A program made the position numbers and the translations under genes. From contig JBBTQM010000016.1 of NCBI GenBank assembly GCA_038065675.1, positions 1-50,144 on the forward strand: 50,144 nucleotides of DNA, read 5' to 3'. This document shows, one piece after another, positions 1 through 50,144 of the stretch (its first letter is position 1; the number at the start of each line of letters is the position of its first letter). A model generated the notes under the pieces. It saw only the letters and a program-made list of their open reading frames with translations, had not been told where the DNA came from and ran no database searches. Source of the DNA: Patescibacteria group bacterium. Lineage in GTDB: Bacteria; Patescibacteriota; Minisyncoccia; Phycocordibacterales; VMEP01.

Positions 1-2127
1 ATCATCGCGCACATCGACGCAGGCAAAACGACTACCTCAGAGCGTGTTCTCTACTACACTGGTTCCCAACACAAGATCGGAGAAGTGCACGAAGGAGAAA
101 CCACGACCGACTGGATGGAGCAGGAGCGTGAGCGCGGCATAACCATTACCGCCGCCGCCATAACTTGTTTTTGGTCGCCGACTTACCTGTCTGCGTTGCC
201 CGCACAGGCAGGCGACAAGGCGAACGAAAATCTCAAGCATCGTTTCAATATTATCGACACTCCCGGACACATTGACTTCACGATTGAAGTTAAACGCTCT
301 TTGCGTGTCTTGGACGGCGCGGTTGTCGTTTTTGACGGCGTTGCCGGCGTTGAGCCGCAATCGGAAACCAACTGGCGCTATGCCGATGAGGCCAGTGTTC
401 CCCGTGTTTGTTTCATTAATAAATTGGACCGCACAGGCGCGTCTTTCGAGCATTCGTACAAAACTATTCTTGAACGTCTTTCCAAAAAAGCGGTTCGCAT
501 GCAGATTCCCATCGGACTTGAAGACAAATTCGAGGGCGTGGTGGATCTCCTGCGCATGAAGGCGTACAAATTTGAAGGTGAAATGGGGCGCGACGTTGTT
601 GAGATTGAAATTCCTGAAAATCTCAACGCCGACGCCGAAAAATATCGCCACGAGCTGGTTGAAAAAATCGTTGAACAAGACGAAGCGGCAATGCATGAAT
701 ATTTGGAGGGTAAAACAATTGAATTCACGCGCCTGAAACAAATCATGAGAAAAGCGGTCATCTCAAACGAAATTTTCCCGGTTTTCGCCGGTTCGGCACT
801 TAAAAACAAAGGCGTTCAGCTCGTGCTCGACGCTGTCGTTGATTATTTGCCGAGCCCGATTGATATTCCTCCTACCAAGGGGCTCAATCCCGATACCGGA
901 GAAATAGAAATGCGGGCGGCGTCCGATTCGGAGCCGTTTTCCGCGCTTGCTTTTAAGCTCATGGCGGACCCATTCGTCGGACAACTTACTTTTTTCCGCG
1001 TTTATTCCGGAACTCTTGAAGCGGGGTCATACATTTTAAATACGAGAACGGGAAACAAGGAACGCATAGGCCGCATTCTCCAAATGCAGGCCAACGACAG
1101 GAAAGAAATTAAAAAAGTTTTCGCCGGAGAAATCGCCGCCGCGGTCGGGCTTAAAGACACAATCACTTCCGACACTCTCTGCGATGAAAATAATCCGATT
1201 ACACTTGAAAAAATCGTCATTCCGGAGCCGGTCATATCTCTCCGCATTGAACCGAAGACAAAAGCCGACCAGGAAAAAATGGGTATGGCTTTGGCGCGCC
1301 TTTCCCAGGAAGACCCGACATTTCGCATAACGACTGACGCCGAAACCGCCGAGACCGTTATCTGGGGTATGGGGGAACTCCATCTTGAAATAATCGTCGA
1401 CCGCATGAAAAGAGAATTCGGGGTGGAGACCTCCGTCGGCAAGCCGCAAGTCGCCTACAAAGAAACAATTACCGGTTCCGCGGAAGCGGAAGGAAAATAC
1501 ATCAAGCAGTCCGGAGGACGCGGACAGTACGGCCATGTCCGCATCAGAATCAAGCCGATGGAAAAAAATGTTGATCCGGAAGACGTGCCGAAAAACACAA
1601 AACGCTACGACCATTTCGAATTCGTAAACAATATAAAAGGAGGCGTAATCCCGAACGAATTTATTCCCGCGGTTGAAAAGGGGGTGCGCGAGGGGATGGA
1701 GCGCGGAGTGCTCGCTGGTTACCGCCTCGTCGATATTTCCTGCGAACTTTACGACGGTTCGTACCACGAAGTTGACTCATCAGAAGTCGCCTTCAAGGTT
1801 GCCGCCTCAATGGCTCTTCAGGATGCCGCCAACCGCGCGCGTCCTGTGATACTTGAACCGATTATGAAAGTGGAGGTTGTAACGCCGGACAAATTCATGG
1901 GTGACGTTACTGGGAATCTTTCCGGCAAGCGCGGACAAATTGAAGGAATGGAAGAACGCGGCATGAACAAGGCCATAAAAGCGCTCGTTCCTCTTTCCGA
2001 AATGTTCGGTTACGCGACATCAATGCGCTCCATGACCGAAGGCCGCGCTACATTCACTATGGAATTTGCAAATTACTCAATCGTTCCAAACAATGTTGCT
2101 CAAACTATAATTGAAGCAAGAAAATAA
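1..2127 (+). CDS. fusA: Translation elongation factor G, 5' end cut by window edge
   Basis: Frame 1 is open from nt 1 ([21 protein letters not shown]...), so the Met at 85 in the ORF track is internal. GTPase motifs [14 protein letters not shown] and NKLDR are present, then EF-G domains to the TAA at 2125-2127. Confidence 0.97.
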
Positions 2128-2154
2128 AAATCCAAGGGGAGTCCTTGGATTTTT
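2126..2154 (+). terminator. Intrinsic terminator hairpin after fusA (member of the CCAAGGGGAGYCCTTGG hairpin family)
   Basis: 12-bp stem AAAAATCCAAGG / CCTTGGATTTTT around loop GGAGT. It starts at the fusA stop and the 3' arm ends in a T-run. Confidence 0.7.
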
Positions 2155-2199
2155 AAAACAAAAACTCCCCTTCTACAAGCTCAGGGGAGTTTTTGTTTT
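2155..2199. terminator. Bidirectional terminator hairpin between convergent fusA and the DUF378-like gene
   Basis: Perfect 17-bp stem AAAACAAAAACTCCCCT / AGGGGAGTTTTTGTTTT with an 11-nt loop (2172-2182). A/T runs flank both sides. It overlaps the stop of the minus-strand gene. Confidence 0.7.
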
Positions 2200-2413
2200 A
2201 CATCGTTTGCCCGCTTTCGCAGGTTTTGCAAGCGGAGCGGTGCGTCGCCGCCTCAAAGACAGCGGCAAGTCCGACGAGTACATAAACAACGGTCTCAACC
2301 GTCGGCCATGAACCCAAAAGCATGTTGACTACATTCCACCCGAGCGCCGTTAGGCCCCAGTTGACGCCTCCGACGACGAGGAGAATGAAGGCAACCATGT
2401 GTAACGTTTTCAT
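2198..2413 (-). CDS. Small two-TM membrane protein, DUF378/YuzA-like
   Basis: I start the minus-strand ORF at the ATG at 2413 (MKTLHMVAFILLVVGGVNWGLTALGWNVV...) rather than 2455. It has two hydrophobic helices and a VGGxNWGL motif that I associate with DUF378 (recollection only). Confidence 0.7.
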   Translation of the reverse strand: MKTLHMVAFILLVVGGVNWGLTALGWNVVNMLLGSWPTVETVVYVLVGLAAVFEAATHRSACKTCESGQTM

Positions 2414-2523
2414 AGTACTTATATAGGTTACCTGATAATAGTGACTAATATGCATTATACCGCGCGGCGGCTTTTACAAAGCCGGGACTGTGAATATCGC
2501 TTTTTATGCCCGCGCCTCCATAT

Positions 2524-2551
2524 TTGACAACCTTTTTCGCTTTGCTATTAT
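2524..2551 (+). promoter_or_regulatory. Candidate sigma70-type promoter for tuf
   Basis: TTGACA (2524-2529), 16-nt spacer, TATTAT (2546-2551). A 13-bp hairpin (2620-2658, GGTAATCCTCCGG/CCGAAGGATTACC, one mismatch) lies in the resulting leader. Confidence 0.45.
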
Positions 2552-2673
2552 GTCCTGTACACGCATTAGTGCGTTCTTTTCTTTTTGGCTCGAAATATTA
2601 TAAGTTTTAACAAATTAGCGGTAATCCTCCGGCCGTCTCGTGCGCCGAAGGATTACCGGTAGCATTAATAAAA

Positions 2674-3876
2674 ATGGCAGAAGAATTTAAGAGAGATAAG
2701 CCCCACATAAACGTGGGCACCATCGGTCACGTTGACCATGGAAAGACGACCTTGACCGCGGCCATCCTCCACGTCCTTGATATGAATAAGGACAAGGGAT
2801 ACGGTGCCCGCGTTGAAGGAATAGACAATATTGACAACGCTCCGGAGGAAAAGGCGCGCGGTATTACCATTGCACTTCATCACTCGGAGTATTGGACGCC
2901 TGCCCGCCACTACGCCCACATTGACGCCCCGGGACACGCCGACTACATCAAAAACATGATTACCGGCGCGGCCCAAATGGACGGTGCAATTATCGTGGTA
3001 GCGGCGCCTGATGGCGTTATGCCCCAGACTCGCGAACACGTTCTCTTGGCGCGCCAGGTCGGCGTTCCCCGCATCGTCGTTTTCCTCAATAAGTGCGACA
3101 TGGTTGAGGACAAAGACCTTATTGACCTCGTAGAGGAGGAAGTGCGCGAGCTTCTCACGAAATACCAGTTTGACGGAGCTAACACTCCGATTATCCGCGG
3201 TTCCGGACTCAAGGCCCTTGAATCAAAGTCCGCGGACGATGAATGGGCAAAGAAAGTTCTTGAGCTCGTTAATACACTTGATTCACACATTCCCCAGCCG
3301 GAGCGCGAAGTTTCCAAGCCGTTCCTCATGCCTATTGAAGACATTTTCTCTATTGAAGGACGCGGCACGGTTGTAACCGGACGCATTGAGCGCGGGACCG
3401 TTAAAGTTGGCGAAGAAATTGAAATTGTAGGAATCAAGCCGACCGCAAAAACGACCGTTACCGGAATTGAAATGTTCAACAAACAGCTTCAGGAAGGCCT
3501 TGCGGGCGACAACGCCGGCATCCTTCTCCGCGGCACCAAGAAAGAGGACGTAACGCGCGGTCAGGTTATCGCCAAAACGGGCTCAGTTACTCCTCATACT
3601 GACTTTGACGCTGAAGTATACATATTGAAGAAGGAGGAAGGCGGACGCCACACCCCGTTCTTCAACGGCTACAAGCCGCAGTTCTACATCCGCACGACGG
3701 ACGTGACCGGCGAAGTTACTCTCCCTTCAGGCGTTGAAATGGTTATGCCGGGAGACACTATTACTTTCAAAGTAAAACTCGTCGCCCCGGTCGCGCTTGA
3801 GGAAAAACAGCGCTTCGCCATCCGCGAAGGAGGCAAGACTGTCGGCGCGGGAGTCGTAACGAAGATAAACGCGTAA
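2674..3876 (+). CDS. tuf: Translation elongation factor Tu
   Basis: 400 aa with [17 protein letters not shown] and NKCD motifs. Full-length EF-Tu architecture. Confidence 0.98.
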
Positions 3877-3964
3877 GCAAAAAACAATTAACTATTAACA
3901 AATAACAAGTAACCCGCCTGGGAATCGGTACAAGTTAATAGTTACAAGTGAAAAGTTAGTCCAC

Positions 3965-4336
3965 ATGGCTACAAAATCGACAACCAAAAAAGCTCCCGCG
4001 AAGAAAGCCGCGGCCAAGGCCGCGGAGGGGATACAACATCTGCGCATCCGTGTCCGCGCGTATGAAAATAAAGTGCTCGACCTTTCGGTTAAGCAAATTA
4101 TTGATACCGCTCTCCGCTATGACGCCAAAATTTTGGGGCCGATTCCGCTTCCGACCGAGATAAAAAAATATACGGTAAACCGCTCCTCGTTCATCTACAA
4201 AAACGCGCGCGAGCAGTTTGAGATGAGGATACACAAGCGCCTTATCGATATCGTGAACCCATCGGCGAAAGTGATTGAAGCTCTCACCAACCTATCCCTT
4301 CCTTCAGGGGTGGATATAGATGTGAAGATGATGTAA
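3965..4336 (+). CDS. rpsJ: 30S ribosomal protein S10 with Lys/Ala-rich N-terminal extension
   Basis: Core LRIRVRAYENKVLD...PIPLPTEIKKYTVNRS...HKRLIDIV is typical S10. About 20 extra N-terminal residues (MATKSTTKKAPAKKAAAKAAEG). Confidence 0.95.
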   Translation: MATKSTTKKAPAKKAAAKAAEGIQHLRIRVRAYENKVLDLSVKQIIDTALRYDAKILGPIPLPTEIKKYTVNRSSFIYKNAREQFEMRIHKRLIDIVNPSAKVIEALTNLSLPSGVDIDVKMM

Positions 4337-4343
4337 CAAAAAA

Positions 4344-4400
4344 ATCATTAATTTAAACAAAATCCCCGCTTTATGCGGGGCTTTTGTTTAAATTAATGAT
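4344..4400 (+). terminator. Long, near-perfect hairpin directly after rpsJ
   Basis: Outer arms ATCATTAATTTAAACAAAA (4344-4362) / TTTTGTTTAAATTAATGAT (4382-4400). Inner stem CCCCGC/GCGGGG, loop TTTAT, one mismatch. It sits where rpsJ normally runs straight into rplC. Confidence 0.65.
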
Positions 4401-4487
4401 TAAATTGACAAATATGTATTTTTATTATTAAATGCGGACAGAAAATCGACCTTTCGTCCAACTCGTACATCCAAGTCCAAGGGGGTT

Positions 4488-4676
4488 ATGATGAAGAAAA
4501 GTATTGCCGTTTTTCTCTTGGGGTTCGTTGCGGCCGTTTCCTTCGCCTTGATAGCTCACGATTTGAGCGGTCACGGAATGAAGGAGGAAACCAAGCACTG
4601 CGCTACGTTTAACATCGGTGAGGGGTACCTGCGCGTTTGCGTGGGAGAAGTCCAATACCTAAGGCCCCTCCAATAG
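4488..4676 (+). CDS. Small secreted/membrane-anchored hypothetical protein (62 aa)
   Basis: GGGGG Shine-Dalgarno-like run 4 nt upstream. N-terminal signal-like segment MMKKSIAVFLLGFVAAVSFALIA. No recognisable family. Confidence 0.5.
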   Translation: MMKKSIAVFLLGFVAAVSFALIAHDLSGHGMKEETKHCATFNIGEGYLRVCVGEVQYLRPLQ

Positions 4677-4709
4677 CGAAAGCCCCGTTTCTAACATTAA
4701 GGAGCGCAT

Positions 4710-4905
4710 ATGCCGAGAGTTCGGCTCGAGAAAATTCCCCAGGAAATTCAACAGCGATACAACATCGGCGAGGAAGTGGAGGCCGATGTCGGATTTGATG
4801 TCACGGCTGGGGGGAAGCTTCACCTTCCGAAACAAGAAAGGGAAAGAGGTGCATGTAGATGCAGTGGAGCTCTGCGGCACCCCTATCATGGTCCGCGACC
4901 TTTGA
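4710..4905 (+). pseudogene. Small AbrB/SpoVT-like protein gene with apparent frameshift in a G6 run
   Basis: Strong RBS (TAAGGAG, 5 nt, ATG). The N-terminus RVRLEKIPQEIQQRYNIGEEVEADV resembles AbrB-type swapped-hairpin domains. After the G6 run at 4809-4814 the annotated frame becomes Arg-rich junk and runs through the terminator. The other frame reads GGSFTFRNKKGKEVHVDAVELCGTPIMVRDL and stops at 4903-4905, 14 nt before the terminator. Confidence 0.4.
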
Positions 4906-4919
4906 ATGATTCCCGGTTG

Positions 4920-4943
4920 GCCCGCGCCTCGCGCGGGCTTTTT
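4920..4943 (+). terminator. Intrinsic terminator
   Basis: GCCCGCGC (4920-4927), loop CTC, GCGCGGGC (4931-4938), then TTTTT. Confidence 0.75.
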
Positions 4944-5053
4944 CTTTGACTTGTTTGCCACGCGTAATTGACAAATGGTGTTTGAAAATATAACCTAAGC
5001 AACGGACTTGATTCTTTGTCAATCGAGAAACCCTTAACCAAAAGGAGTACGCT

Positions 5054-6629
5054 ATGAGCCGTTTATTGAGGTCGTTGGGCGTTATTGCATTTATCTTTAT
5101 CGTCACCGCGTGTGGCGGCGGTGGCGGCGGGAATACGTCTCCCGCACCTGTCTCTGCCCCGCCGGCAACGTACAGTATTTCTGGCACTGCCGCTCCAGGC
5201 GCCACAATCGCCGCGAGCGGGTCGGCGACAGCAAGTGCGATCGCCGCGGCGCAGACGGGACATTCAGTTTGTCCGGTCTCGCTAACGGCGCCTACACCGT
5301 CACGCCGTCGCTCACGGGATATTCATTTACCCCGACGAGCATGGCGAAAACGGTGAATGGTGCAAATGTGACCGGGGTGAATTTCACCGCTACGGCAAAT
5401 CCCGTCGTCCCGCCGACTAAGTACACTATTTCCGGCAAGGTGAGCGGTGGGGCTGGCATAATCGTCACCTTAAGCCCCAGTGGTGCGACGGTGACGACTG
5501 GTACGGACGGGAGTTACGAGTTCTCTGTGGTAAACGGGGGCTATACCGTCACTGCTCCGGGCGCAACCCCAGTCTCTGTAACGGTGAATGGAGCAAATGA
5601 AACGGGTATAAACATCGCGACGCCCATGCCAATCACCACTTCGTTGCCAGCCGGTTATGTGGTTCAGGGCGGGCTGACCTGGATGCCGGTGACCTTCATT
5701 GTGCCGGTAACCTTCGGTTCGACTTTCTGGGCGGATGCTAATGCTTATTGCACCAATACCACCATCAATGGACAGACCGGTTGGCGCATGCCGACCAAAG
5801 ATGAGTTGTTGAGCCTAGCCAATTCCGGGGCGTTGAACGCGGTGAACGGCCAGTGGGTCTGGTACTACGTCTGGTCGTCTACGCCCTATCCAACGGGCGG
5901 TTACTACGTCGTTTACTTGGATCCCACCAGGATATTCAACGGCACCGTCGATGTGGGCAGGGACGCCAACTATGTGTCGTGTGTCCACCCCGGTATTGTC
6001 CCCGCCCCACTGGCATCAGCGCTACTGTTGGCAACGGGCAAGTCACCGTCAGTTGGAATGCAGTTACGGGAGCGACCTCTTACAACCTTTACAGGGCATC
6101 GATCTCCGGTATCACCAAGAGCAACTACAGTTCATTAACCGGTGGAGTAAAGGTTGCCGGAGTTACCTCTCCATACATCCAAACCAGCTTGGCCAATAGC
6201 ACGACCTACTATTTTGTGGTGACGGCGGTCAATGCCAACGGAGAGAGTAACGAATCGAATCAGGTCTCGGCAACACCGCAGGTTGCTCCGTTGCCAGCAG
6301 GTTATGTGATTCAGGGCGGCCTGATCTGGATGCCGGTAACGTTAAACTTCAACTGGGCGGATGCCAATGCCTATTGCACCAATACCACCATTAACGGCCG
6401 AGCTGGCTGGCGTCTACCGACGCTAACCGAAGCATATGCCTTTTCTGCATCGTTTTTTTCCATCGGGGGGTTTCGCAATTCGTTGTGGACGTCACCCTAC
6501 ATGCCCTACATCTGGACGTCGACACCCGCTAGTGTTGGGAGCCACTACTTCGCCGATATCGTCATCGGCGTTGGCGGCAGTTTCGATGCGCGCGACGTGA
6601 ACCAATTCGGAGTGACGTGTGTCCTTTAG
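5054..6629 (+). pseudogene. Multidomain surface lipoprotein (CarboxypepD_reg-like repeats, DUF1566, FN3, DUF1566) broken by two frameshifts
   Basis: Three overlapping ORFs (5054, 5110 and 5853 in the track) read as one protein. It starts with a lipobox signal (FIFIVTAC), then YSISGTAAPGATI.../ADGTFSLSGLANGAYTVTPSLTGYSF beta-sandwich repeats. Next come WADANAYCTNTTINGQTGWRMPTKDEL (DUF1566-like), PTGISATVGNGQVTVSWNAVTGATSYNLYRA...YYFVVTAVNANGES (FN3) and a second DUF1566-like domain. The frame changes near 5235-5250 and in a C-run region near 5985-6005. Confidence 0.75.
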
Positions 6630-6743
6630 AGCCTTGGTCTGTGGAATCTCTTCATTGAGCCTTTAGGTATCGATGGAATGGGTGCAGTAGTCTTCGGCCC
6701 TGCCGGATTCTAGCTCGCTTGATTGAGTTTGTAGTAATTAAGT

Positions 6744-6770
6744 GGCCATCGCGAAAGCGGTGGCCTTTTT
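6744..6770 (+). terminator. Intrinsic terminator
   Basis: GGCCATCGC, loop GAAA, GCGGTGGCC (one G-U), then TTTTT. Confidence 0.75.
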
Positions 6771-6772
6771 GT

Positions 6773-6801
6773 TTGACTTTGGATATTTTTTATGATATAA
6801 T
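6773..6801 (+). promoter_or_regulatory. Near-consensus sigma70 promoter with extended -10
   Basis: TTGACT (6773-6778), 17-nt spacer, TGaTATAAT (6793-6801). Confidence 0.7.
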
Positions 6802-6902
6802 TAAATAAGTTAATTCCTATTCGTATGGATAGGTCATTCCGAAAGGGATAAGAGGGAAGCTTCTAACCCTGAATTAGAAGCGTTCGTTGAAAGGATCAAG
6901 AT

Positions 6903-7220
6903 ATGTCCATCGTTTGGGAAGATTGGTCTCAAGTCGTGAATGGACCTTCCAAGTTCGACCTGATGGTGTCGTTGTTCGAATCTACGACACAGGCATTACA
7001 GCCGCGTCGAACCACGGAGTTCCAGGTGAAGCACAAGGACAAACCATCAACCATTCATCTGAAAGTTGCCGTTTCCCTTATACAGCGTGAAGATGGGTCA
7101 GGAGAGTCCTGGAACTTTGAAGGATACGCTCTTCCCTCGGGCAAGAGATTAAAAGGTTATTACTCTACCCGGACCAGAAAGGGCACCGTCAAATTCCACG
7201 ATAACGGACCGCTCGTATAA
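6903..7220 (+). CDS. Hypothetical protein (105 aa)
   Basis: Intact ORF between a consensus promoter and a terminator, with an AAAGGA RBS-like element 8 nt upstream. No motif I recognise. Confidence 0.6.
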   Translation: MSIVWEDWSQVVNGPSKFDLMVSLFESTTQALQPRRTTEFQVKHKDKPSTIHLKVAVSLIQREDGSGESWNFEGYALPSGKRLKGYYSTRTRKGTVKFHDNGPLV

Positions 7221-7232
7221 ATAAAAAAATAT

Positions 7233-7269
7233 AACCCGCCTGCAAAAAATCTGCCCCGGCGGGTTTTTT
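7233..7269 (+). terminator. Intrinsic terminator
   Basis: AACCCGCC (7233-7240) / GGCGGGTT (7258-7265), 17-nt loop, T-run to 7269. Confidence 0.65.
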
Positions 7270-7270
7270 G

Positions 7271-7298
7271 TTGCATTTTTTGTACCCCCGTGTATACT
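7271..7298 (+). promoter_or_regulatory. Candidate outward promoter re-driving rplC and downstream genes
   Basis: TTGCAT (7271-7276), 16-nt spacer, TATACT (7293-7298) preceded by TG. A terminator-like hairpin TCCGCAA/TTGCGGA plus T6 (7345-7377) lies in the leader and is a possible attenuator. Confidence 0.45.
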
Positions 7299-7378
7299 CG
7301 CTAAGTCAGATCTACGTCCCCGTAATGGGGGACCAATGGACCACTCCGCAAATAGGATGCTCCATTGCGGATTTTTTA

Positions 7379-7532
7379 GTAGAAAATAGCGAGGTATGCC
7401 GAGCATATTTTCTTAACCCCTCACTTGCATCGTAAGAGGGGGATAGTAAGTAAAATAAGTGAAGAAATAAATATTGTATAGCAAGTGAGGGGTAGCGATT
7501 TTTATAGTCGTTTTACTCCTTAAAAATCAGTC
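7379..7532. repeat. Compound-hairpin intergenic repeat, copy 1 (inverted relative to copies 2 and 3)
   Basis: Arms ACCCCTCACTTGC (7416-7428) / GCAAGTGAGGGGT (7481-7493) enclose 52 nt. The reverse complement of the right flank (GACTGATTTTTAAGGAGTAAAACGACTATAAAAATCGCTACCCC) aligns with the left flank of copy 2. Confidence 0.7.
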
Positions 7533-8156
7533 ATGAAATTTATCGTCGGAACAAAACAGAATATGACCCAATTTTTCGCCGAAGACGGGCGGGCGTTCGC
7601 CGGCACCGTGCTTAAGGTGGAGCCGATGGTCGTTGCACAGGTAAAAGGAAAAGAAAAAGACGGCTATTCGGCGGTTATGGTCGGTTTCGGCGGCGCTCAA
7701 AAAGTGGAAAGAGTTTCCAAGGCGGTGCGCGGGCATTTGAAAGAAATTGCTCCGACCAAGGGTCTTAAAGAATTCAGAGTTTCCGAGGAAGAAGCAAAGG
7801 CATTCGCGCGCGCGCAGTCGATTGACGTATCAATATTTAATCCGGGCGACATCGTTGAAGTTTCAGCCATAACCAAAGGCAAAGGTTTTCAGGGTGTGGT
7901 TAAGCGACATGGATTTGCCGGCGGCCCGAGAACTCACGGCCAGAAACACTCCGAACGCGAAGCCGGTTCTATCGGAGCTACATGGCCCCAGCGCGTTATA
8001 AAAAACAAGCGCATGCCCGGACGCATGGGCGGAGACCGCGTTACGATTAAAAACCTGCGCGTGTTGGGAGTTGATGCGGCCGCGAATCTTATTTTAATAT
8101 CGGGAGCCATTCCGGGCCGCCGCGGAACTTTCGTTGAAGTAAGGGGCAGGAATTAG
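7533..8156 (+). CDS. rplC: 50S ribosomal protein L3
   Basis: 207 aa. The KGKGFQGVVKRHGFAGGPRTHG motif and its operon position. Confidence 0.96.
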   Translation: MKFIVGTKQNMTQFFAEDGRAFAGTVLKVEPMVVAQVKGKEKDGYSAVMVGFGGAQKVERVSKAVRGHLKEIAPTKGLKEFRVSEEEAKAFARAQSIDVSIFNPGDIVEVSAITKGKGFQGVVKRHGFAGGPRTHGQKHSEREAGSIGATWPQRVIKNKRMPGRMGGDRVTIKNLRVLGVDAAANLILISGAIPGRRGTFVEVRGRN

Positions 8157-8181
8157 TTGGTAGGAATTAGGAATTAGAAAA

Positions 8182-8847
8182 ATGGAAACAAAAATTTACA
8201 ATCAGGAAGGAAAAGAATCCGGAGAAATTAATCTTCCGGAAAGTGTTTTCGGCGTGAAATGGAACGCGGACTTGATACATCAAGTTATCGTTTCAATGCA
8301 GTCCAACGTCCGCACCTCGACTGCCCACACCAAGGGGCGTTCGGATGTTCGTGGCGGAGGCAAGAAGCCATGGCAGCAGAAAGGAACCGGCCGAGCCCGC
8401 CACGGTTCGCGCAGAAGCCCGCTTTGGCGCGGCGGAGGCATTACTCACGGTCCGACCAGTGAGCGCAATTATGAAAAGAAAGTGAACAAAAAAATGGCGG
8501 CGAAAGCTCTCGCGGCGCTTCTTTCGGAAAAATTAAAGAGCGGGCGCGTTATTTTTGTCGACAGCATTTCGTTTTCTGCCGCGAAAACCAAAGAAGCGGC
8601 GAAAACATTAAGCGCCATTTCAAAAGTAAAAGGATTTGAAACGCTGTCCATGAAGAAAAGCGGGAACGTTTACTTTGTTTTGCCGAAAAAGGACGACAAA
8701 GCAGTCCGCGCTTTCAAGAATCTTCCTCAAGTTGAGACCGGGGAAGCGAGGAATTTAAACGCGCTTGATTTGGTTACGCACCGCTACATTGTCGTTGCGG
8801 AGCCGAAAGAATCCGTGGCGATTCTTGAAAAGAGAGTCACAAAATAA
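8182..8847 (+). CDS. rplD: 50S ribosomal protein L4
   Basis: 221 aa. RGGGKKPWQQKGTGRARHGSRRSPLWRGGG motif. Confidence 0.96.
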   Translation: METKIYNQEGKESGEINLPESVFGVKWNADLIHQVIVSMQSNVRTSTAHTKGRSDVRGGGKKPWQQKGTGRARHGSRRSPLWRGGGITHGPTSERNYEKKVNKKMAAKALAALLSEKLKSGRVIFVDSISFSAAKTKEAAKTLSAISKVKGFETLSMKKSGNVYFVLPKKDDKAVRAFKNLPQVETGEARNLNALDLVTHRYIVVAEPKESVAILEKRVTK

Positions 8848-8891
8848 AAACTTGTCCCGTTAGAGGCCGTGAACGCGTAGTTATAATCAAA

Positions 8892-9275
8892 ATGAAAAAC
8901 TTAAAAAATTTAAAAAAAATAAAATCTTCTGTAGCGGGGCGTTCGCGCATTGTCTCTAATGGGATGGCAACAAAATCTGCAAAAATAAATACAGTTCCGG
9001 AATCGCTCTCAGGCGTTTTGCTCCGCCCGCGCATTACGGAGAAAGCGACTATGTTGGGCGAGAAAAACGTCTACACCTTTGATGTTTCTCCGCGCGCCAA
9101 TAAAGACATGGTCGCCCGCGCCGTTAAAGCTGTTTACGGGATGACGCCGATTCGGGTTAATATTTCTCAGATTAAACCGAAGGCGATTTTCGTTCGCGGG
9201 AAGATGGGGACAAAAGGCGGCGGGAAGAAAGCCATGGTGTATTTAAAAAAAGGAGATAAGATAGAGTTTGTGTAA
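8892..9275 (+). CDS. rplW: 50S ribosomal protein L23 (start uncertain)
   Basis: Core LLRPRITEKATMLGEKNVYTFDV... is L23. The first 24 codons are low-complexity (MKNLKNLKKIK...). An alternative ATG at 8964 would give a typical 103-aa L23. Confidence 0.9.
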   Translation: MKNLKNLKKIKSSVAGRSRIVSNGMATKSAKINTVPESLSGVLLRPRITEKATMLGEKNVYTFDVSPRANKDMVARAVKAVYGMTPIRVNISQIKPKAIFVRGKMGTKGGGKKAMVYLKKGDKIEFV

Positions 9276-9311
9276 ATATAACCTACAACCAACGACAAAC
9301 AACCAACAAAA

Positions 9312-10166
9312 ATGAAATTTTACAAACCCACAACTCCATCGCGCCGCCACATGTCCACCGTTACCTTCAAGGGGGTGCTTACTTCGTCTGTCCCGCATAA
9401 GGCTTTGACCTACGGCAAAAAGCGCCATGTCGGACGAAACGCGGACGGCAGAATCACCGTTCGCCACAAGGGAGGAGGACACAAACGCGTTCATCGCGAT
9501 GTTGATTTTCTGTACGACAAAAAAAATATTCCGGCGCGCGTGGAAAGCGTTGAATACGACCCGAACCGCTCCGGTTTTATCGGGCTTGTTGTTTATCGCG
9601 ACGGCGAGAGGCGCTATATGCTTCTTCCGAAAACTGTTCGCCCGGGAGCGAATATCATGGTTTCCGAAACAGCCGACATAACGCCGGGCAACCGCCTCCC
9701 TCTTTTGAAAATTCCTGTCGGCACTTTTGTTTACAATGTTGAAATCAAGCCGCGAGGCGGAGCGAAGCTTGTCAGAAGCGCCGGTGTTTTTGCCGAAGTG
9801 GTCGCGCAAGACGGCGGCTATACCAGTTTGAAGCTTCCTTCTACCGAAGTTCGCAAAGTTCCCGGTTCATCGTGGGCGTCGGTTGGCGAGGTTTCAAATG
9901 ACGAGCATAAGCTTCGTTCAATAGGCAAAGCGGGCCGCTCGCGCTGGCTTGGAATCCGCCCGACTGTCCGCGGCACCGCCATGAATCCGGTTGACCACCC
10001 TCACGGAGGAGGTGAAGGCAGGCAGGGCAGGGGTCTTCGCAGGGCGAAATCTCTATGGGGCAAGCCTACGGGCAAGGGACAAAAAACCAGAACTCCAAAG
10101 AAATACTCAAATATTTTTATTGTTTCCAGGAGAAAAGTTGGGAAGAAAAGAGAAACGAAGCAGTAA
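9312..10166 (+). CDS. rplB: 50S ribosomal protein L2
   Basis: 284 aa. Motifs GGGHKR and MNPVDHPHGGGEGR. Basic C-terminal tail. Confidence 0.97.
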   Translation: MKFYKPTTPSRRHMSTVTFKGVLTSSVPHKALTYGKKRHVGRNADGRITVRHKGGGHKRVHRDVDFLYDKKNIPARVESVEYDPNRSGFIGLVVYRDGERRYMLLPKTVRPGANIMVSETADITPGNRLPLLKIPVGTFVYNVEIKPRGGAKLVRSAGVFAEVVAQDGGYTSLKLPSTEVRKVPGSSWASVGEVSNDEHKLRSIGKAGRSRWLGIRPTVRGTAMNPVDHPHGGGEGRQGRGLRRAKSLWGKPTGKGQKTRTPKKYSNIFIVSRRKVGKKRETKQ

Positions 10167-10180
10167 GTCAGCAAAAAAAG

Positions 10181-10206
10181 AAGGCCGCCCGAGGGGGCGG
10201 CCTTTT
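10181..10206 (+). terminator. Hairpin after rplB (repeated at 10957-10977)
   Basis: AAGGCCGCCC, loop GAGG, GGGCGGCCTT, then TT. Confidence 0.6.
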
Positions 10207-10220
10207 CGATTGAGTTCACA

Positions 10221-10712
10221 TCACAGACAATTTTCATGTCTGGAAATCTGAAACAGAAGATCGATCGGGTTTTTCGTGTCCATGCGAGCCAGAGGATTTT
10301 CGACGATCATCTGGCGTACCAACTTCCCGTCTTTGTCGAACCACTGCTTGACTGGAGCTGGCCCACTACAGCGAATTGTTTTTCCCACGAGTTCGGCTAG
10401 CTCGCGCACAGTGGTGTTATCGCATGGTCCCCTCATCCAACCCTCTGCTTTCGTGGGGATGTTGCCCGGGATAATAAGAAGGGGTAAAAATATTTCCATA
10501 GTCACGTGCGCATGACATCGTTGAGGAATCAAGCTGACCCCTAATCCTGGGAAAGGAGCGGTACTTGCGAGCATACTATTCTTGTCGTGGACGAGGTGGA
10601 CCTCATCGATGGCAATGGAAGCCTCGATCTGTACCACCGATTCCTTGGTTATTTCAGGGGTGCAAGCATACAAGGCGAAAAAAACAACAACCCACACAGG
10701 GTAGCGAAACAT
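10221..10712 (-). CDS. Hypothetical lipoprotein (163 aa), antisense to the r-protein operon
   Basis: N-terminus MFRYPVWVVVFFALYAC (signal plus lipobox-like LYAC). AAGGAG RBS 6-7 nt upstream and its own promoter. No recognisable domain. Confidence 0.65.
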   Translation of the reverse strand: MFRYPVWVVVFFALYACTPEITKESVVQIEASIAIDEVHLVHDKNSMLASTAPFPGLGVSLIPQRCHAHVTMEIFLPLLIIPGNIPTKAEGWMRGPCDNTTVRELAELVGKTIRCSGPAPVKQWFDKDGKLVRQMIVENPLARMDTKNPIDLLFQISRHENCL

Positions 10713-10753
10713 TGGGGGACTCCTTATTTTGTGTAATTAAGAACAGACGATTG

Positions 10754-10783
10754 AATATAACAACTTAAATAAGTATTTGTCAA
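10754..10783 (-). promoter_or_regulatory. Sigma70-like promoter for the minus-strand lipoprotein gene
   Basis: On the minus strand: TTGACA (10783-10778), 17/18-nt spacer, TTATAT/TATATT (10760-10754). Confidence 0.55.
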
Positions 10784-10807
10784 TAGAAAACAATTATCGC
10801 GGATGTA

Positions 10808-10861
10808 TTTATCGTTTCCAGACGTAAGGTAGGAAAGAAAAGGAAAGAAACGAAGCAGTAA
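10808..10861 (+). repeat. Diverged duplicate of the rplB 3' end (last 17 codons plus stop)
   Basis: Encodes FIVSRRKVGKKRKETKQ*. Native rplB 10116-10166 encodes FIVSRRKVGKKRETKQ*. The nucleotide differences are synonymous (att/atc, agg/aga, aga/cgt, aaa/aag, gtt/gta, ggg/gga, aga/agg) plus one extra Lys codon. Confidence 0.85.
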
Positions 10862-10893
10862 AAAATCGGCCTGAATGGTCGATTTTTTACTGC
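10855..10893 (+). terminator. 14-bp hairpin over the stop of the duplicated rplB end
   Basis: GCAGTAAAAAATCG (10855-10868) / CGATTTTTTACTGC (10880-10893), 11-nt loop. Confidence 0.5.
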
Positions 10894-10901
10894 GAAGTCA
10901 A

Positions 10902-10911
10902 CCCCCCCCCC
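10902..10911. repeat. C10 homopolymer tract
   Basis: Ten consecutive C residues in non-coding DNA, about 65 nt upstream of the promoter at 10976. Confidence 0.9.
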
Positions 10912-10975
10912 ACAAAGGACCGCCCTTCGTTCGACAGCAAATAAGAAAAAAGTAGGCCGCCCAAGGGGGCGGTTT

Positions 10976-11004
10976 TTGACTTTCAGAAACCTGCATATTA
11001 GTAT
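10976..11004 (+). promoter_or_regulatory. Sigma70-like promoter for the 124-aa membrane protein gene
   Basis: TTGACT (10976-10981), 17-nt spacer, TAGTAT (10999-11004). It is preceded by hairpin CCGCCC/GGGCGG plus T5 (10957-10977). Confidence 0.6.
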
Positions 11005-11031
11005 GACACCGGGTTATTTTAGGAGGTACCC

Positions 11032-11406
11032 ATGTTCATAGAATATTTGTACTTAAACATTATCCCTGTAGCTTTTCTGATATTTGCGTACAGATTCTCC
11101 TCCGGCCCAATGAAAGAAATGGCCGAGTGGAAAAACGATGAAATGGCCACCTGGACCATCTCATTCTTCACATTTTGGGCGTGGTTCGTCTTTTCCTGCA
11201 CCCTGATAGTTGTCCTGAATCGCTTATTTGAGGCGGAATGGAACTGGGTGTTTGTCGGATTACTGGGTGCTTTAGTGTCGTGGGTATCAACAATGATGAT
11301 GCACATTGATCCTGCCATGTGGCGGTTTGTCAGAGCAGCGACAACTTTCCCCGAACCACCCGGCTATTTTATGGATAATGACGGGGTCTGGAAAAGGTTA
11401 AGGTGA
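11032..11406 (+). CDS. Hypothetical integral membrane protein (124 aa)
   Basis: AGGAGG RBS 6 nt upstream. Three to four hydrophobic helices (IIPVAFLIFAY, WTISFFTFWAWFVFSCTLIVVL, VFVGLLGALVSWVSTMMM). Confidence 0.7.
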   Translation: MFIEYLYLNIIPVAFLIFAYRFSSGPMKEMAEWKNDEMATWTISFFTFWAWFVFSCTLIVVLNRLFEAEWNWVFVGLLGALVSWVSTMMMHIDPAMWRFVRAATTFPEPPGYFMDNDGVWKRLR

Positions 11407-11425
11407 ACACGAGTTGAACTGTGAA

Positions 11426-11447
11426 AAAGCCCGCTTTTGCGGGCTTT
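11426..11447 (+). terminator. Intrinsic terminator
   Basis: AAAGCCCGC, loop TTTT, GCGGGCTTT. Confidence 0.7.
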
Positions 11448-11454
11448 CCCTTAT

Positions 11455-11483
11455 TTGACAAGCTAATTCAGTTTGTATAGTAT
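11455..11483 (+). promoter_or_regulatory. Outward sigma70-like promoter re-driving rpsS and downstream genes
   Basis: TTGACA (11455-11460), 17-nt spacer, TAGTAT (11478-11483). Same architecture as the promoter at 10976. Confidence 0.6.
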
Positions 11484-11585
11484 GATACCCAAGCTCGCTG
11501 GAGCTATTTTATTTTAATGACCGGAGAGTGGCGCCCACTCTAGGGTTGCAAGCCTCTCCCTCGTTAAAATCCAGCAACAAGCAAT

Positions 11586-11951
11586 ATGCGATCACTAAAA
11601 AAAGGACCATATGTTGAGGAGCGCCTGCTCAAAAAAATAGAAGGTAAAAAGCCGGGCGCTTTGGGCGTGATTAAAACATGGGCTCGCCGCTCCGACATAT
11701 CGCCTGAAATGGTCGGTTTTACCTTCGGAGTTCACAACGGCAAGAACCATATTGACGTTTTGGTGACTGAGGACATGGTTGGGCACAAGCTTGGTGAATT
11801 TTCGCCAACACGCAAATTCGTGAAGCACGGAGGCAAGATGCAGAAAGAAATTGAAGACCAGAAAAAACAGGCCGAAATCGCCTCCGCCCAAGCCGCCAAA
11901 GCCGCGACAACCGAGGGCGCCAACAAAGCTCCGGCAGCCCCTAAGAAATAA
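11586..11951 (+). CDS. rpsS: 30S ribosomal protein S19 with Ala/Lys/Gln-rich C-terminal extension
   Basis: [10 protein letters not shown]...[13 protein letters not shown] core, plus about 30 extra residues ([36 protein letters not shown]). Confidence 0.95.
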
Positions 11952-11963
11952 TTATGAATCCTG

Positions 11964-12070
11964 TTAGAAGCCACGGTCACGAGTGGTATAAAAATAAAAA
12001 AATGACACAAGGTCGAATAAAATTTGAAGATAATATAATTGCGGCGCGGGTGACCGTGACCTGCTTCTAA
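11964..12070 (+). other. Long-range hairpin filling the rpsS-rplV spacer
   Basis: TTAGAAGCCACGGTCAC (11964-11980) pairs with GTGACCGTG(acct)GCTTCTAA (12050-12070). That is 17 bp with a 4-nt bulge, enclosing about 70 AT-rich nt. Confidence 0.6.
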
Positions 12071-12074
12071 TAGG

Positions 12075-12413
12075 ATGAAAGCCCTTCTTAAAAATTACCG
12101 CCAGTCTCCGCGCAAAGTCCGCCTTGTGGCAGACCTTGTTAAGGGGAAGTCAGTCGACGATGCTCTCTCGGCTCTCCGCTTTCTCGTAAAGCGCGCCGGA
12201 ACGCCGCTTGAAAAGCTTATCCGCTCCGGAGCCGCCAATGCCGAGAAAAACTCCGGAATGGACCGCAAAAATTTAATAATTAAAAGCCTGCGCGTTGATA
12301 CCGGCGTGACGCTTAAGCGTTCCATGCCCCGCGCCCGCGGTTCGGCGTTCCCGATTAAAAAGCGTTCAAGCAACGTTATGCTAGAACTTTCCGAACGTAA
12401 ACCTATTTCCTAA
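12075..12413 (+). CDS. rplV: 50S ribosomal protein L22
   Basis: 112 aa. YRQSPRKVRLVADLVKGK... and operon position. Confidence 0.95.
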   Translation: MKALLKNYRQSPRKVRLVADLVKGKSVDDALSALRFLVKRAGTPLEKLIRSGAANAEKNSGMDRKNLIIKSLRVDTGVTLKRSMPRARGSAFPIKKRSSNVMLELSERKPIS

Positions 12414-12436
12414 TTCCTACCAACCAACAACTGATT

Positions 12437-13111
12437 ATGAGCCACATTGTCCATCCATTTTCACACCGTTTAGGAATATTGCGCGATTGGAAGTCGCGCT
12501 GGTTTGGAACGCGCGGAAAATTTCAGGAATTTTTGCGCGGCGACGTCGTCATCCGCCAGTTTTTGGAGAAGCGCCTGCGCGGATATTACGTTTCTCTCGT
12601 TGATATTGAGCGCAATGAAAAGAAATTGCGCATACTTCTCAAAACTTCCCGCCCGGGAATGATTATCGGGCGTTCCGGCGAGGGACAACTCAAGCTCCGA
12701 CAGGATTTGCTTAAGGAAATGAAGCGCAGAAACATTCGCGTGCCGGAAGAATTTAAAATAGATATTCAGGAGGTTCACTCGCCGGAAGCCGACGCGGCAA
12801 TCGTAGCTTACATGGTCGCCGAAGGGCTGGAAAAACGTTTGCCTTTCCGCCGCGTTTTGAAACAGGCGATAGAAAAAGTTATGGCAAACCGCGAAGTTAA
12901 AGGCGCCAAAATCGCCCTCTCCGGACGTTTGGGCGGAGCCGACATGGCGCGGCGCGAAGAATTGAAGAAAGGAGGAATTCCTCTTCAAACTTTCCGCGCC
13001 GACATTGATTTTGCCCGCGAGAAAGCACATCTTCCGTACGGCGACTTGGGAATCAAGGTCTGGATTTACAAAGGAGAGATTTTTGCGGATAAGAAAACAG
13101 TGAATAAATAA
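12437..13111 (+). CDS. rpsC: 30S ribosomal protein S3
   Basis: 224 aa. KH-domain N-terminus and the GRLGGADMARRE motif. Confidence 0.96.
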   Translation: MSHIVHPFSHRLGILRDWKSRWFGTRGKFQEFLRGDVVIRQFLEKRLRGYYVSLVDIERNEKKLRILLKTSRPGMIIGRSGEGQLKLRQDLLKEMKRRNIRVPEEFKIDIQEVHSPEADAAIVAYMVAEGLEKRLPFRRVLKQAIEKVMANREVKGAKIALSGRLGGADMARREELKKGGIPLQTFRADIDFAREKAHLPYGDLGIKVWIYKGEIFADKKTVNK

Positions 13112-13116
13112 AATCC

Positions 13117-13539
13117 ATGCTTTTCCCTAAAAAGGTAAAATTCAGAAAGTGGCACAAATCGAGGAAAAACCTTTCCACGTCCAAGGAGACGCGCGGCATT
13201 GAAGTTTCATTCGGTTCGTTCGGATTGAAATCAATTGCCGTCGGGCGCATCCGTTCCAATCAGATAGAGTCCGCCCGCCGAACCATGGCTCGCCATGTCG
13301 GCAAATTCGGGAAAATCTGGGTGCGCGTTTTTCCGGACCGTCCGTTCACTCAGAAAGCCGCGGAAGTGCCCATGGGCAAAGGGAAAGGCGAGCCGGCTGG
13401 ATACGAAGTTGAAGTAAAACCCGGTCGCGTTATTTTTGAAGTTGACGGCGTTGAGCCGGTTGTCGCGCGAGAGGCCTTGAGAAAAGCCGGAACTAAACTT
13501 CCCGTTAAGACAAAAATCGTGAGCCGCGAGCTTATTTAG
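13117..13539 (+). CDS. rplP: 50S ribosomal protein L16
   Basis: 140 aa. MLFPKKVKFRKWHK start and PMGKGKGEP motif. Confidence 0.96.
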   Translation: MLFPKKVKFRKWHKSRKNLSTSKETRGIEVSFGSFGLKSIAVGRIRSNQIESARRTMARHVGKFGKIWVRVFPDRPFTQKAAEVPMGKGKGEPAGYEVEVKPGRVIFEVDGVEPVVAREALRKAGTKLPVKTKIVSRELI

Positions 13540-13697
13540 AAAATTAAGGAGTATATTTGCGACTATAATTTTCAAACCCCTCACTTGCGCCCGAATATGA
13601 ATTATGAGATACATAACTGGTTCGTAGGCGATTATCTGGAGCAAGTGAGGGGTGATGATTTTCAAAAACTCGCTTTGCTCGCTTAAGAAAATCAATC
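13540..13697. repeat. Compound-hairpin intergenic repeat, copy 2
   Basis: Arms ACCCCTCACTTGC (13576-13588) / GCAAGTGAGGGGT (13641-13653) enclose 52 nt. The flanks TAGAAAATTAAGGAG...GCGACTATAATTT and CTCGCTTTGCTCGCTTAAGAAAAT are shared with copy 3. Confidence 0.75.
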
Positions 13698-13880
13698 ATG
13701 TCCGAATTTAAATCAAAGAAAATGGAAGATTTAGGAAAGATTCTCGCTGAAAAAAGGGAGGCGCTTAGGATGTTCCGTTTCGGACTTTCCGGAAGCAAGG
13801 TTAAGAATCTCAAAGAAGGGAAAGGCTTGAAAAAAGACATCGCCAGAATTTTAACGGAGATTTCCGCGCGCAAAGAATAA
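13698..13880 (+). CDS. rpmC: 50S ribosomal protein L29
   Basis: 60 aa, helical. Position between rplP and rpsQ. Confidence 0.9.
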   Translation: MSEFKSKKMEDLGKILAEKREALRMFRFGLSGSKVKNLKEGKGLKKDIARILTEISARKE

Positions 13881-13882
13881 AT

Positions 13883-14140
13883 ATGACAACCAATAAAAAA
13901 AAAGAGAATAAAGGAAAGCGCCTCAAGGGAACGGTAGTTTCAAACGCGATGGAAAAGACGGTGGTTGTTCTCGTTTCCCGATTCGTCAAACATCCGAAGT
14001 ACGGCAAATACATAGAACACAGAAAGCGCTATAAGGCGCACGTTGAGGGAGAAAAGCCGTCAATCGGCACGGCGGTGGTTATTGAAGAAACCCGTCCGAT
14101 TTCGCGCGACAAGCATTTCAGGCTGGTTACGGGAAAATAA
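13883..14140 (+). CDS. rpsQ: 30S ribosomal protein S17
   Basis: 85 aa. GTVVSNAMEKTVVVLVSRFVKHPKYGK motif. Confidence 0.95.
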   Translation: MTTNKKKENKGKRLKGTVVSNAMEKTVVVLVSRFVKHPKYGKYIEHRKRYKAHVEGEKPSIGTAVVIEETRPISRDKHFRLVTGK

Positions 14141-14159
14141 ACCGCGAAAATTTAAAATC

Positions 14160-14528
14160 ATGGTACAAGCAGGAACAAACGTAATAATCACAGATAACTC
14201 CGGCGCCAAAGAAGGCCGGGTGTTTAAGATTTTGGGCGGGTCAAAGCGCCGCTACGCGGAAATCGGAGATTTGGTGGTGCTTTCCGTAAAACTCGCCGAA
14301 CCGCGCAAGGTCGTCAAGAAAAAAGAGGTGGTTAAAGGCGTTATCGTAAGACAGCGCAAGCCGTTCCGCCGCAAAGACGGTTCATATATTTCATTTGACG
14401 ATATCGCCGTCGTTTTGGTTGACGAGAAAGGAGAACCGCGCGCGGGGCGCGTTTTTGGTCCCATTCCGCGCGAGATAGGCGAGCGCGGATACCAGAAAAT
14501 AATTTCCCTCGCGCCAGAGGTGCTTTAA
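14160..14528 (+). CDS. rplN: 50S ribosomal protein L14
   Basis: The ORF-track start at 14043 overlaps rpsQ. The conserved N-terminus MVQAGTNVIITDNSGAK begins at the ATG at 14160. Confidence 0.95.
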   Translation: MVQAGTNVIITDNSGAKEGRVFKILGGSKRRYAEIGDLVVLSVKLAEPRKVVKKKEVVKGVIVRQRKPFRRKDGSYISFDDIAVVLVDEKGEPRAGRVFGPIPREIGERGYQKIISLAPEVL

Positions 14529-14533
14529 AAAAC

Positions 14534-14839
14534 ATGCGCATAAAAAAAGGAGATAATGTAATAATATTGAGCGGCAAAGACAAAGGCAAAAAAGGAACGA
14601 TTGCCCGCGTTTTGACCGGCACTAACCGCGTAATCATAGAAGGCGCCAATGTTGTGAAGCGCCATCAGAAGCCGCGCAAAAGCGGACAGAAGGGCTCGAT
14701 AGTGGACGTCGCCCTACCCATTCACGTCTCAAACGTCGCGCTCCTTGACCCGAAAAGCGGAAAAGGAACTCGCTTTGGTACTACGCAAAAAGGAGGTAAG
14801 ATGGTCAGAATTTCAAAGAAAAGCGGAGCGGAAATTTAG
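14534..14839 (+). CDS. rplX: 50S ribosomal protein L24
   Basis: 101 aa. KOW motif IKKGDNVIILSGKDKGKKG. Confidence 0.95.
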   Translation: MRIKKGDNVIILSGKDKGKKGTIARVLTGTNRVIIEGANVVKRHQKPRKSGQKGSIVDVALPIHVSNVALLDPKSGKGTRFGTTQKGGKMVRISKKSGAEI

Positions 14840-15071
14840 AAAATTAACGAGCGAATAATATGAGCGACTATAATTTACTTAACCCCCCACCAAATTTACT
14901 AAAAAATATGAAACTGAAATTAAAAATAGGATTAAGCGAATATACCAAAGGCGCCACTGGCCCGGATAGGGCCGGGCTATTCGCCCGCGTGGCGCCGAGT
15001 ATTATTACTGGTAAATTTGGTGGGGGGTCATTATTTTCTAAAATCTCGCTTGCGCTCGCTTAAGAAAATAT
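14840..15071. repeat. Compound-hairpin intergenic repeat, copy 3
   Basis: Arms ACCCCCCACCAAATTTAC (14882-14899) / GTAAATTTGGTGGGGGGT (15010-15027) enclose 110 nt with an inner hairpin GGCGCCAC...GTGGCGCC. The outer flanks are homologous to copy 2. Confidence 0.75.
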
Positions 15072-15617
15072 ATGAAAACAAAATCGGTACAAGAAAAAAA
15101 TAAGGAAGCCCTCGTCCATTTGAAAGGCAAGTTTCACTATAAAAACGTGATGCAGGCGCCGCGTTTGGTTAAGGTTGCCGTTTCCTCAGGCACCGGCTCT
15201 CAAATAAAGAAAGACAAAAAGAGAAACGAATTCATCGCGGAGCGATTGTCCAAAATCACCGGCCAAAAAGCTTCTCCTCGCGGAGCCAAAAAAGCCATCG
15301 CAACATTTAAGACGCGCCAGAACGATGTTATCGGAGCCACGGTTACTCTACGCGGCAAACGCATGTTTCTTTTCTTGGATAAGTTTTTGAATGTAGCTCT
15401 TCCGCGCACGAAAGACTTCAAGGGAATCGCCCGCACTGCTGTTGATGAAATGGGTAATTTGACTATAGGAATAAAAGAGCACACGATTTTCCCGGAAACC
15501 GCCGATGAAGATTTGAAGGATGTTTTCGGTTTGGCTATCACTATCGTTACGACAGCGAAAGGCAAAGATGAAGCCACGGCGTTTCTGGAATATATAGGGG
15601 TTCCGTTTAAGAAATAA
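15072..15617 (+). CDS. rplE: 50S ribosomal protein L5
   Basis: 181 aa, L5 core, operon position. Confidence 0.95.
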   Translation: MKTKSVQEKNKEALVHLKGKFHYKNVMQAPRLVKVAVSSGTGSQIKKDKKRNEFIAERLSKITGQKASPRGAKKAIATFKTRQNDVIGATVTLRGKRMFLFLDKFLNVALPRTKDFKGIARTAVDEMGNLTIGIKEHTIFPETADEDLKDVFGLAITIVTTAKGKDEATAFLEYIGVPFKK

Positions 15618-15680
15618 AGCCAAAGCGAGGGGTTTTTCGAGGTTTGACACTATTTTTTGTAGTGGTAGTCTTTTACATAC

Positions 15681-16706
15681 ATGGATAAAAAAACTCTTAT
15701 ACAGCAGATAGAAAAATTAAGGGGTTCTCGTGTTATTACTTATGTAACTAGTGACCGGCCTGGGCCTATAAACGCCCGTGTCGCTATGGATATTATTCCG
15801 CTTGTAAGCGCGCAGCTTCGCAAAATAGGAAAGGTGCCGAAAATAGATTTGTTTCTATATAGCGCAGGGGGAGATACCATGGTTCCGTGGCGGCTTGTAT
15901 CTATGATTAGAGAATATTGTAATACGTTCTCCGTACTTATTCCTTACAAAGCCCACAGTTCGGCAACTATGATTGCTCTCGGTGCCGATGAAGTCGTAAT
16001 GAGTGATTTGTCAGAAATTTCACCAATTGACCCCTCCACTGCTAATATTTTTAATCCATCCGACCAAACCAATCCACAAAATAAAATACCAATTTCTGTT
16101 GAAGATGTTATAGCATATTTTGACTTGGCAAAAAATAAATTTGGTATAAAAAATGACGAAGACTTGACCAAGATATTCAATAAATTTGTGGAGTCAAACC
16201 CCCAAATTCACCCTCTCGCTCTCGGTAATGTGAATCGTACACATAATCTTATTCGCCTTTTGGCGAAACGGCTTTTGAAGAGCCATCAAAAGCCAATACA
16301 CGATGACGAAATAAAGAAAATCGTGGAATATTTTACTGAAACACTATACTCGCACCAGTATTTTGTCGGCAGAAAAGAAGCAAAAGAGGATCTTGGTCTA
16401 AAATTTGTGATTGATGCTGACAAGAATCTCTCAGATCTTATGACAGACCTTTATGAAAAGTATGCCGAAGAGATAGGATTAGGTAAGCAGTGGAATCCAG
16501 AAGGCGAAATTGGAATGAATAATGCTTCGGTGCAGAAAGAATACAGAATTGCTTATGTAGGAAGTTCAGACGTTGAAAATTACTACAGTATCTCAATGGA
16601 GTTTCGCAGACAGCAGGTTAATATGGTTCAACAAACTTCTCAGGGTCCAATCCAAATTCCACAAGAGCAGGTTGGTTTTAGAATAATTGAGCAGGGGTGG
16701 AAGTAA
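15681..16706 (+). CDS. ClpP-fold serine protease of the SDH ('serine dehydrogenase proteinase', S49-like) type with an unassigned helical C-terminal half
   Basis: The N-terminal third (ITYVTSDR, DLFLYSAGGDTMVPWRLVSMIREY, IPYKAHSSATMIALGADEVVM, ISPIDPS) matches my recollection of the SDH/ClpP-class peptidase signature. The remaining 200 aa or so are unassigned. Visibly AT-richer than its neighbours. Confidence 0.7.
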   Translation: MDKKTLIQQIEKLRGSRVITYVTSDRPGPINARVAMDIIPLVSAQLRKIGKVPKIDLFLYSAGGDTMVPWRLVSMIREYCNTFSVLIPYKAHSSATMIALGADEVVMSDLSEISPIDPSTANIFNPSDQTNPQNKIPISVEDVIAYFDLAKNKFGIKNDEDLTKIFNKFVESNPQIHPLALGNVNRTHNLIRLLAKRLLKSHQKPIHDDEIKKIVEYFTETLYSHQYFVGRKEAKEDLGLKFVIDADKNLSDLMTDLYEKYAEEIGLGKQWNPEGEIGMNNASVQKEYRIAYVGSSDVENYYSISMEFRRQQVNMVQQTSQGPIQIPQEQVGFRIIEQGWK

Positions 16707-16710
16707 AATT

Positions 16711-17301
16711 ATGGCTAATTATATTAAAATATTTTTAGGATTTTTTAATGACAACCTTGGTGTTGTTACTCTTATAGCTGGAGCTTTTGCTCTTTTTCTT
16801 TATAAAAGACAACAAAGAGATTATAAAAAGGATGCTGCGAGTTTAATTTTGCAAGAAATTAGATATGCAGAACAACAAATTAGAACTGCTAGACAAAATG
16901 GTGACAGTTATTCGTTGGCTTCAAAATTATTACCTACAAATAGTTGGAATGATAAAATTCATCTTTTTGTAAAAGACTTGGAAGAGAATCAAATTGATAT
17001 GATTAATACTTTTTATGCAAAAGCAAAATACATTGATATTCTTATTTTGAAACGCTCGGATCAATTAACAGGACCCCATACACAGCAAAACCAGTTCTCT
17101 CCTGCATCAATTCCCGTGCCCCAAAACCCAGGACAATTGAATCAGTTTGTACAAGTTACCTTGCCTATTCCCCCTTCCCCAGAAAGCGTCACAATTGGGC
17201 TTTTAAAACAAGTTTCGTCTAGTGTTGAGTTTATTTACAATACCCCAGTTGTAGAAAAATTAAGAAAGATATCAAATAAAAAATGGTGGCACCTTTTTTA
17301 G
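16711..17301 (+). CDS. Membrane-anchored hypothetical protein (196 aa), partner of the protease
   Basis: Start taken at the ATG at 16711 (MANYIKIFLGFFNDNLGVVTLIAGAFALFLY), 4 nt after the protease stop, with GGGGTGGAAG upstream. One N-terminal TM helix, a helical domain and a Q/P-rich segment. Confidence 0.65.
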   Translation: MANYIKIFLGFFNDNLGVVTLIAGAFALFLYKRQQRDYKKDAASLILQEIRYAEQQIRTARQNGDSYSLASKLLPTNSWNDKIHLFVKDLEENQIDMINTFYAKAKYIDILILKRSDQLTGPHTQQNQFSPASIPVPQNPGQLNQFVQVTLPIPPSPESVTIGLLKQVSSSVEFIYNTPVVEKLRKISNKKWWHLF

Positions 17302-17339
17302 GTTAGATTAAAAATCTGATTATTCCAACGAATTTTAGT

Positions 17340-17368
17340 TTGACACCCCCGCTCCCCTCATATATACT
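17340..17368 (+). promoter_or_regulatory. Outward sigma70-like promoter re-driving rpsN and downstream genes
   Basis: TTGACA (17340-17345), 17-nt spacer, TATACT (17363-17368). Confidence 0.6.
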
Positions 17369-17574
17369 CCCCTTAGCTCTTAAGGAGCTATTTTCATTTC
17401 CCCGCTTAATCCGCCCGCCTCCTTTTCCGCTTAAATTAAGCCGAAAAGAATTCGGGCGAGATATTGGCGGAATGAGTTTATAGTTATTAGTTTTGAGTTC
17501 TTAGTTTGGGGGCAGGGGGTACCCGTTCCAGGATTTTAACTAAAAACTAACTGCTAAAAACTAGAAACTATCCA

Positions 17575-17760
17575 ATGGCAAAAACTTCAACAAAAGTAAG
17601 GTCATCCAGGCCGCCTAAATTCAAAAGCCGTGTGGTACGGCGTTGTTTTAAGTGCGGCCGCAAGCGCGGATACATGCGCGACTTTGACCTATGCCGCATT
17701 TGTTTCCGCGAGCTTGCCAACGAAGGAATGATTCCGGGCATTAAGAAGTCATCATGGTAA
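17575..17760 (+). CDS. rpsN: 30S ribosomal protein S14, zinc-binding type Z
   Basis: 61 aa. [23 protein letters not shown] has two CxxC pairs. Confidence 0.95.
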
Positions 17761-17855
17761 TAACCAACGACCAACGGCTGACGACCAACAACAAAATGCA
17801 AGCAAAACAAGAAATAGTTGGAATTGTCGTAAGTTGTAGGTTGTAAGTTAAATTT

Positions 17856-18242
17856 ATGGACCCCATCTCCGACATGCTAATAAGATTGAAGAACGCAAGC
17901 GCCGTGCGCCGCGCTTCCGTTTCCTTGCCGTACTCAAAGCTGAAGAACGCCATCGGCGAGGTTCTTCTTAAGGAGGGATACATAGCTTCTGTCGTGAAGC
18001 GCCCGCGCGAGAAAGGGGCGGTGCTTGAGATTGAGCTTGTTTACAAAGACAAAAAGCCGAAAATCAAAGGAGTGGAGCGTATTTCCAAGCCGTCGCGCCG
18101 CGTTTATTTAGGCGTCAGCGAAATAAAAATGGTAAAAGGCGGCTACGGAACACTTGTTCTCTCCACCCCGAAAGGAATTTTGACTGGCAAAGAAGCGCGC
18201 AAGGAGCTCGTCGGCGGCGAAGCCTTATTCAACATCTGGTAA
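17856..18242 (+). CDS. rpsH: 30S ribosomal protein S8
   Basis: 128 aa. MDPISDMLIRLKNA start. Confidence 0.96.
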   Translation: MDPISDMLIRLKNASAVRRASVSLPYSKLKNAIGEVLLKEGYIASVVKRPREKGAVLEIELVYKDKKPKIKGVERISKPSRRVYLGVSEIKMVKGGYGTLVLSTPKGILTGKEARKELVGGEALFNIW

Positions 18243-18246
18243 AACC

Positions 18247-18780
18247 ATGTCACGCCTCGGCAAAAAAGGAATAGCGATACCGGAAAAGACAACCGTCACA
18301 AACGAAGGCGGCCTCGTTACCGTTAAAGGGCCTTTGGGTGAACTAAAGCGCCAGTTTGGCGATAATATTTCCATTACTGTGGGAGAAAAAGAAATAACTC
18401 TCGCCACCAAGCGCAACGACCTTTACTCACGCGCTCTTTGGGGAACTTATGCCGCCCATTTGAAAAACATGATTCGCGGCACGCACGCGCTTTACGAGAA
18501 AAAACTTCTTCTTGAAGGAGTCGGTTTCAAATCGGAAGTGTCCGGAAAATATTTGGTTCTCGCTTTGGGTTTTTCCCATCCGGTTCGTGTTCCGATTCCG
18601 GATGGGCTTTCGGTCAAGGCGGAAAAAAATACCATTACGACCACGGGAATTGATAAGGAGCTGGTGACTCAGTTTGCAAGCTCCGTCCGCGCGCTCAAAA
18701 AGCCGGAGCCGTACAAGGGCAAAGGATTCCGCTACGAGGGCGAGGTAATCCGCCGCAAGCAGGGCAAGAAATCGGCGTAA
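18247..18780 (+). CDS. rplF: 50S ribosomal protein L6
   Basis: 177 aa. MSRLGKKGIAIPEKTTV start and two L6 repeats. Confidence 0.96.
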   Translation: MSRLGKKGIAIPEKTTVTNEGGLVTVKGPLGELKRQFGDNISITVGEKEITLATKRNDLYSRALWGTYAAHLKNMIRGTHALYEKKLLLEGVGFKSEVSGKYLVLALGFSHPVRVPIPDGLSVKAEKNTITTTGIDKELVTQFASSVRALKKPEPYKGKGFRYEGEVIRRKQGKKSA

Positions 18781-18806
18781 CACGATGCCAATATACGAAT
18801 AAAAAG

Positions 18807-19163
18807 ATGAAAAACAACAAGACAAGCAAAAAGGAAAATCTGCGCACGCGGCGACGCGCGCGTACTCGCGCGCGCATCCACGGTACCGCCCTGCTTCCGC
18901 GCCTTGCCGTTTTCCGCTCCAACCGTTTCATCTACGGCCAGCTTATTGACGACGACAAACGCGTAACCCTTGCCGCCGCTTCGGATATGGGACGGAAGGA
19001 AAAAACGAAAATTACCCGCTCGCGCGGCGCCGGCAAGGCGCTTGCCGAAGCGGCAAAGGAGAAAAAAATTTACAAAGTAGTTTTTGACCGCGGCGGATTC
19101 AGGTACGCCGGAAGAATCAGCTCTTTTGCCGAAGGGGCTCGCGAGGGAGGACTTGTGTTTTAG
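18807..19163 (+). CDS. rplR: 50S ribosomal protein L18
   Basis: 118 aa. RLAVFRSNRFIYGQLIDD and FDRGGFRYAGRI motifs. Confidence 0.95.
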   Translation: MKNNKTSKKENLRTRRRARTRARIHGTALLPRLAVFRSNRFIYGQLIDDDKRVTLAAASDMGRKEKTKITRSRGAGKALAEAAKEKKIYKVVFDRGGFRYAGRISSFAEGAREGGLVF

Positions 19164-19239
19164 TTTATGAGTTTAAAAGTTGATAAGTTGACGAATTCCT
19201 AATAAACTAACAAACCAACGAACTAACCAACTAACTACC

Positions 19240-19929
19240 ATGCCTGACAAAACACCAGAAATTAAAAAAGACCTGCCTGCTGCGGCGCAGGTAGGAGAAT
19301 TAATCGCCGAAGCGGAAACAGTGGCGGCGGTTTTGGAAACGCCCGTTGAGGCGAAGCCGAATGGCGGCAGCGCAGCCGACAAAGGCGGCGCGCGCGGCGG
19401 CTTTAGCGACCGCGGAAGGCGCGGCGGCGGTGGAGGCAAGCGTTCCCCGCGCGGAGGCAGGCGCCCGCAATACGAGCGTGTAAAGCCGGAATTTGACCAG
19501 AAAATAATAGACGTACGCCGCGTGGCGCGCGTTGTTGCCGGCGGACGCCGATTTAATTTCAGCGTCGCTATCGTAATCGGCGACCGCAAGGGTTCCGTTG
19601 GGGTCGGCACGGGCAAAGCGGGCGACACTTCTCTCGCCATAGAAAAAGCCATGAAAGCGGCGAAGAAAAATCTCATCAGGATAAATTTCACGAAGACATC
19701 GTCCATTCCGCACGAAGTATCGGCGAAATATTCTTCGGCACGAGTATTTATGTTCCCGAACCGCTCGAAAGGGCTTGTTGCCGGCAGTTCCGTTCGCAAC
19801 GTTTTGGACCTTGCCGGAGTGCGCAACGTTACGGCAAAAGTTTTCTCCGGTAGCAAGAATAAATTGAATAACGCCCGCGCCGCAATTGCCGCGCTCATGG
19901 AAATATCGGAGCGCCGCGGTGTAAGGTAA
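19240..19929 (+). CDS. rpsE: 30S ribosomal protein S5 with ~70-aa Ala/Gly/Arg-rich N-terminal extension
   Basis: Core VRRVARVVAGGRRFNFSVAIVIGD...GTGKAGD. The N-terminal extension contains GGARGGFSDRGRRGGGGGKRSPRGGRRP. Confidence 0.95.
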   Translation: MPDKTPEIKKDLPAAAQVGELIAEAETVAAVLETPVEAKPNGGSAADKGGARGGFSDRGRRGGGGGKRSPRGGRRPQYERVKPEFDQKIIDVRRVARVVAGGRRFNFSVAIVIGDRKGSVGVGTGKAGDTSLAIEKAMKAAKKNLIRINFTKTSSIPHEVSAKYSSARVFMFPNRSKGLVAGSSVRNVLDLAGVRNVTAKVFSGSKNKLNNARAAIAALMEISERRGVR

Positions 19930-19944
19930 TCCAAAAAATCAGCC

Positions 19945-20385
19945 ATGCAAATAAAACGCACACACGAAAATAGAGACGCGAAATATATCGGCCGAGGAGG
20001 GAGGCGCGGCAAAACTTCCGGACGCGGAACGAAAGGGCAGAAAGCGCGCGCCGGAAATAAAATCCGCCCGGCTCTTAGGGATGCCATCAAAAAGCTTCCG
20101 CGCTTGCGCGGTGTTACAATCAATAAACGCGGGTCGCTCTTTACCTCGGTGCGTTTGGCGCCCGTTGCGATTTCTCTTTCGTTAATTGATAAGAAGTTTG
20201 AAGCAGGCGGGATTGTAACCCCGGCGGCGCTTCTTGAAAAGAAATTAATTCCGAGAATTCACGGCCGCACGCCGCGCGTGAAAATCCTGGGCGGCAAAAT
20301 CTCGAAGAAAATTTCTTTCTCCGGATGCGCCGTTACGAAAGGCGCGCGCGCGGCGATTGAAGCTTCTGGCGGGACAATCTCGTAA
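19945..20385 (+). CDS. rplO: 50S ribosomal protein L15
   Basis: 146 aa. GRGGRRGKTSGRGTKGQKARAG motif. It follows rpsE directly, with no rpmD. Confidence 0.95.
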   Translation: MQIKRTHENRDAKYIGRGGRRGKTSGRGTKGQKARAGNKIRPALRDAIKKLPRLRGVTINKRGSLFTSVRLAPVAISLSLIDKKFEAGGIVTPAALLEKKLIPRIHGRTPRVKILGGKISKKISFSGCAVTKGARAAIEASGGTIS

Positions 20386-20387
20386 AC

Positions 20388-21659
20388 ATGGGAAATTTTT
20401 TCAACAAACTTACGTTTGTCTTCTCCGACAAAAATTTGCGCGGGAAGATTATTTTCGCCGTTGCCGCGCTCGTTGTCTTCCGCCTTCTCGCCACGATTCC
20501 GATTCCGGGGATTGACACATTTCGGCTTGAGCAATTTTTTTCCAACAATCAATTTTTGGGGCTTTTGAATATTTTCTCCGGAGGCGGGCTTTCCAATCTT
20601 TCAATAGTCATGTTGGGTGTCGGCCCGTACATTACCTCTTCCATTATCATGCAGCTTCTCACCATCATGATTCCGTCACTTAAGGCGCTTTATCATGAAG
20701 AAGGAGAATTAGGCAGACGAAAATTCACGCAATATTCGCGGTTGCTCACTGTCCCTCTGGCCATACTTCAGGGATTAGGACTTCTTATTCTTCTTGAGAG
20801 GCAGGGTATAATCGAACATCTTTCAATGTTTAGCCGAATTTTGAATCTTGTCGTCATTACCGGCGGTTCCATTCTTCTTATGTGGATAGGAGAGCTTGTT
20901 TCGGAATTTGGAATCGGGAACGGCGTTTCCCTCCTTATTTTCGCCGGCATCGTGGCGGTCATTCCGTCGCAGGTTGGACAGCTTTTGTTCACCTTTGACG
21001 TTTCGCAAATTCCCCTGTATCTGGCGTTCATCGCCGTCGCGCTTTTTATTATCGCCGGCGTGGTGTTCATAACCGAGGCCGAACGGCCGCTTCCCGTTAC
21101 TTACGCCAAGAGGGTGCGCGGCATGAAAGTTTACGGCGGCCTCGCCACATATCTTCCTTTGCGCTTGAATCAAGCCGGAGTTATCCCGATTATTTTCGCC
21201 CTCTCAATTCTTCTTTTCCCGCAGATGATAGGGACGTTCCTTGGCTCTTCGGGAAATTCCATTTTGCAGAGTATCGGTATGATACTCAATTCAATAATGC
21301 AGAATACCTGGGTTTACTCAATCCTTTATTTCGTTATGGTGTTTCTTTTCACTTACTTTTATACGGCAGTCACCTTTGACCCGCATTCAATCGCGGAGAA
21401 CTTGCAGAAAAACGGCGCCTTTATTCCAGGCGTTCGTCCGGGGAATTCCACTTCCGAATATATAGGAAGAGTTCTCAATCGCATTACGCTTTTCGGCGCG
21501 CTTTTTCTGGGCATCATTGCTGTCTTGCCGCTTATAATGCAGGGAGCAACAGGCATCACGGCGTTTGCCATCGGCGGCACGGCGCTTCTCATCGTTGTTT
21601 CCGTCGTTCTTGACCTCATAAAGAAAATCGACGCGCAGATTTCGATGAGGGAGTATTAA
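20388..21659 (+). CDS. secY: Preprotein translocase subunit SecY
   Basis: 423 aa, 10 TM segments, conserved position after rplO. Confidence 0.96.
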   Translation: MGNFFNKLTFVFSDKNLRGKIIFAVAALVVFRLLATIPIPGIDTFRLEQFFSNNQFLGLLNIFSGGGLSNLSIVMLGVGPYITSSIIMQLLTIMIPSLKALYHEEGELGRRKFTQYSRLLTVPLAILQGLGLLILLERQGIIEHLSMFSRILNLVVITGGSILLMWIGELVSEFGIGNGVSLLIFAGIVAVIPSQVGQLLFTFDVSQIPLYLAFIAVALFIIAGVVFITEAERPLPVTYAKRVRGMKVYGGLATYLPLRLNQAGVIPIIFALSILLFPQMIGTFLGSSGNSILQSIGMILNSIMQNTWVYSILYFVMVFLFTYFYTAVTFDPHSIAENLQKNGAFIPGVRPGNSTSEYIGRVLNRITLFGALFLGIIAVLPLIMQGATGITAFAIGGTALLIVVSVVLDLIKKIDAQISMREY

Positions 21660-21660
21660 A

Positions 21661-21747
21661 AACCCACAACTCACAACAAACAACTAACAACAAGGAAGAC
21701 AATCAAATCCCTTTACATTGTAGGTTGTAGGTTGTAAGTTGTAGGTT
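21661..21747 (+). other. Imperfect long hairpin spacer with an A/C-only arm and a G/T-rich arm
   Basis: AACCCACAACTCACAACAAACAACTAACAAC (21661-21691) pairs with TTGTAGGTTGTAGGTTGTAAGTTGTAGGTT (21717-21746). By hand, about 24 of 31 positions pair. Confidence 0.55.
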
Positions 21748-21748
21748 A

Positions 21749-22348
21749 ATGACCCCTCAAACTTTCATCTTCATCGGGCGTTCCGGGTCCGGCAAAGGCA
21801 CGCAGGTTAAACTTTTGGAAAAATACATTACGGAAAACGACCCTGTTAAAAGGTCGATTTTTTATCTGGAAACCGGGGAGCGATTCAGGAATTTTATTGC
21901 CGGGGATTCATACGCGAGCTTTCTTTCAAAAGAGATAAGCAAACGCGGCGAGCTTCAGCCGGAATTTCTGGCCGTTTATATGTGGGCGGAAGAATTAATC
22001 AATAAATTAAAACACGACGAACATTTGATAATAGACGGTTCCCCGCGGCGTTTGCGCGAAGCGATGGTGCTTGATACCGCTTTATCGTTTTTTAAGCGTC
22101 AGAATCCGATAGTTATAGATTTGAATGTTTCTCCGGAATGGTCGCGCGAAAGGTTGATTGCCCGCGGGCGCGCCGATGATGTTCAGAAAGAAGACATAGA
22201 AAAACGCTTGAAATGGTTTAATTTGGAAGTCAGGCCGGCGATTGATTGGTTTGGCAATCAACCCGGCTACAAAATTTTTCATATTAACGGCGAACAGACA
22301 ATCGAACAAGTCCACGAAGACATAATCTCAGCAATTTTCAATTCTTAA
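21749..22348 (+). CDS. adk: Adenylate kinase
   Basis: 199 aa. P-loop GRSGSGKGTQ. Position between secY and map. Confidence 0.9.
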   Translation: MTPQTFIFIGRSGSGKGTQVKLLEKYITENDPVKRSIFYLETGERFRNFIAGDSYASFLSKEISKRGELQPEFLAVYMWAEELINKLKHDEHLIIDGSPRRLREAMVLDTALSFFKRQNPIVIDLNVSPEWSRERLIARGRADDVQKEDIEKRLKWFNLEVRPAIDWFGNQPGYKIFHINGEQTIEQVHEDIISAIFNS

Positions 22349-22372
22349 TTTTCAATTTTTATTGAATTTTCA

Positions 22373-22741
22373 ATGTTACCAAAAAGCAGTTACAATCTGG
22401 AGGATAGAACAGCTAAATTAGGGGAAAATGTTATTAAATTTTGCAAAACCATAAAAGAAGATACTATAACCAAGCCGATTATAAGCCAACTAATACGTTC
22501 ATCCACAAGTATTGGCGCGAATTATATGGAGGCAAACGGGGCGAGTTCAAAAAAAGATTTCAGGAATAAAATATTTATATGTAAAAAAGAAGCGCAAGAA
22601 ACTAAACATTGGCTGAGGATGATAACAATATGTATTCCCGAACAGAAGGAGAAAATAGAAACTTTTTGGAAAGAATCTCAGGAACTAACGATGATTTTCC
22701 AAAAAATAACAAGCTCCCTGAAAAATACCGTTGAAAATTAA
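22373..22741 (+). CDS. Four-helix-bundle protein (23S rRNA intervening-sequence protein / Avd-like family)
   Basis: 122 aa. The signature ISQLIRSSTSIGANYMEANGASSKKDFRNKIFICKKEAQETKHWLRM matches my recollection of the TIGR02436-type family. Confidence 0.8.
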   Translation: MLPKSSYNLEDRTAKLGENVIKFCKTIKEDTITKPIISQLIRSSTSIGANYMEANGASSKKDFRNKIFICKKEAQETKHWLRMITICIPEQKEKIETFWKESQELTMIFQKITSSLKNTVEN

Positions 22742-22783
22742 TCATTGGTTATTTATTAAAAATTGAAAATTTAAAATTAAATC

Positions 22784-23545
22784 GTGGTAACGATTAAAAC
22801 AAAACACGAACTTGAGATATTGCGTGAAGGGGGAAAACGGCTGGCTAAAGTTTTGAAAGCCGCCGCGGGCGCGGTCCGCCCCGGGGTAACCACCCTTTCG
22901 CTTGACCGTCTTGCCGAAAATCTCATTCGCGAAATGGGAGACGAGCCGGCTTTTTTGCGCTATCAACCGTGGGGGGCGCAATATCCTTACCCCGCCAGCC
23001 TTTGCGTGTCTGTTAATAATGAAGTGGTACACGGAATTCCCGGGACGAAAATTTTAACTGAAGGAGATATTGTTTCCCTTGATTTGGGAATTCGCCATGG
23101 CGGCCTTATTACCGATGCGGCGATAACCGTTCCCGTCGGCAAGATAGATGCACGCGCCGAAAAACTCATTGCCGCGACAAAGAAGTCTCTTGAAGAAGGA
23201 ATAAAAGCGGCACGGCCGGGCGGATTCGTCGGCGATATCGGCAAAGCCATAGAGCGTCAGGCAATATCCTCAAAATTTAATGTTGTGAAAATACTTGGTG
23301 GGCACGGCGTCGGATACGAAGTTCACGAAGAGCCGTACATTCCTAATTACTCCATGAAAGGTAACGGACCAAAACTAAAGTCCGGTATGGTTATAGCAAT
23401 TGAGCCTATGTTAAATGAAGGAACAGACGACGTTTATCTGGATAAAGACGGATACACCTGGAAAACCTCCGACAATAAAAGAAGCGCACATTTTGAACAT
23501 ACTCTTATAATCACCGATAGCGGGGCGGATATCATAACCGAATAA
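22784..23545 (+). CDS. map: Type I methionine aminopeptidase (GTG start)
   Basis: 253 aa. Pita-bread fold motifs (VVHGIP, DIVSLDLG, ITDAAITV, GHGVGYEVHEEP, IEPM, FEHT). Confidence 0.95.
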   Translation: MVTIKTKHELEILREGGKRLAKVLKAAAGAVRPGVTTLSLDRLAENLIREMGDEPAFLRYQPWGAQYPYPASLCVSVNNEVVHGIPGTKILTEGDIVSLDLGIRHGGLITDAAITVPVGKIDARAEKLIAATKKSLEEGIKAARPGGFVGDIGKAIERQAISSKFNVVKILGGHGVGYEVHEEPYIPNYSMKGNGPKLKSGMVIAIEPMLNEGTDDVYLDKDGYTWKTSDNKRSAHFEHTLIITDSGADIITE

Positions 23546-23663
23546 TTTCCGGGGGATAGAATAGGTTATCTACAGCTTTTATCCGGTTTGGGTTTTTACG
23601 TGTTACAATTTTCAAGAGAGAGTATGAAGGCTCTCTTGGTTTAGTGTATAGGAATAATTTTTT

Positions 23664-24044
23664 GTGCCGCCGGAATCAGCAAACAGCGAAATAGTAAATT
23701 CGGGGAGCAATAAACTGCCGTTGTGGTGGGCGGTCGTTTTGGTTGCGCTCGTCGCGGCGGCGATATACGCGGTCTACACGTTTTATTTTAAGGATATAAT
23801 TGCCGGCTTGAACTCCGGGGCTAAGTCCGAAGAAGATAAAATAACCGTTTTAGACACTCTTTTAAATAAAGACGCGGCAACCGCGTCGGAAAAAGAGAAA
23901 ACCAATTTGGTAAATAATTTAATTTCGACGTCAACCTCGTCATCAGGCCCGCCAAAACAATCCACGGTTCCGCAGACGCAAGAAACATACGATGCCGCCA
24001 CCGCCGAGAAGATAAAATTACTGGAGTCTTTAAAAAGTAAATAA
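23664..24044 (+). CDS. Hypothetical single-pass membrane protein (126 aa, GTG start)
   Basis: TM helix LPLWWAVVLVALVAAAIYAVYTFYF followed by a low-complexity polar tail. The start codon is uncertain. Confidence 0.5.
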   Translation: MPPESANSEIVNSGSNKLPLWWAVVLVALVAAAIYAVYTFYFKDIIAGLNSGAKSEEDKITVLDTLLNKDAATASEKEKTNLVNNLISTSTSSSGPPKQSTVPQTQETYDAATAEKIKLLESLKSK

Positions 24045-24055
24045 TTAATAAAATC

Positions 24056-24667
24056 ATGAATGGAGAAAACAACAAACCGCAGTTTCTTACATTAATTCTT
24101 TCAGTTATTGCCGCCGCAGTACTAGCAGGAGGAGTCGGATATGTTGCCGGGCTTAATTCTTCTCGTGGCCCGCTTGGGGCGGGAGGTGCGCCGGGCGCGA
24201 TGACCCCTCCTCCCGGCGGCGTTCACGACATAGCGGGGATGGTAGAAAGCGTATCCGGTACGGAAATTACCATGAAATCCAACCAGCTTCCTTTCGCACC
24301 AAAAGCCCCGTCTCAGAGGACCGTTGTTGTGGATAAAGACACGGTAATTGAGCGCCTCACTCAAAAAAGCGCCGATGTCATGAAGAAAGAAATGAACGAA
24401 TTTTTGGAAAAATCAAAAAAGGGCTCTTCGGGGGCAACGACTACGCCAATCATGCCGCCTATTCCGTTTGATAAAAAAACAGTTGAACTCAAGGACATAA
24501 AAACAGGAGATCTTTTGATGGTGTCGGCGAAAGAAGATATCACTTCGGCAAGTAAATTTACCGCGACACGCATTTTAATCCAGATTGTCATGGCGCCGCC
24601 ATCCCAGTCTCTTCCCGTTATGGCATCATCCACATTGCCGATTCCTCCTCCTGCGGTTAAAAAATAA
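24056..24667 (+). CDS. Hypothetical N-terminally anchored protein (203 aa)
   Basis: TM helix FLTLILSVIAAAVLAGGVGYVAG, then a Gly/Pro linker and a small beta-rich domain. Tightly packed with its neighbours. Confidence 0.6.
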   Translation: MNGENNKPQFLTLILSVIAAAVLAGGVGYVAGLNSSRGPLGAGGAPGAMTPPPGGVHDIAGMVESVSGTEITMKSNQLPFAPKAPSQRTVVVDKDTVIERLTQKSADVMKKEMNEFLEKSKKGSSGATTTPIMPPIPFDKKTVELKDIKTGDLLMVSAKEDITSASKFTATRILIQIVMAPPSQSLPVMASSTLPIPPPAVKK

Positions 24668-24670
24668 AAC

Positions 24671-25771
24671 ATGAGCCGCCGCCTAACAGAAAAATTGGGA
24701 ATATCAAAATCTGCGCGCGCAGCGCTTGTGATTTTGTTCGCCCTAGTTCTTTTCACGGGCGCGGCGTCGCTTTTAAAATTTGATTCCAAAACACTCGCGT
24801 CATCATCGCAAAATCTTTCAGGTTACGCCTGGAACGACAATATCGGCTGGATTTCATTTAATTGCACCAACACCAGTTCGTGCGCTTCCATTGATTACGG
24901 CGTAAATGTAGACACAACGACTCGCAATATGTCCGGTTACGCCTGGAGCGACAACGTTGGCTGGATTTCTTTCAATGAAATCGGCGGGTGTCCTGAGGTC
25001 GGATGCACAACGCAACCAAGCGTAAGCGTTTCCGGTCCCGTAACCGGATGGGCGAAAGTTCTATCCGCCGGAGGCGGCTGGGACGGCTGGATTAAATTGA
25101 ACGGCGCCTCGTTTTCCGGTTCAACCGCTTCCGGATATTCCTGGGGATCCGATGTTATCGGCTGGGTTTCCTGGGGTGGCACGGGAGGAGGCAATGTTGT
25201 AAGTTCAGTTAGCCTTACCAATCAAGCGCCAACGGCTTCAATTACAATTCCTACTACTGACATAGTGGTTTATTCGAACCAGCAGGTTTATTTTGAAGGT
25301 GCCGGAAGCGACCCGGATGGGACTATCGCCGCCTACGAATGGCGAGAAAGCAATTGTTCAACCGGAACTCTCGTATCTTCCGCGTCAAGTTTCAGCCAGA
25401 CATGGAGCGCCGGGGCACATGTAGTTTATTTGAGGGTTCAGGATAACCAAAGCTCATGGTCCGCCAATTGCCCTTCTCGCACCGTTACATCATCCGTTCC
25501 ACCTCCCATAAACGGAGTATGCGGTTCGGCTAACGGCGTTTCAACCGGAGTAAAGCCGACGTCAGGGTTGTGTGATTCAGGAACTTCTTCGGAAGTTCTG
25601 CCTGCAACGGGTCCGGGGCCGTGGACATGGTCGTGCATCGGAAGCAACGGCGGGACGACAGCTTCCTGTTCCGCGGCGACGTCCTGCGGAGATGGCATCT
25701 GCAATTCAAACAAAGGAGAAACACCCTCCACTTGCCGCCTTGATTGCAAGCCGAAGTTTGAAGAATTCTAG
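24671..25771 (+). CDS. Anchored surface protein with GYAWxDNxGWISF repeats, a PKD-like domain and a Cys-rich C-terminus
   Basis: Repeats SGYAWNDNIGWISFN / SGYAWSDNVGWISFN / SGYSWGSDVIGWVSW. PKD-like segment VYFEGAGSDPDGTIAAYEWR. C-terminus INGVCGSANG...GPWTWSCIGSNGGTTASCSA. Confidence 0.75.
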   Translation: MSRRLTEKLGISKSARAALVILFALVLFTGAASLLKFDSKTLASSSQNLSGYAWNDNIGWISFNCTNTSSCASIDYGVNVDTTTRNMSGYAWSDNVGWISFNEIGGCPEVGCTTQPSVSVSGPVTGWAKVLSAGGGWDGWIKLNGASFSGSTASGYSWGSDVIGWVSWGGTGGGNVVSSVSLTNQAPTASITIPTTDIVVYSNQQVYFEGAGSDPDGTIAAYEWRESNCSTGTLVSSASSFSQTWSAGAHVVYLRVQDNQSSWSANCPSRTVTSSVPPPINGVCGSANGVSTGVKPTSGLCDSGTSSEVLPATGPGPWTWSCIGSNGGTTASCSAATSCGDGICNSNKGETPSTCRLDCKPKFEEF

Positions 25772-25774
25772 CTC

Positions 25775-25791
25775 CCAAGGGGAGTCCTTGG
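25775..25791 (+). repeat. CCAAGGGGAGTCCTTGG hairpin, copy 2
   Basis: Identical 17-mer to 2132-2148, placed 4 nt after the stop codon of the 366-aa gene. Confidence 0.8.
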
Positions 25792-25840
25792 AAAATAGAC
25801 ATAGTAATAAATTAACAAAATAATATATAATAAATAAAAC

Positions 25841-26956
25841 ATGCTCACCCTCCTCTCCGCAATCAGCTCAATCCTCGCCCCGATCTTTTTAGGATTGGGA
25901 CTGAATTTCGCTCTGGCTTGGACCGGCCCTACCGCCGCCGCGCCGTTGAGCAATACCCCGACTCCAGTCAATATCGGCGCCACGAGCCAAGTAAAAAGCG
26001 GTGGATTATGGACTGGCTCAATCGGTACAGACGGCGGAGCCACATTCGGCGGTAGCGTCGGCATCGGGACGGTGAGTCCGGGGTACAAATTGGATGTAAG
26101 CGGAACAGCCCGAGCCACGAGCGATATGCGCGCGCCGTTATTTTATGATACTGACAATACCCTATATTATGCCGACCCGGCCTGGTGGAGCAGTTTTAAC
26201 AGTATTGCCGCCGCCAGAATAGACTCCGATATTTTATACGACAAAAACAATACCGGCTATTACGTGGATCCGAACAACACCAGTCGCTTGAATTACGGCA
26301 TATACGACAATCTATATTCGTACGGCTGGATGCAGACACCGATTTTTTATGACTCCAACAATAATGGATATTTTTTGGACCCGGACAGCACCAGTAATCT
26401 TAATTATCTCAACGTAGGGACACTCTACGCCTACGGCAATATGCGGGCGACCGGATACATCACGTCAGATTACGGATATTGGACGCGCTACGGCATTCAG
26501 GGACCATTTAGCAACAATGTGTTTAACTTTTATTGGGACGGGAGCTGTGAATATGCTTTCATAGACTATACCCAGGTTAACGCTTGGTGCATTTCCGACC
26601 GCCGCGGCAAAGAAAATATCGCAGATGACCCTAAATCGGGGCTTGGACGCGTCATGCAGATGCGCCCAGTCGTTTTCAACTTCCTTAAAGAAGAAAGGCC
26701 AGGCTTGGACCCTAACGTAAAAACCCTTCATCACGGTTTCATCGCCGACGAAATGGAGCAGATTATACCTTCCGCCGTCAACGGCAAAAAAGACGCAGTG
26801 GATAAGGACGGCAATCCGGAATACCAGAGCATAAACTACGATGAAATTACCCCCATACTCACCAAGGCTCTGCAGGAATTAAACGTAAAAGTGGAAGAGC
26901 AACGAAAAGAAATAGACCTGCTTAAATCCGAAATATATAAACTCAAGAATAGATAA
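25841..26956 (+). CDS. Tail-fibre-like surface protein with C-terminal intramolecular chaperone (Peptidase_S74-type) domain
   Basis: N-terminal TM/signal with an AWTGPT motif. YYxDPxNTS repeats. C-terminus ISDRRGKENI...VFNF...GFIADEMEQIIPSAV...YQSINYDEITPILTKALQEL plus a coiled coil, which is the pattern of self-cleaving tail-fibre/endosialidase chaperone domains. Confidence 0.8.
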   Translation: MLTLLSAISSILAPIFLGLGLNFALAWTGPTAAAPLSNTPTPVNIGATSQVKSGGLWTGSIGTDGGATFGGSVGIGTVSPGYKLDVSGTARATSDMRAPLFYDTDNTLYYADPAWWSSFNSIAAARIDSDILYDKNNTGYYVDPNNTSRLNYGIYDNLYSYGWMQTPIFYDSNNNGYFLDPDSTSNLNYLNVGTLYAYGNMRATGYITSDYGYWTRYGIQGPFSNNVFNFYWDGSCEYAFIDYTQVNAWCISDRRGKENIADDPKSGLGRVMQMRPVVFNFLKEERPGLDPNVKTLHHGFIADEMEQIIPSAVNGKKDAVDKDGNPEYQSINYDEITPILTKALQELNVKVEEQRKEIDLLKSEIYKLKNR

Positions 26957-26957
26957 T

Positions 26958-26976
26958 TCCAAGGGGAGCCCTTGGA
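26958..26976 (+). repeat. CCAAGGGGAGCCCTTGG hairpin, copy 3
   Basis: TCCAAGG, loop GGAGC, CCTTGGA, 1 nt after the stop of the tail-fibre-like gene. One loop substitution relative to copies 1 and 2. Confidence 0.8.
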
Positions 26977-27032
26977 TGTGTAAGCTTGGCAGTAAAAAAG
27001 AAATTTTTCCGCCAGTGCGGTATTATTAAGAC

Positions 27033-29792
27033 ATGGATTTAATGTTCGCCGCCGGAGAGAAATTAAACAGCCTTGGAAAAGAGATGGCTTTTTTGCGTGA
27101 GAAGATGAAGGAGTCTGCCGGCAAATCGCAAGAAGCTCTTCGCGCAAACTTGGAATCCCATGCCGCGAAAGCTCTCGTAGACTACAGGGGAGCAAAAAAA
27201 GAAAACGTTATACCCGAAGAATACAAAATACCGGAAGAAAAAGAGAAAGGGATTGTTCTAAAGCTTTCTCCGGAGCCCCACGACGCAAAAATAGAGGAAC
27301 TTTTGGGGATATTGCTTGAACACGGAGTTAAAAACACGCTCGCGGTGCTCGAGAGGTTGAATGACCCCCATTTGGACGACGATTTCCACCGCTTTCTCGT
27401 CCAATATCTTTCTGTCGGCAATCCCGTCCCGGGCCTTTCAAAAGGCGGAGATGTTTTTCAGGGAGTAAACATGAAGCTTTACCGCATTGCCGTGCCGCGC
27501 GCAGGTGAAACGGTTAACATTCGTGAATTTATATCAAAAATGGAGCAGTTTTACGCGGGGATGCTTTACGTTTCCGATTCAAAAAAACCTGAACCGGGAA
27601 AAAATTATTTTACTTTGGAATTCGCCCTTCCGGCCGAGAGCCCCGAGCTCGCGCTTTACGCCGCCGTGGAGCGCGAAAGAGCTTCAATTTTTGAAAAACT
27701 GTTTCTGGCTTTTTATCCGGACGCGCGCCTTACGGAAACGACCGACGATTACAATGTATTCGTGGAAAACGGAGCTTCGCTCGGCGCCAAGGCGTCGCTT
27801 CTTGCAAGCGGAGTGTTTCCCATAAAAACGTACGGAGAATTTGAGCATGACCCGATGGAAGCCGTTCTCTCGGCATTCTCAAGAATCGCCAGAAAGGGCG
27901 AGGGCGCGGCGCTCCAACTTGTTGTCGCGCCGGCGGGAGATTCCCTAATAAAGCGTTACGGACAGGTATTGGGGGAACTTGACCGCGGGGTCCCCATCAA
28001 AGATGCCATACCTTCGGACAGTATTTTGGACGCGTTCGCCAAGATAGGCAAAGACCTTATTTCCGGGAGTAAAAAGAAAGAAACAATCAACACTCAAGTT
28101 GAAACCGCCAAAACGCGCATAAAAGAAAAAATCGCGAGCTCCATGTCGTACGCGAACATTCGTATCGCAGTTTCTTCCGGAACTGTGGAGAGAAGCAAGG
28201 AGATATTAGGGCAAATCGCGGCGGCGTTCAATCAATTGCGTCTGCCGGAAGGGAACGGAATTACTTTTGAAATTTGCGAAGGACGGAACGCGATTAAGCT
28301 TTTCCATGAATTTTCGTACCGGCTTTTTTCCGAGGGCGACGCCTTTCCTCTTAATTTGAAAGAACTGTCCACGATTTTGCATGTTCCCGGGGGGCAGAAT
28401 AGCGGCGGCGCGCAGATTCTTGAGGCGACCTGGAAAACGGCAAAAGCACCGGCTAATATCCCAATGAGCGGGACGGTTTTGGGAATAAATAGGCATCAGG
28501 ATGCCGCTACCGATGTCCGCATTTCAATTGAAGACCGAATGCGGCATCTCTACGTAATAGGCCAAACAGGAACCGGGAAAACGACACTTTTAAAACAGAT
28601 GATTATTCAGGATATTGAAGCGGGGCACGGAGTTTGCATGATAGACCCGCACGGCGCCGACGTTGAGGATATTTTGGCGCATATTCCGGAGTCGCGTATC
28701 GGAGACGTAATTTATTTTGACCCGAGCGACACGGAACGCCCAATGGGGCTTAACATGCTTGAATACGACCCGCGCTATCCGGAGCAAAAAACATTTCTGG
28801 TCAACGAACTTCTCTCAATTTTCAACAAGCTTTTTGACATGAAAGTCGCCGGCGGCCCGGCTTTTGAGCAGTATTTCAGGAACTCCGCGTTCCTAGTCAT
28901 GGATGACCCGGAATCGGGGAATACCCTTCTGGATATTGCCCGCGTTCTATCCGACAAAGAGTTTCGGGCCATGAAGCTTTCGCGGACGAAAAACCCTCTC
29001 GTCGCACAATTCTGGCAAAACGCCGAGAAAACAACCGGAGAGCAGGGGCTTGCCAATTTCGTGCCGTATATAACCAATAAATTTGACGTGTTCCTTTCAA
29101 ATGATGTTATGCGGCCGATTGTGTCGCAGGAACATTCGGCGTTCTCTTTTCGCGACATAATGGACCAGAAAAAAATTCTTTTGGTTAACCTTTCCAAGGG
29201 ACGTCTTGGCGACATAAATTCAAGTCTTTTGGGTCTCATTATTGTCGGTAAATTTTCCATTGCCGCTCTTTCGCGCGCCGACATGGTTTCCATGGGGAAG
29301 AAACCGGAAGATTTTTTCCTTTACATAGACGAATTTCAGAATGTAACCACCGATTCAATAACGACAATTTTTTCCGAAGCGCGGAAATATAACTTATCGC
29401 TCACAGTCGCGCATCAATACATTGCCCAACTTCCGGAGAATATAAAGCAATCGGTTTTCGGCAACGTTGGCTCGCGCGCCGTTTTCCGCGTCGGCCAGGA
29501 GGACGCGGAATTTTTGGAAAGGCAATTTCTGCCTATTTTTAGCGCTAAAGATATTGTCAGTCTTTCAAACAGAAACGCGTACGTTAAACTTCTGGTGAAC
29601 GGAGAACCCGCGGCGCCTTTCAGTATGGAAACAATAATTTTTCCTCCGGGAGACGCGGCGCGGGCGATGAAAATTCGCGACATCTCGCGCGCTAAATACG
29701 GGAAGCCGCGCGCCGAGGTTGAAGCGGCTATCGCCGCCAAGTTTAAGAAAAACCCACAACCCACAATCCACAATCCGCAACTTGCAACATAA
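27033..29792 (+). CDS. Large P-loop ATPase with VirD4/TraD (type IV coupling protein, HerA/FtsK superfamily)-like C-terminal half
   Basis: 919 aa. Walker A VIGQTGTGKTT, then CMIDPHGADVEDIL and YFDPSDTERPMGLNMLE. Walker B-like FFLYIDEFQNV. Also SEARKYNLSLTVAHQYIAQL. The N-terminal 480 aa or so are unassigned. Confidence 0.8.
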   Translation: MDLMFAAGEKLNSLGKEMAFLREKMKESAGKSQEALRANLESHAAKALVDYRGAKKENVIPEEYKIPEEKEKGIVLKLSPEPHDAKIEELLGILLEHGVKNTLAVLERLNDPHLDDDFHRFLVQYLSVGNPVPGLSKGGDVFQGVNMKLYRIAVPRAGETVNIREFISKMEQFYAGMLYVSDSKKPEPGKNYFTLEFALPAESPELALYAAVERERASIFEKLFLAFYPDARLTETTDDYNVFVENGASLGAKASLLASGVFPIKTYGEFEHDPMEAVLSAFSRIARKGEGAALQLVVAPAGDSLIKRYGQVLGELDRGVPIKDAIPSDSILDAFAKIGKDLISGSKKKETINTQVETAKTRIKEKIASSMSYANIRIAVSSGTVERSKEILGQIAAAFNQLRLPEGNGITFEICEGRNAIKLFHEFSYRLFSEGDAFPLNLKELSTILHVPGGQNSGGAQILEATWKTAKAPANIPMSGTVLGINRHQDAATDVRISIEDRMRHLYVIGQTGTGKTTLLKQMIIQDIEAGHGVCMIDPHGADVEDILAHIPESRIGDVIYFDPSDTERPMGLNMLEYDPRYPEQKTFLVNELLSIFNKLFDMKVAGGPAFEQYFRNSAFLVMDDPESGNTLLDIARVLSDKEFRAMKLSRTKNPLVAQFWQNAEKTTGEQGLANFVPYITNKFDVFLSNDVMRPIVSQEHSAFSFRDIMDQKKILLVNLSKGRLGDINSSLLGLIIVGKFSIAALSRADMVSMGKKPEDFFLYIDEFQNVTTDSITTIFSEARKYNLSLTVAHQYIAQLPENIKQSVFGNVGSRAVFRVGQEDAEFLERQFLPIFSAKDIVSLSNRNAYVKLLVNGEPAAPFSMETIIFPPGDAARAMKIRDISRAKYGKPRAEVEAAIAAKFKKNPQPTIHNPQLAT

Positions 29793-29848
29793 AATTAGCG
29801 AGCTTTAGATTCTTTTTCTAATTTACCCATATTATAATTATAAACATA

Positions 29849-29886
29849 GTACACTATATTCTCACGGTCGTGAGAATATAGTGTAC
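29849..29886. other. Perfect 17-bp inverted repeat
   Basis: GTACACTATATTCTCAC, loop GGTC, GTGAGAATATAGTGTAC. No T-run follows on the plus strand. Confidence 0.85.
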
Positions 29887-30050
29887 AAACATGGCAATGA
29901 CAATTCGCAGACAAAATCCATATAGACCCTATGCGTAGGTCGGGTCTGTGCACCAAGCAGTAAAACAAAATTTGCTTTTTACGACGTTTTTGCTAATATC
30001 TTTTAGTATTTTCTGCATTTCCTAAAAACTAATAACTGAAAACTATTCCC

Positions 30051-30527
30051 ATGTCCAGCCAAAAAGAAGAAAAAACACTTATTATCATAAAACCGGACGC
30101 CATTCAGAGAAGTTTGGTGGGGGAGATTGTACAGCGCTTTGAAAAAAAAGGGCTCCGCATTGTCGGCATCAAAATGATGCGTCTTGAAGACGTTCATTTG
30201 GACGAACATTATAAACACCTGAAAGAAAAACCGTTTTTCGGCCGGATAAAAGAATTTATGAAATCTTCCCCCGTGGTAATCTTGGCTCTTTCCGGAATTA
30301 ACGCGGTTTCCGCCACACGCCTTATCGTCGGACCTACCAAGGGGTATGAAGCGGATGCCGGGAGTATCCGCGGAGACCTTTCCGTAAGCGGCCAAACCAA
30401 TATCGTGCATGCATCTGATACTGTGGATAACGCCCGTGAAGAAGTGAAAAGATTTTTCAAAAACAATGAATTATTCGAGTACTCAAAAGTAGATTTCCCC
30501 TTTATTTACGGCTCGGATGAAATCTAG
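30051..30527 (+). CDS. ndk: Nucleoside diphosphate kinase
   Basis: 158 aa. TLIIIKPDAIQRSLVGEIVQRFEKKG and the active-site NIVHASD. Confidence 0.95.
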   Translation: MSSQKEEKTLIIIKPDAIQRSLVGEIVQRFEKKGLRIVGIKMMRLEDVHLDEHYKHLKEKPFFGRIKEFMKSSPVVILALSGINAVSATRLIVGPTKGYEADAGSIRGDLSVSGQTNIVHASDTVDNAREEVKRFFKNNELFEYSKVDFPFIYGSDEI

Positions 30528-30562
30528 GAACAATTAGAACTCAGTTTTTATCCTAGTCAATA

Positions 30563-30590
30563 TTGCAAAACTTTTTTGCGCTTCTACAAT
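30563..30590 (+). promoter_or_regulatory. Sigma70-like promoter for a structured leader/sRNA
   Basis: TTGCAA (30563-30568), 16-nt spacer, TACAAT (30585-30590). Confidence 0.5.
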
Positions 30591-30596
30591 TAAGAC

Positions 30597-30760
30597 AGGG
30601 TTATTGGAATATCGCCTCTAAGATTAATAAATTTTATTCAGGGATTCTCACATTACGCTCCGCCGTGGCGGATCGTTGCGGAAACCCACTTAGAATGTGC
30701 TAGGGGCTGTGTGCTCAATAATCCTAAAAAGTCTCCCGCCGGTAAGGCGGGAAATTTTTT
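30597..30760 (+). ncRNA. Candidate structured RNA (riboswitch-like leader or sRNA) ending in an intrinsic terminator
   Basis: A closing stem GGGTTATTGG (30598-30607) / TCAATAATCC (30715-24; 10 bp incl. 2 G-U) encloses internal hairpins (CACATT/AATGTG, CCGCC..GGCGG). Then the terminator TCCCGCC, loop GGTAA, GGCGGGA, AA, T6 (30734-60), 47 nt before the next ATG. No known class recognised. Confidence 0.4.
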
Positions 30761-30807
30761 ACCCTAATAAAAACCAAAGTTTTTTGCTACAATTACTTTA
30801 ATCTTAC

Positions 30808-32190
30808 ATGGATAAAAAATCGGGGAATTTCAGAATTACGTTTTATGGCGGAGTTGGTACTGTTACCGGAGCAAATTTTATGGTTGAGGGGGCAGGGAAA
30901 CGCTTTCTTGTTGACTGCGGGCTAATGCAGGGATGTTTTAAGGTTTGTGATGATTCCAACAGGGCGCCGTTCCCTTACGACCCTGCGTCCATAGACGCGG
31001 TTTTTATCACTCACTCGCATATTGACCATGTCGGCCGCCTGCCAAAACTTGTCAAAGACGGATTCCGCGGGGTAGTTTATTCAACGCCTCCGGCGAAAGA
31101 AATAGCCGAGCTCATGCTTATTGACAGTTTGGGTGTCATGGAGAAAGAAGCCGAGAGAGACAATTTGCCGATGATATACGGCGAAAGCGACATATCGGAA
31201 GCTATGCGCTTATGGAAAACGGCTTTATACAAAGAAAGCATTGACATGGGTGGCGGGATAACAATCAGGCTACTTGATTCCGGACACGTACTCGGTTCAT
31301 CCATGGTTGAAATAAACCACAATAAGAAAAAATTAATTGTGACCGGCGATTTGGGGAATAGCCCCTCGCCGCTTTTAAATGACCCGGAGACGATAGCCGA
31401 TGCCGATTACTTGGTTACCGAAAGCGTTTACGGCGACCGCAATCATGAATCTCACGCCGAACGCAAAAGGCGGCTTGAAGAGATAATAGAGCGCGAAATA
31501 ATGCTTAAAGGGGTTCTGATGATTCCCGCGTTTTCACTTGAACGCTCGCAGGAAATTCTTTTTGAAATAAACGATTTTGTTGAAAATAGAAAAATTCCTC
31601 CTGTTCCGATTTATTTTGACTCACCGCTCGCCATCAAGGTGACGAAAATATATTCAAAATATCACAACTATTTCAATCCTGACGTCCGCGATTTGATTAA
31701 AAAAGGAGACGACATTTTTTCTTTTACGGGATTAAAGGTGACGATGACAACGGAAGAGTCCAAATCAATCGCGGACGCGCCAAATCCCAAGGTAATAATC
31801 GCCGGTTCCGGCATGTCACAGGGCGGCAGGATTATTCATCATGAAAAAAGGTATTTGCCGGACGATAAAAATACGCTTCTTCTTATCGGGTATCAATCGG
31901 CCGGAACACCGGGGCGGCTTCTTCAGGAGGGGGTTAAATCAATTAAAATTATGGGCGAAGATGTTCCCATAAATGCCGAGGTCATCACTCTTTCCGGCTA
32001 TTCCGCCCATAAAGATTCCGATGCTCTTATAGATTTCATATCTCACACAAGTGATACCGTGAAAAAAGTTTTTGTGGTTATGGGGGAAGTACGCTCATCC
32101 CTTTTTCTCGCCCAGCGCTTGAGGGATAACTTAGGTATTCAATCCTTCGTTCCTTCCATCGGAGAATCTTTTGAGCTGGATATGGGGTAG
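30808..32190 (+). CDS. MBL-fold, beta-CASP-type ribonuclease/hydrolase
   Basis: 460 aa. HSHIDHVG (HxHxDH) motif, a later DSGH, and a C-terminal GYSAHKD typical of beta-CASP RNA-metabolising enzymes. Confidence 0.85.
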   Translation: MDKKSGNFRITFYGGVGTVTGANFMVEGAGKRFLVDCGLMQGCFKVCDDSNRAPFPYDPASIDAVFITHSHIDHVGRLPKLVKDGFRGVVYSTPPAKEIAELMLIDSLGVMEKEAERDNLPMIYGESDISEAMRLWKTALYKESIDMGGGITIRLLDSGHVLGSSMVEINHNKKKLIVTGDLGNSPSPLLNDPETIADADYLVTESVYGDRNHESHAERKRRLEEIIEREIMLKGVLMIPAFSLERSQEILFEINDFVENRKIPPVPIYFDSPLAIKVTKIYSKYHNYFNPDVRDLIKKGDDIFSFTGLKVTMTTEESKSIADAPNPKVIIAGSGMSQGGRIIHHEKRYLPDDKNTLLLIGYQSAGTPGRLLQEGVKSIKIMGEDVPINAEVITLSGYSAHKDSDALIDFISHTSDTVKKVFVVMGEVRSSLFLAQRLRDNLGIQSFVPSIGESFELDMG

Positions 32191-32204
32191 AATAATATAA
32201 ATAT

Positions 32205-32795
32205 ATGGAGAATAACAAAAAGCACGAGCATTTGCGCCTTAAATTGGGAGTTTCCGGGGCGGCCGAAACCGGGCATTGCGGTCTTGATGCGCTGGATAAG
32301 GCGAAAGAACTCGGCCGTGAAATAGTAAAGCAAGGCGCGATTATTCTTACCGGAGCGACAACAGGGTTCCCTCTATGGGCGGCTATGGGTGCCAAAGAAG
32401 CCGGGGGAATTTCCGTCGGGCTTTCTCCGGCAACCAACCAAAAAGAGCATAAAAACGTTTATCGCCTGCCGGTTGATTACATGGACCTTATCATATATAC
32501 CGGATTCGGTTATTCCGGCCGCGACCTTCTTCTGACACGCTCCTGCGACGCGATGTTTATAGGTTGCGGAAGAATCGGGACCGTACACGAATTTACGATT
32601 GCTTATGAAGACCAAAAGCCAATAGGAGTTCTTGAGGGGGAATGGGAAACCGACGAGGTTATCCGAAATATAATCGATAAGAGCAACCGAATTAACAACA
32701 GAATTATTTTTGATAAAAATCCCAAAAGGCTTGTTGAGAGAATAATTAAAATGGTGGAAGAAATTCGCGCTGAAGAAAAAATGGATGAAGATTAA
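32205..32795 (+). CDS. LOG/TIGR00725-like Rossmann-fold protein
   Basis: 196 aa. GAIILTGATTG and GCGRIGTVHEF resemble the LOG-family GGxGTxxE signature. Confidence 0.7.
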   Translation: MENNKKHEHLRLKLGVSGAAETGHCGLDALDKAKELGREIVKQGAIILTGATTGFPLWAAMGAKEAGGISVGLSPATNQKEHKNVYRLPVDYMDLIIYTGFGYSGRDLLLTRSCDAMFIGCGRIGTVHEFTIAYEDQKPIGVLEGEWETDEVIRNIIDKSNRINNRIIFDKNPKRLVERIIKMVEEIRAEEKMDED

Positions 32796-32828
32796 AACAA
32801 AAACCTCGCCGCGGCGAGGTTTTTGTTT
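32795..32828. terminator. Bidirectional terminator between the LOG-like gene and rplT
   Basis: AAACAAAAACCTCGCC / GGCGAGGTTTTTGTTT, a 16-bp palindromic hairpin. Confidence 0.75.
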
Positions 32829-33168
32829 AAATAGATTTTACAACTCTCTTGAAAGATTCAGGATGCTTTTCCGCAAGGAAAGCCAGCATTTTTCTGTTTA
32901 GGAGGACTCCTTTTTTATTAAGAGCGCCGATGAACGAACTGTATGAGCGGCCTTCTTTAGCCAGAGCGGCTCCCAGGCGAACGTTCCAAAGACGGCGCAT
33001 GTCGTTTTTCTTATCACGGCGGTGGGCGAAAGCATAACTGCCGGCATGGGTAATGGCATCGCGCGCGGCAATCTCTTTTTTGCTTCTGGCAAAACGGTAT
33101 CCCTTGGCTTTGCTTAAGATACTACGCCTGCGTTTTATGGAAATTGTCCCTCTTTTTACTCTGGGCAT
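32827..33168 (-). CDS. rplT: 50S ribosomal protein L20
   Basis: 113 aa. MPRVKRGTISIKRRRSILSKAKGY start. Confidence 0.96.
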   Translation of the reverse strand: MPRVKRGTISIKRRRSILSKAKGYRFARSKKEIAARDAITHAGSYAFAHRRDKKNDMRRLWNVRLGAALAKEGRSYSSFIGALNKKGVLLNRKMLAFLAEKHPESFKRVVKSI

Positions 33169-33172
33169 ATAT

Positions 33173-33358
33173 TTAAGTGTTTGCTAAGAATCGGGAGCGC
33201 GCCAAACGGTTCATTACAAAAGCCACCGGCTTTTTGCCGGATAGCTGTTTGGTCCGCTTTTGCTTGGCGTTGAAATGGTTAAACCCAGGCTTCCTGCCGA
33301 GGATTTTCCCCCGTTTGGTGACCCTTAATCTCTTTGAGAACGACTTATTGGTTTTCAT
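33173..33358 (-). CDS. rpmI: 50S ribosomal protein L35
   Basis: 61 aa. MKTNKSFSKRLRVTKRGKI. Position between infC and rplT. Confidence 0.93.
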   Translation of the reverse strand: MKTNKSFSKRLRVTKRGKILGRKPGFNHFNAKQKRTKQLSGKKPVAFVMNRLARSRFLANT

Positions 33359-33493
33359 CCTATTAGAAGTTAACGTAGCTATTGTACCTATATTTTAAAG
33401 TTGTGCAATCCCTGTAGAAATTACCTGCGATTATGCCTTTTGTGTGAACTTCTATCTAACAGGATAAATATATTTTCCTACCCCCATTTTTTC

Positions 33494-34006
33494 CTACTTC
33501 GCCCGCTCTATGACTATGCTCATCCCCTTTGGTCCGCGCTTGTAACCGTCGGCAATCTTATAATTTTCACTTATGAGCTTTAAAATTCTGTTGAGCCGCT
33601 CTTTCAAGAAAGCTTCCTCCATATATTTTGCCCGTCCGGCGAGGAAAAGCTCTATTTTAATTCTGTGCCCGTCTTTAAGCCAAGCGGAAGCGCTTTTTGC
33701 CTTGATTCCCAAATCGTGCTCGGAAGTGCCGATTTTAACCTGAACGCTTTTTATCTCAGTTTGATGAGAATGAGCTTTCATTTTTTTCTGCTTTTTATTT
33801 TGTTCGTACTGGAACTTGCCGAAATCGGCGATTTTGGCGATAGGGGGAGTCGCCCCGGGGGATATTTCTATAAGATCAAGGCTTGATTCTTTAGCCAACT
33901 GCAAGGCTTTTTGAAGTGGGATCAAGCCAAGGTTGTTGCCGTCGCTACCGATGACGCGGAGTTCGCTCGCTCTGATTTGTTCGTTGATTCTTATTTTTGC
34001 CGACAA
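33494..34006 (-). CDS. infC: Translation initiation factor IF-3 (TTG start)
   Basis: 170 aa. RINEQIRASELRVIGSDGNNLG N-domain and a C-domain. The start codon is TTG at 34006, consistent with the non-ATG starts typical of infC. Confidence 0.93.
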   Translation of the reverse strand: MSAKIRINEQIRASELRVIGSDGNNLGLIPLQKALQLAKESSLDLIEISPGATPPIAKIADFGKFQYEQNKKQKKMKAHSHQTEIKSVQVKIGTSEHDLGIKAKSASAWLKDGHRIKIELFLAGRAKYMEEAFLKERLNRILKLISENYKIADGYKRGPKGMSIVIERAK

Positions 34007-34050
34007 GGATTTATTCTTCAGTTTAAAGGTTTTTAAATTGTTTGTTTTTA

Positions 34051-35004
34051 TTATTGGATTTCCCCCGCTTGCCCGTTATCTCTTTCTTCCAAAGAGCGTA
34101 TTTTTTCCCCGATGTTCTTTTGTATTTTTTCCAGCTCAACAAGCATGCCGAAAATTTCTTCAATTTTTTGGTTTTCTATGCCTAAAACAGACCTTTTAGA
34201 TTTAATATTCAAGACTGCTGCGTTTAATTCTTTTATTTCCGCGCTCGAAGCGTTAAGATTGCGTATTTTTCTTTCAATACGCGCCGTTTCTATATCTACC
34301 TTTTTTACCAGAAGAGGCAAATTGGAAATATTTTCAAAAACCTTAAGGCTGTCAGATAGAACTTCCAGTTTTTTATCGGCTGTTTGGAGGTAAAGGGTAA
34401 GGGCGCTTTCGGCGTCGCCTTTTGTAGCCAGATCTTTTGCGGTCAAAAACGCTTCGTTTACCGCATTTAACAGTGATTGCAAAATAAGTGATATCCCCCC
34501 CGTTCCGTCTTCGCGCTTCCCCGCTTTTTTCTTGGCGCGTTCAAACTGTCGCGTTAAGCTCTTTATTTCTTTTTCGGCGTCTTTGGCGACATTTTGCCAT
34601 TCCGTTATAACGGAAATTCCCGGAATGATGGCGGTATTTAAATGTTCAGCCCCTTTTTCAATTTCCTCAATCATTAAAGCGATGTTTGGCTCGTCGCCGG
34701 ATGTTTTTACAAAAGAATCAGTTACTTCCATCAGGGAATTTAAAGAAGATTCATATTCCGAAGAAACTGCGCCACCTCTCGCCTTAATGCGGTCAATAGT
34801 TCGTTTGATTTGATTGGCAGCGCGAAAAATATCCCGGGCGCGTTGTTTTGCCTGGCGTATATCGATTGCCCCACCTTGGCTCCTTTCTTCCGAGGTTTTT
34901 ACGGAAGAAGGAGGCTCAATTGCCGCTATTTCCAGGGCCGTGGCGGTTTTGGCAGAGAAAGAAAACAAAATTACCGCAGTCAATATGTATATATATTTCA
35001 ACAT
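34051..35004 (-). CDS. Secreted coiled-coil hypothetical protein
   Basis: Start taken at the ATG at 35004 (MLKYIYILTAVILFSFSAKTATA signal). The rest is heptad-like helical sequence. Confidence 0.65.
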   Translation of the reverse strand: MLKYIYILTAVILFSFSAKTATALEIAAIEPPSSVKTSEERSQGGAIDIRQAKQRARDIFRAANQIKRTIDRIKARGGAVSSEYESSLNSLMEVTDSFVKTSGDEPNIALMIEEIEKGAEHLNTAIIPGISVITEWQNVAKDAEKEIKSLTRQFERAKKKAGKREDGTGGISLILQSLLNAVNEAFLTAKDLATKGDAESALTLYLQTADKKLEVLSDSLKVFENISNLPLLVKKVDIETARIERKIRNLNASSAEIKELNAAVLNIKSKRSVLGIENQKIEEIFGMLVELEKIQKNIGEKIRSLEERDNGQAGEIQ

Positions 35005-35107
35005 TATTGCGCCTTTCCGTGTCCGAATTGGCACCTCACCACTATAGCGCATTTCATGCCGATAGTGAAGTGGACAAAAAAGACGATTTTTTGGTTATAA
35101 TAGGCAA

Positions 35108-36055
35108 ATGTTTGGAAATAACGGGAGAAAAAATTCATTTTATATAGGCTTAGTGGCCGTATTTTTTGCCGGCTTTTTCTTTTATGAATGGCTCCAAGAA
35201 GTAAGAATAAATAAAAAAATAGATTCATTGCGGACGGAACTTTTAGGGCCGCAGGCGGCGCTTGAGAAAGAATCAAAATCTCAGCAAAGCGACATTATTT
35301 CCCTCAAAGAAATGGTTAATAGAGAGCAGGTTATAAAAAAATCGCAGGACGAACTCCTTACCGCGGCGGTGGCGAAAGCCACCCCGGCGGTTGTTTCCAT
35401 AGTGGTTTCCAAAGACGTGCCGAAACTGGAAGTCGTGTATGTTAATCCGTTTGGCGAAGACCCATACTTCAAAGATTTCGGATTTCAAGTTCCCGTTTAT
35501 AAGCAGAAAGGAGTTGAGAGGCAAAAAGTCGGCGCCGGAACCGGATTTTTGGTAACCGGGGACGGTTACATTATTACCAACAAGCATGTGGTTCTCGATA
35601 CCGAAGCGCAATATACAGTATTGCTTTCAAACGGGCGACAAGAAAATGCAACCGTTGTATACAGAGACCCGAAATACGATATTGCCATCGTCAAAATCTC
35701 GGGTGTGGGATATAAAGCGGTTACCATTGGTGATTCGGGCAAGCTGAAACTCGGCCAGACTGTTGTCGCAATCGGAAACGCGCTCGGACAATACAGCAAT
35801 TCAGTTTCAGTAGGGATTGTCTCCGGCTTAAACAGAAATATAAGCGCTTCGACTGGCGCCGGGGCGGAAGAACTCACCGGTGTTATTCAAACAGATGCCG
35901 CCATCAACCCCGGGAATTCCGGCGGGCCACTTCTTGATTTGGAGGGCGATGTCGTTGGTGTCAATGTTGCCACGGTTATCGGTTCAAGCAATATAAGTTT
36001 TTCCATACCGATTGACTCTGTGTTGGAATCAATCAAAAAAGTTATTTCTTTTTGA
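35108..36055 (+). CDS. HtrA/DegP-family trypsin-like serine protease without PDZ domain
   Basis: N-terminal TM helix. Catalytic triad contexts ITNKHVV, DIAIVKI and NPGNSGGPLLD. Confidence 0.88.
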   Translation: MFGNNGRKNSFYIGLVAVFFAGFFFYEWLQEVRINKKIDSLRTELLGPQAALEKESKSQQSDIISLKEMVNREQVIKKSQDELLTAAVAKATPAVVSIVVSKDVPKLEVVYVNPFGEDPYFKDFGFQVPVYKQKGVERQKVGAGTGFLVTGDGYIITNKHVVLDTEAQYTVLLSNGRQENATVVYRDPKYDIAIVKISGVGYKAVTIGDSGKLKLGQTVVAIGNALGQYSNSVSVGIVSGLNRNISASTGAGAEELTGVIQTDAAINPGNSGGPLLDLEGDVVGVNVATVIGSSNISFSIPIDSVLESIKKVISF

Positions 36056-36071
36056 GTTTTTTATTTGATGT

Positions 36072-36216
36072 GGAGATGGGATCGCCTACAAGTTTTTCCT
36101 CGCCGCCGCTCGGAAAACTCGCAGGCCGCCCCTCGCGGTTTCGTTTGCTAACGAAACAACGCTACGGTCTTCGATTCCCCCACGCGAGCAAAGCAGTTTG
36201 CTCGCTCATCTCCACC
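36072..36216 (+). ncRNA. tmRNA-like relic or candidate small RNA, in the opposite orientation to ssrA
   Basis: The 5' GGAGATGGGATCGCCTACAAG resembles the ssrA 5' end GGGGATGATCGGCATAGACAG. The 3' TTCGATTCCCCC-[25-nt palindromic insert]-CATCTCCACC equals the ssrA T-loop/acceptor 3' strand. GGAGATG/CATCTCC forms a perfect 7-bp acceptor-like stem, but the T-stem 5' strand is degenerate. Confidence 0.4.
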
Positions 36217-36227
36217 GAAAAAACAAA

Positions 36228-36254
36228 AGCTCCCTTGCGGGAGCTAATGTTTTT
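36228..36254 (+). terminator. Intrinsic terminator after the tmRNA-like relic
   Basis: AGCTCCC, loop TTGC, GGGAGCT, then AATGTTTTT. Confidence 0.55.
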
Positions 36255-36491
36255 AAATCGGTGGAGATTACTACACGATGTTAGAACCTCCATCATTGAA
36301 TCACCAGATATGAATTTCCTTAAGGTGGTAGATGGTTGGGTGGACCTTCCAGCCATCCTCCGAGAGCTACGTACACCATCCATTAGAACCAATAGGTAGG
36401 TATATGATCGTTAACAACATTCACGACGTTAACTGAACGTAATGAATGAGGTGAATGTCTAGGAAAGAGTACTCAGGTACAATGGCCTCAT

Positions 36492-36899
36492 ATGGCAGTA
36501 GAGGTAGATAAAGAAGCCAAGTGTGGAGGGTGTGGTGCCACCCTAGATGAGCAATACAATCTCCCTTTGGAAGCTCGAACGCCTTGCCCTAAATGTGGGT
36601 CTCTAATTCGCGCCCTAAGGATAAGTATTTCCGAGACTGTCGAAGTACACGATTCTCTGAGGTTGGCGCATAAGGACTCTGATGGCAAGAAGCTTGCCCA
36701 GATTCAATCTGGTGATGACCTCCATAGAGATACCAATACTTGGAGAGTACTCGAACGAGTAATTGATTGGAGTAAGAAGTGGTATACCGAAACAATCAAA
36801 GACCGTACCACTGGAGAAGTTATAAGCCACACCAGTGAAGACCTGCGCGCACATACTGGACACGGCGCAGCAAAACCTAAAGACACTAGAGATTCCTGA
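36492..36899 (+). CDS. Hypothetical protein with N-terminal zinc ribbon (135 aa)
   Basis: CGGCGATLDEQYNLPLEARTPCPKCGS provides CxxC...CxxC. First gene of a three-gene plus-strand block. Confidence 0.6.
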   Translation: MAVEVDKEAKCGGCGATLDEQYNLPLEARTPCPKCGSLIRALRISISETVEVHDSLRLAHKDSDGKKLAQIQSGDDLHRDTNTWRVLERVIDWSKKWYTETIKDRTTGEVISHTSEDLRAHTGHGAAKPKDTRDS

Positions 36900-37680
36900 T
36901 GGATACAGCTACTATAGGTGGGTGAACACCACTCTAGAATCCATATCCTTTGATTACTCAGACGCTGACAAAGCACTCTTTGAGAATGGCCAAGATGCTC
37001 ACTGGCAGCATATTGAGGAGTACTACGTAACTCTTAGGGCAAGGTGTGTAGACGAACTAAAAATATCTGAAAGTGGCACTCATAAGGCATGGATAAGCCA
37101 GAGGGTAGAGATGCATATGGTGACATCCATCATGCGTCTCCTTTACTTAACCGAATCCTTTAGGGATGCTTCCGTCAAATTTAATGCCACCGCCGCTGCC
37201 GTTCACATAAAGGCGATGGTGGAAGTACCTTTCCATTTGGGATATCTGCTCTGGATTCTGTGTACCCATAAAAAATTTGAGGAAATGAAAGCAGAGCTGG
37301 CTAAAGTAGCTTGGGGAATTCAAGATGCAGATACCGGTCTGACAGGCAAAGCAAACATAACTCAAAAGGATTTCTACACACATGCAGATGAGATGATTGA
37401 AAAACATTTTAAAGATGAGCCTTCCACAATAAAGATATTCAAGACAATCTATAAAGAGGCCAATGCTTTTGGCCACCATAACTTTGAGGGGAGAAACGCG
37501 CTGGTGGGTGTGCAAAAAGGAGACACTTGGAAACCTAAGGATAGGAAAGAGTGGTTTATTTTCATGACAAGCAATATCTTTCAAGTCTTTCTGTACGCAG
37601 GCACAATCCTGAGTATGTCTTCCTTCTTTGTGAATGCCATAGATCACTACTTAGCAGAGTTACCAGATAATTTTGCATAA
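36835..37680 (+). CDS. Hypothetical helical protein (about 260-281 aa), paralogue of the next gene; start uncertain
   Basis: The track start is a GTG that overlaps the upstream gene by 65 nt, and there is no in-frame ATG until much later. The segment SFRDASVKFNATAAAVHIKAMVEVPFHLGYLLW aligns with ALRDVDHLASSEGAGPNILDLTRKMIEHGISIEYMLW of the next ORF. Confidence 0.55.
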   Translation: MKTCAHILDTAQQNLKTLEIPDGYSYYRWVNTTLESISFDYSDADKALFENGQDAHWQHIEEYYVTLRARCVDELKISESGTHKAWISQRVEMHMVTSIMRLLYLTESFRDASVKFNATAAAVHIKAMVEVPFHLGYLLWILCTHKKFEEMKAELAKVAWGIQDADTGLTGKANITQKDFYTHADEMIEKHFKDEPSTIKIFKTIYKEANAFGHHNFEGRNALVGVQKGDTWKPKDRKEWFIFMTSNIFQVFLYAGTILSMSSFFVNAIDHYLAELPDNFA

Positions 37681-37685
37681 ACTAT

Positions 37686-38447
37686 ATGGAGGAGAAACTA
37701 AAGAAGTTGATGGAGAGGACATTGATAGCCACCAAACCGCTAGCAGACGCAGCTCCTGTAGGTGACACAAAGTTTTTAATAGTACTGCTCGGCATATACC
37801 GAATCTCTTTCACTGCCTTAAGAGATGTTGACCACCTCGCTTCCAGTGAGGGAGCTGGTCCAAATATATTGGATCTAACAAGAAAAATGATTGAGCACGG
37901 TATCTCCATTGAATACATGCTCTGGAAGGGTAAGGAGGAAATGGCAGCCCGATTTCAGGATTACCTAACCGTTCAAATGCATGAGGAATTGGAACTTCTT
38001 AAATCTGTGGGCTTTGACCCTCAGAGTTTAAGTGCCGAGCTCCAGATTGGAGTTGAGGATACTGAAAAGGCATACAACGCACTTCCTAGTGGCACAAAGA
38101 AAGATAAGAATTGGGCAGGTGTGAATTTTGAGAAGATGTTGCAAGACCTTACTGCCGCAGGAGTTATTGAAGCGGCAGACTCGCCAAGACTATTATCTGC
38201 CTATGTGTGGGGTTGCCGATTAAACCATCCCAATCCTTTCATGACACATGCCTACCTAGAACCAAAGGAGATGGAGGTTGCAAATACATTCACACTGCGG
38301 TTAGGTATGATAATGGCACTTGCGGTGCACCTACGTCTTACCACCAGACTGATTGATGAGTCTCGTTTTGCGGCTGGTTCAAACATCTACCCTGAAGTAG
38401 CGGCCGATGTTACCGCGATTCAGAACGATCTCAGTTCTGTGGCCTAG
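37686..38447 (+). CDS. Hypothetical helical protein (253 aa) with an RxxxxH motif
   Basis: All-helical. RKMIEH (Rx4H) sits in a conserved-looking helix. Possibly DUF5677/HEPN-like (recollection only, low certainty). Confidence 0.6.
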   Translation: MEEKLKKLMERTLIATKPLADAAPVGDTKFLIVLLGIYRISFTALRDVDHLASSEGAGPNILDLTRKMIEHGISIEYMLWKGKEEMAARFQDYLTVQMHEELELLKSVGFDPQSLSAELQIGVEDTEKAYNALPSGTKKDKNWAGVNFEKMLQDLTAAGVIEAADSPRLLSAYVWGCRLNHPNPFMTHAYLEPKEMEVANTFTLRLGMIMALAVHLRLTTRLIDESRFAAGSNIYPEVAADVTAIQNDLSSVA

Positions 38448-39426
38448 ATAGCCACTTAGTAACAGTTTTTGCTGCTTCGTTTGTGAGAGCAGTATATTGC
38501 TCTTCTCCTCCAAAGACCTCTGGATTTAATGGCTGCCGCTTTGTGTTTATCTCGTGGATTGTTTTAAGCACTGTCATTTTTAGTGCTCCTGTCTCAACGA
38601 CAAGTTCGGTCATCCCTTGTTTTTCCTTCTCTGACATCTCATTTGGGTTCACCCCGTTCCTGTCTACGACATTAGTGGCAAATTTTGCATCAAGTGCAAA
38701 TTCCTTTACTAGCAAATCGGTTCTGCTGATGGATGCATTAAACAAGTCTTTTGATAGAGTTGTCCATTCATCATTCGGTGATGCTTCAGTATTCTCTGTG
38801 CCCTCACTCGCGGCTGCAACTAATGCATTGGACTTTTCGGATGCTGCGGCAAAGACCTCAAGACCCTCCTGTAACTCCTGTTGCAGTCTCTTTATGCCTC
38901 CAACGAGCATCTCTTTTGTAGCCCCGACAAGTTTCAGAATCTCATGTGCAATTCTAAGCGCTTCTTTAGGATCTGTAGAAGCAAGCATTGTCTTAGTCGC
39001 CTTATCCAGTTGGACATGGTAGTCACTCTCAGGGTCACTCTTATTTTCGTAGAAGGAAAATAAGACTTCCTGTTGGAAAAATAATGTTTCGACGACACGT
39101 TGCGCTTCAATAACATCGTTCATGATGTCGTGCGCGTGATAGAGACCCTCCATGGTCTCTACATGCTTCTTTCCCTCATCGTCCATTTTACTCATCATGA
39201 GTTCAAGAATGGTCTTATACATCTGTTTCCATGCAAGTTGCTGGTCCGTCAAATCGTCCTCATCTTTACTAAGGTTGGTGCGCTCACGAATGTATCTGTA
39301 CAGCTCGAAGAGGTCACTGAGTTTCATGCCTTCGCCATATGCAGCCATTTTGTCGGTAACCTCCTGTCTCACCCTAGAGAGGGTAGGTTCGTAGTCATCT
39401 CTATAACGTATTTTCTTGGAGGTCAT
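38431..39426 (-). CDS. Hypothetical acidic helical protein (331 aa), co-transcribed with the XRE regulator
   Basis: Its ATG overlaps the stop of the upstream HTH gene (ATGA at 39423-39426). No recognisable motif. Confidence 0.6.
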   Translation of the reverse strand: MTSKKIRYRDDYEPTLSRVRQEVTDKMAAYGEGMKLSDLFELYRYIRERTNLSKDEDDLTDQQLAWKQMYKTILELMMSKMDDEGKKHVETMEGLYHAHDIMNDVIEAQRVVETLFFQQEVLFSFYENKSDPESDYHVQLDKATKTMLASTDPKEALRIAHEILKLVGATKEMLVGGIKRLQQELQEGLEVFAAASEKSNALVAAASEGTENTEASPNDEWTTLSKDLFNASISRTDLLVKEFALDAKFATNVVDRNGVNPNEMSEKEKQGMTELVVETGALKMTVLKTIHEINTKRQPLNPEVFGGEEQYTALTNEAAKTVTKWLSRPQN

Positions 39427-39644
39427 GATTTTAGAAAGTAGTTAATTTGCTTATTGTAAATCCTTGCGAAACGTTGGAGTTCCACTACATCTACCCTTTG
39501 TTGGCCTGACTCCACGTTGGAGATATGGGACTGAGGTCTACCCAGCTTCTTAGCCACCTGTACCTGTGTCAGTCCAGCTTCCTCACGAGCCTTCCTTAGA
39601 CGCTCAATAAAGTAGGCATACTCCTTTGTCTGGACTGACTTCAT
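39423..39644 (-). CDS. XRE/Cro-CI-family helix-turn-helix regulator
   Basis: LTQVQVAKKLGRPQSHISNVESGQQRVDVVEL is a classical HTH_3 signature. I prefer the ATG at 39644 to the TTG at 39671 used by the ORF track. Confidence 0.85.
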   Translation of the reverse strand: MKSVQTKEYAYFIERLRKAREEAGLTQVQVAKKLGRPQSHISNVESGQQRVDVVELQRFARIYNKQINYFLKS

Positions 39645-39670
39645 ACTTACAGGCTGTATCCAAGAAGTCA

Positions 39671-39689
39671 ATATCCAAAGTTTGGATAT
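39671..39689. promoter_or_regulatory. Candidate operator palindrome in the divergent promoter region
   Basis: ATATCCAAA-G-TTTGGATAT, a perfect 9-bp inverted repeat between the XRE gene and the divergent 39734 gene. TATAAT at 39695-39700. Confidence 0.55.
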
Positions 39690-39733
39690 TTGTATATAAT
39701 CAATTCCGTATCATAAAAACCACTGAAAACGAT

Positions 39734-40156
39734 ATGGCACAGAAAATCAAACTTGGATTTGTCGCAGTTCTGTTTATTATCATGTTAGCTATAGCTATCC
39801 CTGCTTTGTTTGATTCTCGCGTGCAGTCAGCGCCAGTACAGACCGTACAGACTCCCACTGTTCGTGAGTACTCAAATGCTGAGGTCTATGCGATGGCAGA
39901 AACGATCATCTCTCCGTATCTCAAGGCACCCTCGACAGCTAAGTTCCCAAGCATGTCAGAGGTAAAGATCTCTCGACTGGAAAATGATGGATTCCGTGTT
40001 GATGGTTATGTGGATTCTCAAAATAGTTTTGGTGCCATGCTCCGCAGTCCATTCACTACAATCTTTCAATACAGCAGCTCCAGTGATAAAGCAGATATAT
40101 ACGCAGTGGTGCTCGATGGGGAAACCTTGCTAAAGAGGACGCCGAACGGCCAATAA
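39734..40156 (+). CDS. Small exported/anchored hypothetical protein (140 aa)
   Basis: Start taken at the ATG at 39734 (MAQKIKLGFVAVLFIIMLAIAIPALF). It is followed by two hairpins, including the terminator ATATCGCCCA, loop GAGT, TGGGCGATAT plus T-run (40270-40299). Confidence 0.6.
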   Translation: MAQKIKLGFVAVLFIIMLAIAIPALFDSRVQSAPVQTVQTPTVREYSNAEVYAMAETIISPYLKAPSTAKFPSMSEVKISRLENDGFRVDGYVDSQNSFGAMLRSPFTTIFQYSSSSDKADIYAVVLDGETLLKRTPNGQ

Positions 40157-40486
40157 GACATACGCTGAGGGTACTCCAGCCCCCTCTGAGGCACGCGAAT
40201 AGGATACCGTGTGGTTTCCACCATTTACCTATAAAGGAGGTGCGCCTCGTGCCCTCGGCGCACCGAATGATATCGCCCAGAGTTGGGCGATATTTTTTTG
40301 CTATGTCAATGCCTTTTATTTAAGCCACGAAAAAGCATGGAGTTTGCCATATATGTCGGTATTCATTCTTGTCCACAGCCCCGCGCGAGCGTGGAAGGTG
40401 TAGCATCGAAATCAAACCCTATACCCAAGTCGTGATGTTCGCAGCGCACGCAAACTTATCAGCTCACGCAAGTTTGCACATGAAAA

Positions 40487-40666
40487 ATGGCACCAAGCTC
40501 AGAGGGGCTAGTTCTATTCGCGCGGCTCTTTAAACAAGAATTCGCCGAGGAACTTACTCCAGAAGAAGTCGAGCAACAAGCTCGCACGCTCCTGAATCTC
40601 TACATAGCTATCTACCGCACTCCGCTGGAGGTATCAGAGGTTCAAAAATTATTCGACTCAGATTAG
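40487..40666 (+). CDS. Small hypothetical protein (59 aa), below the ORF-track cutoff
   Basis: My own translation: MAPSSEGLVLFARLFKQEFAEELTPEEVEQQARTLLNLYIAIYRTPLEVSEVQKLFDSD*. Co-directional with and adjacent to the next ORFs. Confidence 0.4.
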   Translation: MAPSSEGLVLFARLFKQEFAEELTPEEVEQQARTLLNLYIAIYRTPLEVSEVQKLFDSD

Positions 40667-40670
40667 AAAT

Positions 40671-40844
40671 ATGCATTCACTACTTACACCGCATCCAACG
40701 ATGAGCGACGAAGCCCTCCGCGCAAAGGAAGGCCAGCTCAACGTTCAGGTCATACTCCGAGAAATGGAGTTGAAAAAATTGAAGAAAGAGCTCGCAGAGG
40801 TTCGCAATTTTATCAGCATAAACATCTGGCGTTATGGAATCTAG
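40671..40844 (+). CDS. Small coiled-coil hypothetical protein (57 aa), below the ORF-track cutoff
   Basis: My own translation: MHSLLTPHPTMSDEALRAKEGQLNVQVILREMELKKLKKELAEVRNFISINIWRYGI*. It overlaps the start of the ATPase gene by 11 nt, which suggests translational coupling. Confidence 0.4.
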   Translation: MHSLLTPHPTMSDEALRAKEGQLNVQVILREMELKKLKKELAEVRNFISINIWRYGI

Positions 40845-42348
40845 TAAATCGCAGAGCAAAACGAGCAAGGACTCGATTGACCAGAGTAGTAAAAAAGAAC
40901 TCAAACCTCGTCCGATGGTTGCCTGCACACTCCCCGACGGAACACTCGTAGATATGGTCTACTCGACCACCACGGGAGCATCATTCGCAGTCGCTCAAGG
41001 AGATAAAATCTTTGGTCTGCCAGAACTCTACGTCGGCCAAGATGGAAATCTGGTCATGCAGGAAAAGGACGCGGTCTACAAATATGTACCGTCGTGGATT
41101 CTGAAAGACCATGTAAAAAAGAATTTCATCCACATCGCTTCGCATCAAGAGGAATATGGCTCAATGTCCGACCTGTATCAAGAGATTCGCTCACACATCA
41201 AGAAGTACGTCGTGCTAGAAGATCCTCGCTTCTATGATGTTGCCGTGGGGTATGTGTTGATGACTTGGGTCTACGATCGCTTCAACACAGTTCCGTACCT
41301 TCGTGTGGTGGGAGATCTCGGTACTGGCAAATCACGCTTCCTCGATGTTATTGGAAAACTCTGTAACCGCTCCCTTATGGCAAGTTCTATTTCGCCTGCA
41401 GCCATTTATCGCACGCTCGACCAAGTTGAAGGAACTCTCGTCTACGACGAAGCAGACTTCAAGTCGTCAGATATGACCGACGACATCGTGAAGCTGCTGA
41501 ACAGTGGGAATAAGAAAGGAGCGCCTGTCGTGAAGATGGAAGTATCCGATGATTCTATAAAGACCGTCACGTTCCGTGTGTTTGGTCCAAAGATACTTGG
41601 TTCCCGACGCAACTGGTCAGACCTCGCGCTTGAAAGCCGTTGCATCACATATAAGTTGTTCCCACTGAAGAAGGTTGATGTCTCAGTTCACCTACCGCCG
41701 TCGTTCGACGCAGAAACACAGATGCTCCGCAATAAGTTGCTGATGTTCAGACTCAAGAACTATCACATTATTCAGGAGACAGAGGATTCTCTTGGAGGGA
41801 TAGAATTTCCGAGGCTCCGCCAAGCAGTGCTCGCACTTACGTCAGTGCTCCAAGTGGTTGATAGAGAAGCTTTAGGAATAGTCCTCGATTTCCTAGGAGA
41901 CTATGAGAAAACACTTCTCGATACCGTGTCCACCGATAGTCATGCAGACGTACTTCTATCTATCGCTTGGCTCCTAGAGTTCGACGACATCATCAGGGAC
42001 TCTGGAAAGATGTACATGGAGTCGATTAAGAATAAGTTCAATGCCATGTATTACGAAGACTACGCGGAACGTGAGACTAAAGAGGTTCGTCGCGATGGCT
42101 CAGTGATGAGAATCCCAGGGCAAGTAGTCTCGTCAAGAAAGATTGGTAGTTATGTAGATAGGCTCGGCCTCGCCAAAGCAAGAGATGGGGGTGGTATCTA
42201 TATTCCACTTGGCAAAGAAGCTCCCAAGATTCAGAAGTTAGTTGCTCGCTTCGGCTTGCAGGATATTCTCACTGGATTTCGTGCCGATGAAGAGGAGGCT
42301 CGCAACAATCCAAATGCATTCAAGGAGGATAAGGAGAGACCTTTCTAG
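40834..42348 (+). CDS. P-loop NTPase of mobile-element replication/mobilisation type (DUF3631-like)
   Basis: Walker A GDLGTGKSR and Walker B TLVYDEADF. The context ISPAAIYRTLDQVEGTLVYDEAD...LLNSGNKKGAPVVK resembles island/plasmid primase-associated ATPases (recollection). Confidence 0.7.
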   Translation: MESSKSQSKTSKDSIDQSSKKELKPRPMVACTLPDGTLVDMVYSTTTGASFAVAQGDKIFGLPELYVGQDGNLVMQEKDAVYKYVPSWILKDHVKKNFIHIASHQEEYGSMSDLYQEIRSHIKKYVVLEDPRFYDVAVGYVLMTWVYDRFNTVPYLRVVGDLGTGKSRFLDVIGKLCNRSLMASSISPAAIYRTLDQVEGTLVYDEADFKSSDMTDDIVKLLNSGNKKGAPVVKMEVSDDSIKTVTFRVFGPKILGSRRNWSDLALESRCITYKLFPLKKVDVSVHLPPSFDAETQMLRNKLLMFRLKNYHIIQETEDSLGGIEFPRLRQAVLALTSVLQVVDREALGIVLDFLGDYEKTLLDTVSTDSHADVLLSIAWLLEFDDIIRDSGKMYMESIKNKFNAMYYEDYAERETKEVRRDGSVMRIPGQVVSSRKIGSYVDRLGLAKARDGGGIYIPLGKEAPKIQKLVARFGLQDILTGFRADEEEARNNPNAFKEDKERPF

Positions 42349-42480
42349 ACCTCAACTCATTAACATCGTTAACATCATTACTATTCCAACACGCCACACG
42401 TTGTAGACAGGTTCTAACATTTTTTTCCTGTACAGAACTCGCGAGCCAAATACCATCGGCAACATGATCCATATGTTGCC

Positions 42481-42666
42481 ATGTCTATGAAAAAGGTAGT
42501 TGTCTCTCGAAAAGTGAGCTCTCCAGCACCGAACAGGTTTGATGCCTGTGAACTTGCGAAAGGTTTGATTTTCGCCAGTGGTTTTAGTCATGGGCAAGTT
42601 GCTTATGTTAAATACCGTTCTGGCAAACTCACGATTCATCTGGGTAAGAAAGTGAAAGAGGAATAA
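42481..42666 (+). CDS. Small hypothetical protein (61 aa) upstream of the recombinase; possible directionality factor
   Basis: Only its position immediately upstream of the recombinase supports the call, and there is no RBS. The overlapping minus-strand ORF 42352-42684 looks less protein-like. Confidence 0.3.
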   Translation: MSMKKVVVSRKVSSPAPNRFDACELAKGLIFASGFSHGQVAYVKYRSGKLTIHLGKKVKEE

Positions 42667-42676
42667 CTCGCGTGTC

Positions 42677-44380
42677 GTGTCCATTAAATTTATGAAAGAA
42701 GATTACAGTCACCTAAAATTCGTTTACTACGGGCGTCGCTCGATAAAGGCCAATAAGACTGAATTGGACACAAGAATTGCGTCCCTTGATTCTCAAAAGT
42801 TTGAGATTGATCAACTCGCCGATAGATACAATATAACCATTCTCAAAACGTTCAGTGAAACGGAATCCGCCAGCGAGGCTGATGAGCGTCCAGAGTTCGA
42901 GAAGATGGTTGCCTATATTAAGTCTGGCAAGGCAAATGCAATTCTTTGTTTCGCAATTGATCGTTTGTCTCGTAATCCTATGGACAGTGCAAAAATTGAA
43001 ACTATGCTACAGAAAGGAAATCTGCAGATGGTTCTTGCACCTGATAGGAAGTGGACTCTCGATGGTCACGTCATTGCACGTGTTGTAGAAGCTGCGGCAG
43101 CAAACCAGTACATCATTGATCTCAAAAAACATATAAAGCGTGGGCAAGGAGACGCAGTGCGTCGTGGGTTCAGACCTGGCCTTGCTCCAATTGGATATAT
43201 AAACAGTAGATATCGTGAGAAGGGAATGGATGAGGAAATTAAGGTAGATGAACATCCATTCAGAATCCTCCGCTCGATGTTCGATAGAGTTTTGTCGGGC
43301 CAGTACACACCTTTCCAAGTATTGAAGTGGGCTACAGAGGTAGAAGGTTTCCGTTCTCGTAAAACAAGACGCTATCCCAAGGGCCGACCTCTATCCAAAG
43401 CTGCTTGGTACAATATTCTTTCTTCGCGTTTTTACTATGGAGAGTTTGAGTATCCAACAGGAGCTGGCAACTGGACTCAAATTACAGGTATGTACTACAA
43501 GCCTCTAATTACACGGGCAGAGTTTGAGACGGTTCAACATATTCTCCGTAAAGATGCTCCGCGCCCTAAGAAGCACGAACATGCGTATGTAGGACTTATG
43601 CGCTGTGGCCATTGTGGTGCAAGAATCACTTGTGAAGCCAAGACCAAACGCCAGAAGAATGGGAATGTTCACCACTATTCCTACTACCGTTGTACTGGCC
43701 AAGTTGATCCAGACTGCACTGAGAAATGCACTCGTCAGGACAGGCTAGAAGAACAGGTGGTTAACTACCTATCTTCAATCCAGATTTCTCCCGCCTTCCA
43801 TCAGTGGGCGATCAGTGAACTCAAAAAGGAATACGACAGAGAGATGGATAACAAAACCTCAGTCCTCTATTTGCAACATCGTGAGCACCAAAAAGTTAAA
43901 GAGATGCTTACGCGCCTCTACGATATGAGATTGGTGGGAGATATTGACTCCGACTATTTCCAGAAAGAGAAGGGTAGATTAGAAACTGAGGAAAAGAGGC
44001 TTGATGGTCAATTGGCAGTTATAAACGCACGCGTCCAAACATGGATATATGATGCTGAACGCATAATGACCTTCGCAGAGCGCGCCGCCAGTGAGTTTAA
44101 GAAGGGGTCTATGGAGAAGAGACGCTCTATTCTTGCTGCTCTTGGTACCGAACATAAACTCATGAACCGTGAGTTGACTATAAAAACACAAAAACCACTC
44201 CGTGTGGTACACGAAATGGTTTCTGAGTCGAAAGAAGCAGGATTTCCATTAGAACCTCCCAAAGAGCCTTTAGAATATGGCTCAAATGGAAAAAAGAAAC
44301 CTGTCAGTCTACGGTTGTGGAGATGGGGGGAATCGAACCCCCGTGCAGGTGAGATGCAACCGAACGTCTACAATGCGTAG
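42677..44380 (+). CDS. Large serine recombinase (phage-integrase type)
   Basis: Resolvase-type N-domain with catalytic-Ser context FVYYGRRSIKAN. Recombinase domain (GLAPIGY), zinc ribbon (CGHCGARITC...YYRCTG) and coiled coil. The start may be the ATG at 42692. The last 63 nt overlap ssrA on the opposite strand. Confidence 0.9.
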   Translation: MSIKFMKEDYSHLKFVYYGRRSIKANKTELDTRIASLDSQKFEIDQLADRYNITILKTFSETESASEADERPEFEKMVAYIKSGKANAILCFAIDRLSRNPMDSAKIETMLQKGNLQMVLAPDRKWTLDGHVIARVVEAAAANQYIIDLKKHIKRGQGDAVRRGFRPGLAPIGYINSRYREKGMDEEIKVDEHPFRILRSMFDRVLSGQYTPFQVLKWATEVEGFRSRKTRRYPKGRPLSKAAWYNILSSRFYYGEFEYPTGAGNWTQITGMYYKPLITRAEFETVQHILRKDAPRPKKHEHAYVGLMRCGHCGARITCEAKTKRQKNGNVHHYSYYRCTGQVDPDCTEKCTRQDRLEEQVVNYLSSIQISPAFHQWAISELKKEYDREMDNKTSVLYLQHREHQKVKEMLTRLYDMRLVGDIDSDYFQKEKGRLETEEKRLDGQLAVINARVQTWIYDAERIMTFAERAASEFKKGSMEKRRSILAALGTEHKLMNRELTIKTQKPLRVVHEMVSESKEAGFPLEPPKEPLEYGSNGKKKPVSLRLWRWGESNPRAGEMQPNVYNA

Positions 44381-44689
44381 TCTTTTTCGAAGTTTAAGAA
44401 AGGCGGTAAGAGAAAGACAAGATAACGCCCTCCCGATTCTCTATTTTCTCAAACGGCGCGAGAGACACGCGCCGTTCCAGTCTGAAAAGATGACACCCGT
44501 CACAACGTATCAGACGTCGGAAGTGCGGATGCGGCTTAGGCTAAAGCGAAAGCCGGAGCGTAAGGAGATAGAATCCCCTTAGCTTTTGAAAGTGCATTTG
44601 CATGTACTTTTTCCGAAAGTTTAGCGAGATTTCGGAGCTCGGCATTGCAATCCGGAAGCGATCAGCATCTGTCTATGCCGATCATCCCC
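44318..44689 (-). ncRNA. ssrA: tmRNA (SsrA)
   Basis: On the minus strand, 5' GGGGAUGAUCGGCAUAGACAG... to ...GGGGGUUCGAUUCCCCCCAUCUCCA 3'. Acceptor stem with G3-U70, T-arm GGGGG/UUCGAUU/CCCCC. An Ala-rich tag frame ends ...YAPAFALA-UAA. Adjacent to smpB. CCA is not encoded. Confidence 0.9.
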
Positions 44690-44783
44690 ATTTGAAAAAC
44701 TTATAACTTATAACTAATAACAAGTAACAAAAATCGTCAGTATATATTCTTCGTTAAGTGTTATTAGTTAATTGTCACTTGTT

Positions 44784-45230
44784 TTAAATGTGTTTTTTCA
44801 ACGTTCTTTCGATGTCACGTTTCGCATCGCGTTTTTTCAAGGTTTCCCGCTTATCGTATTTTTTCTTGCCGCGGGCAACCGCTAGCGAAACTTTTATCTT
44901 AGAGCCTTTACTATACATTGAAATTGGCACTATTGTCAAGCCACGTTTGGCTTCCTCTCCGGCTATCATTCTTATTTCTTTTTTTGTCAAAAGGAGGCGG
45001 CGCGTGCGCAGGGGGTCGTAGCCTTTCGGCGCGTTTGCCGGCTGGTGCGCGGGAATGTTTGCGCCGACAAGATATGCCTCGCCGCCGCGCACTATGATGT
45101 GCGCGCCGTCCAAAGAGCCGTGGTGGGTTTTTACGGACTTTACCTCGGTTCCCAGAAGCTCTATTCCGGCATCAAATTTTTCCAGAAACTCGTATTTTAG
45201 CCACGCTTTTTTGTATTCAACTAGAGACAT
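44784..45230 (-). CDS. smpB: SsrA-binding protein SmpB
   Basis: 148 aa. YEFLEKFDAGIELLGTEVKS and a basic C-terminal tail. Confidence 0.95.
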   Translation of the reverse strand: MSLVEYKKAWLKYEFLEKFDAGIELLGTEVKSVKTHHGSLDGAHIIVRGGEAYLVGANIPAHQPANAPKGYDPLRTRRLLLTKKEIRMIAGEEAKRGLTIVPISMYSKGSKIKVSLAVARGKKKYDKRETLKKRDAKRDIERTLKKHI

Positions 45231-45276
45231 ACATAATTATCGTAGCACACTTTTATTTAGCTTAAGTTTGAGTATA

Positions 45277-47205
45277 ATGATGTCTATGTCTCTCCTAAAA
45301 CCCAATAAAAACAAGGACGAAAGAGGCGGCAAGGCTCCGAAAATCAACCGCCGCCAGCTCCTTTCCAATTTCCTGACCGCCATCATTATTTTTCTAGTTT
45401 TGATGAGTCTTTACACCGTCTTTACGGATAGTAAGAATGATATTAAAGAACTTCCTTTGTCAGACGTGTCAAAAAAGATGCTTGCCGGGGAGGTTAAAAA
45501 AATCACCGTAGAAGGGGAGAAGCTTTCGGTTGTTCTCAAAGACAACACGACGATTGTGTCCAAAAAAGAAAGCGAAGCGTCTCTTTCGGAGACATTCAAA
45601 AATTACGGGGTAACGCCGGAGCGTCTTGCCGGAGTTGAAATAGAAATCAAGAGCAATACCGGCTTATCATTCTGGCTTTTGAATATTTTGCCGTTCGCCA
45701 TCCCGATAATTTTCATTATTGTTTTTTTCTGGTTTATATCGCGGCAAGTGCGCGGCGCCGGCATGCAGGCGTTTTCCTTCGGGCAGTCCAAGGCGCGCGT
45801 AATTAATCCGGACGACCAAAATCAAAAAGTTACCTTCAAGGATGTTGCGGGAGTAAAAGAGGCGAAAGAAGAACTCAAAGAAATCGTTGATTTTTTGCGC
45901 AACCCGAAAAAATTCTTGGATATCGGCGCGCGCATCCCCAAGGGGGTAATTCTCATGGGCGCGCCCGGAACAGGGAAAACAATTCTCGCGCGCGCCGTGG
46001 CGGGAGAAGCCGGAGTTCCGTTTTTCCATCTTTCAGGTTCGGAATTCGTTGAAATGTTTGTCGGCGTCGGCGCTTCGCGCGTGCGCGACCTTTTCATGAT
46101 GGCGAAAAAAGCGGCACCGGCGATTATTTTTGTTGATGAAATTGACGCCGTTGGCCGCGTGCGCGGGACGGGAATCGGCGGCGGCAATGACGAGCGCGAG
46201 CAGACTCTCAACCAAATTCTTGTGGAGATGGACGGATTTGAGCCCACAGAAAAAGTTATTGTTATGGCGGCGACGAACCGGCCGGATGTTTTGGACCCGG
46301 CGCTTCTTCGCCCCGGGCGCTTTGACCGCCGCGTCATTCTTGAACTTCCGGACCGCAATGACCGCGAGGAAATTTTAAAAATACACGCCGTAAAAAAACC
46401 GCTTGCCGAGGACGTTAATCTTCGTACCGTCGCCGAACGTACCCCCGGATTTTCCGGCGCCGATTTGTATTCCCTTATGAACGAAGGCGCGATTCTCGCC
46501 GCGCGCGAAGAAAGAAAAAAAGTTTCTCAATACGATTTAATCCGCGCCATAGAAAAAGTTATGCTGGGGCCTGAACGCAAAAGCCACGTCCTTTCAAAAA
46601 AAGAAAAGGAAATTACCGCTTATCACGAGGCGGGGCATGCGCTTGCCGCTTCCGTTCTCCCGTATGCCGACCCGGTGCACAAAATATCAATCGTCGCCAG
46701 AGGACATGCCGGCGGCTATACGCTCAAGCTTCCCCTTGAAGAAAGGCGGCTTCAGTCGCGCAAAGAATTTTTGGATGACATAGCGGTTGCTTTGGGCGGA
46801 TACGTTGCCGAAGAAATGATGTTTGGCGACATTACTACAGGGCCGTCTAGCGACCTGCAGGTCGCGACGGCGGTCGCGCGCGACATGGTAACGCGTTACG
46901 GAATGTCGGCGCTCGGGCCCGTGGCTCTTGAAGAAATGGTAGGAAGGTCTCCGTTTGGCAGAGGGCTTGAGGGCAGGGAATATTCAGAAGAGGTGTCGGC
47001 GAAAATAGACGCCGAGGTTTCCAAAATATTAAATGAGGCTTTTGCCAAGACAAGAAAAGTTTTGAAAGACCACAAAAAGGCGCTTGATGCCATCGCTTCA
47101 CGCCTGATTGAAACGGAAACAATAGAACAGGAAGAATACGAGAAAATAATTATCGCAAACGGCATAATGCCGAAGAAGCGCGAGGAAATGAATTTGGCGA
47201 TTTAA
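45277..47205 (+). CDS. ftsH: ATP-dependent zinc metalloprotease FtsH
   Basis: The ORF-track start at 45055 overlaps smpB and is rejected. Candidate ATGs are at 45277, 45280 and 45286. There is a TM helix, Walker A GAPGTGKT, Walker [12 protein letters not shown], and the zinc site HEAGHAL. Confidence 0.93.
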
Positions 47206-47308
47206 AAACTATAACAAGTAACTAATCAACTTATAACAAGATAAAAAATTATTTCAGGCGTTTTTATCGGTTGTTTACGCGGGAATAATGTATTAGTGTA
47301 TTTATATT

Positions 47309-47382
47309 CCACCCCTAGCTCAGTTGGTTAGAGCACAGAGCTTATACCTCTGCGGTCCTTGGTTCGAATCCAAGGGGGTGGA
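47309..47382 (+). tRNA. tRNA-Ile with anticodon UAU
   Basis: Hand-folded cloverleaf: acceptor CCACCCC/GGGGTGG, U8 A9, D-arm GCTC-AGTTGGTTA-GAGC, anticodon arm CAGAG-CTTATAC-CTCTG (anticodon TAT at 47343-47345), variable loop CGGTC, T-arm CTTGG-TTCGAAT-CCAAG, discriminator A. CCA is not encoded. Confidence 0.85.
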
Positions 47383-47397
47383 CAGAAAAATAAAAAA

Positions 47398-47420
47398 GCC
47401 GCGCTTCGGGGGCGCGGCCG
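47398..47420. terminator. Bidirectional terminator hairpin
   Basis: GCCGCGC, loop TTCGGGG, GCGCGGC, preceded by an A-run. It lies between the tRNA and the convergent response-regulator gene. Confidence 0.6.
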
Positions 47421-47435
47421 TGGCGGTCATGGGAC

Positions 47436-47807
47436 TCATAGCTTACCGAGCCCATCTAGAACGGAGATGGCGATTTCCGGGAAATCGCTTTTTTCGCATG
47501 CGTACGAGGCGCCGCATTGCATGAGTTTTTTGTTGAAAGACGGGTCGGACGAAGTGGTGATAATCGGCCCTCTCCAGTCCGCCCTTATCCTTTGGGTGAG
47601 CATGAGAGTGTCGGGGGTTTTGCCCGACAGACAGGCGTCCATACCGATGAGGTCTAATCCCGAGACGTTATCCTTAAACAACTTTTCCGCCTCTGCTTCC
47701 GTTTTAGCCACGAGCAACCGGCAGAATTTTTCGAGCCTTACCGAGAAAGACCGGCAGACCCACTCCTTGTCTTCCACTACCAACACCAACGGCTTGTCGT
47801 AAGACAT
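47436..47807 (-). CDS. Single-domain response regulator (CheY-like receiver)
   Basis: Start taken at the ATG at 47807 with an AGGAGG RBS. PLVLVVEDKE and LIGMDACL resemble the acidic pocket and phospho-acceptor contexts. Confidence 0.7.
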   Translation of the reverse strand: MSYDKPLVLVVEDKEWVCRSFSVRLEKFCRLLVAKTEAEAEKLFKDNVSGLDLIGMDACLSGKTPDTLMLTQRIRADWRGPIITTSSDPSFNKKLMQCGASYACEKSDFPEIAISVLDGLGKL

Positions 47808-47870
47808 AGGTTCTCCTCCTGGATGTTCAGCCTTATTCTTTCTACTCCTTGAGCCGGGGTTTTGCAAGCA

Positions 47871-50051
47871 TCACTCAAAATGCATTTTTCCGGACTTCTC
47901 AATTATTTTTTTAAGTCCAGGATGATTTTTCAGTTCCGGGTCTTTCGTTATTATATTTTTTGCCGATTCGCGCGCCGCTTCCACCATTTTTATGTTTTTT
48001 ATCGCTTCCATCGCCAGGTCGGAGAGCCCCCATTGTTTGCCGCCGCTAAGTTCTCCGGCGCCTCTCATTTTTAAATCCGTCTCCGCCAGTTCAAACCCGC
48101 TTTTGGCGTCCCTGATAGCCCTCAATCGTTCGCCTGATTTTCCGTTTTTTGTTTCGGAAAAGAGATAGCAGTATGCCTGATGCGAACTCCTTAAAACTCG
48201 TCCGCGGAGCTGATGAAGCTGGGAGAGTCCGAAACGCTCCGCTCCTTCTATTATTATTGAGGTCGCGTTTTCAACGTTGACCCCGACTTCAACCATTGAG
48301 GTGGCGACAAGGATATCCGTTTCCCCTTCGGTAAATTTTTTCATCACCGCCTCCTTTTCCTTGTCTTTCATTTTGCTATGGAGAATGGCGATTTCATGCT
48401 CCGGAAAAATTTCTTTTTTGAGCCGCGCCGCTTCCGCTTTTACTGATTTTGCCAGCAATGCCAATTCTTTGTCAGGGTCAGGCTCGTCTATTCGCGGGCA
48501 AATAACGTACGCTTGCCTGCCGGCGCTAAGTTCCTTCCTGATTTTTTCATAAACCCCGCCGCGCTTTTCCTTAGATACTATTTCGGTCAATACCGTTTTT
48601 CTTCCTTCCGGCATTTCGTCAATAAGGGTCAAGTCCAAATCGCCGTAAATAGTGAGTGCGAGAGTCCGAGGTATCGGTGTTGCGGTCATGGAGAGCAGGT
48701 GCGGAACGGTGGAATTGGTGCCGGTGTTTTTTTGCGCCAAGGCGCTTCGCTGAAAGGTTCCAAAACGGTGCTGTTCATCTATTATGGAAAGCGCCAAATG
48801 CTTGAAAGAAACGGATTTTTGTATTATGGCGTGCGTACCGATAAGAATCGGTATTTCCCCGTTAGCTACCCATTTTAAAAGTTGCGCGCGCGATATATCG
48901 GTGGCTTTATCGGGAGATGTTTTTGACGGAAATTTTTTGCACCCGGAGCCGGTTATCAGCCCTATTTGTATCGGAAGATGTGAAAAATACCGCATGAAAG
49001 ATTCAAAGTGCTGTTTGGCCAGTATTTCGGTAGGCGCCATGTAGGCGACTTGAAGATTACCGAATTTGCCGCCCGCATTTTCTTTCGGCCGCGTTGAAAC
49101 GATTGCGTAAGCCGCCGCCGCGGCCACCAAGGTTTTGCCGGAACCGACGTCTCCTTCAAGAAGCCGCATCATGGGGGCTCCGCTTCCCAAATCTTTCACG
49201 ATTTCCATAAGGGCACGTTCTTGCGCCGCGGTCGGCTTGAAAGGAAAGCGCGATAAAAAATCACCCATCTCATCACCCAAATCGCGCGCCACGAACGCGG
49301 GGCGCGAACCGTATTCCAGGCGGCGTTTTTGTTCGGCTAGTTGTATCATAAAAATTTGCTCAAAAGAAAAACGTTTTCTGGCGGCAACATTTTCTTTTTC
49401 TTCGCGCGGCGCGTGTATCCACAAAAGAGCGGTTCTTATTCTGGGGAGATGGTACTTATCAAGAACATCGGCCGGAATCGTTTCTTCAATTGAATCAATA
49501 CCACCGGCCAATATTTTTTTTATGGAGTGGTAAAACCACCTAGATGTAATTCCGCGACTCTCGGGGTAAATCGGAAGAAGCGGAGTTTCCGGCATATCGG
49601 TGCCTACTTCAAAAAGCGAGTCGCTTGATTCCGGCAAGGCGCCGCCGCCCCAGTGTTCTATTTCCGGATTCGCAAGATAAAGTCCGTTTTTTCCGGAAGA
49701 AACCGTCCCGCGTAATTTCACCGCGTTTCCATCATGAAACATTTTGGCAAGATACGGTTGATTGAACCAGATAACCTTTATATTTCCGGTCTCGTCTTCA
49801 ACAATTGCTTCACCCAAAGGAGTTTTTTTCCTAAATGCCTTTCTGGTTTTTAATTTTTTTATTTTGCCGTATATCGTAACGCTATCTTTCGGCACAAGTT
49901 CGCTTATTTTTTTTACTTCACGCAAATTATCGTAACGAGACGGGAAATGGTAAAGAAGACCGCGGAGCGTCGTTAAGTTTAGCTTTTTCAGCGCTTTATT
50001 TTGCGCCGGAGTAAGGCGGAAAACGGATTCTATGTTATCCGATAAATTCAT
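47871..50051 (-). CDS. recG: ATP-dependent DNA helicase RecG
   Basis: 726 aa. Wedge/OB N-terminus and helicase motifs GDVGSGKT, DEQHRFG, SMTATPIPRT and QLHQLRGRV. Confidence 0.95.
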   Translation of the reverse strand: MNLSDNIESVFRLTPAQNKALKKLNLTTLRGLLYHFPSRYDNLREVKKISELVPKDSVTIYGKIKKLKTRKAFRKKTPLGEAIVEDETGNIKVIWFNQPYLAKMFHDGNAVKLRGTVSSGKNGLYLANPEIEHWGGGALPESSDSLFEVGTDMPETPLLPIYPESRGITSRWFYHSIKKILAGGIDSIEETIPADVLDKYHLPRIRTALLWIHAPREEKENVAARKRFSFEQIFMIQLAEQKRRLEYGSRPAFVARDLGDEMGDFLSRFPFKPTAAQERALMEIVKDLGSGAPMMRLLEGDVGSGKTLVAAAAAYAIVSTRPKENAGGKFGNLQVAYMAPTEILAKQHFESFMRYFSHLPIQIGLITGSGCKKFPSKTSPDKATDISRAQLLKWVANGEIPILIGTHAIIQKSVSFKHLALSIIDEQHRFGTFQRSALAQKNTGTNSTVPHLLSMTATPIPRTLALTIYGDLDLTLIDEMPEGRKTVLTEIVSKEKRGGVYEKIRKELSAGRQAYVICPRIDEPDPDKELALLAKSVKAEAARLKKEIFPEHEIAILHSKMKDKEKEAVMKKFTEGETDILVATSMVEVGVNVENATSIIIEGAERFGLSQLHQLRGRVLRSSHQAYCYLFSETKNGKSGERLRAIRDAKSGFELAETDLKMRGAGELSGGKQWGLSDLAMEAIKNIKMVEAARESAKNIITKDPELKNHPGLKKIIEKSGKMHFE

Positions 50052-50144
50052 TGTCCGGAATTGTCGTTTTTAAATCTACTCAACCCCTCTAAATTTCCTC
50101 AAATCTTACCCCCGGGCTTACGGAGACGCTGGCATTGCTGATTT

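Follow-up and report, generated by a model that had tools for sequence, protein, structure and literature searches.

The window, the whole 50,144-nucleotide stretch of patescibacterial DNA analysed here, carries a functional tmRNA gene, ssrA, on the minus strand at 44315–44689, which is also the sole tmRNA called by ARAGORN. The last 21 nucleotides of this gene (44317–44337) are the sequence found copied in the element described below. An island of ~8 kb (36269–44316) lies between the ssrA end ...CCAC and the ssrA terminator, and its plus-strand ORF at 42677–44380 encodes a large serine recombinase with Resolvase, Recombinase and Zn_ribbon_recom domains. Displaced 3' fragments of tRNA and tmRNA genes mark the ends of genomic islands (Islander, PMC4383910), and ssrA islands are known in Dehalococcoides (PMC3146451). 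The 8-kb island conforms to the Islander criterion, having an integrase and a same-strand repeat of the ssrA 3' end at its far end: ATCTCCAC occurs at 44317–44324 and again at 36261–36268, an exact direct repeat of 8 bp rather than the 12 bp reported in the initial annotation of the locus.

Beyond the island, the minus strand reads through 36261–36268, a segment designated T (36217–36260) and the element proper (36070–36215); on the plus strand, a protease gene ends 17 nt upstream of the element. T consists of a bidirectional, terminator-like hairpin (stem 36228–36245) with its spacers, and forms the centre of a long palindrome that spans from the ssrA 3' end to the antisense arm of the element. 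In the island-free relatives L004, L005, L007 and L009, an intact ssrA is followed by CCACC, T and the element. This arrangement identifies 36228–36245 as the native ssrA terminator and 36261–36268, the distal junction core of the island, as the displaced native ssrA 3' end; contigs of other metagenomes begin to match the window at 36260/61. Because island-free relatives carry the same element beside ssrA, the element is part of the chromosome backbone, not of the island. The ancestral order is ssrA–T–element, and the serine-recombinase island came later, between ssrA and T. The terminator that the initial annotation saw after its plus-strand mini-gene therefore exists as a hairpin but is that of ssrA, and the same relatives overturn the idea that the element is encoded by the island or forms its border. 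For islands inserted at ssrA, the module with its terminator shows which side is truly chromosomal, and it accounts for 'inverted tmRNA fragments' that annotation would otherwise list as pseudogenes.

The window element comprises 145 nt with four simple hairpins, arranged as P1[P2, P3[P4, P5]] on the minus strand, P3 being degenerate here. It opens with the acceptor part of an antisense arm (36207–36216, minus strand GGTGGAGATG), which complements ssrA ...CATCTCCACC and provides the 5' strand of the closing helix P1, where 36208–36215 pairs with 36070–36077. The T part of the arm (36170–36181, minus strand GGGGGAATCGAA) complements the ssrA T-loop and 3' T-stem strand, and the P2 hairpin (36184–36205, 9 bp, CUGC loop) is placed exactly between the two parts; together they amount to 10 + 12 nt of exact complement to the native ssrA end. 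P4 (36134–36161) carries a conserved AGC...GCGAG internal loop at its base, and the long hairpin P5 (36078–36132) has tandem G-A pairs and a GGCG loop (CGAGCGGCGGCGAG). The element closes with S3 (36070–36083), a decayed same-strand copy of the ssrA 3' end reading CGAT-CCCATCTCCAC. The decay is a 4-nt deletion, through which the P3 partner was lost; P1, whose 3' strand is S3, is intact at 8 bp. In relatives S3 is intact and reaches up to 20 nt.

A family of modules behind tRNA and tmRNA genes

We searched for further copies with a covariance model, R1, that comprises 18 metagenomic relatives and leaves out the window lineage. The minus strand of 36070–36215 matches it over its full length (97.7 bits, E=1.4e-25, model positions 1–151 of 151), and this is the sole match in the 50-kb window, on the minus strand only. 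Metagenome contigs yielded at least 119 pattern matches and at least 106 R1 matches from 100 sources, among them groundwater, lakes, sediments and bioreactors, with more than 100 loci altogether. R1 members lie directly 3' of, and co-oriented with, genes for tmRNA or for tRNA-Ile, -Ser, -Gly, -Val, -Ala or -Trp: out of 106 matches, 49 follow a tmRNA called by ARAGORN and ~21 more a recognisable 3' end of tmRNA, 8 are found after tRNA genes, ~19 stand behind an island junction ending ...CCAC, and 6 are tandem copies. Of 101 elements, 87 have a terminator-like hairpin ahead of them; tRNA-linked copies often lie just 16–20 nt past the gene and lack a strong terminator. Two copies per contig are found in L124, L147, L180 and L192, at tDNA (tRNA/tmRNA gene) flanks only; L124 combines a tRNA-Ala copy and a tmRNA copy on a single contig, copies with P4–P5 only also occur, L147 among them, and in L024 one gene is enclosed between two T–element units. 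The genes downstream of the elements are diverse and housekeeping. At species level the element is present at ~13 of 80 smpB loci, about one in six related ssrA loci.

The minus strand of 36070–36215, with its terminator at 36217–36260, belongs to a family of non-coding modules of ~150 nt in Patescibacteria, which can occur at several tDNAs of one genome and in tandem arrays. On the gene strand the common layout is, from 5' to 3': S1, the last 21 nt of the gene (T-loop, 3' T-stem strand, 3' acceptor strand, A73 and C74); the terminator T; the antisense copy of S1, split by P2; P4 and P5; and S3, which repeats the gene end in sense orientation and closes the fold by pairing with the antisense arm as P1/P3. 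Rfam models produced only sub-threshold permuted-tmRNA hits and miRNA noise for the module core, and we found no description of the module in the literature open to searching; it is apparently undescribed and lacks an Rfam model.

Folded strand, conservation and the tmRNA-like reading

The five-helix fold is supported by strong covariation. Compensatory changes affect 26 of 38 pairs in alignment A3, and P2 covaries at 9/9 pairs, with 99.7% of cells paired among 102 distinct sequences. In alignment A4, 36 of 38 pairs covary and 92% of cells are paired (shuffles, 69.8%; slid controls, ~40%), and G-U cells outnumber A-C cells on the gene strand by 176 to 55 (p=6e-16); these covariation and G-U statistics are somewhat inflated, since the family sequences are related and A4 was fitted to the model. 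An identical abstract shape is predicted for 21 of 33 elements. The folded strand is the gene strand: its MFE is below that of the opposite strand in 32 of 35 elements (p=2e-6), and it scores 97–102 bits with R1, the opposite strand 12–17 bits. For the window element the MFE is –73.5 kcal/mol on the minus strand vs –58.3 on the plus strand.

The initial annotation had read the locus on the other strand, as a tmRNA-like gene inverted with respect to ssrA. The sequence parts on which it relied are all present: the plus strand of 36072–36216 begins with GGAGATGGGATCGCCTACAAG and ends with TTCGATTCCCCC (36170–36181), a 25-nt palindrome (stem 36184–36192/36197–36205) and CATCTCCACC (36207–36216). 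Within the window, TTCGATTCCCCC occurs in the element and in ssrA only (0.49 expected by chance, one mismatch allowed), and ATCTCCACC only at 36208–36216 on the plus strand and 36260–36268 on the minus strand (0.12 expected). These features are non-random; the strand and the assignment were wrong. The plus-strand start, taken for an ssrA 5' end, in fact reverse-complements the 3' end of ssrA; in relatives it continues through the complement of T-stem and T-loop (GTGGAGATGGCGGGAATCG) with no D-loop-like motif. Its likeness to the 5' D-loop region of ssrA, absent in relatives, we take to be lineage-specific or coincidental. The minus-strand location of ssrA stands, and the element reads on this same strand. 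The pairing of the two ends likewise survives with its A3-U70 pair, at 8 bp instead of 7 and with the 5' T-stem half absent.

A plus-strand gene of this kind, encoded by the island or running convergently towards ssrA with a shared terminator, might produce a ~145-nt RNA that mimics the tRNA-like domain of tmRNA. The terminal stem of 7–8 bp followed by a terminator would suit such an RNA, and transcription of the adjacent protease gene would traverse the element. Most observations point the other way. The Rfam models for tmRNA (RF00023) and tRNA (RF00005) returned no match at gathering score (47 bits for tmRNA) or at E<=10 on either strand of 35900–36400, and ARAGORN called no tmRNA or tRNA at 36069–36270. 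A-U takes the place of G3-U70, the arm being GGAGATG in the unbiased genome-derived copies of L010, L019, L040, L058 and L061. There is no T-arm: on the plus strand CGGTC stands ahead of TTCGATT, and the minus strand has the T-loop complement only. The 'T-loop' would be buried in a duplex, because the 5' end of the element in relatives perfectly complements T-loop and T-stem. The plus fold is 15 kcal/mol worse, the G-U bias and the model scores favour the minus strand, and elsewhere in the family the upstream neighbour on the strand opposite to the gene is the terminator of a previous unit or an unrelated gene in either orientation. We regard such an RNA as extremely improbable. A tRNA-like handle for processing by RNase P and CCA addition is not favoured either, given that A73 and C74 are base-paired in P1 and a T-loop is missing.

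Since a hairpin precedes 87 of the 101 elements and no promoter is visible ahead of them, RNA could arise from the element only by read-through. RNA runs contained none with the window element, and coverage by X6 contigs was confined to the island edge and the protease motif. When aligned on L152, metatranscriptome contigs represent related tmRNAs that end at the mature 3' end with no read-through; a related element is present, at a depth of 2.8, in a single 'viral metagenome RNA-Seq' contig of ambiguous status.

Conservation of the element far exceeds what neutral divergence would leave. Compared between the window and L004, it is ~89% identical and T is ~98% identical (41 of 42 nt), compared with 49.6% identity at fourfold-degenerate sites, and the changes in stems, including those in P4, are compensatory. 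This disparity argues against a neutral relic, the pure relic of the initial annotation, in which the element would be debris of an old integration, inversion or palindrome extension at the ssrA 3' end. Decay does occur in the family: the window has its shortened S3 and lost P3, remnants are seen in L211 and in second copies of L040 and L061, and the ssrA 3' flanks of the clade contain several kinds of repeat debris. Nevertheless P2, P4 and P5 covary family-wide and the window copy matches R1 over its full length, and the relic reading is largely refuted, leaving it very improbable. The suggestions of an earlier integration or an attachment-site mimic fare better, as the element is linked to the role of the tmRNA gene's 3' end as an integration site: because the element is bounded by a direct copy of the ssrA end and carries an inverted one, both readings are still live, now as readings of a functional, conserved family.

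Re-matching to the resident gene and possible modes of action

Across the family the antisense arm complements the 3' end of the upstream gene, and the arm and S3 both change to match the particular tRNA or tmRNA gene at each locus. The T part tracks the resident T-arm in other genomes; the arm is re-matched to the resident gene in L010, L040, L061 and L080, and in L016 it is matched to tRNA-Ile with P2 unchanged; the tRNA-Ala and tmRNA copies of L124 show re-matching within one contig. S1 and S3 constitute a direct repeat beginning in the T-loop, and for the window module S3 is a same-strand repeat as defined by the Islander criterion. The arm fits S1 better than S3 in 47 of 49 elements, and with register shifts disallowed is perfect over 21 nt to S1 in 18 of 49 and to S3 in 1 of 49; the closing helix may therefore not be a selected pairing. 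Complementarity between arm and S1 also runs across the spacers and into the terminator stems, which are perfect and reach up to 20–21 bp. In L010 an unusual S1 tail matches the antisense arm, while S3 retains the canonical CCACC. The terminator type AAAACATTAGC...GCTTTTGTTTTT is seen only with the element.

Several features, the S1/S3 repeat, the L010 tail and the terminator type among them, resemble the traces of insertion. Elements of 98% identity occur with unrelated flanks. Close relatives carry differing versions of the element, and in L040 and L061 its unique part is flanked by exact repeats of 53–78 nt. Inverted ends are present in the family, with one copy in the 50-kb window; a short target duplication of the usual kind was not seen at the module. 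Island-free relatives have no ORF between S1 and S3. The module might also be one end of a larger island, a candidate that we rejected: we found no distant S copies, and no recurrent family or integrase downstream, the ORFs past S3 in L095, L150, L191 and L192 being housekeeping or of unknown function.

The explanation that we prefer, at roughly even odds (about 0.5), is that the module carries no cargo, inserts at the 3' ends of tDNAs and works in single-stranded form, as RNA or ssDNA. The integrative unit would consist of S, T, the antisense arm and the core, and would enter a tDNA by recombination within the segment from T-loop to C74. It would bring its own gene-completing 3' end and terminator, displacing the original end to become S3. 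The complementarity of arm and gene across the terminator palindrome would be kept by template-switch correction or by selection, and the active, selected form would be the single-stranded gene sense, present in read-through RNA or as ssDNA exposed in replication or transcription. Several observations fit this proposal poorly. No recombinase is linked to the module, none recurring among the downstream genes of family loci. Searches of viral contigs (two patterns) and of phage and plasmid collections returned no copy, and neither an empty-site/filled-site pair nor a circular or excised form was found; a clean empty site is lacking because the SmpB relatives compared (74–86% identity) all carry some version or remnant of the element. 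The better fit of the arm to S1 than to S3 also counts against it, as do the negative transcript searches and the terminator hairpins, with no visible promoter, ahead of most elements; the strong conservation among orthologues is more readily reconciled with an RNA of use to the host than with a selfish insertion.

Such an RNA might be a cis-acting device: in read-through transcripts the arm would pair with the last 21 nt of the gene and the spacer, and the resulting ~40-bp duplex round the terminator hairpin would mark the precursor for double-strand-specific cleavage, in 3'-end rescue or disposal. Alternatively, the duplex would be released once S3 is transcribed and competes for the arm. 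The near-perfect complementarity of arm and S1, far above that with S3, and its extension into the terminator stems speak for this device; the fold on the gene strand, the purifying selection in situ and the tRNA-linked copies close behind genes without a strong terminator are also in its favour. Against this, the element is dispensable, as only about one in six related ssrA loci carry it, and the device leaves the P4–P5 core, S3, the tandem arrays and P4–P5-only copies such as that of L147 unexplained. Template switching in a quasi-palindrome could maintain the complementarity without selection, and the metatranscriptome contigs contain no read-through RNA. We consider the device unlikely.

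By analogy with other folded attachment sites, the gene-sense strand may instead act as ssDNA, folding so that it reproduces the tDNA attachment site as a duplex; integrases supplied in trans would use the folded site and so build arrays of small modules and islands. Structure is conserved rather than sequence, and strand-specifically, and the layout of site, hairpin, inverted site and a further site is the one expected after integration of a folded site. Foreign DNA abuts the ...CCAC of S1 at ~19 of 106 loci, and two further observations are consistent with the same process: elements otherwise 98% identical diverge exactly past the CCAC of S3, and in L024 one gene lies between two T–element units. 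Yet a module-associated recombinase and an excised or extrachromosomal form are both missing, the adjacent islands use large serine recombinases, which act on double-stranded sites, the folded duplex lacks the 5' T-stem half, and no island was recognised among the ORFs after S3. A folded site is an unlikely reading, held with some reserve.

Quite unlikely is a further extension of the idea, that the split antisense arm is a guide and the module a self-retargeting, nucleic-acid-guided integrative element, working as a folded single strand by which the target site is rebuilt or in a bridge-RNA-like manner. A guide would recognise any complemented tRNA or tmRNA end; the conserved core with matched arms at tmRNA and at tRNA-Ile, -Ser, -Gly, -Val, -Ala and -Trp would follow from it.

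Significance and comparison with known systems

Should the family prove to be what it seems, the cargo-less module would rank among the more widespread non-coding elements with a defined structure in Patescibacteria. Unusually, both of its ends copy the last 21 bases of the neighbouring gene, one inverted and one direct, and are re-matched to each gene while the core stays constant. The module bears on tRNA and tmRNA gene ends as reused integration sites in reduced genomes, on whether small elements carry or regenerate their own target specificity, and on the processing of tmRNA/tRNA 3' flanks where the 3'-processing RNases may differ from those of model bacteria.

The order of S1, T and antisense arm corresponds to that of T-arm, 3' acceptor, loop and 5' acceptor-like strand in the permuted tmRNA RF04321. 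This model scores 22–29 bits in four relatives, below its gathering score of 47, and has no match in the window; unlike a permuted tmRNA, the module follows a complete one-piece tmRNA and has no coding piece after it. The terminal helix of 7–9 bp, whose 3' strand is identical to the acceptor and T-stem 3' strand of a genuine tRNA or tmRNA, recalls the tRNA-like domain of tmRNA. The module differs from tRNA-like structures in having neither a T-arm, a D-loop analogue nor G3-U70, in its paired A73 and C74, and in matching nothing in Rfam or ARAGORN.

Like displaced tDNA fragments, the module has a same-strand copy of the gene end (S3) downstream of an intact gene, an identity block from the T-loop to the gene end, and putatively inserted DNA that completes the gene. 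By contrast, it has an additional copy of the gene end, inverted and interrupted by a hairpin, and is conserved at more than 100 loci instead of decaying; unlike in islands of the Islander type, the interval from S1 to S3 contains no integrase or cargo but ~200 nt of conserved, covarying structure.

CIMEs are att-flanked, non-autonomous integrative elements without a recombinase that lie beside streptococcal ICEs. The module resembles them and MITE-like repeats in its small, non-coding body bounded by att-like repeats, its multiple copies, its tandem accretion with larger islands and its inverted ends (arm versus S3). It departs from both in that its terminal repeats copy the end of the target gene and are re-matched to each target, and in that it occurs only at tDNA 3' ends; its mobility is putative.

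The attP(+) site of CTX phage and the attC sites of integrons are folded single-stranded attachment sites. In the module too, inverted site copies and a hairpin loop would recreate a duplex site within one strand, structure is conserved over sequence, folding is strand-specific, and there is an association with arrays of inserted units. Its target, unlike theirs, is the end of a tRNA or tmRNA gene rather than dif or attI, and it carries an extra core of two hairpins.

A structured module on the ssrA strand

The feature at 36070-36215 is one member of a conserved family of structured modules that follow tmRNA and tRNA genes, and it is read on the minus (ssrA) strand. The initial annotation had placed an inverted, plus-strand tmRNA-like gene or relic here, at an island border, and the gene interpretation is incorrect. 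The sequence that this annotation described at 36072-36216 is indeed present: the plus strand begins GGAGATG..., and a T-loop-type 12-mer (TTCGATTCCCCC, 36170-36181) is followed by a 25-nt palindrome and an acceptor-type block (CATCTCCACC, 36207-36216). The proposed terminator after the plus-strand end is also found, as a hairpin with T-runs on either side at 36228-36245. The blocks shared with the 3' end of the functional ssrA gene (44315-44689, minus strand; ARAGORN; Rfam, 119.6 bits; terminal bases ...GGGGGTTCGATTCCCCCCATCTCCAC) are not due to chance: in the window, TTCGATTCCCCC occurs only in the element and in ssrA (0.49 sites expected even with one mismatch), and ATCTCCACC only at 36208-36216 (plus) and 36260-36268 (minus), with 0.12 expected. 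Both strands of the region are strongly structured (z = -4.3 and -9.3), and Rfam returns no tmRNA or tRNA for either strand, even with the cutoff relaxed to E<=10.

On the ssrA strand, approximately 10 of 58 species-level smpB-ssrA loci show the module arrangement directly past the terminator of ssrA. An antisense copy (the arm) of the last 21 nt of the gene (S1) comes first: the complement of the acceptor 3' strand, a hairpin of ~22 nt (P2) and the T-stem/T-loop complement. Some 100 nt of hairpins follow, and the module ends with S3, in which the final 11-20 nt of ssrA are repeated in direct orientation. Copied blocks track the resident gene, as shown by CCCGG in L010, an odd loop TTCGCTACCCC in L040, GACTCCCG in L061 and CAACTCCCACC in L080. 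A pattern scan for arm plus hairpin matched at least 119 metagenome contigs and none of the viral contigs. A covariance model (R1), built from 18 metagenome elements with the window lineage left out, has a single match in the window (36070-36215, minus, full length, 97.7 bits, E=1.4e-25), ~13 matches in 80 smpB loci and 106 in 100 sources; in smpB loci, forward-strand scores are 97-102 bits vs 12-17 on the reverse strand. We found no Rfam family covering the module and no description of it in the searchable literature.

The RNAalifold consensus of the 18 seeds comprises helices P1 (joining the ends) to P5, with compensatory double changes in 26 of 38 pairs. In the 106-member alignment, which is fitted to the model and contains related sequences, 36/38 pairs covary, 92% of cells are paired (69.8% after column shuffling, 32-44% when partners are slid), pairing in P2 reaches 99.7% of cells, and G-U exceeds A-C on the gene strand (176 vs 55 cells, p=6e-16; 53 vs 23 in P2, P4 and P5 alone). 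Independent MFE folds return the shape P1[P2, P3[P4, P5]] in 21/33 elements. Fold energy is lower on the gene-sense strand in 32/35 cases (mean 6.4 kcal/mol, p=2e-6), and in the window element it is -73.5 kcal/mol vs -58.3 on the other strand. Despite the alignment caveats all measures agree that the folded strand is the opposite of the one originally chosen, and a plus-strand gene, for all its tmRNA-like blocks and following hairpin, is scarcely credible. The window copy retains P1, P2, P4 and P5 and lacks P3 because its S3 carries a 4-nt deletion.

Chromosomal setting and conservation

The window comes from a groundwater, Paceibacterota-like Patescibacteria genome. Four contigs of one relative (L004, L005, L007 and L009; protease identity 82%, SmpB identity 86%) lack the 8-kb island and read, on the ssrA strand, ...CCCCCCATCTCCACC-GATTTAAAAACATTAGCTCCCGCAAGGGGGCTTTTGTTTTTT-CGGTGGGAGATG-[hairpin]-GGGGGAATCGAA... 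This arrangement identifies the hairpin at 36228-36245 as the native ssrA terminator and ATCTCCAC at 36261-36268 as the displaced native ssrA 3' end, with the island (36269-44316) inserted between the two. Therefore, the element belongs to the chromosomal backbone and is older than the island. The island boundary lies exactly between ssrA ...CCAC and the terminator, and its direct repeat measures 8 bp rather than 12. A large serine recombinase ORF of the island (42677-44380, plus) overlaps ssrA in antisense with its 3' part and terminates within the gene. About 19 of the 106 R1 matches lie behind foreign DNA ending ...CCAC, as in the window, with a like junction upstream (GGTTCTAAC, 17-19 nt, then CCAC), suggesting that the CCAC point is an integration hot spot. 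Logan contigs (X3, X4 and X6; soil, freshwater and aquatic runs) are nearly identical to the island left end (36260-36400). Similarity sets in at 36260/61 after a stretch of unlike sequence, indicating that the island also exists in other settings, flanked by different DNA or in a different form.

A comparison of the window with L004 gives 49.6% identity at fourfold-degenerate sites in the neighboring protease gene, whereas identity is 94% in ssrA, 41/42 nt in the terminator and ~89% in the element if one 11-nt indel is left aside. Stem changes in P2, P4 and P5 are compensatory. This rules out a neutral relic, barring a very recent exchange of the entire flank, and we consider such a relic very improbable.

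Several further repeats were observed. An A/T-rich motif (...ATAACAAGTAAC...) recurs in the window at 3880-3913, 21658-21702, 44695-44731 and 47202-47225, once immediately upstream of ssrA and once ~85 nt upstream of tRNA-Ile, and is possibly a promoter-region element. In L004 (11430-11610 and 10997-11308), another module, differing in type, lies between the first one and the protease gene, with a short hairpin replacing P2, its own terminator, 12 nt that match the ssrA 5' region in inverted orientation (TCGGCATAGACA) and an adjoining 103-aa ORF missing from the window; this 'type 2' also occurs in L044 and L209. In several relatives a further repeat module (TCGACTCGC...CTCGCTCGTGGCAAGCCAC...) stands after ...CCAC (L209 4095-4200 and 4640-4740; L214 5380-5700; after ssrA in L023, L052 and L089), often beside GIY-YIG ORFs of 85-95 aa; the two L209 copies flank a ~1-kb insert whose sole content is such an ORF.

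Host genes and turnover

Other R1 matches follow tmRNA genes called by ARAGORN (49 of 106), clear tmRNA 3' ends (~21 more) or tRNA genes (8; Ile-UAU, Ser, Gly, Val, Ala), and six are tandem copies; pattern matches add tRNA-Trp. All R1 matches share the orientation of the gene. Copies linked to tRNA genes have an arm and S3 matched to the tRNA concerned: the L016 copy reads GTGCACGCG-[usual P2]-GGGTAGG... and terminates in CCCTACCGCGTGCAC, the tRNA-Ile end, and contig L124 holds one tRNA-Ala-matched and one tmRNA-matched copy. The tRNA-Ile-linked copy of L147 is reduced to P4 and P5, which marks these helices as the core. The window tRNA-Ile(UAU) gene (47309-47383) has no module behind it; the same gene has one in L016, L060, L070 and L147.

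Terminator-like sites precede 87/101 elements and follow the 3' end in 29/99, vs 5/87 control windows. The window element was found in no public RNA run. Metatranscriptome contigs at one family locus are related tmRNAs ending at the mature 3' end, and a related element is present on a single low-depth contig whose library is ambiguous. A cis-acting RNA device that serves read-through precursors seems unlikely.

We favor, with a probability of about one half, an integrative unit that lacks cargo and whose single-stranded fold, as RNA or DNA, is under selection. The L010 gene terminus ...CTCCATTC matches the arm while S3 retains ...CTCCACC, as expected if the unit supplied a new gene end. Terminators of the type AAAACATTAGC-stem-GCTTTTGTTTTT occur only where an element is present, exact repeats of gene end, terminator and arm (78 nt in L040, 53 nt in L061) flank the unique part, and 98%-identical elements have unrelated flanks. 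Module versions differ among SmpB relatives at 74-86% identity; L214 has an intact P2-less version, L211 a remnant and L209 a 'type 2' behind a 1-kb island. In L024 (3855-4812), ssrA is followed by two near-identical terminator-module units ~700 nt apart; the single ORF between them (166 aa, membrane-anchored) runs on the opposite strand, which gives the locus a cassette-like layout. Counting against mobility, no recombinase was found linked to the module, viral contigs and phage and plasmid collections yielded no free form, and there was no clean empty site among the SmpB relatives at 74-86% identity. Downstream neighbors are diverse housekeeping genes, with no recurrent recombinase or nuclease among the genes neighboring family members.

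The antisense arm and known systems

The S1/S3 direct repeat has its left edge in the T-loop and its right edge at C74, the known geometry of elements integrated in tRNA/tmRNA genes (PMC4383910), and counts as a sign of insertion. A folded-ssDNA mimic of an attachment site appears quite unlikely. The arm is perfect over 21 nt against S1 in 18/49 elements and against S3 in 1/49, and complements S1 better than S3 in 47/49. Complementarity to S1 continues across the spacers and on into the terminator stems, which reach up to 21 bp, so that S1, terminator and arm form one long palindrome interrupted solely by P2. Either selection acts on pairing between the arm and the end of its own gene, or template switching in the quasi-palindrome would preserve the match, an upkeep that we infer from a known mutational mechanism. 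Permuted (two-piece) tmRNA gives sub-threshold Rfam matches in relatives (L096 1462-1540, L102 1135-1210, L104 566-645 and L173 1003-1081; 22-29 bits vs a gathering score of 47). These matches cover the ssrA 3' end, terminator and antisense arm, and arise because the hairpin formed by these parts shares the strand order of a permuted tmRNA precursor.
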